From contig MCFH01000012.1 of the NCBI GenBank assembly GCA_002104945.1, positions 806,001 through 870,000 of the forward strand: a stretch of 64,000 nt of DNA. Reading direction: 5' to 3'. The position numbers were made by a program, and so were the translations under genes. Every line of letters begins with the position of its first letter. Position 1 is the stretch's first letter. The notes below the pieces were generated by a model. It searched no databases and was not told the DNA's origin. It was given only the letters and a program-made list of their open reading frames with translations. Of this stretch, positions 1 through 64,000 are shown piece after piece. Source of the stretch: Piromyces finnis finn. Its lineage: Eukaryota; Fungi; Neocallimastigomycota.

Positions 1-1179
1 AATTATCAATGAAAATATTAAATAATATAAAAATTAAAAAAAAAAAGGAAAATGCTTTAATGATTATAGTTACTATGAAAGATAGAATGCAAATATACAC
101 AGAATCACATGGTAATGCTAAAAAAGATATAATGAAATTTACAAATGAAGTAGCTGATTCTTTAGGTTTTGAATTTACAGCAGAGTATACATCTGTTTTA
201 TTTTTAGCTGTAAATAGTAGTGAAGTGTTAATGGTTTTCTTAGATGAGGTATGATATATTAATAAATATTTCTTTATAAAAAAAAAATTAAATAAATTAA
301 TCTTTTTTTTTTTTTTGATATTTAAATGATATCATATTAATCTGTTATACAAAATACATCTCTTTTTTCTATTATAGTTATTCTTTTCAATTATTTCTGT
401 TCTGTGTTTATTAATGGTTATTCTTATCTATTCCTTATTAATGACGGATGTTGAAGAAAAAACATTTGAATATGGTATGCTTAGATCATTAGGTTTACAT
501 CATAGTGTCTTAATTATTATTTTATTCTTCCAGGTAAAATAATTTACCTATTTTTTTTTGTTGTTTTTAATTAAAAATATAAAAAAAAAAAACATTTTTT
601 TTTATATTTTCAATGTATCAATTTGTATGTATTATTGCTAATATCATAATTTTAATTTTATTATATAACATGATAGTCTTTATTCTTTTCAATACCAGGT
701 ATTATTCTTGGTGTATTCTTCTGTAAAATCATATATATTCCAGTGGATTATATTATCTCTCAATATGCTGAAACATCAATCAATGTATCCATTACACCAT
801 CAGCCTTAATTCTTGGTATTAGTATTGGTTTCTTTATCCCTGTGTTTGGTATTGTTGGTCTTGTCAAGAGAGCCTTAACCAAAACATTAAGGGATGCTTT
901 GGATATATATCATCATGTTGTGTCAGAAGCTCAAGTTAAAATTCAAAAATTAGAAGATATTGGTATGTCATTATCAGAAATGGCTATTTCAATTATTATG
1001 GTAGCCATTGGTTTTAGTGTATACTATGGTATTCCAACAGCCTATGTCTCACAAAACTTTTCTTTATTCTTCCGATTCCTGACTCTTTTATTATTAAGTA
1101 AGCTTTTTAATTTAATTTTTCATTATAAATTTAAATTATTATTTCTTATCGTACTACTACTACTACTACTAATAGTAAA

Positions 1180-1210
<31 letters not shown>

Positions 1211-3315
1211 TTATTTTTTTTTTATTTTTATTAAATTTTAGTTATGATTCTTGGTGAAACGTTATTAGGACAAGTAATTAATAATATTCTCGAAAAAATT
1301 TGTGTCTCCCTAGTCATCTGGGGATCCAATAAAAAACTAAAAATTATTGTAAAAAAGAATTTGGAAAATCACTTCAGTAGAAATAGTAAAACATCGGTAA
1401 TGTTTTCACTTTGTTTAGCCTATATTATTTTTGCTGCTGCACTTTTTGCATTAATGGGAGGTTCCTTATCAAGACAAATAGAATGGTCAACAGGTGCTGA
1501 TATTTCAATTTATGCAAACGATTTTCAATATCCTCTACCAGAAGAACAAATAAGAAATATTCTTGAAAAGAAATTGTTTATGGAAGATGATGAAAATCTT
1601 ATTGAGGAATATACCTTTGTTACCTTCCCTCTTTCGAATTATGATGCTATTGTAAGTACTGTCATGTGTCCTGTATCCGGTATTACTTCTAAAGGTGTAC
1701 AAATTTACGGAATAGAACCAAACATTTTAAAAACATTACGTACGGATTATTATATGGTAGAAAATTATGATTATAACTATGTTATTGATAATGATCCTAT
1801 CGCCTCCTTAAACCAAACCATTGATCCTCAAAAAGATTATACGCAATATATACCAGAATTATTTGAATCTATTAATAATGGTAAGGTGACAACAAAGAGT
1901 AAAATTTATTATTATTATCCTTTAAATGCCACTCGAACCTATACTAAAGGTTATCCCATGTTAATTGGTAAGAATTATATCACGGACACCTATTCAGAAT
2001 TAGATGAATGGACCCCCTTAGTTATTGATGGTTATGATAATGATATTTCAGAAGTATATTTAATGAAACCAATTTCTGTATTAAATAAGTTCCCTGGTTT
2101 TACAGGTATATCTAATAGTGCATTAAGTAGTGATTATATAGCCTTTATATCCATGGATCATTACAAAGAATTTATCAATAGAACTTATGAATATCTCTAT
2201 GAAGCCTATCCTGCAGCAAAAAATATTAAACGGTATAAAATTCCTGATCTTGCCTATAAGCGTTATTTATTTATAAAAGTATCGGATAAAGCAACAGACT
2301 TCCAAATTGAAGATATTATTAATAATATTTTAAGATATATTGATGATTCCACTAAATATACCGTTAGTAATTTACGTCATTCTGTAAAATCTACTAATAC
2401 CATTGCTGAATTATTAAATAAAATATTTTACTTTAGTAAGTTGATCTTTTTTCATACATCTCTTTTTTTTCCAATATACACAATATACATATAGATAATA
2501 TTTATAATATATAGTACATTTACTATTATAGTTATATTTAATTTAAATCCACGTATAAATTATTTCTAATATTTTCCATTTTACCATTTATATATAATAT
2601 TTAAAAATTTAAAAATTAATTTTTTTCTTTTTTTTCAATATTTAGTCGCTTTCCTCGGAATATTTATGTGCTCATTTATGTGTTACTTATCTTTTACTGC
2701 TAATCTTAAAGAAAATTCATGGGAATTTGGTATTTTACGTTCTATTGGTTTATCGGTAATTTTATTCAACTGTATTAATACATTCCTCCAAATAAATATA
2801 TAAAAAAATATATTATTAACAAAAAAAAAAAAAAAAATATTTACTATTAATTATTTATAGGCAATTGAAGTCATTAATGTATATATCTATGAAGCCATAT
2901 GTATTATTCTTGCTTGTGTAGTTGTTGGAACAATTATTGGTAATTATTAAATTATAATTATATTCAAATAAATTTAGTAAAATCAATAAAATCAAAAAAA
3001 AAAAAAAAAAAAAAAAAAATCTAATTATCATAAAAAAGATTACTTTATAATTTTTAACAATAATAATAATTTTATATATAAAATAAATGTTTATTTTTTT
3101 TTTTTTCATATTATTCCATAATAGGTGTATGTTCTGCTACTATTCTCACAATGCAATTTAATCTCTTTATGCAATTACCATTCACATTATCATTCCCATT
3201 CTATATGTTCTTTGAAATGGTATTCTTATCCTTAATTGTTGCTATTATTGGTTCATATGTTCCTGGTAAACATTATGCTGAAAAACCAATTAATATCGTT
3301 ATTAAAGGAAAATAA
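1..3315 (+). CDS. Twin FtsX/MacB-like (type VII ABC-type) permease, multi-exon, 5' end outside window
   Basis: Phase-consistent GT-AG exons: <1-248, 378-533, 677-1097, 1242-2435, 2646-2755, 2861-2939, 3125-3315 (stop TAA). Two copies of the FtsX-domain signature (EEKTFEYGMLRSLG and KENSWEFGILRSIG), each followed by TM helices, plus a large extracytoplasmic loop (STGADISI...). Confidence 0.8.
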
Positions 3316-4180
3316 TAGATTCTGATAAAAAAAAAAACTCCAAAAAAACAAAAATATATATATAAATAATCTTTATATAAATTAGATAACATTTTTGATA
3401 CTTTTTTTTTTTCTTTATTAAATATATAGTTTTTTTTTTTTTATTCTTATTTTATAATTTCATAAAATCTTTACTCTAAGTTTAAATATATATATATATA
3501 TTTTTTTTTTTTTTGAATTACAATTACTATATATTATAACATAAAAACATAATAAAAATAGAATCAATTTTGAAATTTTGTATCTATTTCTTTTTCATCA
3601 AACTTTATATAACTTTTTTTTTTTGTTTGTTTTCTTATTTTCTTATTACACAAATAGATATAAACACTCAATAATTAAAAAAAAAAAAAAAGTAATTAAA
3701 TAAAAATAAAATATATATAATAATAATTTTTTTATTATTGTTTTATTATTTCTTCTATATTATAATATTGTTTTTTTTTAAAAAAAAAAAAAAAGATTTT
3801 TAATTACATTTATTATTGTTATTATTATTATTATTATTGTTGTTGTTGTTGTTGTTATATTAAAATTGCTTTTACATCTCAATATAATAGTTTACATTTT
3901 TCGTAACTATTATACTTTTCTTTATATTTATAATTTTTGTATTTTAATGTTGAAATGAATTTTGCTTTAGGTATTATCTATATTTATTTTGCTATTAAAT
4001 TTGTATATATATATATATTTTTTTTATAAAATTCATACATTTTATAAAAAGCTTTTTTTTTTTTTTTTAATTATAAGCATTTTTACGTTTTTATATTTTC
4101 TTTTTAAAAAATAAGGGTAAAAAAAAAAAACGTTTTATTTTAATAAATATTCTATGAAAGAAAGAATGAAAAAAATATTT

Positions 4181-5318
4181 TTAATACATTGGACCAATGT
4201 TGTCAAAGTATCTCTTAATTCTATCCTTTACTAAAAATCCAATAGTTTCAATTTGTTCTTCCTTATTTAAATCAGTGGTATTGATGGTGAGAGCTCTCTT
4301 TATTGGGGTAGTTAATTCTTTAAATTTAGTTTCATTTTCCTTTAACTCATTACTAATTTGTTCCTTGGTTTTTTTACCGTTTAATTCTTTGAAACGACGT
4401 TCAACACGAACATTGAAATCTGCCTTTAAATTGAAAATTAAATGAGCATCATCAAAAACGTTCTTTCCAGCAGCTCTACCTTCTAAAAGAGTACAGTAAA
4501 TTTTTGGACTTTTATTTTTAACATCTTCACCTTCCTTTTCTAATTCCTTTCTCATTCTTTCTTCGTTAATATATACAAGTCTTCTTTGTTTGTTTTTCAT
4601 AGCTTCAGTAATTTCTGGAATAGAAAGTGCATTTAAAACATCTTTATCTGGAATTTCACAATCATTAATTTGTTTGGTGACATCCTTGTCATCCATTAAA
4701 ACTTTGTAGGAATCGTCATCTTTTTCATAAATGAAATCAAATTCGGTATTTTTAGCTAATTCACTAATTTTTACAGCATTAGCTGGTGAAACTTCAAGAT
4801 TATTGTATCTACATTTTAAAAGTAACTATAACAATTACATAATACAAATCCAATATTTTTATTATTATTATTATTTAAAGTAGTATATATATATATATAA
4901 ACGTAGTAAGTACAAATTTTTTTTTTTTTTACAATTTAAAAAAAATATTAATGAAATAATTAATATTGACGTTAATAACATTAATTCATTCAATAAAACT
5001 TTTCAAAATAAAAATTTATATATTATTTAAAAGAAAATATAAAGTATATATATATATATAACCTACAGCTCTGTAAATAGCTTGAGAATCAACCCAATTA
5101 AAACCAAGTTTTTTGGAAACACCCTTTGAAATTTCAGATTTACCAGTAGCAGCTGGACCATCAATAACAAAACTAAGTTGGTGAACTGGTGGTAATCTTT
5201 CAGTCTTTGATAAGTAACTCTTTAAAGCAACTAAGCTAACAGTATTTAAATTAAATAATGGATGGAGAGCTAATCTTTGATTTAAAAGAGAAGAAGTGGA
5301 AGATAATAAAGAATTCAT
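4181..5318 (-). CDS. cmk: Bacterial-type cytidylate kinase (Cmk)-fold protein with N-terminal presequence-like extension
   Basis: Exons 5318-5067 and 4825-4181 (donor GTAGGT, acceptor TATAG, phase 0) give ...VIDGPAATGKSEISKGVSKKLGFNWVDSQAIYRA|LLLKC... The P-loop, DS-x-AIYR, QR, EGR..G..VF, RVERR and INTT motifs are colinear with Cmk. The symbol denotes the fold; activity is doubtful (see findings). Confidence 0.8.
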
Positions 5319-5813
5319 TTTTAAATATTATATTGTTATTACTATTCTTTTTTAAGATTGAGTTTATTTCTATATATAGTATTAAAAAATATATATATTA
5401 AAACTATTGATGTTTTATTAATCTTTGCTTTTTTTTTTTTTTTTTGAAAATGAAAAAAACGAAAAAAAAAAAAACGAAAATAACGAAAATTTAATTTATA
5501 ATATATTAAAATTCAATTAAATTTTGATTTTCAATATATTTTTATATATGATCCAATATATTAATTTTAAAATGTTTTTTTCCCTTCATTTGTGGAAGAC
5601 TTTTTTTCTTTTATTTCTTTAAAAAGAATTGTCACTTTTTATTCTTTAAATGTTAAAAGAAAAAAGTATGTTTTATATCTTTTTGCGATTAGAATTAAAA
5701 TTTCATTTTATATTTCATCTTTATATTCATTCCCATTATAATTTATTATTTTTTTCATTAAAAAACTTTTATTTTTTGACACTTAATGTGACAATGTAAC
5801 TGGGAAAAACGAC

Positions 5814-5844
<31 letters not shown>

Positions 5845-7539
5845 TGTTATTTTAATAATGAAAAACAAAAAAAACATAAAATTAAAACATTCCTTATTGT
5901 ATATGTAAAGGAAATAAAAAAAAGTACTTAATATTTAATAAAGAAAAAATGATATTAAAAAAAAAAAAGGTTTTTTAAACTTGATTCTGGTTTTAACTTC
6001 TTTTTATATTTTTTTTTAGCATTTTATATATAATCTTCCTTTCAATAAGTTTAGTTTTCTTATAATTCTCACATTACAACTCTTCACAATTCAATAGTAA
6101 TAAAAAGTTGTTGTTTTTTTTAATCAAAGATTAATAAAAATTATAAAAATCTTAAATAAGTGGAAAAATTGATAGAATTCTTTTTTATAAAAAAAAAAAA
6201 AAGGAATTGATAATAATAAAAATAAAATAGAATGAAAGGAAATGAAATGTAATAAAAGGAAAATGTAATCAAAGGAAATGAAAGGAAAGGAAATAGAAAA
6301 ATAGTTTACAAGGAAATTCAAATAACTAGTATCCTTTTATACTTTTATTTATGGGTTTTATTATAAAATAAAGATGTAGAGTATATTATAAAAGAAATAA
6401 AAAAAAAATACTAATAATATAAATTATAATGTTAAAAAACCGTTTTAAAATAGATTGTCAAAGTATTTTTGGAATATAACTTTTTTTTTAAAAAAAAAAA
6501 AAAAAAATATTCATTGTATCCCATAAAAAATAAGAAATAAGAATGATAACTATAGATACGAAAAAAAAAAAAATAACTTTATATAAAAATATTTAATAAA
6601 AACTTTATTATTATTAATCTATTTATACAAAATATTAATATAGATCTATAAAAGTTAACTTTAATTATTTATATAATTATTTTTTTTAATAGCATCATCA
6701 TTATATGTAAAAGATATTAAAAATAGTTAGGTATATTAAAGGTTTTATATACATAACTATTATACATACTATCTTTTTTTCCATTTCCTCTCTTTTCTTT
6801 CTTTCTTCATCTATTTATATATAATAGATATTTTATAATTCTATTATTATATCATTTATATAATAAAATATATATATATATATTTTATAAATCCTTTTTT
6901 CTATTTTTATTATTTAAAGTTTAAACTCGAAAAAGGAGATTACATTAAAGGTTTTTTTTTTTTATATGAATGTATTGTATCCATCGAAATAGATAAATGA
7001 ACTTTAAATAATATTACTTTATAGGATTTAAAATATCAAAAAATAAAAAAAAAAAAAAGTATTTTTATAATAATAAAAATAAATATTTCAATTTAGAATT
7101 AATTATTTAAATAAATATATATTTGTGTTGGTGAATATTGATTTAATATTATAGTTTTTACATTTTCTAATTATTAGAATTTTAATTATTATTATTATTT
7201 TATCTTTTCCATTATTCATCCCTTTATTATTATGAACAAATTTATATTATTCTTTTTATTTTTTTATTTTTTTATTTTTTTTTTAATTTTTGATCTCTTT
7301 TATACATCATAATCTTAGTATTCATCGATAATAATTATTATTCCTTTTTTAATAGAAAAAAGAAAACTTTGATTAAAAGGTAAAATATCAAAAAAACTGA
7401 TTCAGGAATTCTAAAATATAAAAAATGATGTTAGTAAAAATAATGACTTTAATATGCCTTTTTTTTTTTTATTATTATCTAGTTTTATAATAAAAAAATT
7501 AGATTATTGTTTTAAAAAGTTGAAAATTGTATTAATAAA

Positions 7540-8472
7540 ATGTCTTTTTTATACAAGCCATGGACTTCTGAATATCAGGTTTAATATCAAAAAAAAAAAA
7601 AAATTTTTATATAGAATATTTCAAAACACCAAATTATTATTATATAGATATGAATTTGGATTAATTAGTTAAATATAAAAGAAATCTTTAATCATGATCA
7701 TGTTTTATATTTTTCTTTTATTCCTTATTATTATGATTTTTAACTAATTGAAATTAAAAAAAAAAAAAAAAAATTTTTTTAAAACTTTTTTATTTCTTTT
7801 TGTAAATGATAGAGTCAATACACATGGAAATTAAGAAATCAATTTCGAAAACCACAAGATATATTGGAAAAACATCTTGAAGAATTAAAACAATTACAAG
7901 ATGAAAATTTCAAAAAACTATCATCCTTAGAAGAAACCTTAAAAAATAAATTTATACCAGAAGATGATGAATTATATATTACAGAGAAAAAAATTAAAAA
8001 AGAAGAAAGTTTAGTCTTACCAAAACTTTCTGATAGTGGAAATAATATTACTAAAGCTGAAAATGTTGAACTTCCACCAATAAAAAGACCTTCATCTGCA
8101 TCATCAAATAAAGGTTCAAAAGCAGGAGATGTTGGTGTAAAGGAAGAAGTAAAACATAAAGAAATTAATGAACAAATAAATGCTTTAATTAGTCATTATA
8201 GAGGAGATGGATATGGAAATAAACCATTTATTGGAAATAAACCAACTTCCTTTGAATATGAAAAGATGAAAAAAATTCCAACTTCAAAAACAACAATTAA
8301 GGTATGAAAAAGAAAAAAAATATATTATAAATTCTTTTTTATTTTTTTTTTTTTTTTTTTCTAGATAAACCGATTCAAAATATATATATAAATATACACT
8401 TGGCATTACATTTTGATTTATGTATAAAGCAAATATATATATAAAGAAAAAAAAATAATATTAAATACTTTA

Positions 8473-8530
<58 letters not shown>

Positions 8531-8611
8531 AAAAAATACGAAATATTCATTAAAAAGTAATTATTAAATTAATATTTTTTTTTCCCTTTCTTTATTCTTT
8601 ATATATATATA

Positions 8612-8642
<31 letters not shown>

Positions 8643-9158
8643 AATTTCGATGAAAACTTAAAAGAAAAACGTGCTAAAATATATGATGCTTATAGAAAAG
8701 AAATTGATTTAAGAAGACTAAAACATTTATTCCCCTACGTTAACTTTGATGAGCTTAACTATAATGCTCAAACTCAAACTTATGATGATGGTATTATTAG
8801 TGGTACCTACCTTTCAGAATATGGTTCTCAATATGTTAATTGGAATCATCCACCTTTCCCATATTCTAGACGTTTTGATAGATGTGCCAAAAAAATTGCT
8901 GAAAAATACGAAAATAATGTTGGTACTTCCACTTTAGAAGATAAAGAAAATAATATTATTAGTAATTCAATTACTTCCTTATCAAAAAATATTGATAAAT
9001 TAGGTTTAAATGATGAAGATTTAGAAATATGTGAAAAATGTAATGGTTATTTTATTAAGAGAGACAATGGTAAAGTTAAAAGTGACGTTTCAGTTAAATC
9101 TTCCACTACCACGAATACCGAAAAAATTGTAAAGTTTGATAAACAACCACCAAAATAG
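7540..9158 (+). CDS. Uncharacterised ~347-aa protein with two SEYxxxYxW motifs (possible MDM1/MAP6-type microtubule-binding protein)
   Basis: Exons 7540-7578 (aaaATG; MSFLYKPWTSEYQ), 7813-8301 and 8643-9158, all phase 0, give one continuous ORF. Motifs TSEYQSQYTWK and LSEYGSQYVNW; N-terminal coiled coil. Confidence 0.6.
8477..8529. repeat. (TAT)n microsatellite
   Basis: Uninterrupted tat run in an intron. Confidence 0.9.
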
Positions 9159-9639
9159 ATAAAAAAATAATATATTTATAAATCTATATTAACAATCTCT
9201 TTTGTTCTTTTGTTTTTTTAGTATTTTTGTTTTTGTGTTTGTTTTTGTTTTTTTAATAATAAAAAATTATTGTCACAAATAGATTAGAATTATAGATTAT
9301 TATTATAATCTATATAAACTTTTAAGGAATTATCATTTATTTTTTTTTTTTATCCTTATTAAACATAATTATAAATAAATAATTAATTAAAAGAAAAAAA
9401 AATAGTAATAAATGAATAAATATAAACTTTTTTTTTTTTTTTTTTTATAAAGAAAAATACTAAATATAATATTTTTTTAATGAAAAGGTTTTTTTTTAAT
9501 GAAAAGGTTTTTTTTTTAAAAAAAAATATACTTTTCTTTATTTTTTTTTTTTTTATTTGATAAAAAGAAAAATATAAAAATTAATATCTCTATTGGTTTT
9601 AAAGTTAATTATAGTTCGAAAAAATTGAATAGTAACTAC

Positions 9640-9678
<39 letters not shown>

Positions 9679-9718
9679 TTAAAAGAAGATAATATATAAA
9701 AATTCTACATGAAATAAA

Positions 9719-10834
9719 TTAAGCGTCAAACCAACGATGACCACAATCCTTATTACAGCAAGCAAAGTACAATCTCATAGAAGTATCAGCACGTCTTGAA
9801 CGAGATTGGAAGTATACAGCTATTAAAATGGATTTGATTAATTATTTAAAAAAAAAAATAATAAAAAAATATTTTAGGAAAATGTCGTTAAATTAATATT
9901 TATATTATGTAAAAAAAAAAATAAATATTATATATATATTTAAATGAGAGTTTACCCTCTATTTATTAGCAATTATACAAATTTTGATATTTGAAATTCA
10001 TTTGATACATTTTATTTGGTATATATATATTAAGATTATTATATTGTTATCATTTTTTTTTTCATTTATATATATAAAAAAAAAAAAAATTTAAAATTAG
10101 TATTGTAAAATATTATATCTTTATTTCTTGTATTTATTAACTTTTTTTTTTTTTCTTCTTCTTTCCAAAATATAATTTGTTATTTACCTTCATGTCCACA
10201 TTTTGGACATGGATGATTATTATCACGAGGATAAGTTGGATCTGCACTAAGATCAGTAATTACCATAGTTTCTTCACTTTATATGGATAAAAAAATATAA
10301 TTAATTATTATATTGATATTGACCAAGGATTTAATAATTGTTGTGGATATTTAAAAATAAAAAATAGATTTTTTAATTTAAAAATAATTTGAAATTATTA
10401 TCATTAAAATTTCATTAATAATAAAAAAAGAGGAGATATAAAGAACTGAAATTTATATTTGTATATATATTATATTATTTTATTTTCCTAGTGTAATTGA
10501 ATTTTAAACAACTTTTTTTTTTAAAAAAAAAATAATTCTCTTTAACAATTTGATGATAGATATTTACATTGGAATATGTTGAACTTCATGTCTATATACA
10601 CATTGGTTATCAGCTTCTTCTTGGTGTTCACAATTTCTACAAGCGTATAATAATTGTTTGTTTAAAGGATCTTCTTTTGGATATAAAAGATTATTACTTT
10701 TGAATTTGATTTTAAAAAAAAAATTATTATATAATATATTCTTAATAATTGACCCAATAATAAAATATAAAGTATATATAATTGAAATTATTAATAATAT
10801 TATACCATTCAGCACAGAAATGAAATGAAGCCAT
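9719..10834 (-). CDS. RPB9: RNA polymerase II subunit RPB9
   Basis: Exons 10834-10806, 10696-10568, 10276-10188 and 9819-9719 total 348 nt (115 aa). Sequence reads [16 protein letters not shown]...[12 protein letters not shown]...DPTYPR...CPKCGHEAVYFQS...[15 protein letters not shown], with two zinc ribbons. Confidence 0.95.
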
Positions 10835-12782
10835 CAGATATAAATATATATATTATCTTTTTAATTCAAAATTTCTATTAAATATTATTTACAAATTTTT
10901 AAATGGATTGAATTGAAAAAAATAAAATGTTCTAAAAAGTTTGAAAAATAAAAAAAAAAATTTTTTTTATTTTATTTTATAATAAATTCTAAATTTAAAC
11001 TTTTCTAATATTAAAAATTTTTTTATTAAGTTGGCAATAAAAGAAAAGGAAAAAAAGTAGGGATTAAAAGAATATTAAAAGAATAGGTATATATATCAAA
11101 ACTATGGGATTTTGTTTTTTATTTTGTTTTTTTTCTTTTATAAATAATGTATATGTAATTGAAAAGTAAATGTTTTCTTCTTATCTTTAAAACTATATAT
11201 ATATATATATTCAGAACCTATAAATATATATAAATTATACCTCGATATCAAGGGTTTAAAACTTTATGTAAAACTATCATAAAGAAAAATGATAAAATAT
11301 TAAAAGGCTTTAAATATTTCCTTTCATGAATAGCTTATGGGAATAAACTTTCCATTATGATAATGTCTATACCTTGATTAAAAAATAATTTAAAAAAAAA
11401 AAGGTTTAAAATCAAATATAAAAAATGAAAATTTTTTAAAAATATATAAAAGCTTAGTAATGACTATTAAAAGAATAGAAATACTTTATAAATAACTCGA
11501 TATAATTTGATACGTTGACCTTTGTGTGTGAAAATTCTTTTTATTCCTTTAAATGGTTATTGTCCTTTCCTAATTGAAAGGACTAGTTGGAATGATTTTT
11601 TTTTTTTTTTTTTGTTAGAATAATCTAATATTTGAACTAGACAAATTGTAAAAAAGAATTTACTTATATTTAGTGACATTCCGTACTGTACAACAATTCA
11701 TCAAGGTTAAATCCAACATTAATGACACCCACTTTTGTTCTATGGACAAAAAATTTGGTCAAATTGAAATTGAATCCGTTAATTTTTTAAACAACATTTC
11801 CATCTAACGAATCCTCCTTTTTTTTTACTTTTAATAGTTGTCATCATAGAAAGAAACATCATTGTATAATAAAAAAAAAAAAAAAAAAAAAAAAAAAAGA
11901 ATTATCTCTTACATAGTTATTAGTTGAACATTAGCTATACTCTTTATCTAAAAAAAAAACGAAATTAAATATATATATTTAAAAAAAAAAAAAAAAAAAA
12001 CAGTTCTAAAACAATACACTTTAAACATACCAAAAATTATACACCTTCATTTTTAAAAAAAGTTTTTTTTTTTTTTTTGATTATTTTATTAAAATATGTC
12101 AATTTTATTAATATTTTTAAAAATTCTTACTTTCTTTATGGATTTAATATAGTAGGGTAAAGGATAGTTTTTTTTTTTTTCTTTTTTTTTTTTCTTTTAT
12201 ATATTATTATTGTGTATTAAATAATCCAGAAAAAAAAAAAAAAAGAGATAGGATAGGAATGTCAAAGAAAATAAGAAAAATTTAAAATTATTATAAAATT
12301 TTCTTCTTTCTATAAATAGTCTTTTTTTTTTTTATAATTATTTAATGATGAATTTTTTATACAAGATAAAAAAAAATGTTGATAATTATAATTGTCTTTA
12401 ATTTTTATGCTTTTGCCTATTATCCAATTTTATTAGATTTTCAAATATAATTGCTAATAGTTATATTTTTCGTTTTTTTTTTTTTTTTCATTTCATATTA
12501 TTTGCATTAGATAATTTGTAAAATTATCTTTTTTTTTTCTCTTATTTTACCTTTCTTTTTAGGTTTTTTTTTTATAAATTGTTTTCTTTAAATTTTCTTT
12601 TTGACTACTATTAATTATTAAATAAATTATTTATTAACGAATAGTACTTTTTTATATATTTTATGCATTATTATTTATGGTTTTTTGTCATTTTTTTCAA
12701 AAAACTTTTTAGGCTTTCAAATGATAATATTGAATTATTTTTTTTTTTTGATTTTCTTTGTCTTTTTGATGGTTTAATTAAT

Positions 12783-15135
12783 TTATTCTTTCTTCCATAA
12801 GTTGGAGAACATGTCACGAAGCTTGTTAACAACAACTTGGAAACCAACTGGAATACCAGCAGCTCTCTTTAAGTCATTTTCGTTAGAAATAATTAAAGGA
12901 GTAGTAAGAGTGATATCCTTTAAGCATTCTAAACCTTCACCAGCGTAGGTAACGAGTGGACTAATTTCTAAGCTTGGAACTTCAGAAGCATCGTTAGCAC
13001 CCTTTTCAACCTTACCACCAGCAGCTTCAACGAATCTGATGTATTGGTTAATGATATCGGCACGACTGGTTTCTGGACAATCAACACCAGTACCTGGAGC
13101 ATTCTTAAGTGGACTGAATTCGTCCTTACGGTCAACTTCAAGAACGGCCATGTTCTTAACGAATGGGAAGACATCAAAGACGAATAATTCCATCTTCATA
13201 CCGTTGCTAGAGGTTGGAGCAACGAATTCACCTTCTGGAATAGTAACGTGCTTAATCTTCTTCTTGGCAATGTGGTAATCTAATTCACTTTCGAAACCTT
13301 CAACACTCTTTAAGAATTCAGTGGTGTAGTAGTGGTTAGCAATATTAGCAGCACGGAAAGAAAGCTTACCATCATCATCTCTTTGTTCAGAAAGAGCTTG
13401 ATCAATTTCAGAGTATTCAACAACATTGAACTTTTTGTTTCTGAGACAGACAACACCAACTGGTTCATCTGGTTGAGTCTTTGGAATAACCTTGACACCA
13501 CAGTCAGCCTTACTGGCAATACTGTAACCAATGAAGATTGGATCAGCAACACGACAGAGACAGTTATCAACACAGTAAGCATGAATGTGCTTAATACCAC
13601 GCTTAGTTAAGTCATCTAAGACACCTTCCTTACGAAGAGCGGCGTAAATTCCACCATTACCATCTGGAGCAACAGAGATGGAAGACTTGCTTTCTAAGAA
13701 GATCTTTCCTTCCATAGTGAAAGCTGGGAGAGTACCTATTTAATATAATATAAAATATAAAAATGGGTTAGAATACCATATTTATTTTCTTTACACATTT
13801 TAAAGATTTTTATTCCAATTTTTTTTGTATTAAATAAAAAAAAACCAATTGCTTTAACCATTCTATCCCCGTTATTAAAAATATTATTTTTATGATAATA
13901 TCCTTCACTCATTTTATTGGTTTAAGCAGTATTTTTTTATGTTGGGAAGATAAAAATGTAATTTTAATATTTTAAAATTAATTACCTTGTTCGAAGAAGA
14001 TAACGTTTTCCTTCTTTAAACCAAAGTATCTTTGCTTAGCAAAGAATTCTTCAGTAGCTGGTCTAGTTGGACCAGAAGTCATAACGTACCATGGAATAAT
14101 AACTTCATTAGTGTTTCCTGGTTCACGATATTGTTCAGCAAGAACTTGTAAACGTCTAATACGTTCACCTTGAAGTTGGAATAAAGACTTCTTGGATGGT
14201 AAATCAATATCGTAACAACCTAATAGTAATTTATGATATAATAAATTTTATTAAAAAACTATTTTTAAAAAAAGCTTTTTTTTTTTAAATTGTTATTTGA
14301 AAGAAATATTCATTGGTTAAATTTATTATTTATCTTTATTAATAATATTTATTGAACAATAGTTTATGATATCTGTACTGTACTGTTATTATAGAATAAA
14401 TACTTTATAAAATTTTTGAAAAGTCTATTATTTACTGCTAAAAGATAATTCATTTATTATTTACTTTTCTTTTTTAATAGGACTTGACAAAACAATATTT
14501 TATTTGTTTATTATATATATTTACTATGACAAAATTATAATTGCCTTTACTAACTTTTTAGTAAAATCTTTTAAATATTGAATATTATTTTGTTTTATAA
14601 CATATTTCAAAATATTGGTATGGTATACGTATATTTCACTTCTATCATTAATTACTATTTTTTTTTCTTTCATAAAAAATTTAACCTTTTTTTTTTCCGG
14701 TTTGTTTATTTCCAATATACGATATATACTATTGTTGTTATTATTATTATTGTAAATTATATACTAAATCAAATAGTTACCCTTTGGAGCGGAAGAACCT
14801 AATCTAGTACCTTGACCACCAGCCATAAGAATGACAGCGACGGTACCTTCGGCCATAGCCTTTAAACCAATTTCTCTCCATTCCTTGATTTGTTCTTCAC
14901 TTTGACCAATAGTAGACTTGAAACAGTCCTTTGGAAGTGGTTCAAGTTGTGAAGTTTCTGGAACAGCGGAACCAGAGTTAGCCTTCTTGAAAATACGGTT
15001 AGCTCTTTCGACATCTAAATCATCTAATTGTTTTAATAATTTAGCCTTTTCTTCTTCATTAAGACTTTCATAGAAAGTAAGAAGGTGAGCTTGGTCGTTA
15101 GCTTCTAATTTAGCTTTAACAGTTTCAAAAGACAT
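12783..15135 (-). CDS. UAP1: UDP-N-acetylglucosamine pyrophosphorylase
   Basis: Exons 15135-14781, 14219-13986 and 13735-12783. Motifs [54 protein letters not shown] and EFSPLKN. Codon use typical of highly expressed genes. Confidence 0.97.
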
Positions 15136-17139
15136 ATTGGTATAATATAATATTTATAGATAAAATATACAAAAAAAAAATAAATTATTCTATAAATTTT
15201 ACAAAAAAAAATATTAAATTTAAATAAAAAAAAAAAAAGAAAAGTTTTTTTTTTTGTAGTTTTCTTTTTATATTTTTTTTTTTATTATTATTTGTTATTA
15301 TTAATAAAAATAAAAATTTGTTTGTATGGATGATAAATATAAATATTTAAAACAAAATTGTATGGACCATCAAATGACAAAAAGTAAATGAATGAAATAA
15401 ATAAATTTTGAAATATAAATTTAAATGAATATTAAAATGAGGAATAAATAGAAAAAGTAAATGAATGAATAGATAAATAAATTATCATTAAATAATACAA
15501 TTTTATACAATTATATTCTACAAAAAAAAAAAAAAAACAAATAATAAATAATAAATAATAAATAATAACGATAATCGATAATACAATATTTAAAATATTT
15601 AATATTATAAATAAATTAGTATAATTATCTTTAAATACTATAAATAAATCAAGGATTAAAAATGAAATTACTTTTATCATTGGATTTATTTTTCAACCCA
15701 ATTCAAATGAATAAATTGATGATGAATTATAAAAAAAACTATTGACAAAGAAATGAATCTTAAAGAAGTTGACGATGCCTTTACATAAAATAAGCATTCC
15801 TTTCATTACCATCCTCTTTTTTATTGTCATTGTGGTTCATCGTCCGTTCGTTAGGTAAAGGCTTTTTTTTTTTTTTTACTCTTTTTCCTACTGAGATTTT
15901 TTGTTGAATTCTATTTATATTGTATATATTATAAAATATATTGCATTATATTGTAATATATCTATTATCTATTTTATAAATAGTTTAAAATTAATATATT
16001 ACAATATATTCTAATAAACCTATTTATAATAACTTTAATATATTTAGTGATTGAATTTCAAAAAAAAAGTAATTTTAGATTTAAATATTATAAATATATA
16101 ATATATTTTCAATAGAATGTAATATATATAATATTTCAAAATATAAATATGATATAATATAATACTATTATACTTTAATATATTTACATTGTATATTAAT
16201 GAACTTTTTTAAATTAAAAAAATTATTTTAATTAAAGAAAGAAAAAAAAAAAAGAAAGAAATAGCCATAAGGCAGAATAAAAGATGGTAAAAATGAAAAA
16301 AGACATAGAGTTTTTTATAATTGAATAGAAAAGCATAAGAATTTCATTGTAATTAAAGCATTTAATACTATTGATAAAAAAAAAAGACCGAAATTGTTGT
16401 TGGCAGCAGCATGGATAATAAATTTTTAATTAATAAAAAAAAGTTTTTTTTTGACTTTTTTATTTTTAATTTATTTTACTTGCCAAATTTGGATTTATTA
16501 TATACATTAATGTATACAAAATGTATAATGTATGTAGATTTAGTTTTATGGTCATTTAAAGCCAGCCAGAAAAAAAAAAAGATAGAGTTTGAGGGTGTAT
16601 ATATATTGTATATATATTGACATTTTTGTTTGTAATAATATTAATTTATGTAAAATGACCTTTTCTTATAAAGGTTTTATGATCACCCCAATGTCAACAT
16701 GTAAAAAAGTTACTTTTAGTAAAAGAAAAAAAGTATTATAGTTAAAAACAATTAATAATAATAATAATAGCAATGGCAATGGCAATATAAAAATAATAAT
16801 ATTAATAAAAACTAGATACATATCAGATATAGATATACAGTGTGTGTGTTTGTCATATTACTTTTATACTATAATTTACATCTTTTTCTTTTATAGTATT
16901 AAAAAAATAATTAATAATATACATACTATAAAATGATTTAAAAATATCATTTCATAGTTAAAGTCTTTTCTTTTTTTTATATAATATTGTTTGAAATATA
17001 AATGTATTTATAAATGGTTAAAATAATTTATTAATTAATCATTCTAATTTTTTATTCATTTTACTTTTTCTTTTTTAAATGGAATAACAATTGCTGTAGT
17101 AACATCAGTGTATCTTTAAATATGAATAAGATTCATTAT

Positions 17140-17174
17140 TGGTTTTGGTTTGGTTTTGGTTTGGTTTTGGTTTG
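17140..17174. repeat. (GGTTTTGGTTT)x3 repeat
   Basis: ggttttggtttggttttggtttggttttggtttg. Confidence 0.8.
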
Positions 17175-17764
17175 TTTTTTTTTAATATTTAAAAAAAAAA
17201 AGATTAAACATCTTTAATACATTATCAATCAATTTACGTACATTAATTTAATTATTCGTACATTAAATTTTAAAATTTTTTTTTTAAATTTTTTTTTAAA
17301 GTAACAATTCACACACACACTTTTTTTTTTACTACACTAATTCAATAGTGTTGAAATCTTTTTTATTATTATTATTATTTCTGTTATAATTGAACCATTT
17401 AAATTATATATAAAATATTGAATTATTTTATAATTTATATAATTTTAATAAAGATTGATAAAAAAATAAAAAAAAAAAAGAAAATACTCTTTTCTAAAAT
17501 ACCAAAGAAAATAATAGTTTAGAATTATTTTCATCTTTTTTTTTTTTTATTTTTTTATCATTTCCTAAAGGAATAATTAACTTTACACAAAACAATATAT
17601 TTGTAGTAAAAAAAAAAAAAAAAGTTTTATATATATAATTATTGTGTTCATTTAAATAACATAAAAAAGGAAAAATAAAAGAAAAGTTTTAAACTTTTTT
17701 TATAAAATACTATTTGATAATCAATAAGAAATCCTTAATTTATTATTTAATTTTTTTTATTACA

Positions 17765-20700
17765 ATGCCAGTTCAATTAAATATTAAGAAACCCGTATTA
17801 CCCCTTCAGTCTTTATCAGGAGAAGAATATGAAAAAGAATTAGCTGAACATGATGCATTTATGAAAGATCTTGAACAATTTCATCTTGAAAGAGGGTATT
17901 TTTAAATAATTATATATTTTTATTCATTCAATTTTGAAATTTAATTAAAATGTAAAAAACTTTAATACTTATTAAATTTCAATATATTTATTACTCTTTT
18001 TTTTTTTAATATTATAATTCTTAAAGTTCTGTTTTACAAAAACAACCAGTACTTGGTGGTCAAAGAATTGATTTACATTTTGTTTATAAAAATGTCATTA
18101 GTCAGGGTGGATTTGATAAGGTAAAAAACATTGAAAATTTATAAATTAAAAGTTTATATCCATTTATCTAATAATAATAATAATAATAATTGAACTTGCA
18201 ATTATAATTGCAAATATTATTCTATATTCCAATATTAAATAATATCAAATGTATAATGATATATCAAATACGTAATAATGATAATAATGTTAATCATAAA
18301 AAGGTTACTGCAGATCGTTCATGGAGGAAAATTTCAATTCCTTTAAATTTACCATCAACATGTACTAATAGTGCTTTCGTTATGAAAAATGTATATATAA
18401 AATTTTTATTAGCATATGAAAAAGTAAATTATTGGGGTGAGAAAGATGCATCTATCATACAACATCCACCAAAGAAAAATGAGAAATCTAATTCAAGCTC
18501 ATCAAAGACTTCATCACCATATATTGATAATAGCGTATTAAAATCAAATAAAATGCAACCAGGAATGCCATTAAAACCTCTACAACCATTCCAATATAAA
18601 CAAATACAACAATTTCAACAAATGCAAAAACCATTGATGAATAATCAAAATATAGATCCAAATTTATTAAGAAAATCTTTACCACAAATGTCAATGCAAT
18701 ATCAACAACCCTATATGATGCAGCAAATGTACAATCAAGGTAAAATAAATATATTTAATATTCGTTTTTTTTAAAAAAAAAATAAAATAATTAAAAACAT
18801 TTTCAGATCATACAATGTATTCTAAAATCATAAATAATCTCTAAAATGTATTATTTTTATAAACTCTAAAGATTATATGAAATACATGAGATACGATACA
18901 ATGAATCAAAATATGAGGCATATGGGTAATCAACAAATGCCAATACATATGCAAGCAAAGAAAAAAGAAGAACGTTTAGGTAAGTCAATCAATTTTGTAA
19001 TTTTTTCAACAAGTATATTGATTATATTCATTTTTGTTAAAACTGGAATTAATTTAAATTTTATATATTATATGGATATATTTATATTTTATACCTTTGG
19101 TATTATATATTATTGATATGAAATATTTTTGTTGTATCTTTAGATAAATATTTAGTGGGAGGAATTAAAAATAGATTATTACTAGCATTGGAGTCGGAAT
19201 TACCAAATGAAATAGATTGGGCTCTTAATATATTATTAAAAATTTCATTTCAATTTCAAGATAATAATTTCTGTTTAGATAGTATTCCAGAATTAACAGA
19301 AGTATTAGCACAAAGAGCAAATGACTTTTTAGATAATATAGAGTTATTAATAGAAAATGAAAAGGATTATGAAAATAGTAATGATATGGATATTGAATTT
19401 GAAGATAAAACAGAAGATATGACTCAAACAGAATTTAATGATGATGATGATCCATCTTTAATTAATGATTTATCCCTTGATGAACTTACACCTGAAATAT
19501 TCGATTTTGAAACACCAGGAGAAAAGAAAATGAAAGAATTGACAATATATAATACTTGTTTTTTAACCACAGATGAATTGGAACAGGAATTAGAAAGAAC
19601 AAGATATTGTATTGATATTATTCGTAATTTTTCATTTACAGAAATTAATGCTAGATATTTCGCTTCTAAAGATTGTATCATTGAAATAATAAAGAAAAGT
19701 TTTAAAATACCCACAAGTTCACCTTTCTTTAGAATAAAGAAAGATATGTTGGATATTTTTGAAAATATTAGTTTTTATTTAATTATGAAAAAGAAATATC
19801 TATCTATTAATACAAGTTTAAAGAAAATGTTATTTGAAGATGACCGTACCCTGGTCATTGGAGCAATACGATCCTTAACTAGAATGTGCTATATTGATTG
19901 TAATGTTCACTTTTTAACCCTAGAAACGCCAATAGTACAACAATTATTAAGATTATTGTTAGTTTGGGATGAAGAGTTGGTAACGGTTATTATGGATTTA
20001 TTATACCAATATACTGGTACTAGCCATGATATGGCTGTTCATATTGCAACCAGTTCAAAAACAAATATTGTCCGTCTTTTAATGAAATTTTTATCCTGGA
20101 AAGGTATTAAAAATTCATCTCCTCAAGCTCCTTCTGTACCAAATAGTCCAATAAGTTTAGGTATGCCTCAATTCGTTAAAAGAAATATCAATACTAATGC
20201 CAATAACAATAATTCAATGAATCAAGGTCAATCACATCATCCATCATCTTCATTAAATCCTTCAAGTAATCTTAATTTTAATAATCAGCAAAACCCTAAT
20301 AATACAATGGACACCCAACAACATATTAATAATTGGTAAGAAATCTCTTTTTTTTTAAAAAAAAATATATATATATAGATATTTTAAAAACTTTTCAAAA
20401 AATAACATTTTTATAGAAAAAAAAAAAACATTATAAAAGCATAATAATAATATATTTTATATAAAAAATGTATAATTATAATGATACTAGGCTTGTAAAT
20501 TCATATGAATATAATAAAGATTCTTTCTATCCTAGAACTGAATTTATATTAGACTATCAAAAACATTGTAGAAGACCAAACGATCCACCTTTCCCACCAC
20601 AAGAAGTATTTAATCAAATTAATATATTGTTCCCATCAATTGTGATAGTAAATACCGGTTCATCGGAACAACCTAATATTGAATTGAAAGGTTTAAAAGC

Positions 20701-21445
20701 AAAGGAGACCAAAAATACAATAAATACAGATAATAATATGGAAGTAGATAAATCAATAGAATTATCATACTATTGTAGATGGGATAATTGTAAAGTAACC
20801 AAAGCCACAGAAGAAGAAATATTTAAGCATATATTACAAGAACATTTAAAAGATCAAACGCAAATGAGATGTCAATGGAAAAATTGTACTAAATTCCATG
20901 ATAAACCAGTAGAGTCCATCACCTTATTGGCATCGCATTTAAAAATACATTTCCCATTAAAGAAACACGATAAACCAACACCACCAACACCGCCTGAACA
21001 ACAACAACAACAACAACAACCAACACCGATCAATACTAACATCATAAATCCACAATCACAGCAACAACAACAACAGCCATATCAACCATCACCATATCAA
21101 CAACAGTCACAACCACATAATCCATATTATCAACAAAATTATCCTATGAATAATCCATATAATTCACAACCATTGAATCCATCTCCTTTAGTACCACCAT
21201 CCTATCCATATCAACAACCAATAACACCAACCCAACAACAAAATTTAATTAATAAAGCTAGTCTGGATGATAATTTCGAAATTACTGGTATTCCACTTAC
21301 GACTGCTTTAATTTTAAGAAATTTAGCAAGACCTATTGAAAATCATATACTTTTTACTCCATATGAAACTAATCTAGCAGCCTTGATGAATATACCAAAA
21401 TTAAGTAAACCTATAGCTACTATTGTTGCTGAATTAAGAACATAA
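17765..21445 (+). CDS. RSC9: ARID2/Rsc9-like chromatin-remodelling (RSC/PBAF) subunit
   Basis: Exons 17765-17895, 18027-18120, 18304-18739, 18872-18979, 19144-20335 and 20491-21445 are phase consistent. ARID domain (PVLGGQRIDLHFVYKNVISQGGFDKVTADRSWRKI), NRLLLALESELPNEIDWALN, ARM-like region, RFX-like winged helix (WLVNSYE...FPS), two C2H2 fingers and C-terminal TTALILRNLAR. Confidence 0.88.
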
Positions 21446-22133
21446 CATCATTAGCATATATATCTATATATATAATACATCTAGTCTAAAAAAAAAATTT
21501 TTTTTTTATTACTTTCCTACTACATACTATAATTTAATCATTTAAAAGATATAAAAAAAAAAAAAATAAATAAATTTTTGTACTAATTATTTATTTATTA
21601 ACAAAAATAAAAAATAAAAATTAAAATTAAAAAATATATAATTGCCAAAAAAATTAATTTTTTAAAAAAAAAAGAGTTTATACATTTAAAAATAATTTGA
21701 ATTTATATAGAAATTGGTCTTTTTTTTTTTTTTCTAAAAAAAAAAAAAACTTTGTAATTTTACTACAATTATCTACTTGTATAGATATATTAAAAATTAA
21801 AAATTTTATGTTCAACAAGATCAACATCAATCCTTTATATAATTTATAAAAAAAAAAATGTTAAACACATGATATATCTCAAATGTCTTTATATTCTTGT
21901 ACAGTTCAATATTATATTCTATAATTATTAGACATGAAAAAAGATGATGATATAATGATTATAAATTATATTAATTTTATTTTATTTATTAGTTTATTAA
22001 TAAAAATAAAAAAAAGAAATTTTTTTTAAAAAAATAAATATTGTATTTTATTAAAAAAAGGATAAAGAAATAATAATAATAATAATGATAATGATAATAA
22101 TAATAATATATAAATAAAACATTACATGTATAG

Positions 22134-22168
<35 letters not shown>

Positions 22169-22309
22169 ATGGAACATGAAAAAAAAAAAATTAAAGAATA
22201 AAAAATTGAAAAAAAAAAAAAAGAAAAAGAAAATTTAAAAGATGGTCTAGAAAATAAAAAATAAAAAAAAAAAAAAAAAAAACAATGGGGTAAAAATTTC
22301 TATTGGTCA

Positions 22310-23620
22310 TTAATTTTTAAATTTTCCATTTCATTTTGTAAATGACTTAAGGTATTCATGGTATTCATTAAAGTAATAGATCTATTATTTTAAATATATA
22401 TATAATTAATTATTTAATATTTATTTATAATTAGAATTTTATAGGTAATAATAATAATAATAATAATAATAAAAATCGTTGGTATATTCTACTTACTCTT
22501 GATTTAAAGCTTCAAAAACAGATTTCTTTTGTGAGGTACCGAGTTGGATAGCTTGTTCAGTTACTTCAAGTTTATCTTTTGTTTCTTCTTTTAACATATC
22601 TAATTGTTGACGTAACTTTTATATATATGTGTGTGCATGTGGTTAATGATAAATCATTATTTTTTTTTTTTTTTTACAATTTTAATAATAAATAATTAAA
22701 AAAAAAAAATTGTTTTTTTTTTACTTACTTGTTTAATGTGTGGTTGATGCTTTTTTGTTATAATTGAAGTTAAATGTTTCAATTCATTGAACCATTTCTT
22801 TTCTTGTTCTGTTAATTCTGGTTGGCAATGATCAAATAACATTTGTAATATAATATCGGCTCTCTTCATTAAATTGGTTTGATTCTTAACAATTTTTTTC
22901 ATTCTTTCGGTTAGTTTTTCTGAATTTATTTTGATATTGGATGTGACACGTTCATTAATACTTTTTAATTTCTTTAATTGATTAAAGTATTCTTCTGATT
23001 GCATATTTACTCTATCATATAAAAGTAATAAATAAATAGAGATAATTGAATTAATAAAATATAATTAAAAAAAAAAATTTAATATATTTTATAATATTAT
23101 AAAATTATTTATAGAATTTCTTACTTTTTCTCAATTTCATTTCTATATATTTCTAATTCAGTTAAATCTTTTCTAGAAAGGGTAATTTGTTCTGCTAAAA
23201 ATCTAGAAACATTAAAATAATAATAATAATAATAATAAAAATGTTAGTATATTATTTCATTATATATGAAGTAAATGAATAATGATTTTATTTTTTTTTA
23301 AAAAAAAAATTAAATAAATACTTACTTTAATGAATCTTCATTAACAAAATTTGGATATATTTTACTTGATTTCTTTTTAGATCCTAAATGTATTGGTACT
23401 GGACAAGTTAATTCAATAGATGGGAAAAGATCATTGTAAATTTTACTGTCACCATTTTTATTAAATATTAATGGAGTTCTTTTTATACGAATTGGAAGTT
23501 CAATAGATACAAATTGATTTGTTGCACTTAAAACTAATAAATTATAACCAACAAAAACACCAGTAGATGATACTAAACCAACAACTGGATTTTCAATTCT
23601 ATTATTTTGATAATGTTATT

Positions 23621-23653
<33 letters not shown>

Positions 23654-23656
23654 AGT

Positions 23657-23711
<55 letters not shown>

Positions 23712-23777
23712 TATCAATTTAATATATATTTCAAAACATATAAAAATTTAATATCACTATTTAAATAATTTACTTTA

Positions 23778-23817
<40 letters not shown>

Positions 23818-26253
23818 AAAATAAAAACTTACCCAGATACTATGGTATTAACCTTTAAACTAACTTCTGATGGAATTTCACGACTTAATATATCTTGAAA
23901 CTTTTGTATTAAATTGTTATTATTATTACTATTGATATCTTTGAATAATGAAAGCCAGTTATTGAAAGATAATGTATGTACACCACCATGATGATAAATA
24001 TAACAAATATCTGGGTAACGTTTATCTTCTTTAATATTTACAATATTTGATTTAATATTTGGTAAACTTTCATTCAACATTAAATCAATAGTTTCGTATA
24101 CTGCTAATATTGGTAATTCAAAATCTTGTACCATCTTTTTGATTTTCCAAGCATAATAAATGATTATTCAAAATAAGAATAATAAAATAATGCATATTTA
24201 GATGAATTATATTATATATATATATATATTTAATATTTAATGGTTAGATTATAGTTAAAATCAAACCAAAAAAAAAAAAATTATAATTTTTAATGATCAA
24301 ATTTTTAATATGGGTAGAGGGTAGATTAATTTTTTATTCTTACATCATTGTTGCTCATCCATAATGCTTCTACTGGTGCTACATTAATACAAACATCGAT
24401 TTTACCATTTGTGAATGCAACAAGTATAATACTGAATGGTTCAGTGTTTAATGATACAATACTACTAGCAATATTATCAATATTACATTTTTTTGTATCA
24501 AATTCTATTGGAGCTGGCTGTAATAAAAATGGACCTTGAATAACTGGATGAATATCCTTAAATCTTGATATATTTCCATTAATAATTACTTCTTCATCCT
24601 CTGATAAATCACTAGTTCTTACTGGTTTTAAATTTTGTAAAACAGTGGATATCCAACATCTTTGTAATCTGTATTGTTGATCCATAACTAAATCATCAGC
24701 ATCAGATTCCTTCCATCTTTGTTCAATGGATACTGATAAATTTTCTAATAAACTCTTTTTCACAATACTGTTATTATGAATTATAGAAAATATTAATAAA
24801 TGTTTATGAATTATTGTTGAATTTTGATTAATGATTTAATAAAAAAAAATTTTTTTTTCAATTATATATAAATTTTTAATGATTAAAAAAAAAAAAAGAG
24901 TTAACCATGAAAATAATTTATTTTATTATGATAATATTTATTTTAAATTTTATATATATTATTATTTAAATTTAAATGATACCTTTTTGATGGTAAAAAT
25001 GGACATATAGCATAAACATCACCATTTTTCATTAAAACATATATAGTAAATATTTCCCAATCATCACCATTTCCAAAAGTAAATGAAATGGTTTCCATTT
25101 CTTCACTATTACCACTAATAGATCTTCCTGGAATATATACTGAAGAAGAAAATTCTTTATATTCATTATAATATTGTGGACCGATAAAATAGCGTTGTTC
25201 TGGTTCTTTTGATTCTGAAGAAACATCAAATAATCTTTGAAATTTTAAAAAATAATATTCATTAATACTTAATATGAAATAATTATATCTATTTTTTTTT
25301 TTTTTTTGAAATTTTTCATTGAAATTATAACTTTTTTTTTTTTTTTATCTTATTTATTAACCTTAAACAACCATCAGAAGATAAAATTACAAGGTGTGAA
25401 TTGGTGCTACTTAATGGATGCCAAGCAGCTTTAACAATTTTTATTCCACTGTTTGATGAGTATATATCTGAACCAACGGTTATAATACTTTTTATCAAGA
25501 TTTAAATTATTATGAAAAATATATAAAGAATTGAAAAAAAAAGTTTTTTTTTAAAAAAATTATATACATAGGAAATTTTTTTATTAATATATACCATTAA
25601 AAGTAATATATATAGAATTTATATAAGAAATATATGATTTGAAAAAAAAAAATCATTCTACAAATTATAATGATAAAAAAAAAAAACATACTTTGCATGA
25701 ATTTCTTCAACATTAATTTGATTTATAGTTTGTGGAATAATCATGACATTGACACCATCTTCTCCAACCAAAGCTAATAATTTTCCATTTTTATTTACTG
25801 TAATGGTATTAACATAATAATCAATTTTACGATCAATTATTATTTTCTATTGTTTTTAATTAGTAAAAATTGTATGGGTATTTTTTGTGATTAATAATAC
25901 AATAAATGATTTTTATCAATTATATATATATTATTAGAATTATGAATAGATAATATATGTATAAATATATATTTACATATCTATCTATCTAACATTAATG
26001 TTTTTAATATTATATTTACTTTATATGAAGTTCTATCACATTCTTCTTTTACACATAATCCTTTAAATTTCTTTAAATTTAAATAACGAATGCAATTAAA
26101 AGTAGTTGTATTGTCGCAAATATATAAGTCATCTTCATAAATTTCCATTAAATCATTTAATTTCTTTGTATTTGTATCATTTTTATTTACACATTGATTC
26201 CATATATTGTGTTTTGATAATGAGTAATTAAAAGTTGATAAATCTATTTCCAT
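22310..26253 (-). CDS. NUP82: Nucleoporin Nup82/Nup88
   Basis: Multi-exon model from ATG 26253 to TAA 22310. Beta-propeller motifs NKNGKLLALVGEDGV, KAAWHPLSSTNSHLVILSSDGCLRLFDV, WEIFTIYVLMKNGDVYAICPFLP, QGPFLLQP and YHHGGVH, then a C-terminal coiled coil (LTEQEKKWFNELK). Confidence 0.88.
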
Positions 26254-26599
26254 TATAAATTACATTTCAATGATTTACAATTTTATAGAATATAATTAGA
26301 AAATATATATATTTTTTTAATATTAATATTCAATAAAAATAGGTCATAAATTAATTTGATATTTTAAGGTAAAATATTAAACTGTTCCTAATTTAACTAT
26401 TTAATATTAATTTTATATATACCCATAGTTGATATTTTATTGATGGATTTTAAATTATATATTTTTTTTCTTGTTTGAAATGTATTTTTTTTACAAAGGT
26501 AAAAATTTTATTTCATATTATTTATTATTTTATTATTAAATTTTATATATAAATATACAATACTTTTTTAAAAAAATAAATTTTTTTTACAATCCTAAT

Positions 26600-26935
26600 A
26601 CATAATCCTAAATACAATTAAAGTCTTAACGTATTAAAATGTATCAAAATTTATGTATACATTATGTAAGGTTTTTAATTCAAGTTTTAAAAATGTATAC
26701 ATCATTCTATTAAAATTTATGTTTTATGGTGTAAAGTAATTACCAGACAATTATACCAGACCAATATTTTACCTTACTACAAGGGTGGTTAATATTTTTA
26801 ATTATTATTATTATTTTTTTCTTTTTTTGAAATTTATTAAAATTTTAAATTTTAAATCCAATCATGATTACTGTATTTTTATCCAATAAATTATTGGTTT
26901 CAACAGACAAACTTTAAGCAATTCATTCCATTCAT
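26600..26935. repeat. Direct repeat copy A (~330 bp), paired with 33543-33880
   Basis: Colinear shared blocks, e.g. tacaattaaag..tacgtatta.aatgtat, gtatacattat, ttttaaaaatgtatacat, aaattttaaatccaatcatgat and atccaataaattattggtt.caa.ag.caa. Contains CCAAT in both orientations. Confidence 0.8.
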
Positions 26936-27393
26936 TACAAATAAAAAAGTTGGACATTTTAAAAAATAAATTGTTATAATATTTTAATATAAATTAATAA
27001 AATGAAACAAAATATAAAAATAGTGAAACTGGTGAAATTCAAAAATGATAGTATTACATTTAAAAATTGAAAAGAAAAAATATAAAATTTATTTAAATAA
27101 AAAATAAAAAGTACACACTACAAGAGTTATAATTGGCATCATAGTTATAATATTAATTTCTATCATTTTTAATATTATATCAATATTTTTTTACTAAAAT
27201 AGATAATACATATAATGAAAAAGAATATACCTACGAAAATGTTATTTGAAAAAATACCTATTACAATAATTATAAATATTTGCACCACCATTAATTGAAG
27301 AAAGTTAATAGATAAAAAAAAAAAATTATTTTCTACAATATAAGAAAGGATTTTAATAGAAAGGTATATAAATCGGAGTTTCACTAATACATG

Positions 27394-27427
<34 letters not shown>

Positions 27428-28374
27428 ACTTCACAAACTAAAACAATAAAATGCTCACCACTATAAATAAAATTATTGTTAAACATTGAAAATAAATTCA
27501 AACAAAGAAAACCCCTGTATAGCAATTCCTTTTTTAAAATTCAACTATATAATTTATTTATATTTATGAATCATTTATTAAAAAAAACTTTGTTGAAAAA
27601 ATATTTCTATTTAATAATATTCTTTTAATATATAAAAAAATTATCAAATTCATTAATTGATATTTGGTTATTAAATTTATTATACGTTGAACATTTCATC
27701 AAAACAGGTTTCTAGTAACATTATTTTCAACAAATGCAAAAAGTGCATATCCAAAGTAGCAATTATTAGCCTTCATTGTTTTATTTTTTTTTAGTAGTAT
27801 TAATAATTAATTGTTGATTTTTTTTTTTTTCTTATTCAATTGTTGAAATATAATTATATGTGATATTAATTTTTCTCTTTGCATAATAAAAAGGTTTAAT
27901 ATTTTGTAATTTTTTTTAATTAATAATATATAAAAACGCTTCTATATTTTTCTTTAACTAATAAAAAGCAAGCACCAATTCCAAATTCAGCAACAACATT
28001 AATTAAATTGTTTCTTATAACTCTATACTATATACGACTCTTTAAAACTAAATATATGTATATAAATTATTATTAATATTTTTGGAATAAAAAGTTCATT
28101 CAAGCTTTCCTAATATTAAACTTACAGATAGATTTAATGGTATATTTAATTTTATCATAAAAATTAAGTTAAAAAAAAAAACAAGAACGAATACTTTTTT
28201 AACTTTTAAATACTTTTTTTTATTATTCTTTTGTTTTTATATTTTCAATCATCAAATTATTAAAAAAAACATCCATTTAAAAAATTTATTTACTTGTTTA
28301 TTTTAAATTTTTTAAAATATAAAAACAGACTTTCAAAAAAGAAAGGCCTTTTTATTTTTCTGTTTAAACGTATA

Positions 28375-28378
<4 letters not shown>

Positions 28379-28437
<59 letters not shown>
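28379..28437. repeat. (TAT)n microsatellite
   Basis: About 19 tat units; this explains the poly-Tyr ORF 28294-28476. Confidence 0.9.
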
Positions 28438-29061
28438 CTTAGTTTATTATGTATCTGTCTATATGTATGTATATAAAATAATTATTTAATTTTTATATAT
28501 TTTATAGATGTTCAGTTCAGTTCTATGTACTATTTGTATCTAGCGTTTTATTCAATACTTATCATAGTAGTAGGTACTGCTGAAAATATGCTTTGAAGTA
28601 GAATTTGTCTAGTATCATGTAGAATCACATTTAATATAATATACTGTAAATTCGATCAATTTTATGCATTATATCACATATCTCTAATATATTTAATTAT
28701 AAAGTTTATTTTATCTGTTTTAATTTAATTAAATATTCGGAAATTTTTAATAATAATTAATTTAAAAAAATGTCAAAATAAAAATTTATAATTTATTATT
28801 AATTTAAATTCAATATTAATAATATATCATTTTATTAATAATTTAAGTTTTAGTTGATATTTAAATATAATTTCTTTATAATGATTGGTTTTTAATATTC
28901 CGTCCATTCATAAAAACTAGTTACACAAATTCTATTGAATTAAACACCCACTTTACTTCCATATAATAGTAAAAGTATATTTTTTTTTTTCATTCGTTTT
29001 ATTTTATTTTATTCTTAACTTTGTTTCTTTTCTAATTAATAATAAATATTATAATTATTAT

Positions 29062-29470
29062 AGAAAAAGGTTTTTCAAAAAATGATATGGCAACCCATAT
29101 TATAAACTATATTTTTAATTATATTGATAATTTTGACACTTTTACTTTCTTAATTTAAATAAAGAAAATAATATGGAAAATGAAGAACTCAAAAATATTT
29201 CTTTTATTTCAGATGTTATATCACAAAATTTTTATTGTTCCATAAACGAAAATGAGTATAATAAAAATGGATTTAAAAAAGCTATGTATTATCAAATAAT
29301 TTTTATGAACACTAAAAGAAAATACATGATATGAAAGTGAAAATAAAAAAAAAAAAAAAAAAAAAAAAAAACCAAAATATTAAATTTAATGTTTATAAAC
29401 TTAAACTTGAAGATATAAATTATAATCACTTGGTTCATTTCAAAAGATTTTTTATTTATTGATAAATCTT
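29062..29470 (+). pseudogene. Decayed partial copy of the orphan ORF at 31414
   Basis: Near-identical block aatgatatggcaacccatattataaactatatttttaattatattgataattttga, followed by gaagaactcaaaaatatttct...tcagatgttatatcacaaaa, gatatgaaagtg and aaacttgaagatata. Internal deletions, frameshifts and stops. Confidence 0.85.
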
Positions 29471-31413
29471 TTAAAAAAATAAAAGAATATATATATTTAT
29501 ATAATATATAATAAATAACCATAAAAATACATAATCCTTAAAAAACAATAGGATGAAATAAAATCAAAAAGTATATTTAATCCCAAAATGATATTAATTT
29601 ATTCAAGCTATAAGTCATTTAAATAATAATAAAGATAGTCTACAATATTTAATATTATATAAAGGATGTAAAACCTAAAAGAACATTCATGATAAACAAG
29701 ATGGTATAACATCATCCTTTAAGAAAAAAAGTTTCTATTGTATGCATTTTGTTAAAGTACGCATTATATAGTTCGAGAGTACTATTCTTAAGCATCAAAT
29801 ATATATTCTTATTATATATATATAAACTAATTATTTTGATAGTTTTATAAATGACAGAGTAAAATATTTTTTTTATAAAAATTATATTAGTAAATAATAG
29901 AAATTTTAACAATAAAAATTATATTTATTATAAAAAAAATTAAATATAATTAGATTTGAGGAAAGTAATAACATAATTCACACATGTTCAAAGTTTGTGA
30001 ATAATAGTTTATAGTAATATCTTTTGACACATTTTATAGTATTTAAATTTCTATTAATTAATTCAAATGATATTTTAGATGATAGAAGTACTTATAAATA
30101 GAATTACTACAATTTATTAATAGAGTTAAAGTATGTGTAAAATTCCAAATTGAGTTTTCTAATAATTGATATTATTGATATTTCAATTAATATTTTTAAC
30201 ATTATATATTAAATTAGTAATAATATTAATAAACATCATTATAGTAACAAAAAATAAATATCTGTACTTTATTTAAAAAAAAAAAAAAGTTAATTTATGG
30301 GTGTATAACTCTATAATAAGAAAAATAATTTTTTAAAGAAATAATACTTAATAAATTTTGTGTTCACTTATTGAGCAAAAAGAAGAATTTATTATTTAAA
30401 TCATTATTATTTTATCAAGAAAAACTTTAAGTATTTTACTTTTATGATACATAAATTATATCAAAAAAAAAAAAATAATAATAATAATAATAATAATAAT
30501 ATATTTTTAAATACCTTTATATTTTTAATTTATTAAAGTATATGAATTAAACAATACATTAATTTATACTTGTGAAAACATTGCTAATTACGAGGATAAA
30601 GAAAAGTTTATTTACTCTTATAGAGATCCTCACATAAGAATTAAAGAGTACATTTTAAATATTAAAGATGATTCTTATATTAACATTTGCTCTTATCTTA
30701 TCATTTATAAATTTTAATTAATAAAAAAAAAAGAGTATAAAGAAATTAAATAACCTGTTATTAAATTTCATTTGTAGATATAATAGAAAAAAATAATATA
30801 CACACACATACATACAAACACATACACTTCCGCTTTATTGAAATAACAAAATATTTAAATTTTTGATTTATATTTTATATGTCCAAATATGAATTATATG
30901 AATTGATTGGGTTTTAATTTTCCTGCTCATTAATTAAAAAAAAAAAAATGGATGTCTTTAAAATTAATAAAGAATTTTAAAATTCACTTTATGGCAAAAA
31001 ATAAAAAAATAAAAAATAAATAAAAAAATGGATGTAAAAACTTGAACCAAACAAAAAAGATGAATCGTATTACAAGATAATGAAGAAAAGTAATTTAAAT
31101 ATACAAAAAATGTAAATTACTATTTTCATAATTTTCATTATTGGTTATTACGATATTTTTTTTTTTTTTTTTTTACAGTTCAAATTGGAACAAAATTGAA
31201 AAGAAAAAAAAAAAAGACATATTAAAAAAGACATATTTTTCCATTGTACCCCTATTTAATTTTATGTCTTCACATCTCAATCTGTTACGTCCATTTATTA
31301 ATTACTTTTTTTTTTTATAAAAATTGTAAAGTTTTCTTTTTTTTTTTTTTTTTTTCATTCTATTTTATTCTTAATTTCGTTTCTTTTTTTAATTAATAAT
31401 AACTATTATAATA

Positions 31414-32733
31414 ATGATGAAAGAAGGTTTTTCCGAAAATGATATGGCAACCCATATTATAAACTATATTTTTAATTATATTGATAATTTTGATACTTTT
31501 ACAAAGAATAATAAATATTACTGTTGTAATTATAATTTAAATAACGATGATAGTATAGAAAATAAGGAAGAACTCAAAAATATTTCTTTAATTTCAGATG
31601 TTATATCACAAAAACTTAATTTTCACACGAACGAAAATAAAGATAATAGATTTATAAAAGTTATGTATTACAAAGAACCTTCTTTAAAGTCATTTAAAGG
31701 ATCAAAATTTTTACTTAAAGGTATTTCAAAAAATAATGAGTTATTCATTGTATCCTCAAAGAGTTTTCCTGAACACTGCAAAAAAATAAATGATATGAAA
31801 GAATACTGTAATAAATTACATAATATGAAAGTGGATATAGAAAATATGAAAATAGATACCAAATCAAAGAGTATGAAAAAGGAAATAAAAATGAAAGAAG
31901 AAGAATTAAAAAAAAAAGATATCAAATTTGATGTTCATAAACTTGAACTTCAAGATATACATTACAATGACTTGGAGTATTTTGAAAACAAATTTATATA
32001 TAATGATAAAAAAAAAGAAAATAATAGAATCTTCTGTATTGTTTTAACCTCTAAAGATGGAAATATCCTTAATATTTCCGATTTCTTTTCCATAGTTAGC
32101 AGTAAGCAATTATATAAAGCAAAAGATGCTATTATTAAATTTAGTTTTTTAGACTTTGTTTTAGAAGAAGAAAACGATTTAAATTATTATTTACGATCAT
32201 TTTTTGAGGCTCACCGTTTCAAAGATCACTTCCTTTTCAGAATTAATTTTTATGGAGCAGAAAATTCTACTGAAAATGAAGATGAAATTAACAATATTGA
32301 AAAAGAAATAATAAGATATTTGAATGACTCTCAAAACCAGGATGGTTCAACTATCAAAAATGATTCTGTTTCAAAAGAAATGTCAAATAATAATGAAGAA
32401 GCCAATAGCAATATGAATGAATGCCAACAAAATTTAAACACTAATTTATATGAAGCGTTTTATGGCATTTCATCTAATGAATTAAATACCAACAATTTTA
32501 TTGCTGATAGTAATATTGGATATAACAATATAAATAATAATTATAATTTTAATAATATTGGATATAATAATATAAATAATAATTATAATTTTAATAATAT
32601 GGAATATAATAATGTAAATAATAATTATAATTTTAATAATATGGGATATAATAACAATCCATTAGATTTATTTCAATCGGATTATATTCAAAACTACCTC
32701 AATTTATATAATAATAGCAATAATTTTTATTAA
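31414..32733 (+). CDS. Intronless orphan protein (439 aa) with Asn/Tyr-rich repeated C-terminus
   Basis: 1320-nt uninterrupted ORF in ~80% AT DNA, far beyond chance length. A local decayed paralog exists. No family recognised. Confidence 0.75.
   Translation: MMKEGFSENDMATHIINYIFNYIDNFDTFTKNNKYYCCNYNLNNDDSIENKEELKNISLISDVISQKLNFHTNENKDNRFIKVMYYKEPSLKSFKGSKFLLKGISKNNELFIVSSKSFPEHCKKINDMKEYCNKLHNMKVDIENMKIDTKSKSMKKEIKMKEEELKKKDIKFDVHKLELQDIHYNDLEYFENKFIYNDKKKENNRIFCIVLTSKDGNILNISDFFSIVSSKQLYKAKDAIIKFSFLDFVLEEENDLNYYLRSFFEAHRFKDHFLFRINFYGAENSTENEDEINNIEKEIIRYLNDSQNQDGSTIKNDSVSKEMSNNNEEANSNMNECQQNLNTNLYEAFYGISSNELNTNNFIADSNIGYNNINNNYNFNNIGYNNINNNYNFNNMEYNNVNNNYNFNNMGYNNNPLDLFQSDYIQNYLNLYNNSNNFY
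32512..32655 (+). repeat. 42-bp coding tandem repeat (~3.4 units; N[IM][GE]YNN[IV]NNNYNFN)
   Basis: Unit starts at 32512, 32554, 32596 and 32638. Confidence 0.9.
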
Positions 32734-32883
32734 AAAAAATATAGTAAAATTAAATAACTACAGGAATATAAATAATATAGGTGAATTTATAAAAAATAAG
32801 AATTTATATATTCACATTAAAATTGAATTATTGTAATTGGTAATTTTTTTTGTTTTTTTTTTAAACATTTTATAAATTCTTTT

Positions 32884-32977
32884 TCATTATTGTTTCAGTA
32901 AAATTCCAGTGATATATACTTTTTTATATATTTTTTATCATTATTGTTTCAGTAAAATTTCAATGATATATACTTTT
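32884..32977. repeat. 54-bp tandem duplication
   Basis: tcattattgtttcagtaaaatt(c/t)ca(g/a)tgatatatacttttt starts at 32884 and at 32938. Confidence 0.85.
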
Positions 32978-33408
32978 TCATATATTTAAGTTGTTTAATA
33001 AATTTTATATATATATATTTTCGAATTATTTTCGAATTATTTAATAAAACAATATCATTTTGAATTTTGAATTTCAATTGTTTTATATTTTAATCATTTT
33101 ATCAATATATATTAAATTGAAAATAAAATATATCTAATTTCATTAATATTTATTAAAGAAATATATTATTTTAAAAATGTTCATTATTGTATTGCAATCA
33201 TTCATAATATTGTAATGTTATTATTTTAAATTTTCTATTCCATCTTTATGAATTTTTCTATTTTAGCAATATTATCCTTATAGCATTCTTGAAGATTATT
33301 ACACACAACTTTCTTAACAATCATTTCATAATTTCATTATGTTTTAACCTTTTCTGAATTTAATTTAAGATATAGTATACAAGCAGTTGCACTGTATATA
33401 TACAAATG

Positions 33409-33442
<34 letters not shown>

Positions 33443-33542
33443 CTGCTAGAATATTTGATTATGATTTTTATTTTGATTAATTTTATTGATATTAGAATAT
33501 ATTACCAACCAGTATCATTATTCAATATTAAATTGATCTAAC

Positions 33543-33837
33543 ACATAACCCTACATTTCCAATTACAATTAAAGGGTTTACGTATTAGAATGTATATTAT
33601 TCACGTATACATTATATTTTTTTTAATTTAAATTTTAAAAATGTATACATTATTTTTTTAAATTTTTTTTATGCTTTTTTTCAATAGTTTTAATTAATAT
33701 TTTTAATTTATTATGAAATTATGATTAATTTTTTTTTTTTTGAAATTTGTTAATATTAAAATTTTAAATTTTTAAATTTTAAATCCAATCATGATCATTG
33801 AATTTTATCCAATAAATTATTGGTTCAATAGTCAACC

Positions 33838-33870
<33 letters not shown>

Positions 33871-33880
33871 AAAATCTTTG
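33543..33880. repeat. Direct repeat copy B (~330 bp), immediately upstream of NSR1
   Basis: Colinear with 26600-26935. Ends about 80 bp before the NSR1 ATG and contains ccaatc and ccaataaattattgg. Confidence 0.8.
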
Positions 33881-33956
33881 CAATTCAGCAAAAATTTAAA
33901 AAAAATCTATTAATAAAAATTTATATTTATTTTATTAAATAATAAAAATATCTAAA

Positions 33957-35260
33957 ATGTCTGTCGAAGAAGAAAAGATTGAAGAAGTAAATGTTTAAAA
34001 AAAAAAGAATTATAAATTAAACAAAGATTATTTGAAAAGAAAATTAAAAAAAAAAAAAAAAAATTAAGAAATAAAATCTTGATATGCTAACCAATTTTGT
34101 ATATATATATTTTTATATCATTAAAAATCAATATTTTAAATTTTAATCTTTAATAATAGAGTAAGTATTTAGATAAATAATAATTAATAAAAATAAAAAT
34201 CATTTCAAAATTAAAAAAAATATATATGAAGAAAAAGTATTTATAAAGAAATTTTCAATTTTTTATTGTATAAAAATAATTAGCTCAAGTCATGGACGTT
34301 GACGTTGAAAAGAAGGAAAAGAAGGAAAAGAAGAGTAAGAAGGAAAAGAAGGAAAAGAAGGAAAAGAAAGAAAAAAAGGAAAAGAAAGAAAAGAAGGATA
34401 AAAAGGATAAGAAGAGTAAGAAGGAAAAGAAAGAAAAGAAGGAAAAGAAGAGAAAGTTAGAAGAAGAAGAAGAAACTGAAGCTAAGAAGCAAAAGACTGA
34501 AGAAACTTCTGAAGAAACTACTGAAGAATCAGTTGAAGAAACTAAGGAAGAAACTCAAGAAGAAAGTACCCAAGAAGAAAGTACCCAAGAAGAATCCACT
34601 GAAGCTGCTAAGGAACCAGCTACTATTTTCGTTGGTAACCTTTCTTACAACATGACTGAAGATTGGTTAGCTGAAGAATTCGGTGTTGTTGGTGAAGTTG
34701 TTGGTGCTAGAATTATTACTGACAGAGAATCTGGTCGTTCTAAGGGTTACGGTTACGTTGATTTCGCTGATAAGGCTACTGCTGAAAAGGCTGTTAAGGA
34801 ATACAACGGTAAGGAACTCGATGGTCGTGAAGTTAGATTAGATTTCGCTAACTCTCCAAACAAGACCAGCAAGCCAAAGAAGAACTACGATAACAAGCCA
34901 AGAAGTGCTCCAAGTAAGACTGTTTTCATTGGTAACTTAAGTTGGAACACCACTGAACAAGCTTTATCTGATTTATTCAATGAATACGGTAATGTTGTTT
35001 CTATTCGTATTCCAACCGAAAAGGAAACTGGTAGAAAGAAGGGTTTCGGTTACGTTGAATTCGATGAAGTTGATGCCGCTACTAAGGCTCTTGAACTTTC
35101 TGGTACTGAAGTTGATGGTCGTGCTATTCGTTTAGATTACGCTCCAGAAAGAAACAACCAAGGTGGTAACGGTGGTAACCGCGGTAACAGTCGTGGTGGT
35201 AACAGATTCAGTCGTCCAGCTGCTCCAAAGCCACAAGGTCAAAAGATTACTTTTGATTAA
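33957..35260 (+). CDS. NSR1: Nucleolin-like protein Nsr1/Gar2 (two RRMs)
   Basis: KKE-repeat/acidic N-terminus; RRM1 (TIFVGNLSY...RSKGYGYVDF); RRM2 (TVFIGNLSW...KKGFGYVEF); G/R/N tail ending GQKITFD. Proposed exons 33957-33986, 34160 (1 nt) and 34284-35260. Confidence 0.92.
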
Positions 35261-35920
35261 GCAATTTAATTAATAGATATCTAGATAGAAATTATTTTTA
35301 TAATATAAGCTTTTTTTTGTTTACACATATCACTATTGATATATATCCAACACATAAAAGAATAATTATATAACAAAAATAATTATTAAGATCCTCAATT
35401 TTAAATATATTTTAGATATTTTATATTTAACAAAATTCATGCAACAGATAACCACATTTTTTTAATATTTAAAAAACCAATTATTTATTTATAAATTTAA
35501 ATAGTATATGATATATACTTGATCATCGTTTAATTTATTAATAGATTTTTATTATAAGTTTTTTTTTATATATAACTAAATCCATTATTAGAAGCAAAAA
35601 AAAAATGAAATATTTTTAAACCAAATATTTTATTAAATTCTAATAAAATAATATCATAAAATTTAAAAAAAAAATGCTTATAAAATGTGTAGGTGTGTGA
35701 TTAATTATAAAAGAAATTAAGTAGTAGCAATGTTTTAGTAAAAGATTTAGTAAAAGAATTTAAAGTTCATTTTTGTTAAAATGAGGTATAATCCTATAAA
35801 TTAAAAGCTTTCTTTAAGGAATAAAACTTGCAATCAAATTAAAAAGTAGATAGTACAAAAAACTTTAAAATTTTTCAAAAAATAAGATTTTTGAATTAAA
35901 GATCTTTACACTTTTACTAC

Positions 35921-36002
35921 TTTTTAAAAATCCTTCATTACATTTTTTCTTGAACACTTTCAACACTTTTTTAAAAATCCTTCATTACATTTTCCCTTGA
36001 AA
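35921..36002. repeat. ~46-bp tandem duplication
   Basis: ttttaaaaatccttcattacatttt..cttgaa occurs twice. Confidence 0.75.
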
Positions 36003-37382
36003 TTCAAATTTAAATTTTAAAAATAAAACTTTTTATAGCATATTCATAATTTTTTCTTTTTGGTAAAAAAACAAAAAAATCCTGATTCTTTAACCTTTTT
36101 TTAATGTTACCTTATATTAAATAGATTAAATTTTAATTAAATTTTAATTAAAAAAATAAAGCTTAATCAATAATATAAGGATAAACAATTTAAAATTTAA
36201 ATTGAAAAGGGAAGAATTTATGATATTTCATTCTTATCTATAAAATTAGAATAATATTTTATTTTTTTTTTTTTTTTATAATTTTTCTAGTTTATAATAA
36301 CTTTTCAGTATTTATTTTATATTAATTTTCAACAATGTATAATTATCATCTAAAAAGCGATGATAAAAATAGATAATAAAGAAACATTTTTATTTAATTT
36401 AAATTTCCATTATAGAAAAAAATTAAAGATATACAAAGTTATATAAATATTTTTAATATATTTTATAAATTAATTTTTAATGAATTATACCTTAATTTTA
36501 ATAAAAATTAAATTAATTTTTAATTTAAATATTTTTTTAATTTTCCGAACCTTAAAAAAGGTGGATTTATTTTTTTTTTTTTTTTTTTTTTTTTTGGAAT
36601 TAAATGTAATTTAATATTATTTTTAATATATACTATTATTAAAAATAACGATAATAAAATAATTTTTTATTACAATATACTAAAAAAAAAAAAAAAAGGG
36701 TTATTATCTTCATAGGTACTGTCATGGTTACTGTAAAAAAAAATGATAATAAATTTAGTTGAAATGAAAATGAAATAAAAAATCAAAATTATCCATTTTC
36801 CTTATTCAAAAAAAAAAAAAAAGAAATTTATATTTCTTTTTAATAACACCCATTCATTATAAAATAAAAAGATATTTTATTATATTTTATTTTATTTTTT
36901 TTTTTTTATTATTATTGTTGTTGTTGTATGTGTGTTTTATATTTATATATTGTTTATAAATTGATTTTGAATAAAAACTTTTGGTGGTATTATAAATATT
37001 AAATATTATTATTTTATACTAGTATTAATTGTTTGTTGAATTATTTTAAAAAAAAATTTATAATAATAAAAATTATATATATATATATTAAACTATTGGT
37101 AAAAAGTTTTGTTTTTTTCCATCATTCGTTTTAAACCTTTATAAATAATTAAAATTGAAAAAAAAAAAAGGAAAAGATAAAAAAAAAAAAAAAAAAAGAA
37201 TATTCGTTTAAATTTTTAATTATTATTATTATTTTTTTTTTTTTTTTTTTGTGTTGTATGGTTTTTTATTATTATTACTATTAGTATTATTTTTATTATT
37301 ATTATTAATATTATTATTATTTTTTATATTATATATTAAAAATATTTTTTTTAAAAAAAAAAAAAAAAGAAAAGAGAAATAA

Positions 37383-40300
37383 TTATTTTTGTTGATGAAT
37401 ATTAGACATCGCTATACCAACACCTAATGGGTCAATGGTTGTAATCCATTGGATCATATCTTTTTTATTTGAAGCTTGTAAAATTACACTATGGTATTGG
37501 GTATAAACTTCAAAAACAAATTCTTTATTCATGGTCTTCTTCAGTTCTTGATTATAACTAACCTTGGCATCCAATAAATTAATTACATCAATAATATCTA
37601 CCATATTTTTATTCTTATAAATGTAAAGATACGGTCTCTGAATAACAACATACGATTTAAACCATGAGCTTTCATTAACAACTTCGACTTCTGGATCTGG
37701 ATAATAAAGATATCCTTTCCGTTGAATAAGAGTGGTATACCTTATCTTGGAAAATTCCGGAGTGTAATACAATAAACTTTCATTCTTGACGGCATCTGCT
37801 TGATCTTCTTTACGATCCAAATAGAAACAACGTTTAATAATTCTATTTTTAAAGATGGTGCAATTCTTCCAAAGGTAAATAACACTAATGTATTTATCGG
37901 CATTACGAATAGGTGATCTTACAGAGGGTGAGGTTGGAATTCTAAAGCTAAATGTATGATCATCTTCTACTTCTTCCACTTCTTCTTTTTCTTCTTTCTT
38001 TTGCTTTTGACGAGCACAATCCTCAATGTAAAGATATTGTCGAGAAAATTCGGCCATTTGATTATTTCTTCTCTTCTTCATCATATTGATTGATTGTAAA
38101 ATGAGATATTCGGCATTCAAAAATTTCAAAAGACCAAGAACTTCTTGTCCTCGAACATACACCTCTTCTTTTGGTAATTGTAAAAGACAATTCTTTTGTC
38201 CATCCTCATCTTTATTCAAAATTAAATTAAAGGTTTCTACATATTGCTTGGTAATATAATTGGATTTAGAAAATAGAGAGGTAAAGATGTTTGAGGATTC
38301 TTGACGATTTTGAATGATAAGGGCAATATCCATCGTCATTTTACATGAATCATTTATTCTTATATTGTTGAACGGATTGTTGGCCTTTTCCTCATCATGA
38401 CAATAATCCTTCACGTCAATTTTGATGCCACTTGGAGTAGGTTGACCTTCAAAACTAACATCAAATTCAACCCTTACAACAATCTTTGTCTCTTTTTCCG
38501 TTTCCTTGTTCAAAAAGAGACTTTCGTGAAGCGAGGAATCCCAAGCATAGGTAGAAACAAGAGAACGCTTTCCACTCTTATATATTCCTTGGGTTTGATT
38601 CTTAAGAGGGACAAGAGATACTGGTTTGCATTGATCATACGTAAAGGACGGTTCATACAACTTTTTACTTTTAATACCAGTCTTTCTAATATCACTAAGA
38701 GAAAAGGATTTAATACACTTGATCGGTAGAGAATCCCCAGAGGTGTGTATGATTTCTAATTCTATACGACGTTGGAGTCCTTGGTGAATAAGGAAAGCAC
38801 CTAAATCATCGGAAGAAAGATATTGTACATTTACTGGTTCATAGGTTCCATCAGCAGATAACTCACAAATTTTTAAAGAAACAATAATATTATGACGATA
38901 TATATTGATGGATTCTAACGGTATTTCTGATATAATAGATGCTTTTCTTGAAAGAGTTTCTGGTTCATTAACACCAAGTGAATCGGATTTTGAAGAAAAT
39001 TTCTTAAAGGTTTTACTGGCCTTTCTAATGATGGTTCGCTTTCTTCTCATTTGTGGTAAATCTGTATCAGGATTAAAGCCTTCAATAATATTAGATCTAC
39101 GCTTTACGGTCAGTGAGAAGGATGAAAATCTATTTTTTAATCTTTTTAAAGTACCACCACCATTTTCATTTTCTTTATTCAATGTTTGTTGAGAAGGAGA
39201 TTGAGTGGGTAATTGAGATTCTGATGAATCGGTCAGTGTAGTTGGATCATCTTCTGATGAAGATAAATGGGAAGTCATATTTTCTGTTGATTCATTCTCA
39301 TTTATGGTAAAGATCTCATTATCATTAAATTCCTTTAACGATCCTACATTGTAGACATTTTCATTATCATTGTGTTCTTTTCCCAATTCTACAAAAGGTT
39401 CATTGTTGTTACTGAGTTTATTTACCGATTCTACATTACTATTATCTATATTTTTACTTTCTTCATTTGTTGCTTTTTCATTTTCTTTATTTTCACTATC
39501 ATTCATGTTGGTTTGATCAACAATCTTTTCAACCGTTTTGTTTTCAATACCATCCTTAGAATCACCATCCTCTTGAATAATAAATTCTTTATAATCAAGG
39601 TTCTCTTTTGTGTAGAGATCATTGATGAAAGAAGATACAGTACCTTCAGGTTTACTACCAAAAATTTCAAATCGAAGATAGCCATACTTTAAATTACGTA
39701 AAATATTTTTGGTCACGTGTAAATGAATGGTTTGAGAATAATTAAATAAAATGGCATTATCTTTAAATCCTGTTTTAATATTCGTCGTGAATAAGGATTC
39801 ATTATCCTCATCTTGTTGACTTTTTTCTTGTAATCCATTACTAGTGGTTGATCTTTTATTTGCCTTTTTCTTATTCTTTACCTTTAGTTTTTTATTAAAA
39901 TCACTTGTATTAAATTGACAATGAACTTGAGTGTATTCATCTTCGGAGATTCCTTCAATTTTTTCTATAATAATATCAAAGTATAATTCGGTTCCTACTT
40001 TTATACTACTTTTATTCATTGGTAAAGTAGATGGAGGTTTAAGTCTATTATTAGATATATTTTCTTCTTTCTCATCATCATCATCATCATCATCACCATT
40101 AGCTTCGGCTTCTTCACTATTTTCAATTCTTTCTTTAGGATAATGACTACCTTCAGAAGAAGGTTCTGAATTCTTTTCCATATAAGAGTCATTTCCATGT
40201 TCATTTTCAGTCGTAATATATTCATCTTCTACAGCATCATAGATAGATAAAAATTTTATTGATAAATATCCTTTTCGTCTACCTGTTTGCCATTCTATAA

Positions 40301-43300
40301 TTGGTAATCTAAAGGTATAATTGATATCATATTTTGAATATAATAAACTGGATAATAAACATTTTGAATAACCTACAAGCATAAATGGACATTTACAATT
40401 TTCTCTAAATGGATCAATCATGTTGTTATATGGATCATATACTATTTTGTTATTTAAAATATTTGATTCATATATAACCTTCATCTAAAATCAATGAAAA
40501 AAAAAAAAAAAAGAAATTTTATAAATTAAAATAAGTATATATACATATAAAATAAATTTAAAATTAAAATAGAAAAAAAAAAAAAGAGGTTATTAACTTA
40601 CTTGATTTAATCGATCTAAAAATTCGTTCAATGACCAATAATAAATTTTGTTATTTCCACCATCAATAACTTTAATAATTAAGCGATACGGATATTCTTT
40701 AGCAAAATGTTCTGACCTTCTACTAAATGAATGAATATAAGCATCATTTTCTTTTTTAATTTTTGATAAATCTTCAAACACTTCATTAACTTTGATTTCA
40801 CTAATGGTAACATCATGTTCTAAAGAAATTTCCCAAAATGATTTAGGTAGTGGATAAATATCATTTGTAACGATAAATTGATAAACAATATTCATATTTA
40901 ATTCTTTACTTATGATATTTGCTTGTTTTATGTTCATTTGATTTTTTGTAATAGCTTCCGATAATTTAACAAAATTTCTGGATTTCCAGAAATTGAAAAA
41001 TTTTTCCATTAATGCCTGTGGATCCCGTTCAATACCATCAATGAGTTGAAAATGATTAAGGTAAGCACGATCACCTCTTTCATCCATTTTACCATTTCTA
41101 AATAATAAACTTTTCTTATGAGTAGGTGAAAGTGTTGGTGATGCTTCGCCACTAAAATATTGAGGATTTATCGTGTAATCCTTCAATTCTAAATTAGTAG
41201 TACTGGCATTATACTTTTGAAATTCATGTTTAAAAATATTAAATGGTTTTTGTCGACTATTAGCATAGCTTAATGAATGAGATCTACGATCACGAGTTTC
41301 CATTTTAAATTTATTAAATGAAGTATTTGCTAAGCGAGTAAAATCATCACTACATCTTTTATTGCTATTACTGTTAGCATCTTGGATGAGTATATTAGGA
41401 AAGCCTGAAGGATCGAAACTCTTATTTGAACCATTATCTGAAAATTGTTTAAGCGAACTTATGGATAATTTAGATTTCAAACTTGGTGAATATTTACCAC
41501 CATTATTCTCTTTATTCAAATAAGAATAATTAGTAATAATATTGCTTAGCATGGTATTAATATGAGCATTACGTTTTTCAAATTTACTAATATCAGGTCT
41601 CATTTGTTTATAGGAAACACTACTACTTGTTGTACTTGTTGTTTCATCATTTGTTTGAATTTCTGCAATACTATCAGCACTACTAATAGCTGCACTATAA
41701 ATACCTTCCCTATTTAATTTTTCTCTTTGTGCATAATACCAATCCTTATCACACGATGATAATGTGGAAAAATCAGATATTGTATCTTCAGCATCATTAA
41801 TATTAGAATTATATTTTTCAATTAAATTGCGCTCTTTTCTGGCTTCTTCTGGGTTAATAAATCTAAAAACATGATATTCACCTATAATTACTCTATAACC
41901 TGATTTTAATACCTATATACATTATTTAAATAAATATTAATATAAAAAAAATTCAATGTTTTATTGAATAATAATAAAAACAAAATATAAATGATTAATG
42001 AAATGATTCAAATTATAAGAATAAAAATAAAATATAAATTATTATTGAAATGATTCAAATTACAAGAATAAAAATAAAATAAAAATGATTAATGAAATAA
42101 TTCAAGTTATAAGGATAAAAACAAAATCATTAAAATAGAAATATCTGGTGATTCAATTTATATGATAAAAATAAAATCTATAAAATAAGAAGACGGATTT
42201 AATTTATAATCAAGAAAGAAAAAAAAAAAAAACTTACTCTTGGCTTATAAATTCGACGACCATTAACCAATGTAATAGCATTATTTTCAGAGTTTGGATA
42301 AAGCGTTACAGTACCATTATTATTTTCGAAATAACAATGATTATCCTTAACATTAACACCGGTTAATAATATTTCAGCATTGGTACTAACTTTATATTTT
42401 CCAACTCGTGTTATACCTGGTCTAATTTGATATAAGAGACATTCTGACATTAAAGGATCTTCATTGAGATTAACAAGATGGGGTATTTTCTGTGGTGAAC
42501 GTAATCCTAAAATGTCATTCTTTTTACCCAATGTAATACCTAGATCTTCCAACGCATTTTCCCTTTGTTTATGAATATTCTCAGATTCTCTTAATTTCTC
42601 CTCCCAAGACATATTTAATTCATTTACTAATTTTTCATTAGCACTTAATAAATCTTGCAATTCGGAAACATTTTGAGAGTCTTGATTGAGGGATTCCATT
42701 TTTTTCATAGATTCTAATTCCTTTTTGAGACTTTCTACTTCCTTTTTAAGTTCATCAACGAGCTTCATATTATTTGATTCATTAATAACAGCTGTATTAA
42801 CAACACGTTTAGCTCTTTCAGCAAATCGTAATGTAGATAATGTTTCTTCATAATTTACATCTGCTGGTGATATAGCTGCAATAACTACCGTTTTACTGTT
42901 ACCACCCAATGAATCCTTTAAGAGCCATGTCAATACCGAATCTCTATAAGGGATATGATATTCGGGTGTAGCACGTCCAGATTTTAGTCTTGGACTTTTT
43001 ACTATTGAAGATGATGAACTATTTCCTGAAGATATATTTTTTGCTGATTGTTCAGCCAATGCTGATATTACTTTACCTAGCGTTGTTAAAGATTTGTTAA
43101 TATTAACACCTTCTTTTAAACGAACTCCTGTATTTTTTGTACTATTAATTCGTTCACTGCCTGCTAAATCAACAAATGATACTCTTGATTCTTTTTGTGT
43201 GGTTACATTAGTTTCTTTATTAATATGTTTTTGTGTTAATTTTATTGTAAATACTGCATGAGATCTACTAGAAACTTCATTCATTTTTGTTGATGCCACT

Positions 43301-43923
43301 GTTCTTGATTTATTACCTTCATCCATAACATTTATAATTTCATCATGTGAAGTGACAAGTAATTTTGATAAATCTTCAACATACGGACCTAGTATTGGAT
43401 GTTCTCTAACTCTTAAATTTTCCTTATTTGAAGGATTTAATAAATCCCTTACTCTTTCACAATAAATCTCAATATAACTAACCTCTACCAGAAAGGTTAA
43501 GTTTTCATCTCTATTATTTTTTATTCTTCTAAACATATCTTCACAAGCCAACGGTATTATACCCTTATCTTCATTATGACCCATCATTGTATAACTTTTT
43601 CCTGCTCCTGTTTGTCCATAAGCAAAAATGCATGTATTATATCCCATAAAAGCATGATCTAATAATTCTTTTCCGAGGTCATCATATATTATTTTTTGTG
43701 ATGCATATTGTTCATGTTCTTTATTAAACGACCAAAAACAATGATCAAAACAAAAAGTTTTTATTATTACATCATCATTTGTTTTTGCATATATTTGATT
43801 ATTAGGTACTTGCTTTTCTATTGATACGGTATTATCCTTGAAAGACACTATGCATTTTGTATTCTTTTTTATTTCTCTTCTATTAAAAGGTCTAACACGC
43901 ACTGCCACTTTTACGGAAGACAT
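37383..43923 (-). CDS. unc-104: Kinesin-3 (KIF1/Unc-104 family) motor
   Basis: Exons 43923-42238, 41912-40602 and 40484-37383, all phase 0. Motor domain (VKVAVRVRPFN, GQTGAGKSYTM, SSRSH, DLAGSE, IPYRDS), FHA domain (HLVNLNEDPLMSECLLY...HCYFEN...FRFINPEE), DUF3694-like region (QGLQRRI, AWDSSLH) and C-terminal PH domain. Confidence 0.95.
41990..42125. repeat. Intronic minisatellite (3 imperfect copies)
   Basis: gaaatgattcaaatta(t/c)aagaataaaaataaaa repeated within kinesin intron 1. Confidence 0.7.
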
Positions 43924-46029
43924 CTTATATTTATATATTGCTTTTTTTTTATTTCTTTAAAAATATAAAAAGAATATTATATTGTTTTTGCTTTTATTAA
44001 ATTATATTTATTTTTTGGATTTATTCTTTTTCTTATCTTTTATTTTGGTTTTACTTTCTATCTTTAAATTTTAAATGTTTTTTTTTTTTACTGCTTTAAA
44101 ATTTTGTTTATTTTACATATGTTTTAAATCAGTTAAAATGCTTATTTTACATATTTTTCAATGACTTTTATCAATAAAAAGTTTTTATTATAATAAAATT
44201 TTACTGATAAACAGTTGATGTATACAATGTTGTCTATTAAAAAAAAAAGATTTACTTGATATTATATTAATATAAAAGTATTGTTTAACTATATATAATA
44301 AATATTAATAAATGAAATCTAAGTTGATTTTATATGTGTTCTTTTTTATTTTGATATATTTAAATATTAATATGTTGTAATTTATTTATTAAGAAATGTG
44401 TATTTTATTATATTAAATTATTTTAATATTTCTTTACTGAGTAATTTCAATTTATTGAGTTTTTTTTTTTTTTTACTAAGCAATCAAATATACGTTTCTT
44501 TTTTGAAATTGGAATTCAATAATATTTTATAGTTTTATTTCTTGTAAAAATAATTTTTAATTATTGTATTTTGAATATTAAAACTATAATATTAAAAGGT
44601 TAATACATTGTTAAAATATTGAGTTGATTGCGTTTATAGTAATTGGTGCAACAAATATATAAATTATTTTTAAAAATTTAAAGACAAGTTTAAAATGCAT
44701 TAGTTATTTTTTTTTTAAATATCAATAAATTAATAAATAGAAAATAGAAAATAGAATATAATAAATAATAAAAAAAATAATGTTTTAAATGGTGAAAATT
44801 AATCTTTATATAAAATTTTGAAATTCTTTTTTTTACTTATAAAATATTGATATTAATAATTATTGGTATTGAATAACAATCATTTATGTTGATAATAATA
44901 ATACAAGATTGTTATTATTAATAAATTGATTACAAATTTTTATCTTATATGTAAAATATATTATAGATATTATGATAGAAAGAAGGTTCAGATAAAAAGA
45001 TTAATTGTGAAATTCAATAAAAAAAATTGTTTCTTTAAATATGTAACAAGTTTTATTTGTTTAAATAATTGTTTTCCTTTTACATATGTATTTGAAAATA
45101 ATAAACATTCTGAATCATAGTTATGATTTATATATATAAATCTTTATTAAAAGCTTATTGCTTTTTTTAAATAACATTTCATTGTTTAATTTCTTATAAA
45201 AAAAATGAAATTACTTACACTTATTTAAACAAATTATTTTCTTTAATTCTTTTTTCTTTTTTTTTTTTTTAATTTCTGTTACTGAATATTTTAAAAGTAA
45301 CTTTTATTTAATTAACTAAACCTTGTTTTTTTTTGTTGTTGTTGTTGCTGCTGTTATTATTGTTTTTGTTGTTACTGTTGTTGAATTTTATGTAAAAGAA
45401 AAAAAAACAAGTTTAGAAGAAAAAAAAGAAAAAGAAAAAAAGAAAAAGAAAACAAGATAATATTATATTTCGTTATATTCTCTTTTTTTTTTTTTTTTTT
45501 CCTTTTTTTCTTTTTTTTCCTTTTCTTTTTTTTATTTATTTCTTTCTTTTGTTTAATAAATAAGCTATTTCCTTTAAATAAATGAAATAAAATTGAGATT
45601 TTAAAATAAAAGCAAGGAAAAAGAAAAAAAAAAAGAGCCGCTTCAATTTATCCCATATTAAAATTTAAAAATTCTGTTGATTTATTTATTTATGTATTTA
45701 TGTATCCATTCATTAATATAAGTTAACATATATTTATTTATTATTCATTCATTCATTTATTACTATTAGTTACTAACATATATTTATTTATTTATTATTT
45801 ATTTATTCATTTATTAATGTTCATTCATTTATTTGTTTGTTTGTTCATTTATTTATTTAAATTTTAATATGAAACTCTAAAATTTTAATTTTTTTTTAAT
45901 ATGAATATTATTATTTTTTATAAAATATTAATTATTAATATTATTTTAATATTTAATAATATTTATTAATATTATTATTTATTAATATTAAAATACTATT
46001 AATAAAACTATCATTATTTAATAAAACAA

Positions 46030-46060
<31 letters not shown>

Positions 46061-47779
46061 GGAAATAGAATTATTTCTAATCATTATTATTAGTTATTAT
46101 TATTATTAGTTTTTATTATTATTAGTTATCATTGTAAAACCCAATCCACCACCTAAACCAACTGATAACTTTTCTTGTTGATAATTTCTGTTTCAATTTA
46201 GGTATTGTTATCCAATATATTAATTTATATTCATAATATATTAATATTGTTTTTATTCATCAATTTTAAATTAGATAAACTTTATTTTATATAATTTTAA
46301 AATATTTGTGTAATCTTTAAAATTTTTTTCCATATTATTAAATTTTCAACCAATAATTATTGAGGTTTAATTAATATAACTTTTTTAGATAAAAATAATT
46401 ATTTATCCAATGAAAAGAAAGAATAATAATTAATATGTAGGGAATACATTAATTTATGAAATAAATGATCATCATCATTTATTTATACAGAAATAATGGA
46501 TCAATCCTATTTCTGTTATTTCTGTATAAAGAGTATAAAGAAACCTTTTTTTTTTTTTAAATGAAAGTAAGGAATGAACTTCAGTCCATGCCTTTATAAA
46601 TTAGTCGAGATTATACTTTTTTTTTTTTTTTAAGGTATGCTTTTAATTCTATTCTTTAAATAAAAAAAATTGACATTCCTAAATTGAGTTTATGTTTCAA
46701 ATTAAAAAGCTAAATGATGCCTTTGATTTTAAAGTTTTAATTTAAAAAACAATAAAATTTATAAAATTTTCAAATAAAAAAAGTAAATGAAAAAAGGCTA
46801 TAAAACTATAAATGAATGTCATTAGAAAATTTACTTTTTCTCTCTTAAAATTATACTTAAATAATATTATAAAATTTACTTTTTTTTCTCAATAATAATT
46901 AATTGTTCTAGCTAAAATACCTAAAAAAAAAAAACTTTTAAATATTATCTCTATACTTCTATTTATAGTTACATAAAATTAAAGTTTTATTTTAAACTTT
47001 AAATTTCGCCACATTATATTTTGATCACGTTGTTCCATGATTATTTTAATTTATTCTATGTTATTAATCAATATTTCACATAATTCTATTTTTTGACTTG
47101 GAAAAAAGCTTTAAGAAAGAAGTTACTTATTATTATTATTCTAATTATTATTATTATTATATCTTTAAACTTTTTTTTTTATTTTATTTTACTCCATCCC
47201 TACTTAATGTATATATATTAGAAAAAAAAAATTTTTTTTAAATATTAATACCTCTTATATACTAAGAATACATCAACTACACCTAAAAAGTTCATCATTT
47301 CTCTCTAATTTATATCAACAAAGTAAAAAAAAAAAAAAAAACTTAGATAAAGTGGAACTCATCGATTAAACTCTTTTAAGAATCCACAACAATAGAATCC
47401 AAGATTAGGTCTTGATGAAATGAAAACTAATAGATATGCACTATTTTTTGGATTGTTTTATGCAAATTGTTAAACTTTTTTATTTTATCCAAAAAAAAAA
47501 AAAAGATTCCTTCAATAACATTTTTTTTTTTTTTTTTTGAAATTTTTTTTATTTATATTCATTATATATATTTATATATTTATTTATATATTTACTTTTT
47601 TTCTTCTTACATTACTTTATTTACATACTATAAAAATAAGAAAAAAAAAAAGAGACATTTAATTACAGGTAAAATAAAAAAAAACTTTTTTTGAGTCACA
47701 AAGATAATAATTAATGATAGAATGATATATATATAGGTATTTTTTTTTTTTAATTGTTTACATCATTCTAGTTTTTTTT

Positions 47780-49546
47780 TTAACATTTTAAAATACCACA
47801 CCATTCATTATTTTCAATTCCCCATTGACCATCACTATCTTCATAGTAAACGGTATTGTCAGTACAACATGGATAACCTAATTTCTTAGCCCAGCATTGA
47901 CAAGTGGCAGAGGAATGACTTTTAATGATACACCATTCATTATTTTCAACACCCCATTCCATGGTATCGGTGTAAACAACATCAGAGGTGGTTTTACAAT
48001 ATGGATAGGTATAATCAATATTTTGATCTTGACTTCCTTGTTGTGAATTATTATTGGAAGCTGAATTACTAACTGGAAGTGGACTTATACCATTGGTTGG
48101 ATAAGCACTTAAAAGATCATTGTATTGATTGTTGCTAATTGGAATAACATAACCATGACGTGGAGTAAAGTTAAAACCATAAGTTTTACGATCAAGAGTT
48201 CTAAAGTTGACAAGATCAGTAGTTTCTTGTAAAACAAAGTAACCATTAACATAGGCATCAGACATCATTAACCATTTATTAGTACCAACAACTGGATAAA
48301 TATTACAACCTTCAACTTCAATACCACGATCAGAAAGTTGCTTAATTTCTTGATATGGACCACTAGCATGATCAGCAGTAGCTAAACAAATGGTCTTCTT
48401 AGTTTCATCCTTGTAGTACATGTAGTATTTGTTGTTTTGGAAAATAATATCAGAATCAATGGCTTCGTTACCATTTCTTGGTGCAAATAAAAGAGCTGGA
48501 GCAGTATCTAATTTTTTCATATCCTTACTGTAGGCATAGTACATAATAGTTTTATTACCATTTCCTGGAGTTCTAACAGCAAAATAGATCATATAAGATT
48601 TCTTTTCTGGATCATAAATAGCCTGTGGAGCCCAGGCACGATCAGCAGCTTGAGTTAAAGGATATTTATTAGCAATTTCAATACTGGTAACATCATTCCA
48701 ATGAATAAGATCCTTTGATTTTGCAGTTAAAATATTACGGTTACTGTCCCAACCTAAGTAAGATTTCATATCAGTAGCTAATAAATAGTAATAATCATCT
48801 TGACCCTTTAAGATAAATGGATCACGAATACATCCAGTACCTACATTTGATTTCCAAATGGATCTTCCATAGTTAAGAATGTTGAAGTGATAACCATCAG
48901 TACTAAGAGCGTAGGATAATTGTTCCTTTTCAGGAGCGTTACCTTGGAAGAAGGCGAAAAGGAAAGCACCATTAACATTACTGTTGTTGTTTGAGGAATT
49001 ATTAGATCCACCAACTGGAATAACATAAAATTTTTGATTATCTCCACCCCAATAATCCCATTGATCAATATTAGCACCATTATCATAACTTTGATCATAA
49101 ACATCTAAAGCAGCATTACCAGAACATTCAGCAGTGATATAATAATTATCATATACATCATCGGTTTTATGGAAAATAAAACGTTGAGCTGCATTATTTT
49201 GATATTGAGATAAAATCATTTTATTACCGTTTTTATTGTTACCGTTTTCTACGGTAAGAGCCATTTTTCCTGATAAAATAGCAAATTTACCACTACCAGC
49301 GCTTTCAAAACGCCATACTTGAGAACTTGTATCACTAAGTTTTTCCCATTGATGAATATTTCCATTATTACCAACAGTGATATATTTACCACTAAGTTGG
49401 GATACAATCATATAATCTTTTCCACTTATAATTTCATCATAAGCTCTACGAGAAAGTTTGTTTGGTTCAGCATTGGAACCATTAGCAAAAGTAACAACTA
49501 ATGTTATTGCATAAAAGAAAAATTTCGATATAATATTACACTTCAT
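47780..49546 (-). CDS. Secreted cellulosomal GH43 glycosidase: signal peptide - ricin/CBM13 - GH43 (Bt3655-like) - two fungal dockerins
   Basis: Intronless 588-aa ORF. Signal peptide; QxW ricin repeats (NIHQW, QVWRF, NIDQW); GH43 motifs IRDPFI..YYLLATD, AWAPQAIYD, IDSDI, VEG and PRHG; dockerins YPYC...WGVENNEWC and CWAKKLGYPCC...WGIENNEWCGI. Confidence 0.93.
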   Translation of the reverse strand: MKCNIISKFFFYAITLVVTFANGSNAEPNKLSRRAYDEIISGKDYMIVSQLSGKYITVGNNGNIHQWEKLSDTSSQVWRFESAGSGKFAILSGKMALTVENGNNKNGNKMILSQYQNNAAQRFIFHKTDDVYDNYYITAECSGNAALDVYDQSYDNGANIDQWDYWGGDNQKFYVIPVGGSNNSSNNNSNVNGAFLFAFFQGNAPEKEQLSYALSTDGYHFNILNYGRSIWKSNVGTGCIRDPFILKGQDDYYYLLATDMKSYLGWDSNRNILTAKSKDLIHWNDVTSIEIANKYPLTQAADRAWAPQAIYDPEKKSYMIYFAVRTPGNGNKTIMYYAYSKDMKKLDTAPALLFAPRNGNEAIDSDIIFQNNKYYMYYKDETKKTICLATADHASGPYQEIKQLSDRGIEVEGCNIYPVVGTNKWLMMSDAYVNGYFVLQETTDLVNFRTLDRKTYGFNFTPRHGYVIPISNNQYNDLLSAYPTNGISPLPVSNSASNNNSQQGSQDQNIDYTYPYCKTTSDVVYTDTMEWGVENNEWCIIKSHSSATCQCWAKKLGYPCCTDNTVYYEDSDGQWGIENNEWCGILKC

Positions 49547-51862
49547 TTTTCAATTGATTGATGATTATTATTGTTATTTTTATTTTTTTTCTTAAATTGA
49601 ATGGGATTGGACTTTATAAAATTATTTTTTTTTATAATTTTAAAATTTCATTCATTACCTAAATATTATTATAATTATTTTTTTTAAAAATAATTATTTT
49701 TTTAATAACTATTAATAAAATTACTTTTGTAATTCAGTTTTAACTGATAATACAACGTTTGGTAATTCAACAACAAATGTTACTGAAATGTGAATGAAAC
49801 GAAATAAAAAATAAAATTATAATTTTAAAAATTTTATAAAAAAAAAAAAAATTTATTTTCTATACCTATAAAATTTTAAAATTTTAATTTATAATTAATT
49901 ATTTTTTAAGTTAATAGAATAATTAAATTTTAAATTAAAAAACTTTATTTATTATATAATTGATGTATAAATTAATTTGGATAAATTATGTATATAGATT
50001 ATATACATTTATATTGTTATATATGAACAATATGTATTATGAATTTATTGTAAGTATATTATATTCAATAGATGACAATAATTTTCAATAAACGGTCAAA
50101 TTTGATAATTTTTTATTTTTTTTTTGGTAAAATGATCTACAATACAAAATAAATTAATTTAATTTAATATGGAATAATATATTATATAATTTAATAATAA
50201 TAATTAACATAATAATAATAGGAATAATACTTAATAATATATTAATAATAAAATTAATATTTTTTAGGTGACATAATTATGAATAATTTGATTCACAATG
50301 AATTAAAGTTTATTTAATTTTTATATATTCATTCATTTAATTATTCAGTTATTTATTTAGTTGTTTATTTATTTTTATATTTAATTACTTATTTATTCAC
50401 TTAATTATTTAGTTGTTTATTTAATTGTTATGTATTTATTCATTCATTTATTTTGGGATGATTAATATGATTAATGCATAAAAGAACATAAATAGTAAGG
50501 GTTATAATTAATTATAAAGATGAAAGGGTTACTCCTAACAACTACCCAGAGTGTAATAAAAGACTCATAATATTAATAATCATTCCATATATACAAAAAT
50601 AAAATATTATAAAATTATATTGTTATAATAAAATAATATTCATTATGAATCAAATAAGAATACTATTATTATAATAGATAATAGACTATTAAATAAACCA
50701 TGATGATGCTAAAATATGTTATTAGTAAGTTAGGAGGAAGAGAGTAATGATTAAAAGTCTTAAAAATGTTTCATCAATAGAATTAAAAAAAAAAAATAAA
50801 GAAAAAAAACGTAAAGTAATAAGGAATACTTTTATGAATCGATGTAAATATAAATTGTATTATGATATCATGTATTATTAAATAAAAGTTGAATCTTTTT
50901 CTTTTTTTTTATTTACTGCAAGGGGATAGTTGTTTGAGTTTTATTTTAATAATGATTAAGAGATGAATAATTTTATTTATTTTTTTTTTTTTTTTTGTTT
51001 CATAAAAAGAAGCAATAATATTAAACTTTAACGATGTTCAAGAGAGTGATTCCTTCCCATTTCGTATTTGAATAGTTTTTAAATACATTTCAATTAGTTA
51101 AACTTTGAATTAATAATTTTTTTTAATCATACGCTACTATTGTTATTATTTAAATCTAACTAATAAATGAAAAACAATGTATTAATACTAGTTTATCCTA
51201 TTAATTACTTATTATTTAAGGAATAAATAAATTCATTAGCGCTGAACAATGTTTCGTTATCTTTTTTTTCCTAAAAATGAAAATTATAAATGTGCTTGTA
51301 TTTTATAATATGGATAAAACTACAGTTCTATAGCTATTATTGAAAAAATATTAATATATTTATTTGGAAATGGTACATTATAAATTATTAAAAGTTTTCT
51401 ATTTTATTAAAAATAAAAGCATAGTTTTTTTACTATAAAAAAAATTAGAAAAAATAAAATATTTAAAGGACTATTATATATAGTGAATTGTTATTTTTTA
51501 TTTTTATTTTTATATTTTATTTTTTTTATACTATTACTATTATTACTATTATTATATAGGAATAAAAATGATATATTATAAAAGTGTTTAATCTGATTTA
51601 AATTGTAAAATTGAATTATTAAAAGTGAATTGTTGTTTTCTATTTTGATACTTTTTTTTTTTTTATGTAAGACTTTCAATTATTTTAATTATTTATTATT
51701 ACTATTTTATTATTACTATTTTTTTTATATATAATTTTATGTACTATGGTAATGGATATATTATTATATTTTTATTTAGTAGTTAACTAACTTCTTTTAT
51801 TTTTTTTTATTTTCCATCATTATTATCATGATTAATTGATTAGTTATTATTAAGTTTTATAT

Positions 51863-54162
51863 TTATAAATTTTCTTTAGTAGCAAGAGCCCAACCAGAAA
51901 TGAGTCTGTAGGCAACAGCATCACTAAAAAAAATAAAAGTAAAATATATATATATATATTTAGATACCAAAAAAAAAAAAAAAAAAAAAACGACAAAAAT
52001 TATATATATAAATTAACTTACGCTTGTGGTAATCTTAAATTACATGGAATACTTTCATCAATATTTGAGGTACGTGGATCCTTACCATCAGATTCAGCAA
52101 TAGCGTCAAGAACTTCTTGTCTAGTGAACCATCTGTAATCTATTATTATTATTATTATTAAAAAGAAAAGAAAAGAAAAAAAAAAGTGGAAAATTATAAT
52201 TAATGATAAATAATGATTAATTATAATAAATAGTATTAAATTGATTATATTATAAATATATGTTTCTTTTTATTTATTTATTTATTTAATAAAGAATGAT
52301 ATAAAAAAGTAACATACCTTCTAATTCTAAATCTTCAACTTCACCAGTATTTTGTTGAGCAGTAGCATAGCAAGCAAACATTAAAGAATTTGGGAATGGC
52401 CATGGTTGAGAAGAATGGAAATTGACATCATCAACAATAACACCAGTTTCTTCTAAAGCTTCTCTTTTAACAGCCATCTAGAATAATATTTAATGATATA
52501 TATATGTATGTAAATAATAGATGAAATTATTAATGATCTTTAACTATTATTATTTCATTCAAAATTAAACGATAAATAATTAAAATATAATTGAAATTGA
52601 TATTTACTTCAAGAGATTCAGCTGGTTCAATGAATCCAGCTTTGTATATAAAGTTTAGTTAGGTATTATAAGAACAGTAAAAGAAATAATATATATAAAT
52701 GAATAATAAATTATTTTATATATCAATTTCCAATAATTAAAGAATAATAATTAGTATAAAAATATTATATCTATTTTTTTTTAAAAGATATTCTAATTTC
52801 ATATAAATAGGAATATAATTATTAGCTATTTATTATTTATAATAATGATTCTATTACCAATACAAGAGTACATATCCTTTGTCCAATTCTTGTGACGACC
52901 AAGTAAAACCTTTTTACCATCCTTGGAAATAATTAAAACGATAATGACTGGGTCGGTTCTTTATTTCATATATATTTTTATTAATAGTAAAAATAATAAT
53001 ATGTTAATTTAAAATATGGATTATAATAGAAAGAATTATAGTATATTGAATTAAAATATCAATTAAAATGGAATTATAAATATAATAATGTAAAAAAAAA
53101 AAAAATACCTTGGATATTGATAATTATTTAAATGGTTGTTAGAATAACAATCTGGATCTGGACAGACATGTTTGTGACCACTATCAACAATTTCTAAAAA
53201 TAAAATAAAAAAATAAAATTATTCAAATTAAAATAGATACATTATATTTAATAATTCGTAGTTTATATATTATTTGTAATTAATAAATAAAACTCATTAA
53301 ATATATATTATTCTATAATTTTAAATTCTATCGCTTAATTATAATATTATAATTAAAAAATAAAATTGATATATTACTGTTCTTTTTTCCACAAGCTGGA
53401 CAGTGAACATTACGCATATTCCAGTCAACCATAGCTCTACCTTGAGCAACAATAGCAGCATCGGTTGGTGGAAGAGCAAAAGTGTGTGGACGCATTGGAA
53501 GGAATTCATACTTATTTTCAGAAATTACTTTAATGGACGGAAATGTTTTTATTTTTATGATATGAAAATAAATAAATGATAAAATAATAATAATAATAAT
53601 AATAATAAAAAGAAAGATTATTAATATATTAAATTATTGACAGTAGAACTCAGCATATATGAAAAAATTTATAATTTTTATCTTGAAAAAATAGAATAAT
53701 GAAAATATATATATATATTATATATATATATATAATAGAGTAATAATAATAAAGAAAAAGAATAAAATGGACAAGAGTTCATAAATGATAACTATGTATA
53801 TAAGTTTTTTTTTTTTTTTTAATTTTATTACTTTTTTCAAGGGTAGCATCATGTTCATTAATATTTTTAGTAACATTACAAGCAAAATAACTAATGTTTG
53901 TTTTTTCATCTAAACCTAAGAATATTGGGATATTTTCTTCTGAAAAGAGGTGTTGAACTTGACTCCAGTTAAAGAAAGCAACAACATTAGACTTTTCTAA
54001 AACCTTTAATAAAGGATTTAAATCTTTATATAAAATATATCTAGTAGTTGGATTTTCCTTTAAATTTTTAATATATTGTTCATCACCACGTTTAGCACTA
54101 TGACGATTTAAAAAGTTTTCTGAAAAGAAATTTGGTTTTGGTTTTGGAAATTTAAAGACCAT
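51863..54162 (-). CDS. NPY1: NADH pyrophosphatase (NudC/NUDT12 Nudix family)
   Basis: Eight phase-consistent exons: 54162-53832, 53527-53378, 53193-53109, 52958-52858, 52639-52608, 52477-52318, 52139-52022 and 51923-51863. Zinc ribbon CPACG...CPDPDC, YPRTDP, Nudix box AGFIEPAESLEMAVKREALEETG and SQPWPFPNSLM. Confidence 0.93.
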
Positions 54163-54942
54163 GTTGAATAATCTTTTTTTTAATGTTTTAATTATATGTA
54201 AAGAGTAAAAAAAAAAAAAAAAAAAAAAAAGAAAGAAAATATTGGATAAATCCGTATATATTAATTAATTTTTTTTTTAAAAAAAAAAAAATTTAAATAT
54301 TAATGCCAGAAAAAAAAAAAAAAAAAAAAAGATAAAAGATGCTTGTTTTTTATTTTATTTTATTTACTATTTTTTTTTTTTTTACTATTCTTTCTAGCAT
54401 AATAATTATAACAGAATTAAAAAAAAAAAAAGGAATAATAACCATTCAAGAATTATAAGAAGAAATTGTAGTTTGTATATATATAAAAGAATATTATACC
54501 ATGAACAATAATATCGGAATTCTTGGGAAAAAAAACATATCGGAAAATACCATTTTGTATACATAAAATTATACATAAAATAGATGTAAAGAAAAAAAAA
54601 AAAAGATTTCTCTTTTATTCTTAGGAGGATTAATTTCTTTCAATAAACATTTACTATTATTAATAATATTAAAATAGTAAAAAGAAGAAAATGAAAAAAA
54701 AAAAAAGTTATATAATGTATGAGAAAAGAAAAATAATTAATAAATAAATTGATAAGGTATATACAACTATAAAACATTACTCGTTATATAAAAAATAGAA
54801 ATAGAAAATAATAACTTTTTTTTTTTTTTTACTATTTTTTATTAATTTTTTTTTATAAACAAATATAATTATTATGAAATGTGTGCAAAAGATTGTTAAA
54901 TGAATAAAGATTTAAATGTTTTTTTTTTTTTTATTTTTATTT

Positions 54943-56864
54943 TTAGTTCTTGTATGGACGTTTGCCATTATTACTTCCACCTCTTCTAGAACCCAAATTA
55001 TTTGAATCATTACTACCTCTACTACCACCAGAATAGTTTCTGTTATAATCTGATCTACCATTACGGTTATTATATGAAGAATTACTTCTACCATTTCCAT
55101 GATTCTTATTATTTCTTTTTCTTTCTTCAATATTAATCTTGGTATTATTAATGACAAATTCACCATTTTGAACGGCCTTACGAGCTTGTTCAACAGTAGC
55201 AAATTCAACAAAAGCGTAATTCTATTTTTTTTTTTTTATACAGAGTATATATAAAGATATTTATTAAATATTATGTAAAATTAAATGAATTTATACCTTT
55301 TTTATCTATCTATTCATCTACCCATCTACAAAGATGGATAGAGGCTTAAAAAAGGTAGTCGTTGATTATAAATTTTATAAATGATCCCTACTACTAAATA
55401 CTAAAATCTACAAGAATAGAAAAAAAAAATATTTTGTTTGTATATATACCTTTGCAGTGTTTATTTCGACATTCTTAATATCGCCAAATTTACTTAAAGC
55501 ATTAGAAATTTCATCCTTTGGAACAGGGTATGGTAACTTGACAAAGACGGTATGAGAATCCTTTTCGGTGTTATTATTATTTCTGTTATCTTGATGCTTT
55601 TGAGTAGTAGTGGCGGTAGTGGCAGCTTGTTTAACAACAACAGTAGCTGGCTTAGTACCATCACCTTGAGCAACCTTATTCCAAGATTTAGCAGAAGAAG
55701 AAGCAATAGAAGAATAGGTTATTGGACGAGTTGGAGCAGCAGCAGCTGGCTTGGCGGTTTCAGCAGCGGCAGCAACCTTGGCAGCAGTTGGTTTTGGAGC
55801 TTCAGCTGGAGTTTCTTTAGCGGCTGGGGCAGCTTCCTTAGCAGCTGGAGCAGCCTTTTGAGCTGGAGTAGATTTTTGAGCTGGAGCTTGTTGTGGTTTA
55901 GCAGCATCAGCTTCAGTAGTAGTCTTCTTTTCCTTGGCTGGTACTGGTTTAGCTTCTTCAGCAGCTGGAGCTGGTTTAGCTTCAACCTTTTCTTTCTTTG
56001 GTTCAACTTTTTCTTGTTTTACTGGTGGTTCTTCAACCTTTGCTGGTTCGGCTGGTTTAACTTCTTCTTCTTTTTCTTCTTCTGGTTGTTGTATTATTTC
56101 TTCATATTCTTCATTAACTTCATCCTTTAAGTATCTAAAGATGTCATTTAATACATAGTAACCATTTTGTTGTACAGCAAGGAAGAAAGTTTGAGCAAAT
56201 TTAATGGCTTGTTCATCTTTATTTGATAATTCACCAAGAACTTGAACAATAATACCTCCATTATTAGATGGTTGACTATCAACATTGGAAACAACAACTC
56301 TGCATTCTTTGTAATCAATATCACTAATTCTCTTTTTTATTTCCTTTTTATTATTGTTTTTTTTTTAAAAAAAAAAATATTTATTTGAATTGTTGATTTG
56401 TTTATTTATTGTTATAATATTGGTTTGTTCATTATCATAATTATTTACAATAGTAGTAGTATAATTCAAATGGTGAATATAATAACAAATATATAAATAG
56501 TGATGAATTATAATAATAATAATAATAATAATAACAAAGAAATTAATATTTTGATTAATAATTTGAAAATATAGTTTGAAATAGTAATTTATTTATCAAT
56601 ATTCAACAACATATTCAATTTGTTGTTTAAAAATTGATATATTGATATGTATATATTATCCTAAAAAAATAAATTGAAATTTACTTCTTTTCCGTGACAA
56701 TATTGAGTAGATTCACCTTCAAGTCCATAGCAAAAGTAAGAATCGTTACTGTAGAATTTATATAATGATTGTGGTTCATGATGCATGATGGTATAATATT
56801 CTTGAACAAATTCCCAACCAATGCCAAAGGCTCTCTTTTCAATACTTTCTTCAGCAGCACTCAT
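54943..56864 (-). CDS. G3BP/Nxt3/Bre5-like NTF2-RRM-RGG protein
   Basis: Exons 56864-56685, 56343-55450 and 55221-54943. NTF2-like domain (GWEFVQEYY...KFAQTFFLA...YYVLNDIFRY), acidic and Ala/Pro/Lys linker, SSSAKSWNKV motif, RRM (TVFVK...KNYAFVEF) and R/G/N tail. Confidence 0.9.
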
Positions 56865-59335
56865 GATGTTTTAGAATTTCTTTTAAATTAAAAATAAAAA
56901 TTTATATAAATTATAAATAATGTTATTATATATATATAATTTAAAAAAATAAACATTATATATTTAAAAAATAAAATAATATGCTTTTTAATGGTGTTTT
57001 CTTGTTTGTTTGTTTGTTTGTTTTTTTTTTTATTTTATTTTATTTTATTTTATTTTGACTACTTGAATCAATATTTATAATTGGGTGTATTATACATTTA
57101 TTTAATATTGGTCAAAATTAATGAATTTTTTTATTAGTATTCAAAAAACTAATATTATCACAGGAAAACTTTTATTATTTTATCTTTTTTTATTTTTTTA
57201 TTTAGTTTCATTTTTTACTATGGTATGATAAAATATTTCATTTTAACTGATCAAGAATTTTTATATTATTATATAAATAATACGATTATTATTTTTTTTT
57301 GGCAATATTTTTATTTATTTGTTTTTTAATGTTTTTTCAACTATTTTGAAAAGAAAATTAATATAAACATTATTTAGTCAAAGGGATATATTTTACATAC
57401 TACTTTTAATTGATCATAATATTCTTTAACTTTCATTTACGTTCTTTTTTTTTTTTTTTTATCTCTCTTTTATAATTGGATTCAATAATTTTTTATAATT
57501 GGTTGAATATAAAGATAACAACAATAGTCATACTTTTTTTTTTTTTGGTAATAAATATTTATTATTTTAAATATATTTTTTTTTAAAAAAAATAGTTTAA
57601 CGAAATGAATACGACTATAAAAATATATTATCATTGTCATAATAATAATTATATGAACATTAAAATTTTTATTATTGTTAATAACATTATATTCATCTTT
57701 ATTTTTTCTTGATGATGATGAATATTGATTTGATTACTATTTTTTCATTTTACCTTTAAATAAAAAACAAATAGAATATTATTAATTATGAATATTATGA
57801 ATAGATATATTTAAAAGTGGTATATTTATAATAAGATATTTGAAATAGAATCTTATTTCTTTATACAAAGTAATTTCTTTTCTTTTTTTTTAATTTACAA
57901 AAATTACTTTTTTTTAAATAAAAAAAAATTATTATAACAAAAATTAAAGTTTTTAATCCTTAGATTTATTTATTTATTTATCTATTTATTTATTCATTCA
58001 TTTATGTATATATTATTTATTTATTCATTTATTTATATAAAAATTTTTATTTATATTTAATAAAATTTAGAAATTATATATAAATAGTAAAGAAACAATT
58101 ATGAAATGACCAAAAAAAAAAAAAAGATAATAATAAAGTAAGGTTGTTTTTACGTAAAATTGTATTTTTTATTTATATAATCAAATTAAGCGATAATAAA
58201 ACTTTGTTGAGTTATTAAGTTATTATATGAGACTTTATAATAATAATAAAAAAAAAAAAACGTTTACAAAAAAAGATTATGTAGTAAAAAAAGGCAGGAA
58301 TTCAATACTTTTCCAATAGTTTCATTTATCCTATTGTTTTATTTTGTTTTTCAAAAAATAGATATAAAGAAGTGATTTTAAGTTTTATTATTCATTCTTA
58401 ATAATAAATATATTATTAAAATAGACATTTTTTTAATTCAACTATTTTTATCATGACTATTTTTAATATTATTGTTTTAATGTCCTTCCTCCTTTCTATC
58501 TTCCAACAACAAATAAAAAAAAAGCAAAAGTTTTTAAATGCAATGGATTTAAAGTTTAACAAAATAGGATCAAGAATGTATTTAAAGAAATTAGAGCTTC
58601 TTTTGATTCAAAAGGATATTACTTTTTTTTTTATGGATTAAAAATTACTTGAACACACTTTTAGAAAGGTACAAATATTTTTTATACAATAATTATGATA
58701 TAAAACTATAATGAAACACCTTTATTCCTTTCTATATACAATTATATTTTTTTCTTTTTTTTTATAATTGGCTATTAAAAAGAATAGTAAAAAAAAAAAA
58801 AAAAAATACTAACAAAAATGATATTAAGAAAAAACTTTTTTAAAGATTTTTGTCCTTTTTATTGAATTTTATTTTTTAAACCTTTTCCAATATCCTAACC
58901 CTTCTTTTTTAATTAAAAATTTAAAATTTAATTTAAGCTTCTATACAAATATTTAATATTTCCATTTTTGGTAGAGTTGCAATAATGAAAAGTTTATTGT
59001 TGTCGATAGTGTTGCTTTGTTTCTTTGTTTTATTTTACTATTACTTTGGTCTTTTATAATAAATAGTTATCATTATCATTATCATGATTTATATTTTTTT
59101 TTTAAAAAAAATGAATAGCTAAATCATCTTTTAAATGGTCTACCTAATATTACGAATAATTAATCAAAAGATATTTAAAATGATCATACTAATTATATTA
59201 TGTATATCCATTTTTTCTTTAAAGAGTTTTTCTTTTTAAGATTTTTAACATCATGAAAAAATACATAAAAAACTAAATATCTTTTTTTTTTTTTATATAT
59301 ATATCTTCCTTTAACTCTAAAATCTTATTCTTCTT

Positions 59336-59372
<37 letters not shown>

Positions 59373-60411
59373 TTTTAGTTTTAGTTTTAAATTAAAGTAT
59401 ATAAATTTTAATTTTCTTATATATTATCCGAGAAAAAGTAAACTCACTCGCGAGAAGAAGTAAAAATCTTAATTTAAAAAGATAAATTTAATTAATAAAA
59501 CTTAAAAAACTAAATATAAAGAATATAAATTAAATAGAAAAACATATAAATATATATAGAATATATAGAATATTGATATTTTAACCACCACCAAAAAAAA
59601 ATCTAAATTTATATAAAATTTTTCCATATTAATGAAAAGTTTTTTTCTTCTTCTTCTTCTTCTTCCTTCTTCTTCTTCCGATAAGGTTTTTAAATTAATA
59701 AATTTTTTTTCTTAATTTTATTAAAATATATATAAATATATATATAAATATATATATACTATCTTTTCTTTTTTTAATGTAAAGAAAGAAGAAAGGTTTT
59801 ATTTCTATTATTTTTTTTAATTTTACTATTTAACAGTAAAGAAGGAAAAAAAAAAATTATCTAATAATTCTCCGAGTCTTTTTTTTTTTAACTCATTTCA
59901 ATTATAGTCATCACAATAATACATACAATATTTATTTATTTTTATAATCTTTATTTTTCTTTATTAAATATATAATACATAATACATATATATATATATT
60001 TTTTACTATAAAAAATAAATACATTCTAAATTAGAAATACTAAAAAAAAAAAAACAAAACAAAACAAAAAACAAAAAATTATAAAAATATATACTATTGA
60101 TAAGGATACTAAAATAATAATAAATATTATATAGTCAAAATAATAAAAAAAAAAAAAGAATAAATTAAATATATATTTATATATATATAAAAAACGTAGT
60201 AATGGATTGAATACTAATAATAATAATAAAAAAAAGTATTATGCAATAGGTATATACATACCACTTACATCCTTTGGTAAGTGATAAAAACTATTTATTA
60301 TATCCATTAATTGCTTTAGCGATAGATTTTTTTTAAAAAGTAATTATTACGTAAAGATTGAATTTAACTATTTATATATAAATAAAAATAATTTAATAAA
60401 GAAAGAAGGAA

Positions 60412-60442
<31 letters not shown>

Positions 60443-60496
60443 TTTTTTTTTTCGCTTGAATCATTTTAAATTTTGCGATTCCTCCTCTCTTTCTCC

Positions 60497-61846
60497 TTAG
60501 TTTTCTTCCTTTGCACCATATTTTAATAATAAATCAATCATTTTTTTATTGTCGTATTGACGAGCAATCATGATTGGTGTTTCGTTTTTATTATTGGCTG
60601 CATTAACATCAGCTCCACGTTTTAATAACATTTCAGCAATATCTACACTATTTTGAAGACAGGAAAGATAAAGTGGTGATTCCTCTAAATTATTCTTCAT
60701 GTTAACATCAACATCAGTTTCAAGAAGAAGCTTGACAATCTCTATATTCTTTTTCCAACAGGCCATAATTAAGGCAGTTTCACCCTTGTCATTTCTTAAA
60801 TTAACATTTGCATGACATTGAATTAATTTTTCAATAACCTTAAGCATTCCTTTTTTACAGGCTAAAATTAAGGCGGTTTCATCATACTTGTTTTGATAAT
60901 TTGGATCAGCATTGTAATCTAAGAGAACAAGTGCTGATTTTGGTTGATTCTTTTTACAGGCTAAAATAAGAAGAGTGTAATAGGCATTATTTTGCATGTT
61001 TGGATTGAGACCGTATTGAAGCATGGTTTCTATGGCATTGGCATTATCAGAGAAATAAAGAAGGGTAAAGACAAACATATCAATACTGGATGCAGTTGAG
61101 GTGACTTCACGTGTTTTATTAAATTCTTTGATCTTTTCAGTGATGGCTGCTCTTTCTCCTTCATCCTTGAGATTTTTGATTTGTTCAAAAAGTTCTTCTG
61201 GTAACTTGTAGATATTACCCTTTTCTTGAACTAATCCTTTATAAAACTCTAATACATCTTCATCATTTTGATTGTAACAGGCTGTTTTTAATGGCTTTAA
61301 ATATTCATCGGATTTAGCTTCTCCTTTAATACTACTTTGAGATTTGGAGTTCTTAACGGTCTTTCCAGTGGTAGTGGAGGCACTACCATTTATGGATTGA
61401 ACCTTTTCCTTGGCTTTCATTAAAAGTAATTCTGTGGTGGCTTCAATGGATGCTTCATCACTACTACTCTTTGATTTTTCTTCTTCAGAAGATTTGATCT
61501 TTGGAGAAGGTTGATTACCTTTCTTTAAATTAGGCTTTGATGTCATTTTAACTGGATAATCTAATGAATTAGAACGGGAACGTTGATGCTTTAAATCACC
61601 ATTTATCTTTCTTGAATTTTTATTTACACTACCATCACTAGAGATACTATCTTGACGTGTATGTTTACTATTTACAGGGGGAACTAAAGAATGAACTAAT
61701 GGCTTACTAAAGGTAACACTGCTATTTTTTGTATGATTAGCTTTTTTGGTAATGGCGTTGTTGATGGTTGAAGTGGTATTCTTTAATTCGTTAATTAAAG
61801 AACTAGTGGTTAAATCTGAGGAGGTAGCTGGTAATACAGATATCAT
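60497..61846 (-). CDS. Ankyrin-repeat protein with Ser/Lys-rich disordered N-terminus
   Basis: Single open frame; likely start is aaaaaATG at 61846, with no nearby 3' splice AG. About 6 C-terminal ankyrin repeats (ETALILACKKG, ETALIMAC, ESPLYLSC, ETPIMIA). Confidence 0.85.
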   Translation of the reverse strand: MISVLPATSSDLTTSSLINELKNTTSTINNAITKKANHTKNSSVTFSKPLVHSLVPPVNSKHTRQDSISSDGSVNKNSRKINGDLKHQRSRSNSLDYPVKMTSKPNLKKGNQPSPKIKSSEEEKSKSSSDEASIEATTELLLMKAKEKVQSINGSASTTTGKTVKNSKSQSSIKGEAKSDEYLKPLKTACYNQNDEDVLEFYKGLVQEKGNIYKLPEELFEQIKNLKDEGERAAITEKIKEFNKTREVTSTASSIDMFVFTLLYFSDNANAIETMLQYGLNPNMQNNAYYTLLILACKKNQPKSALVLLDYNADPNYQNKYDETALILACKKGMLKVIEKLIQCHANVNLRNDKGETALIMACWKKNIEIVKLLLETDVDVNMKNNLEESPLYLSCLQNSVDIAEMLLKRGADVNAANNKNETPIMIARQYDNKKMIDLLLKYGAKEEN

Positions 61847-62579
61847 TTTTTTAAAAGTAATAATATACAAATTATAAAAAAAAAAAAAAGTATATATATA
61901 ATAAAATGAATAATTATATATTAGTATTTCCTTGAAATAATTGTAAAATGGCTAAATAATAATAACAATTTGAGTTATCATTATTTTTCTTTTTTCAAAA
62001 AATATAAATTTAAAATATTTTGAAATTTTTTTTTAATAAAAATTTTTTTTTTTTTTTAAAAGATATACGTAGTATTTATATAAAAATAATAATAAAAATA
62101 AATACTAATAATAATAAAAAAAAAGTATTCTGGAAAAAATCAAAAAATAAAAAACGAAAAAAAAAAAACAACTTTAATTTGATGTCATGGATGGTCAAAA
62201 AAGGTTAATTAGAATATAAAATTAATTTAAAAAATTTTTTTTTCATAATTAACTTTAAATTTTAATTTAAAGGATAATTAATAAATTATCAAAACTTTAT
62301 AAATTGTAAAAAAAACATGCCAATCGAATGGCAACCATAAACTATTTAAACTCTAAACCTAAATTGTTAATTAAATCTTAACAGACTATTGATAATAAAT
62401 TATCACAAAGTTTCGGAATTTGACAGATAATTTAGTAAACTTAATTTTTTTTTTTTTACTGCTATGAGATAAATGAAAAATAAATAATTTTTTTTCGCCA
62501 ATAAAAAATAATGAATGATCAATCATTCATCTCAACGCTATAAAAATCTAAACTTTAAATTTTAATAGCTACATGTGAC

Positions 62580-64000
62580 CTAATTCTTTTTATGGTAGGT
62601 AAAAGGATGAAATAAAATAGTACTGGAAAGAAAAGAAAAAAAAAAAAAATACTTACTGGATGCAATATTTATACTAGCATGACGAGAATGAGCAGCAGCT
62701 TTATGAGGCACATTTTTGTTTTCTTCTTCACGAATAAGATTTTCATTTAAACTAAGAGTAGAACCTTTAGTTTTTAAAGTATTTTGATTCTTTATATAAA
62801 TGTAAAAGAGAGAAACAATGTTTTTATACTTGTATTCTTTAGCAATAGTTAATGGTGATTTTCCATTCTTATTTTTAAAAGAAATACTGGCTTCATAATC
62901 CAATAAAAGACTTGCTAATTTTCTATTGTTATTTCTGACGGCGTGGAAGAGAGCAGTTTCCCCGTTCAAATCATATCTTTTATTAATAATGGCTTCATTT
63001 TCCAACAAGATTTTAGCTATTTTAAAGTTATTCATACGACAAGCAGCAATTAATGGCGTTTCTAACTGAACATTTAATGGATTAATGTTGATGCCTTTAC
63101 ACTTTAATAACTCATGAATAATTTCAACATTATTTTCATAGACAGCAAGCATTAAAGCAGTGTTACCATTATAGTTGGGTATGTTAACGTTAATTGATTC
63201 TTGGGCGAGCAATAAACGAACAATAGAAGTATAATTCTTTTTACATGCATTATGAAGAGCAGTGTTACCGTAGCGATCAACAGAATTTACATCTATGTCT
63301 AATGCATTTTCAGAACTTTCTTTTAAAAGTAATTCAACAATATTTCTTAAACCATAACGACAAGCTAAAATAAGAGCAGTATCCTTATATTCATTAGAAA
63401 GATTAACTTTTGCTTTTTTACGCAAGAGACCGCGAATGATATCATAGTAACAATTATCGACATTAATACTTTCATCCTTAACCCTGTAAACCTTGTCAAA
63501 GGAAACACGATGATTAATCACAGGAATATCTGTGTTAATGATATTCCTTCTCTTGGATATTTTATCGTCAATGGAAGAAGTAGAGGCACCGGAGAATGAT
63601 CTTTGATGACGATCATTTGTAGGGAGAATTAATTCATTTTCAGCAAAGGAACAGCTATGAATAGAGGCTTTATCCTCAAAGTTTTCTTCATGATCTGAAA
63701 GAGTATTATCACTATCACTAACATAAAGGGGTATAATAGTGTCGTCATTTTCTTGATCAATATTGGTAAAGATTCGGGAGTAATAATTATTATCAGTGAT
63801 TGAACTATTTTTGCTTGCGGCAAGGGTAGTAGAAGAATTAGAAGAAACTGTACTCACACTATCATCTTCTGGGAATGAGTCATTGGAATAAAGGTTGGAT
63901 AAATTAAAATCATCCTCTTCTGAAGTATCGATATGATGTTTCTTTAAGTATTTTTTAATGGCATAAATTAAAGGTGTATTCTTTTCAACGCCGAATTTTA
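62580..64000 (-). CDS. Ankyrin-repeat protein, 5' end outside window, 3' end uncertain
   Basis: Frame is open to the window edge (...KFGVEKNTPLIYAIKK...). About 7 ankyrin repeats (DTALILAC, NTALHNAC, NTALMLAV, ETPLIAAC, ETALFHAV). Strong donor GTAAGT after 62657; terminal exon not resolved. Confidence 0.8.
   Translation of the reverse strand, partial: KFGVEKNTPLIYAIKKYLKKHHIDTSEEDDFNLSNLYSNDSFPEDDSVSTVSSNSSTTLAASKNSSITDNNYYSRIFTNIDQENDDTIIPLYVSDSDNTLSDHEENFEDKASIHSCSFAENELILPTNDRHQRSFSGASTSSIDDKISKRRNIINTDIPVINHRVSFDKVYRVKDESINVDNCYYDIIRGLLRKKAKVNLSNEYKDTALILACRYGLRNIVELLLKESSENALDIDVNSVDRYGNTALHNACKKNYTSIVRLLLAQESINVNIPNYNGNTALMLAVYENNVEIIHELLKCKGININPLNVQLETPLIAACRMNNFKIAKILLENEAIINKRYDLNGETALFHAVRNNNRKLASLLLDYEASISFKNKNGKSPLTIAKEYKYKNIVSLFYIYIKNQNTLKTKGSTLSLNENLIREEENKNVPHKAAAHSRHASINIASSKYFFFFSFLSSTILFHPFTYHKKN

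What the first reader, a model, noticed from the sequence alone, without database searches (positions are those of the whole stretch)
4181..5067. Cmk-fold kinase with ATP site intact but CMP-binding site replaced
Seen: the P-loop (GPAATGKS), DS-x-AIYR, the GR arginine and the LID RR are retained. I aligned by eye to the recalled E. coli Cmk sequence. The base- and sugar-recognition residues come out as R110->T (PEITEAM vs PRVREAL), D132->A (EGRAAG vs DGRDMG), and R181->N, D185->F, R188->L (KENETKFKEL vs KERDDRDRNR). There is also a ~22-aa charged insertion between QR and EGR. Inference: this is a kinase for a different, possibly less polar, acceptor or a nucleotide-binding pseudokinase. An automated pipeline would simply call it cytidylate kinase.
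Basis: partly seen in the sequence, partly recalled or inferred. Interest (0 to 1): 0.75.

Follow-up and report, generated by a model that had tools for sequence, protein, structure and literature searches.

The report
Fungal CMP kinase relative, cytidine pocket rebuilt
Anaerobic gut fungi keep, express and conserve a copy of the CMP kinase that other early fungi have, but every residue that grips the cytosine and sugar has been replaced while the ATP and phosphate-handling residues stay, so it probably does some other, still unknown, job.

Summary
A two-exon gene on the minus strand (5318-5067 and 4825-4181; the stated coordinates miss exon 1, which holds the P-loop) encodes the 298-aa Piromyces finnis protein P0001. 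Transcript contigs from three studies are spliced exactly there. An AlphaFold model (pLDDT 87.6) fits E. coli CMP kinase bound to CMP at Z 25.5, 2.1 A rmsd.

HMMER and MAFFT alignments agree that R110, D132, R181, D185 and R188 (E. coli numbering) are all replaced. These five are 97-100% conserved in the 58 bacterial and 18 fungal relatives aligned. The P-loop, R41, R131 and the LID arginines R154/R157/R158 are kept. All eight full-length Neocallimastigomycota orthologues share the replacements (dN/dS 0.2-0.3).

New here:
- The gene is not a private bacterial import. It shares a phase-0 intron and an insertion site with the canonical Cmk of Mucoromycota, Mortierella and Basidiobolus.
- It sits on a very long stem branch (2.8 changes per site).
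- It falls below the curated cmk equivalog cut-off (90 vs 135.6 bits), which other fungi pass (190-229 bits).

Most likely it is a hydrogenosome-directed, repurposed phosphotransferase or ATPase. Its acceptor is unknown.

The parts
5067..5318 (-). Exon 1 (84 codons). Residues 1-44 are a presequence-like N-terminus. It also holds Walker A GPAATGKS (res 54-61, about 5136-5159) and DSQAIYR (res 77-83).
   Evidence: Translation. PF02224 hit at res 52-84. Identical to P0001 1-84. Transcript contigs cover it.
5187..5318 (-). N-terminal extension, residues 1-44. It is rich in Ser/Thr/Leu, has 4 basic residues and 1 acidic one in the first 46, and is absent from bacterial Cmk. It is a putative hydrogenosomal targeting sequence.
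   Evidence: Composition and alignment with short basic N-termini of Spizellomyces, Mortierella-group, Diversispora and Basidiobolus Cmk. AlphaFold pLDDT is below 50 for most of residues 1-24 and 56-66 for 21-40. Localisation itself is not tested.
4826..5066 (-). The single intron, 241 nt, GTAGGT...ATAG, phase 0, after codon 84 (...AIYRA | LLLKC...).
   Evidence: Sequence. Spliced out exactly in contigs of 4 runs. Same position and phase in Anaeromyces and Neocallimastix, and in the canonical Cmk genes of Rhizopus, Basidiobolus and Mortierella.
4181..4825 (-). Exon 2 (214 codons plus stop): NMP-binding domain, insert, GR strand, LID and C-terminal helix.
   Evidence: Translation. PF02224 hit. 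Identical to P0001 85-298.
4602..4622 (-). PEITEAM, residues 154-160. T157 stands where the cytosine-binding Arg (E. coli R110) should be.
   Evidence: HMMER and MAFFT alignments. R110 is Arg in all 130 non-AGF sequences and in all 76.
4506..4574 (-). Lineage-conserved charged insert, about residues 170-192 (INEERMRKELEKEG...). A helix is predicted at 172-181.
   Evidence: Insert length table. Invariant E172, M175-E182. AlphaFold helix 172-181, block pLDDT 82-91.
4464..4484 (-). GRAAGKN, residues 200-206. The phosphate-binding Arg (R131) is kept. D132 is Ala, T135 is Lys and V136 is Asn.
4398..4412 (-). LID arginines RVERR, residues 224-228. R154, R157 and R158 are all kept.
   Evidence: Role of the LID Arg at the beta-phosphates of both nucleotides: PMC7259600.
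4317..4346 (-). KENETKFKEL, residues 246-255. This is the end of the LID helix that should carry R181, D185 and R188. At these three positions it holds no Arg or Asp.

Best explanation
This is the anaerobic-gut-fungus descendant of the bacterial-type CMP kinase (Cmk) that early-diverging fungi carry, often with a short mitochondrial-type presequence. It was inherited vertically.

On the stem leading to Neocallimastigomycota, whose hydrogenosomes have no genome (established knowledge), it changed very fast. All five side chains that read the cytosine and ribose of CMP were replaced (R110T, D132A, and R181, D185 and R188 lost). The kept residues are Walker A, the two arginines that clamp the acceptor's phosphate (R41, R131), the stacking Tyr40 and Ser36, and the three LID arginines. 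Since then it has been under purifying selection, and it is transcribed and correctly spliced.

The most likely reading is a hydrogenosome-directed protein that still binds ATP and probably still transfers or hydrolyses its gamma-phosphate. It no longer takes CMP or dCMP as acceptor. It has either a new phosphorylated, ring-bearing acceptor or an ATP-dependent non-metabolic role. The conserved charged helix inserted next to the acceptor site would then be part of the new function.

Shown: gene model, expression, fold, residue pattern, conservation, shared ancestry with fungal Cmk.
Inferred: organelle location, retained ATP use, loss of CMP activity, link to loss of the organelle genome.
For: - Gene and expression. 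Intronless transcript contigs also exist for Anaeromyces and Neocallimastix.
- Fold: AlphaFold with a 94-sequence alignment gives pLDDT 87.6 and pTM 0.81. The best structural matches are all CMP kinases. E. coli Cmk-CMP 1kdo scores Z 25.5, rmsd 2.1 A over 216 of 223 residues. The next family scores Z 14 or less.
- Residues: of 47 positions conserved in 58 bacterial plus 18 fungal Cmk, the anaerobic fungi keep 29. These include the P-loop, D35, R41, R131, R154, R157 and R158. They change 18, including every base/ribose ligand.
- Ligand roles come from crystal structures (PMC7259600; PMC3603445). Yersinia R110A and R188A are folded but inactive.
- Selection: 85% mean column identity among 8 orthologues. 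dN/dS is 0.20-0.30 between genera.
- Isolation: in a profile search of 1.84 billion representatives, the family scores 607 bits and the next full-length protein 108 bits. TIGR00017 gives 90 and 107 bits against a cut-off of 135.55, while Rhizopus, Spizellomyces, Basidiobolus and Mortierella score 190-229.
- Vertical descent: the phase-0 intron after ...YR[ASC] is shared with Rhizopus, Basidiobolus and Mortierella. The insert site is shared with all 18 fungal Cmk and with almost no bacteria. A tree with anaerobic fungi and other fungi held together has a log-likelihood 17 units higher than the free quick search, with AU p 0.82.
Against: - No biochemical datum exists for any member.
- New polar residues next to the lost ones (Q79, K205, N206) could rebuild a pyrimidine site, so CMP or UMP activity is not excluded.
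- T20E beside the P-loop could weaken ATP binding.
- The extreme AT bias of these genomes inflates divergence in general and disfavours Arg codons. It does not explain why exactly the five phosphate-contacting arginines were spared, nor D132A, which goes against the bias.
- Hydrogenosomal location rests only on the look of the N-terminus.
- The AU test does not prove a clade, and the long stem branch makes the placement uncertain.
- I could not inspect model coordinates. Which residues line the pocket is inferred from alignment, not from geometry.
Confidence: 0.6

Rival explanations
1. It is still a pyrimidine nucleoside-monophosphate kinase (CMP/dCMP, or shifted to UMP). The base pocket has been rebuilt from different residues: Gln79, Lys205 and Asn206 replace Arg110, Asp132 and Arg188.
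For: Ser36, the stacking Tyr40, and the phosphate ligands R41 and R131 are all kept. Three invariant new polar side chains appear at positions next to the lost ligands. R188 is naturally Gln in the active Thermus enzyme, so at least that position tolerates change. The organelle could use a CMP kinase to recycle CMP released by CDP-diacylglycerol-dependent lipid synthesis (established pathway knowledge, not tested here).
Against: R110A and R188A single mutants of Yersinia Cmk show no activity up to 5 mM CMP. Five ligands are changed at once, and a 3-residue deletion follows the LID helix. All 18 other fungi, which do the ordinary job, keep the canonical set. The protein scores below the cmk equivalog cut-off.
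Confidence: 0.2
2. It is a pseudokinase: a nucleotide-binding or purely structural protein that has lost phosphotransfer. It would be kept for a scaffolding or regulatory role, with the conserved charged helix as a protein-binding surface.
For: The acceptor site is dismantled. T20E sits beside the P-loop and the universally conserved K144 is lost. The insert is invariant and highly charged, as expected of an interaction surface. P-loop NMP-kinase folds are known to be reused this way, for example Fap7/hCINAP, which appear among the weaker fold matches.
Against: The Walker A Lys and Ser/Thr, all three LID arginines and both acceptor-phosphate arginines are invariant across genera under purifying selection. 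A protein that no longer handles two phosphates would not be expected to keep them.
Confidence: 0.15
3. The gene is a recent horizontal acquisition from a gut bacterium, and its oddity reflects an unusual bacterial donor family and not change within fungi.
For: A published survey lists a 'cytidylate kinase(-like family)' among bacterial transfers into Neocallimastigomycota (bioRxiv 10.1101/487215). I could not verify that it is this gene. Bacterial and fungal Cmk score alike against the family profile.
Against: No bacterial protein among 1.84 billion representatives comes near it or shares the five substitutions. The intron position and phase are shared with three other fungal phyla or subphyla. 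The insert site is fungal. The constrained fungal clade has the higher likelihood. The gene sits next to the same FtsX-domain neighbour in three genera.
Confidence: 0.05

Closest known systems
Bacterial-type (d)CMP kinase Cmk (PF02224, TIGR00017; E. coli 1KDO/2CMK, Thermus 3AKC)
   Same: Same fold, including the Cmk-specific NMP-domain insert (Z 25.5, rmsd 2.1 A). Walker A, D35, S36, Y40, R41, R131 and the LID residues R154/R157/R158 are kept.
   Different: R110, D132, R181, D185 and R188 are all replaced. T20E, G37Q, T135K, V136N and K144I are fixed. It has a 22-23 residue insert and a 3-residue deletion after the LID helix. It scores below the curated equivalog cut-off and has about 23-28% identity to solved Cmk.
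Canonical Cmk of early-diverging fungi (Rhizopus, Mortierella, Basidiobolus, Glomeromycotina, Calcarisporiella, Spizellomyces) and the microsporidian Encephalitozoon cuniculi Cmk (7L4A)
   Same: Shares the phase-0 intron (Rhizopus, Basidiobolus, Mortierella) and the insert site (all 18 fungi aligned). Several, such as Spizellomyces and the Mortierella group, also have N-terminal basic extensions. 7L4A is the second-best structural match (Z 24.7).
   Different: The 18 fungal sequences aligned keep the full CMP-binding set and pass TIGR00017 at 190-229 bits where tested. Their inserts are variable and low in complexity, whereas the anaerobic-fungus insert is invariant. I did not read the residues of 7L4A.
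P-loop NMP-kinase folds reused for non-nucleotide roles (Fap7/hCINAP)
   Same: A small P-loop kinase fold keeps its ATP site while the canonical acceptor site is not used.
   Different: Only a distant structural resemblance (Z about 13). There is no sequence relationship beyond the P-loop and no evidence of a ribosomal partner. This is an analogy only.

Membership tests
Cmk, bacterial-type (d)CMP kinase (EC 2.7.4.25) | Cmk three-domain fold (CORE, NMP-binding domain with beta-hairpin insert, LID) | tested here: met
   AlphaFold pLDDT 87.6. The 17 best VIA matches and the 21 best Foldseek matches are all CMP kinases, Z 15.9-25.5, with the next family at Z 14 or less.
Cmk, bacterial-type (d)CMP kinase (EC 2.7.4.25) | Pfam PF02224 above gathering score | tested here: met
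   Exon 1 scores 35.4 bits and exon 2 scores 48.9 bits, against a cut-off of 26.
Cmk, bacterial-type (d)CMP kinase (EC 2.7.4.25) | NCBIfam TIGR00017 equivalog cut-off (135.55 bits) | tested here: not met
   P0001 scores 90.3 and the Neocallimastix orthologue 106.7. Four canonical fungal Cmk score 190-229.
Cmk, bacterial-type (d)CMP kinase (EC 2.7.4.25) | Walker A GxxxxGK[ST] and LID arginines (donor site, phosphotransfer) | tested here: met
   G54-S61, R224, R227 and R228 are invariant. Caveat: T20 is Glu.
Cmk, bacterial-type (d)CMP kinase (EC 2.7.4.25) | Acceptor phosphate clamps R41 and R131; stacking Y40 | tested here: met
   R83, R201 and Y82 are invariant.
Cmk, bacterial-type (d)CMP kinase (EC 2.7.4.25) | Cytosine recognition by R110, D132 and R188 (Gln in Thermus), plus S36 | tested here: not met
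   Thr, Ala and Glu/Leu in all anaerobic-fungus sequences. Only S36 is kept. Roles.
Cmk, bacterial-type (d)CMP kinase (EC 2.7.4.25) | Ribose/phosphate contacts of the closing LID helix, R181 and D185 | tested here: not met
   No Arg or Asp at these positions in either alignment register.
Cmk, bacterial-type (d)CMP kinase (EC 2.7.4.25) | ATP:CMP phosphotransferase activity | not testable with these tools
   Needs an enzyme assay or complementation.
Fungal Cmk lineage (descent, not function) | Phase-0 intron after the Y-R-x codon of the D[ST]GxxYR motif | tested here: met
   Present in Piromyces, Anaeromyces, Neocallimastix, Rhizopus, Basidiobolus and Mortierella. Absent in Spizellomyces.
Fungal Cmk lineage (descent, not function) | Insert between the QR helix and the GRD strand | tested here: met
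   This segment is 13-81 residues in 18 fungi and 32-33 in anaerobic fungi. It is 10 in 51 of the 58 bacterial sequences, with one bacterial exception of 24.
Fungal Cmk lineage (descent, not function) | Groups with fungal Cmk in a tree | tested here: inconclusive
   The free quick tree leaves the placement open. The constrained clade has a higher likelihood (+17), AU p 0.82. The stem branch is 2.8 changes per site, so long-branch effects are possible.
Hydrogenosomal matrix proteins of anaerobic fungi | Cleavable N-terminal presequence and organellar location | tested here: inconclusive
   A 44-residue extension that is basic, hydroxylated and almost free of acidic residues, conserved in the genera sampled. 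No predictor or localisation data are available here.

The most novel reading that the evidence does not exclude
After the mitochondrion of anaerobic gut fungi lost its genome, its resident CMP kinase was not discarded. It was converted into an enzyme with a new acceptor: an ATP-dependent kinase for a phosphorylated compound other than CMP. It would work in the hydrogenosome, with the conserved inserted helix forming part of the new site. That would be a new enzymatic activity on the Cmk scaffold, and a dated example of an organelle enzyme being reassigned when its pathway became obsolete.
Probability: 0.4. Interest if true: 0.7.

Novelty: new variant of a known kind. Interest (0 to 1): 0.55.

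Why it matters
Databases name this protein (d)CMP kinase, and metabolic reconstructions of anaerobic gut fungi would inherit that label. The evidence here says the label is probably wrong.

The case is unusually clean. There is a known structure, single-residue mutants show which residues are essential, and sister fungi keep the ordinary enzyme. A phylum-wide version has exactly the substrate-reading half swapped out and the chemistry half preserved under selection. That makes it a tractable target for finding a new acceptor on an NMP-kinase fold.

It also bears on what happens to nucleotide enzymes of a mitochondrion once its genome is gone. Separately, it cautions against calling a gene a horizontal transfer on similarity scores alone, because the intron and the insert show fungal descent.

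Tried and rejected
- A first AlphaFold run with only the 8 close orthologues gave a useless model (pLDDT 49.5). It was replaced by a 94-sequence alignment.
- The word-based protein search found only Neocallimastigomycota. The exhaustive profile search was needed to reach other fungi.
- tblastn could not resolve the short fungal introns. An exact exon-path search replaced it.
I could not measure which residues line the pocket or where the insert lies relative to it.
- I could not establish whether the 'cytidylate kinase(-like family)' transfer in the HGT survey is this gene. The figure and tables are not held, and the journal version is not in the library.
- Literature searches for this protein, for cytidylate kinase in hydrogenosomes, and for the E. 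coli pocket mutants found nothing more specific.
- AT bias was rejected as a sufficient explanation. It cannot account for the selective retention of the five phosphate-contacting arginines, nor for the Asp-to-Ala change.
- Pseudogene was rejected: the frame is intact, the gene is spliced and expressed, and dN/dS is 0.2-0.3.
The exons were searched separately by reference and treated separately in the dN/dS script. Whole-protein work used the database record P0001, which equals the spliced product.

Full report
**Gene model and expression**

The finding lies in a two-exon gene on the minus strand. Exon 1 runs 5318-5067 and starts with ATG. The intron is 5066-4826 (GTAGGT...ATAG, phase 0). Exon 2 runs 4825-4181.

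The two exon translations, 84 and 214 residues, together equal the 298-aa record P0001. NCBI calls it a hypothetical protein of Piromyces finnis, and UniRef calls it '(d)CMP kinase'.

Contigs from four public runs in three studies lie on 4226/4238/4310-4825 and continue without a gap at 5067. The intron is therefore removed exactly as modelled, and the gene is transcribed.

**Checking the observation**

- Both exons hit Pfam PF02224 above the gathering score.
- HMMER alignments to solved CMP kinases reproduce the by-eye alignment: PEITEAM/PRVREAL, EGRAAG/DGRDMG and KENETKFKEL/KERDDRDRNR.
- MAFFT gives the same result, using E. coli cmk taken from the K-12 record. It differs by one residue of register in the last segment. 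In neither register is there Arg or Asp at positions 181, 185 or 188.
- An AlphaFold model built on 94 sequences is confident: pLDDT 87.6, pTM 0.81, with only the first ~40 residues poorly modelled.
- The model superposes on E. coli CMP kinase with CMP (1KDO) at Z 25.5, rmsd 2.1 A over 216 of 223 residues. The 17 best VIA matches and the 21 best Foldseek matches are all CMP kinases. The next family scores Z 14 or less.

**What the replaced residues do**

Crystal structures give the roles (Thermus numbering, with E. coli equivalents from the offsets):
- Ser33 (S36) and Asp127 (D132) bind the cytosine N4.
- Arg107 (R110) binds N3 and O2.
- Gln178 (R188) binds O2.
- Tyr37 (Y40) stacks on the ring.
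- Arg38 (R41) and Arg126 (R131) hold the phosphate.
- Arg171 (R181) and Asp175 (D185) contact phosphate and ribose when the LID closes.
- Lys15, Ser16, Ser17 and the LID Arg153 serve the donor (PMC7259600).

In Yersinia Cmk the R110A, R131A and R188A mutants fold normally but show no activity up to 5 mM CMP (PMC3603445).

The window protein therefore lacks two residues that are individually essential in a canonical enzyme, plus three more ligands. It keeps the phosphate-handling set.

**How unusual it is**

A profile of eight orthologues was searched against 1.84 billion representative proteins. It returned 9081 relatives, but with a gap from 607 bits (its own cluster) to 108 bits.

I aligned 58 bacterial and 18 fungal sequences from those hits. 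Forty-seven positions are conserved in both groups. The anaerobic fungi keep 29 of them:
- Walker A, D35, A38 and R41;
- G130 and R131;
- R154, R157 and R158;
- P192 and L193, among others.

They change 18:
- T20E, G37Q, R92K/N;
- R110T, D132A, T135K, V136N, K144I;
- R181, D185 and R188;
- a 3-residue deletion at A196-D198;
- D203N, and a few others.

In a larger set of 130 non-AGF hits, none lacks more than three of the five CMP ligands. Every anaerobic-fungus sequence lacks all five.

Of the nine conserved arginines, the five kept are exactly those that touch phosphates. This selectivity, and the Asp-to-Ala change, argue against AT mutational bias as the cause.

The curated cmk equivalog model scores the Piromyces and Neocallimastix proteins at 90 and 107 bits, below its 135.55 cut-off. 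Rhizopus, Spizellomyces, Basidiobolus and Mortierella score 190-229.

**Conservation**

The eight full-length orthologues include Piromyces, Anaeromyces, Orpinomyces and Neocallimastix, plus metatranscriptome sequences. They are 70-78% identical to P0001, with 85% mean column identity. Every substitution above is invariant or nearly so.

dN/dS between genera is 0.20-0.30 for both exons. The gene also keeps its neighbour, a large FtsX-domain protein, in Anaeromyces and Neocallimastix, as in the window.

**Origin**

The best non-family hits include Cmk of Rhizopus, Calcarisporiella and Spizellomyces. A search from Rhizopus shows the gene across these groups, all named cytidylate kinase:
- Mucorales and Umbelopsis;
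- Mortierellomycotina;
- Glomeromycotina;
- Basidiobolus;
- Spizellomyces.

Many of these have short basic N-termini that look like mitochondrial presequences.

Three lines tie the anaerobic-fungus gene to this fungal lineage:
- **Intron.** Its only intron, phase 0 after the codon following Tyr-Arg of the D[ST]GxxYR motif, is at the same place and phase in Rhizopus, Basidiobolus and Mortierella. For a single intron to match one of two or three introns among roughly 750 possible positions and phases by chance is a matter of a few per thousand. This is my own estimate.
- **Insert site.** The segment between the QR helix and the GRD strand is 10 residues in 51 of the 58 bacterial sequences, 13-81 in all 18 fungi, and 32-33 in anaerobic fungi.
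- **Tree.** The free quick tree leaves the placement open. A tree with all fungi held together has a log-likelihood 17 units higher, and the AU test does not reject it (p 0.82).

The stem branch is 2.8 changes per site, against 0.2 or less within the group. That means a burst of change followed by constraint.

A published survey lists a 'cytidylate kinase(-like family)' among bacterial transfers into this phylum. I could not check whether it is this gene. If it is, the evidence here disagrees.

**Interpretation**

The pattern is a donor site and phosphotransfer machinery preserved under selection, with an acceptor base/sugar pocket replaced wholesale. This fits a protein that still uses ATP but no longer acts on CMP.

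The pocket is remodelled, not merely stripped. Invariant Gln, Lys and Asn appear next to the lost residues, and a conserved charged helix (residues 172-181) is inserted at the hinge between the NMP domain and the core.

The N-terminal 44 residues are basic, hydroxylated, almost free of acidic residues and poorly structured. This agrees with the separate first-stage note of a hydrogenosomal presequence, but location is untested.

Hydrogenosomes of these fungi have no genome (established knowledge). The ancestral role of an organellar CMP kinase in supplying CDP or dCDP would largely have lapsed. That gives a plausible setting for reassignment, but it is inference.

My estimates:
- 0.6: repurposed phosphotransferase or ATPase that is not a CMP kinase.
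- 0.2: still a pyrimidine NMP kinase with a rebuilt pocket.
- 0.15: catalytically dead pseudokinase.
- 0.05: recent bacterial import.

**Limits**

- There is no biochemical information.
- No model coordinates were available to map the pocket.
- I could not search a complete anaerobic-fungus proteome for a second, canonical Cmk.
- I did not read the residues of the microsporidian Cmk structure.
- The tree is a quick search with a very long branch.

Noticed in passing
window 743-3315, + strand: Several long ORFs (743-1234, 1244-2494, 3151-3315) look like exons of a large membrane protein that converges on the 3' end of the Cmk-like gene. In Anaeromyces (L002) and Neocallimastix (L004) the gene next to the orthologue is an 1125-1207 aa FtsX-domain (PF02687) protein, so the neighbourhood appears conserved across genera. 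An FtsX-type permease is itself an unusual thing in a fungus.
   Followed up: partly
L006:1001-2144 (Spizellomyces punctatus Cmk, P0036): The chytrid orthologue has an 81-residue segment at the fungal insert site, about 70 residues more than bacteria. It lacks the shared phase-0 intron and has only an intron after codon 3. Its catalytic and CMP-binding residues are canonical.
   Followed up: partly
P0016, P0108, P0112 (hits): Three 327-352 aa relatives carry an N-terminal extension of about 100 residues. It begins like an AroH-type chorismate mutase (my recollection of the motif, not tested) and is fused to Cmk. They add to the many known Cmk fusions (PanC, AroA, Der, prephenate dehydrogenase) seen.
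   Followed up: no
window 4592 and 5371: One transcriptome (run X1) differs from the window by G>C at 4592, the third base of codon 162 on the minus strand. It also lacks 2 bases at 5371, in the 5' untranslated region. This is probably strain variation.
   Followed up: no
bioRxiv 10.1101/487215, Fig. 4 item 33 and Fig. S26: A 'cytidylate kinase(-like family)' is listed as a horizontal transfer into Neocallimastigomycota. If that entry is this gene, the shared intron and insert argue for fungal descent instead. If it is a PF13189-type protein, these fungi have a second Cmk-like gene worth comparing.
   Followed up: partly
window 3800-4180 and 5320-5500: The flanks are extremely AT-rich, with long A/T runs and TTA/TTG triplet repeats (for example 3815-3855). 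This is typical of the genome. It limits promoter or terminator inference and biases amino-acid composition.
   Followed up: no

Follow-up and report, generated by a model that had tools for sequence, protein, structure and literature searches.

The NSR1 gene of the gut fungus Piromyces finnis raises a question of reading frame: does its protein begin at the annotated ATG at 34292, or at an upstream ATG at 33957 whose exon would be joined to the main coding sequence in frame by a single nucleotide, A34160, spliced in as an exon of its own? All coordinates refer to the window, that is, the whole 64,000-nucleotide stretch of DNA that was analysed, which belongs to contig MCFH01000012.1 of assembly GCA_002104945.1, and all features of the gene lie on its forward strand. 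Our analysis favours the second reading: the P. finnis NSR1 mRNA probably carries A34160 as a one-base exon that joins a 10-codon exon 1 to the rest of the gene in frame. The junction base is known from one transcript contig of a congener, with 93.6% identity over the coding sequence, and the genomic arrangement is known from two species.

The main open reading frame of NSR1 extends from ATG 34292 to 35260 and encodes 322 aa in the ORF list of the P. finnis window. Sequence searches were performed with window stretches 34610–35257, 34287–34308, 33500–34335 and 31414–32730, and with residues 1–30 of P0170, the protein encoded by the congener transcript contig. NSR1 homologues with 45–53% identity include Nsr1p of Saccharomyces cerevisiae and other yeasts and Gar2 of Schizosaccharomyces; homologues also carry the name "nuclear localization sequence binding protein" and a precomputed RRM_1 domain (PF00076). 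The P. finnis protein has the NSR1/Gar2/nucleolin-like architecture of an acidic and Lys-rich N-terminal region, two RRM domains and a Gly/Arg-rich C-terminal tail, the last of which is short in this species (GGNGGNRGNSRGGNR); its C-terminus, KITFD, agrees with the KKTFD/KITFD ends of other fungal proteins. Within the Neocallimastigomycota, protein searches with NSR1 returned only three clusters. Nup88 is a conserved neighbour of NSR1, and its exons are short, encoding at most 145 aa.

The deposited P. finnis annotation gives NSR1 as a single-exon CDS of 322 aa at 34292–35260, starting at ATG 34292, and the NSR1 model of Piromyces sp. E2 is partial. A preliminary description of this locus, made from the sequence alone, had predicted that gene-finding programs would miss a one-base exon, and the deposited start does lie downstream of it. 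When the window sequence was re-read, every sequence feature named in that description was found where it had been placed.

The window is extremely A+T-rich, with a G+C content of 10–15% between genes and 32–45% in coding parts. The 5′ untranslated leader covers at least 33898–33956, where positions 1–60 of the transcript contig align at about 80% identity. The coding part of exon 1 follows at 33957–33986; its 30 nt encode MSVEEEKIEE, end in phase 0 and have a G+C content of 33%, against roughly 10–13% in the surrounding sequence. Its ATG (33957–33959) is preceded by aaa, which places an A at position −3. Intron 1 (33987–34159, 173 nt) has a complete set of signals: the donor GTAAAT at 33987–33992, the branch-site consensus TGCTAAC at 34085–34091, and the acceptor TAG at 34157–34159, whose AG is the first to follow the branch site, none occurring from 34092 up to that point. 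The one-nucleotide exon itself is the single A at 34160, the first base of codon 11 (ACT, Thr); in its genomic context, TAG-A-GTAAGT at 34157–34166, a canonical acceptor AG stands on one side and a donor GT on the other.

Intron 2 (34161–34283, 123 nt) opens with the perfect donor GTAAGT at 34161–34166 and closes with the acceptor TTAG (TAG at 34281–34283). It contains no CTRAY branch motif in the window, and its best branch candidate would be a degenerate yUnAy element (TTTAT) about 17 nt before the AG. The main exon occupies 34284–35260, as delimited by the ORF, by the homologues and by the transcript contig, which aligns from 34284 onward beginning at its position 92. Downstream of Met14 it encodes the Lys/Glu-rich and acidic region, two RRM domains and an RGG-like tail, with the stop codon at 35258–35260. 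The 3′ untranslated region extends over at least 35261–35649, where positions 997–1414 of the transcript contig align with 35264–35649 at about 71% identity.

Exon 1 (30 nt) and the 8 nt CTCAAGTC at the start of the main exon together make 38 nt, so that ATG 33957 and NSR1 lie in different frames. Including A34160 brings them into register (MSVEEEKIEETQVMDVDVEKK...) and gives a continuous ORF of 335 aa. The calculation in the preliminary description, that one extra base is needed and that A34160 gives MSVEEEKIEE-T-Q-V-MDVDVEK in frame, is therefore correct: CTCAAGTC at 34284–34291 completes codons 11–13 (T, Q, V), and Met14 is the annotated start at 34292. Skipping A34160 yields a frame of 68 codons (MSVEEEKIEELKSWTLTLKRRKRR..., ending in RRES and a stop) that overlaps the NSR1 start. 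This frame is Arg/Lys-rich, as had been described, and it ends at 34460 instead of near 34400 as first given. Unspliced RNA read from ATG 33957 would give MSVEEEKIEEVNV followed by a stop codon. At the RNA level, inclusion corresponds to the junction string GATTGAAGAAACTCAAGTCATGG and skipping to GATTGAAGAACTCAAGTCATGG; at the protein level, the tryptic peptide spanning the junction of the predicted inclusion product is IEETQVMDVDVEK.

Transcript evidence comes from contig L002 (Ga0265590_109948, 1414 nt; JGI sample 3300030541), a single contig from one sample. Its 311-aa protein, P0170, begins MSVEEEKIEETQVMDVDVDVKKEKK and shares a 90% cluster with the partial protein of Piromyces sp. E2, these two being its only members. 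L002 is intron-less and mRNA-like, and it reads ...GATTGAAGAA-A-CTCAAGTCATGG... across the junction, with an ORF starting MSVEEEKIEETQVMDVDV; in longer context, the junction is ...ctaaaATGTCTGTCGAAGAAGAAAAGATTGAAGAA-A-CTCAAGTCATGGACG.... It encodes MSVEEEKIEE-TQV-MDVDV, the predicted inclusion product. Aligned with the window, positions 1–90 of the contig correspond to 33898–33986, position 91 is one A, and position 92 onward corresponds to 34284 onward, so that intron 1 and intron 2 are both absent and have been removed precisely at the GT and AG boundaries named in the preliminary description.

The window bases that adjoin the two exon ends are G33987 and G34283, and A91 of L002 matches neither; in E2, too, the base before CTCAAG is G. 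Because the adjoining genomic bases are G, the A cannot have arisen from the sliding of a single splice site. It agrees with A34160 in AG-A-GTAAGT. In the congener transcript, the single base is thus contiguous with neither flanking exon, which is what distinguishes a one-nucleotide exon from an extension of its neighbours. With 93.6% identity to the window and 94% to Piromyces sp. E2 over the coding sequence, L002 represents, as judged from its sequence, the orthologous gene of a third Piromyces-like species in spliced, mRNA-like form. The proposal that A34160 is spliced between exon 1 and the main exon accordingly gains support from two Piromyces relatives, the L002 transcript and the E2 genome.

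Other splicing routes from exon 1 into NSR1 were enumerated. Upstream of ATG 34292, there was no acceptor through which one intron alone would restore the frame. In-frame single introns exist only through AAG acceptors within the Lys/Glu-coding repeat at 34313–34352; these would delete MDVDVEK and are contradicted by L002. The preliminary description had found that the alternative phase-0 acceptors it checked run into stops; these AAG sites are a correction to it. One other two-intron solution, with a 19-nt exon at 34249–34267 and the weak donor GTATAA, contradicts L002 and is absent from E2. A non-canonical splice that retained G33987 would make codon 11 GCT, whereas ACT is observed. In this enumeration, A34160 was the sole short-exon solution that fitted the L002 transcript.

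Two further searches addressed the wider occurrence of these sequences. A scan of metagenome contigs with the start of exon 2 (AAGTCATGGACGTTGACGTTGA) returned only two G+C-rich bacterial chance matches; the collection also lacks L002, and the scan therefore says nothing about transcript frequency. An exhaustive HMMER search of a representative library with the first 30 residues of P0170, whose coding stretch in L002 ends level with window position 34339, gave 0 matches.

The strongest competing explanation is that the public annotation is right: translation would start at ATG 34292, and the upstream sequence would be a 5′UTR with one or two introns in which ATG 33957 opens an out-of-frame uORF. 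The deposited 322-aa single-exon CDS at 34292–35260 agrees with this explanation, ATG 34292 has a G at −3 and a G at +4, and MDVDVEKKEKK is plausible as an N-terminus. Against it stands the mRNA of a relative, L002, in which the extra A links exon 1 to the coding sequence in frame. The pattern of conservation also speaks against it. Exon 1 is identical at 30 of 30 nt between L002 (61–90) and the window, up to the last base before the GT, and across exon 1, the A and CTCAAGTC, 39 nt in all, the two sequences are the same, whereas the leader differs by about 20% plus indels and the coding sequence by 6.4%. Since these 39 nt are unchanged beside a leader that is about 20% changed, they evolve like coding sequence, and exon 1 with CTCAAGTC is conserved in the manner of coding sequence and unlike the leader. 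The 8 nt of CTCAAGTC, which are untranslated in the public annotation, belong to this coding-like stretch.

Neither leader contains an ATG (L002 1–60; window 33898–33956), which makes AUG 33957 the first AUG of the known leader; without the A, therefore, the ribosome would meet, in good context, a first AUG whose frame is not that of NSR1. An overlapping AUG of this kind would repress a housekeeping gene that is expected to be highly expressed. In addition, AG-A-GTAAGT is kept in E2, and a fallback to Met14 is the artefact to be expected when a pipeline has no means of representing an exon of 1 nt; a discrepancy of this kind has also been reported for Fusarium CYP621A (PMC12940212). We consider it unlikely, on these grounds, that the annotated start is the true one.

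The Piromyces sp. E2 locus (L001, KZ150846.1) is the only other genome in which the arrangement was compared. There, an assembly gap of 1196 N covers exon 1 and most of intron 1. After the gap, the sequence continues as a T-rich tract, AAAAAG-A-GTAAGTAT and, at the end of a 159-nt intron, TAG followed by CTCAAGTCATGG; the motif AAG-A-GTAAGT lies at 5486–5494 of the locus. Intron 2 is 159 nt long in E2 versus 123 nt in the window, with the same GTAAGTAT start and the same TAG end, and the two align at 59%, which is near the level of any two A+T-rich sequences. The E2 intron contains ATTAAC followed by a T-run. Base composition gives a calculated probability of about 0.002 that AGNGTAAGT would turn up by chance in the 192 E2 bases that are visible. 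The preliminary description had suggested looking for AG-N-GTAAGT in orthologues, and AG-A-GTAAGT is present in E2 within a diverged intron; by sequence comparison, the one-base-exon arrangement is conserved at the orthologous E2 locus despite that divergence.

No 5′ arrangement was available for comparison at the two Neocallimastix loci (L004 and L005), where the C-terminal half of an NSR1 copy has been joined to a MIF4G gene; these loci are partial and were rejected as orthologues. The Pecoramyces contig (L003) is a genomic one that breaks off within an intron of RRM1 and so lacks the 5′ end of the gene.

The E2 comparison also bears on a possible difference between species, in which the species of L002 has the A inside a 31-nt exon 1 and P. 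finnis has lost both this base and the use of the in-frame AUG. This would be compatible with the fact that exon 1 of E2 lies behind the N gap and that the species of L002 is known from its transcript alone. It would leave unexplained, however, why both genomes keep AG-A-GTAAGT within a diverged intron of 5–7% G+C, and the identity of all 30 nt of exon 1 between L002 and the window, to the last base before the GT, likewise weighs against it; we regard such a history as quite improbable. That the extra A is an assembly or sequencing error, or marks a rare isoform beside a normal mRNA without it, is scarcely credible even though L002 is a single contig from one sample, because a random insertion would have had to land on the exon junction, restore the frame from the first AUG and happen to be the same base that separates AG from GTAAGT in both genomes, in a contig whose remainder, including a 3′ part of 418 nt, lacks the introns but is otherwise collinear with the gene for 1.4 kb.

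The one-base exon in P. finnis, then, remains the preferred reading, and the distribution of its motif in the window helps to define what is unusual about the site. The window contains 5 copies of AGNGTAAGT, compared with an expectation of 0.92, and three of the four other copies are ordinary donors that end G+C-richer exons. The fourth, a second site in A+T-rich surroundings (AG-T-GTAAGT at 45213–45221 on the reverse strand), is likely the donor of a 5′UTR intron in a kinesin gene and was set aside as a second case. Among all 21 GTAAGT sites of the window, the one at 34161 has the lowest upstream G+C content (7%), so that no conventional exon precedes this donor. AGNGTAAGT is therefore not special by itself; what is special is a perfect donor in 7% G+C without a conventional exon upstream. 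A structured RNA element was not apparent: no Rfam match was found in 33500–34335, and the fold of 33957–34300 was no better than that of shuffled sequences (z = +0.77).

Read data from P. finnis itself were considered as shares of 31-mers. Four P. finnis runs, whose type was guessed to be RNA, contained 0.55–0.71 of the sampled 31-mers of 33800–35300. The predicted share is 0.71 for spliced RNA with exon 1 from 33898, 0.67 for spliced RNA without exon 1, and 0.93 for unspliced RNA. The observed range is weakly consistent with removal of 33987–34283, with the values of 0.71 and 0.67 being too close to separate and the junction itself below the resolution of this measure.

A pathway for the expression of NSR1 can be proposed. 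Transcription would start at or upstream of 33898, and AUG 33957 would open the reading frame. The tenth codon would be the last of exon 1, with the donor GTAAAT behind it; intron 1 would use TGCTAAC and the first AG downstream, with A34160 retained; and intron 2 would start directly at GTAAGT and end at TAG 34283. The mature mRNA would then read GAAGAA-A-CTCAAGTCATG and encode a protein of 335 aa in which MSVEEEKIEETQV precedes the 322 aa of the annotated protein.

The order of the two splicing reactions can be considered from the spacing of the signals. The acceptor AG of intron 1 falls within the predicted U1 snRNP contact (−3 to +6) at the intron 2 donor, and a single-base exon could presumably not be held as an ordinary exon, so that the two introns would have to be excised in succession. 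With intron 1 going first, the donor context would change from AGA/GTAAGT to AAA/GTAAGT, slightly closer to the MAG/GTRAGT consensus, and the site would be much like a "ratchet" site of recursive splicing, but with one base kept. With intron 2 going first, the acceptor would become TAG/ACTCAAG, which is equally possible on sequence grounds.

Exons of one nucleotide have been met elsewhere. Guo and Liu are said to have described, in 2015, a single-nucleotide exon of the Arabidopsis APC11 gene that lies between two canonical spliceosomal introns and is needed for the reading frame. The NSR1 base resembles it in being a frame-required 1-nt exon between canonical introns, the difference being that APC11 is a plant gene. 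In Fusarium, the P450 gene CYP621A contains a 1-nt exon in the arrangement AG-G-GT, found in 20–24 orthologues and seen in SRA reads (PMC12940212, 2026), and that work presents it as the second such exon in any organism and the first fungal one, with Arabidopsis APC11 as the only earlier one (PMC12940212). Long-read annotation of Coprinopsis cinerea has added 13 one-nt exons in 13 genes, whose omission breaks gene models (PMC12230235). The preliminary description had called such exons very rarely reported, which is right, though precedents exist, even in fungi (PMC12940212, PMC12230235).

CYP621A is a close parallel in several respects: each is a fungal nuclear gene in which a single base between AG and GT reconciles out-of-phase exons, and in each the base is conserved among orthologues and supported by transcripts while the deposited models are wrong (PMC12940212). 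The two cases differ in lineage, Fusarium belonging to the Ascomycota and NSR1 here to the early-diverging anaerobic Neocallimastigomycota, and in position, for the CYP621A base lies in the middle of the CDS within a conserved motif of the catalytic fold (PKG), whereas the NSR1 base falls at codon 11 and links a short N-terminal exon without known function. Because the NSR1 base comes at codon 11 after a short exon, the internal Met offers gene predictors an easy fallback. CYP621A is rarely expressed, whereas NSR1 is a ribosome-biogenesis gene for which high expression is assumed. The extent of support also differs, with 20–24 orthologues and SRA reads for CYP621A compared with two genomes and one transcript contig for NSR1. 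The Coprinopsis catalogue shows that 1-nt exons are a recurrent feature of fungal genomes; Coprinopsis belongs to the Basidiomycota, and the catalogue describes no NSR1 case.

In recursive splicing, zero-length exons at AG/GTAAGT "ratchet" sites within the long introns of Drosophila leave no nucleotide in the mRNA. The NSR1 site shares with these an acceptor set directly against a strong donor, and removal of the upstream intron would regenerate a 5′ splice site; by this analogy, it likely works in a ratchet-like manner. Unlike a zero-length ratchet exon, the NSR1 exon would retain one coding A, and its introns are short (173 and 123 nt), whereas ratchet introns are very long. The stwintrons of fungi, in which the donor, branch or acceptor element of an outer intron is split by an inner one and the entire unit is spliced out (PMC5639578), offer a second comparison. 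As in stwintrons, two consecutive splicing reactions would take place at overlapping signals in a fungus; unlike in a stwintron, the NSR1 donors (GTAAAT and GTAAGT) and acceptors are all intact, and one exonic base would be left behind. Our literature search found no report of a one-nt exon in the Neocallimastigomycota or in an NSR1/nucleolin gene, and no catalogue of 1-nt exons for this phylum.

A more far-reaching possibility, which takes up the on/off frame switch suggested in the preliminary description, is that A34160 is variably kept, for example through competition between use of the intron 1 branch site and a direct splice from 33987 to 34283. Skipping would then lead into the 68-codon frame and silence NSR1 translation, amounting to a regulated switch in ribosome biogenesis, and back-to-back introns with exons of 0–1 nt might recur in this extremely A+T-rich genome. 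We regard this extension as speculative and rather doubtful.

The one-base exon itself has consequences for how genes of these fungi are read. An internal methionine allows annotation pipelines to hide the problem, and the deposited P. finnis model would accordingly be 13 residues short at its N-terminus. Out-of-phase "upstream ORFs" beside 5′ introns in these genomes can thus be mis-annotated coding exons. For re-annotation, the locus suggests a search rule: a branch site, the first AG, one base and GTAAGT, located between exons of incompatible phase. As a compact natural substrate, with its two short introns, strong branch site and perfect GTAAGT, it would confront an intron-definition spliceosome with an acceptor and a donor that stand one base apart. 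Finally, the NSR1 case would add an early-diverging phylum, the Neocallimastigomycota, and a housekeeping gene of ribosome biogenesis to the known one-nucleotide exons.

In the deposited P. finnis annotation, NSR1, a nucleolin-like gene, is represented by a single-exon CDS of 322 aa at window 34292-35260 (locus L008, 8879-9847), and no Pfam match is on record for its protein. This 322-aa protein was absent from the matches of both protein searches, although it lies inside their length range.

The coding sequence carries a Lys/Glu repeat, the (AAGGAAAAG)n repeat, to which window 34336-34407 belongs. Its +1 frame is open for 53 codons and is Arg/Lys-rich (RRKRRKRR...) over window 34299-34460 on the forward strand. 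Skipping of the proposed one-base exon, A34160, would take translation into this frame, which is itself a by-product of the coding repeat.

Upstream of the gene, CCAAT boxes are located at 33785-33789 and 33809-33813, and an inverted box (ATTGG) at 33819-33823; the latter two together form the near-palindrome CCAATAAATTATTGG, and the cluster is followed downstream by a T-run and an A-run. The boxes precede the minimum 5' end of the NSR1 mRNA by approximately 75-110 nt, so that window 33785-33823 is regarded as a candidate promoter. The counterpart of the cluster in Piromyces sp. E2 falls in an assembly gap. In that genome, the end of Nup88 is separated from NSR1 exon 2 by only about 1.6 kb, although this gap of 1196 N falls in the interval. 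Between the same two genes, P. finnis carries a 439-aa Asn-rich ORF (31414-32733, forward strand) with no Pfam match, which may be a lineage-specific insertion.

Elsewhere in the window, an AG-T-GTAAGT arrangement occurs at 45213-45221 on the reverse strand, in an A+T-rich setting. The kinesin-3 start codon (43923) follows about 1.3 kb downstream, and a CAA/CAG-rich stretch precedes the arrangement, which probably serves as the donor for a 5'UTR intron of kinesin-3.

The Pecoramyces NSR1 orthologue contains an intron within RRM1 that is absent from P. finnis NSR1. In a Pecoramyces-like contig (Logan SRR8491975; L003, 1-180), this intron shows a branch-like TACTAAT and the acceptor AATAG|TTATGGTTACG, and the public Pecoramyces gene model begins within it (MKKKLFNYIINNS...).

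Among the loci reached by protein searches, no true NSR1 orthologue of Neocallimastix was found. In that genus, a MIF4G-domain gene continues directly into a partial NSR1 copy made up of the latter half of RRM1, then RRM2 and the tail, with no intron at the joint (junction sequence ...KTIAEIHKENEKAVKEYNGKELDGREV...). This chimera lies at 4094-5574 of locus L004 in the Neocallimastix lanati genome and at 3001-4980 of locus L005 in that of Neocallimastix sp. 'constans', and its proteins are P0003 and P0172-P0176. It was found in three genomes and also in ENA/JGI contigs. Judged from these sequences, the Neocallimastix chimera looks like a genuine fused partial duplicate, not a prediction error.
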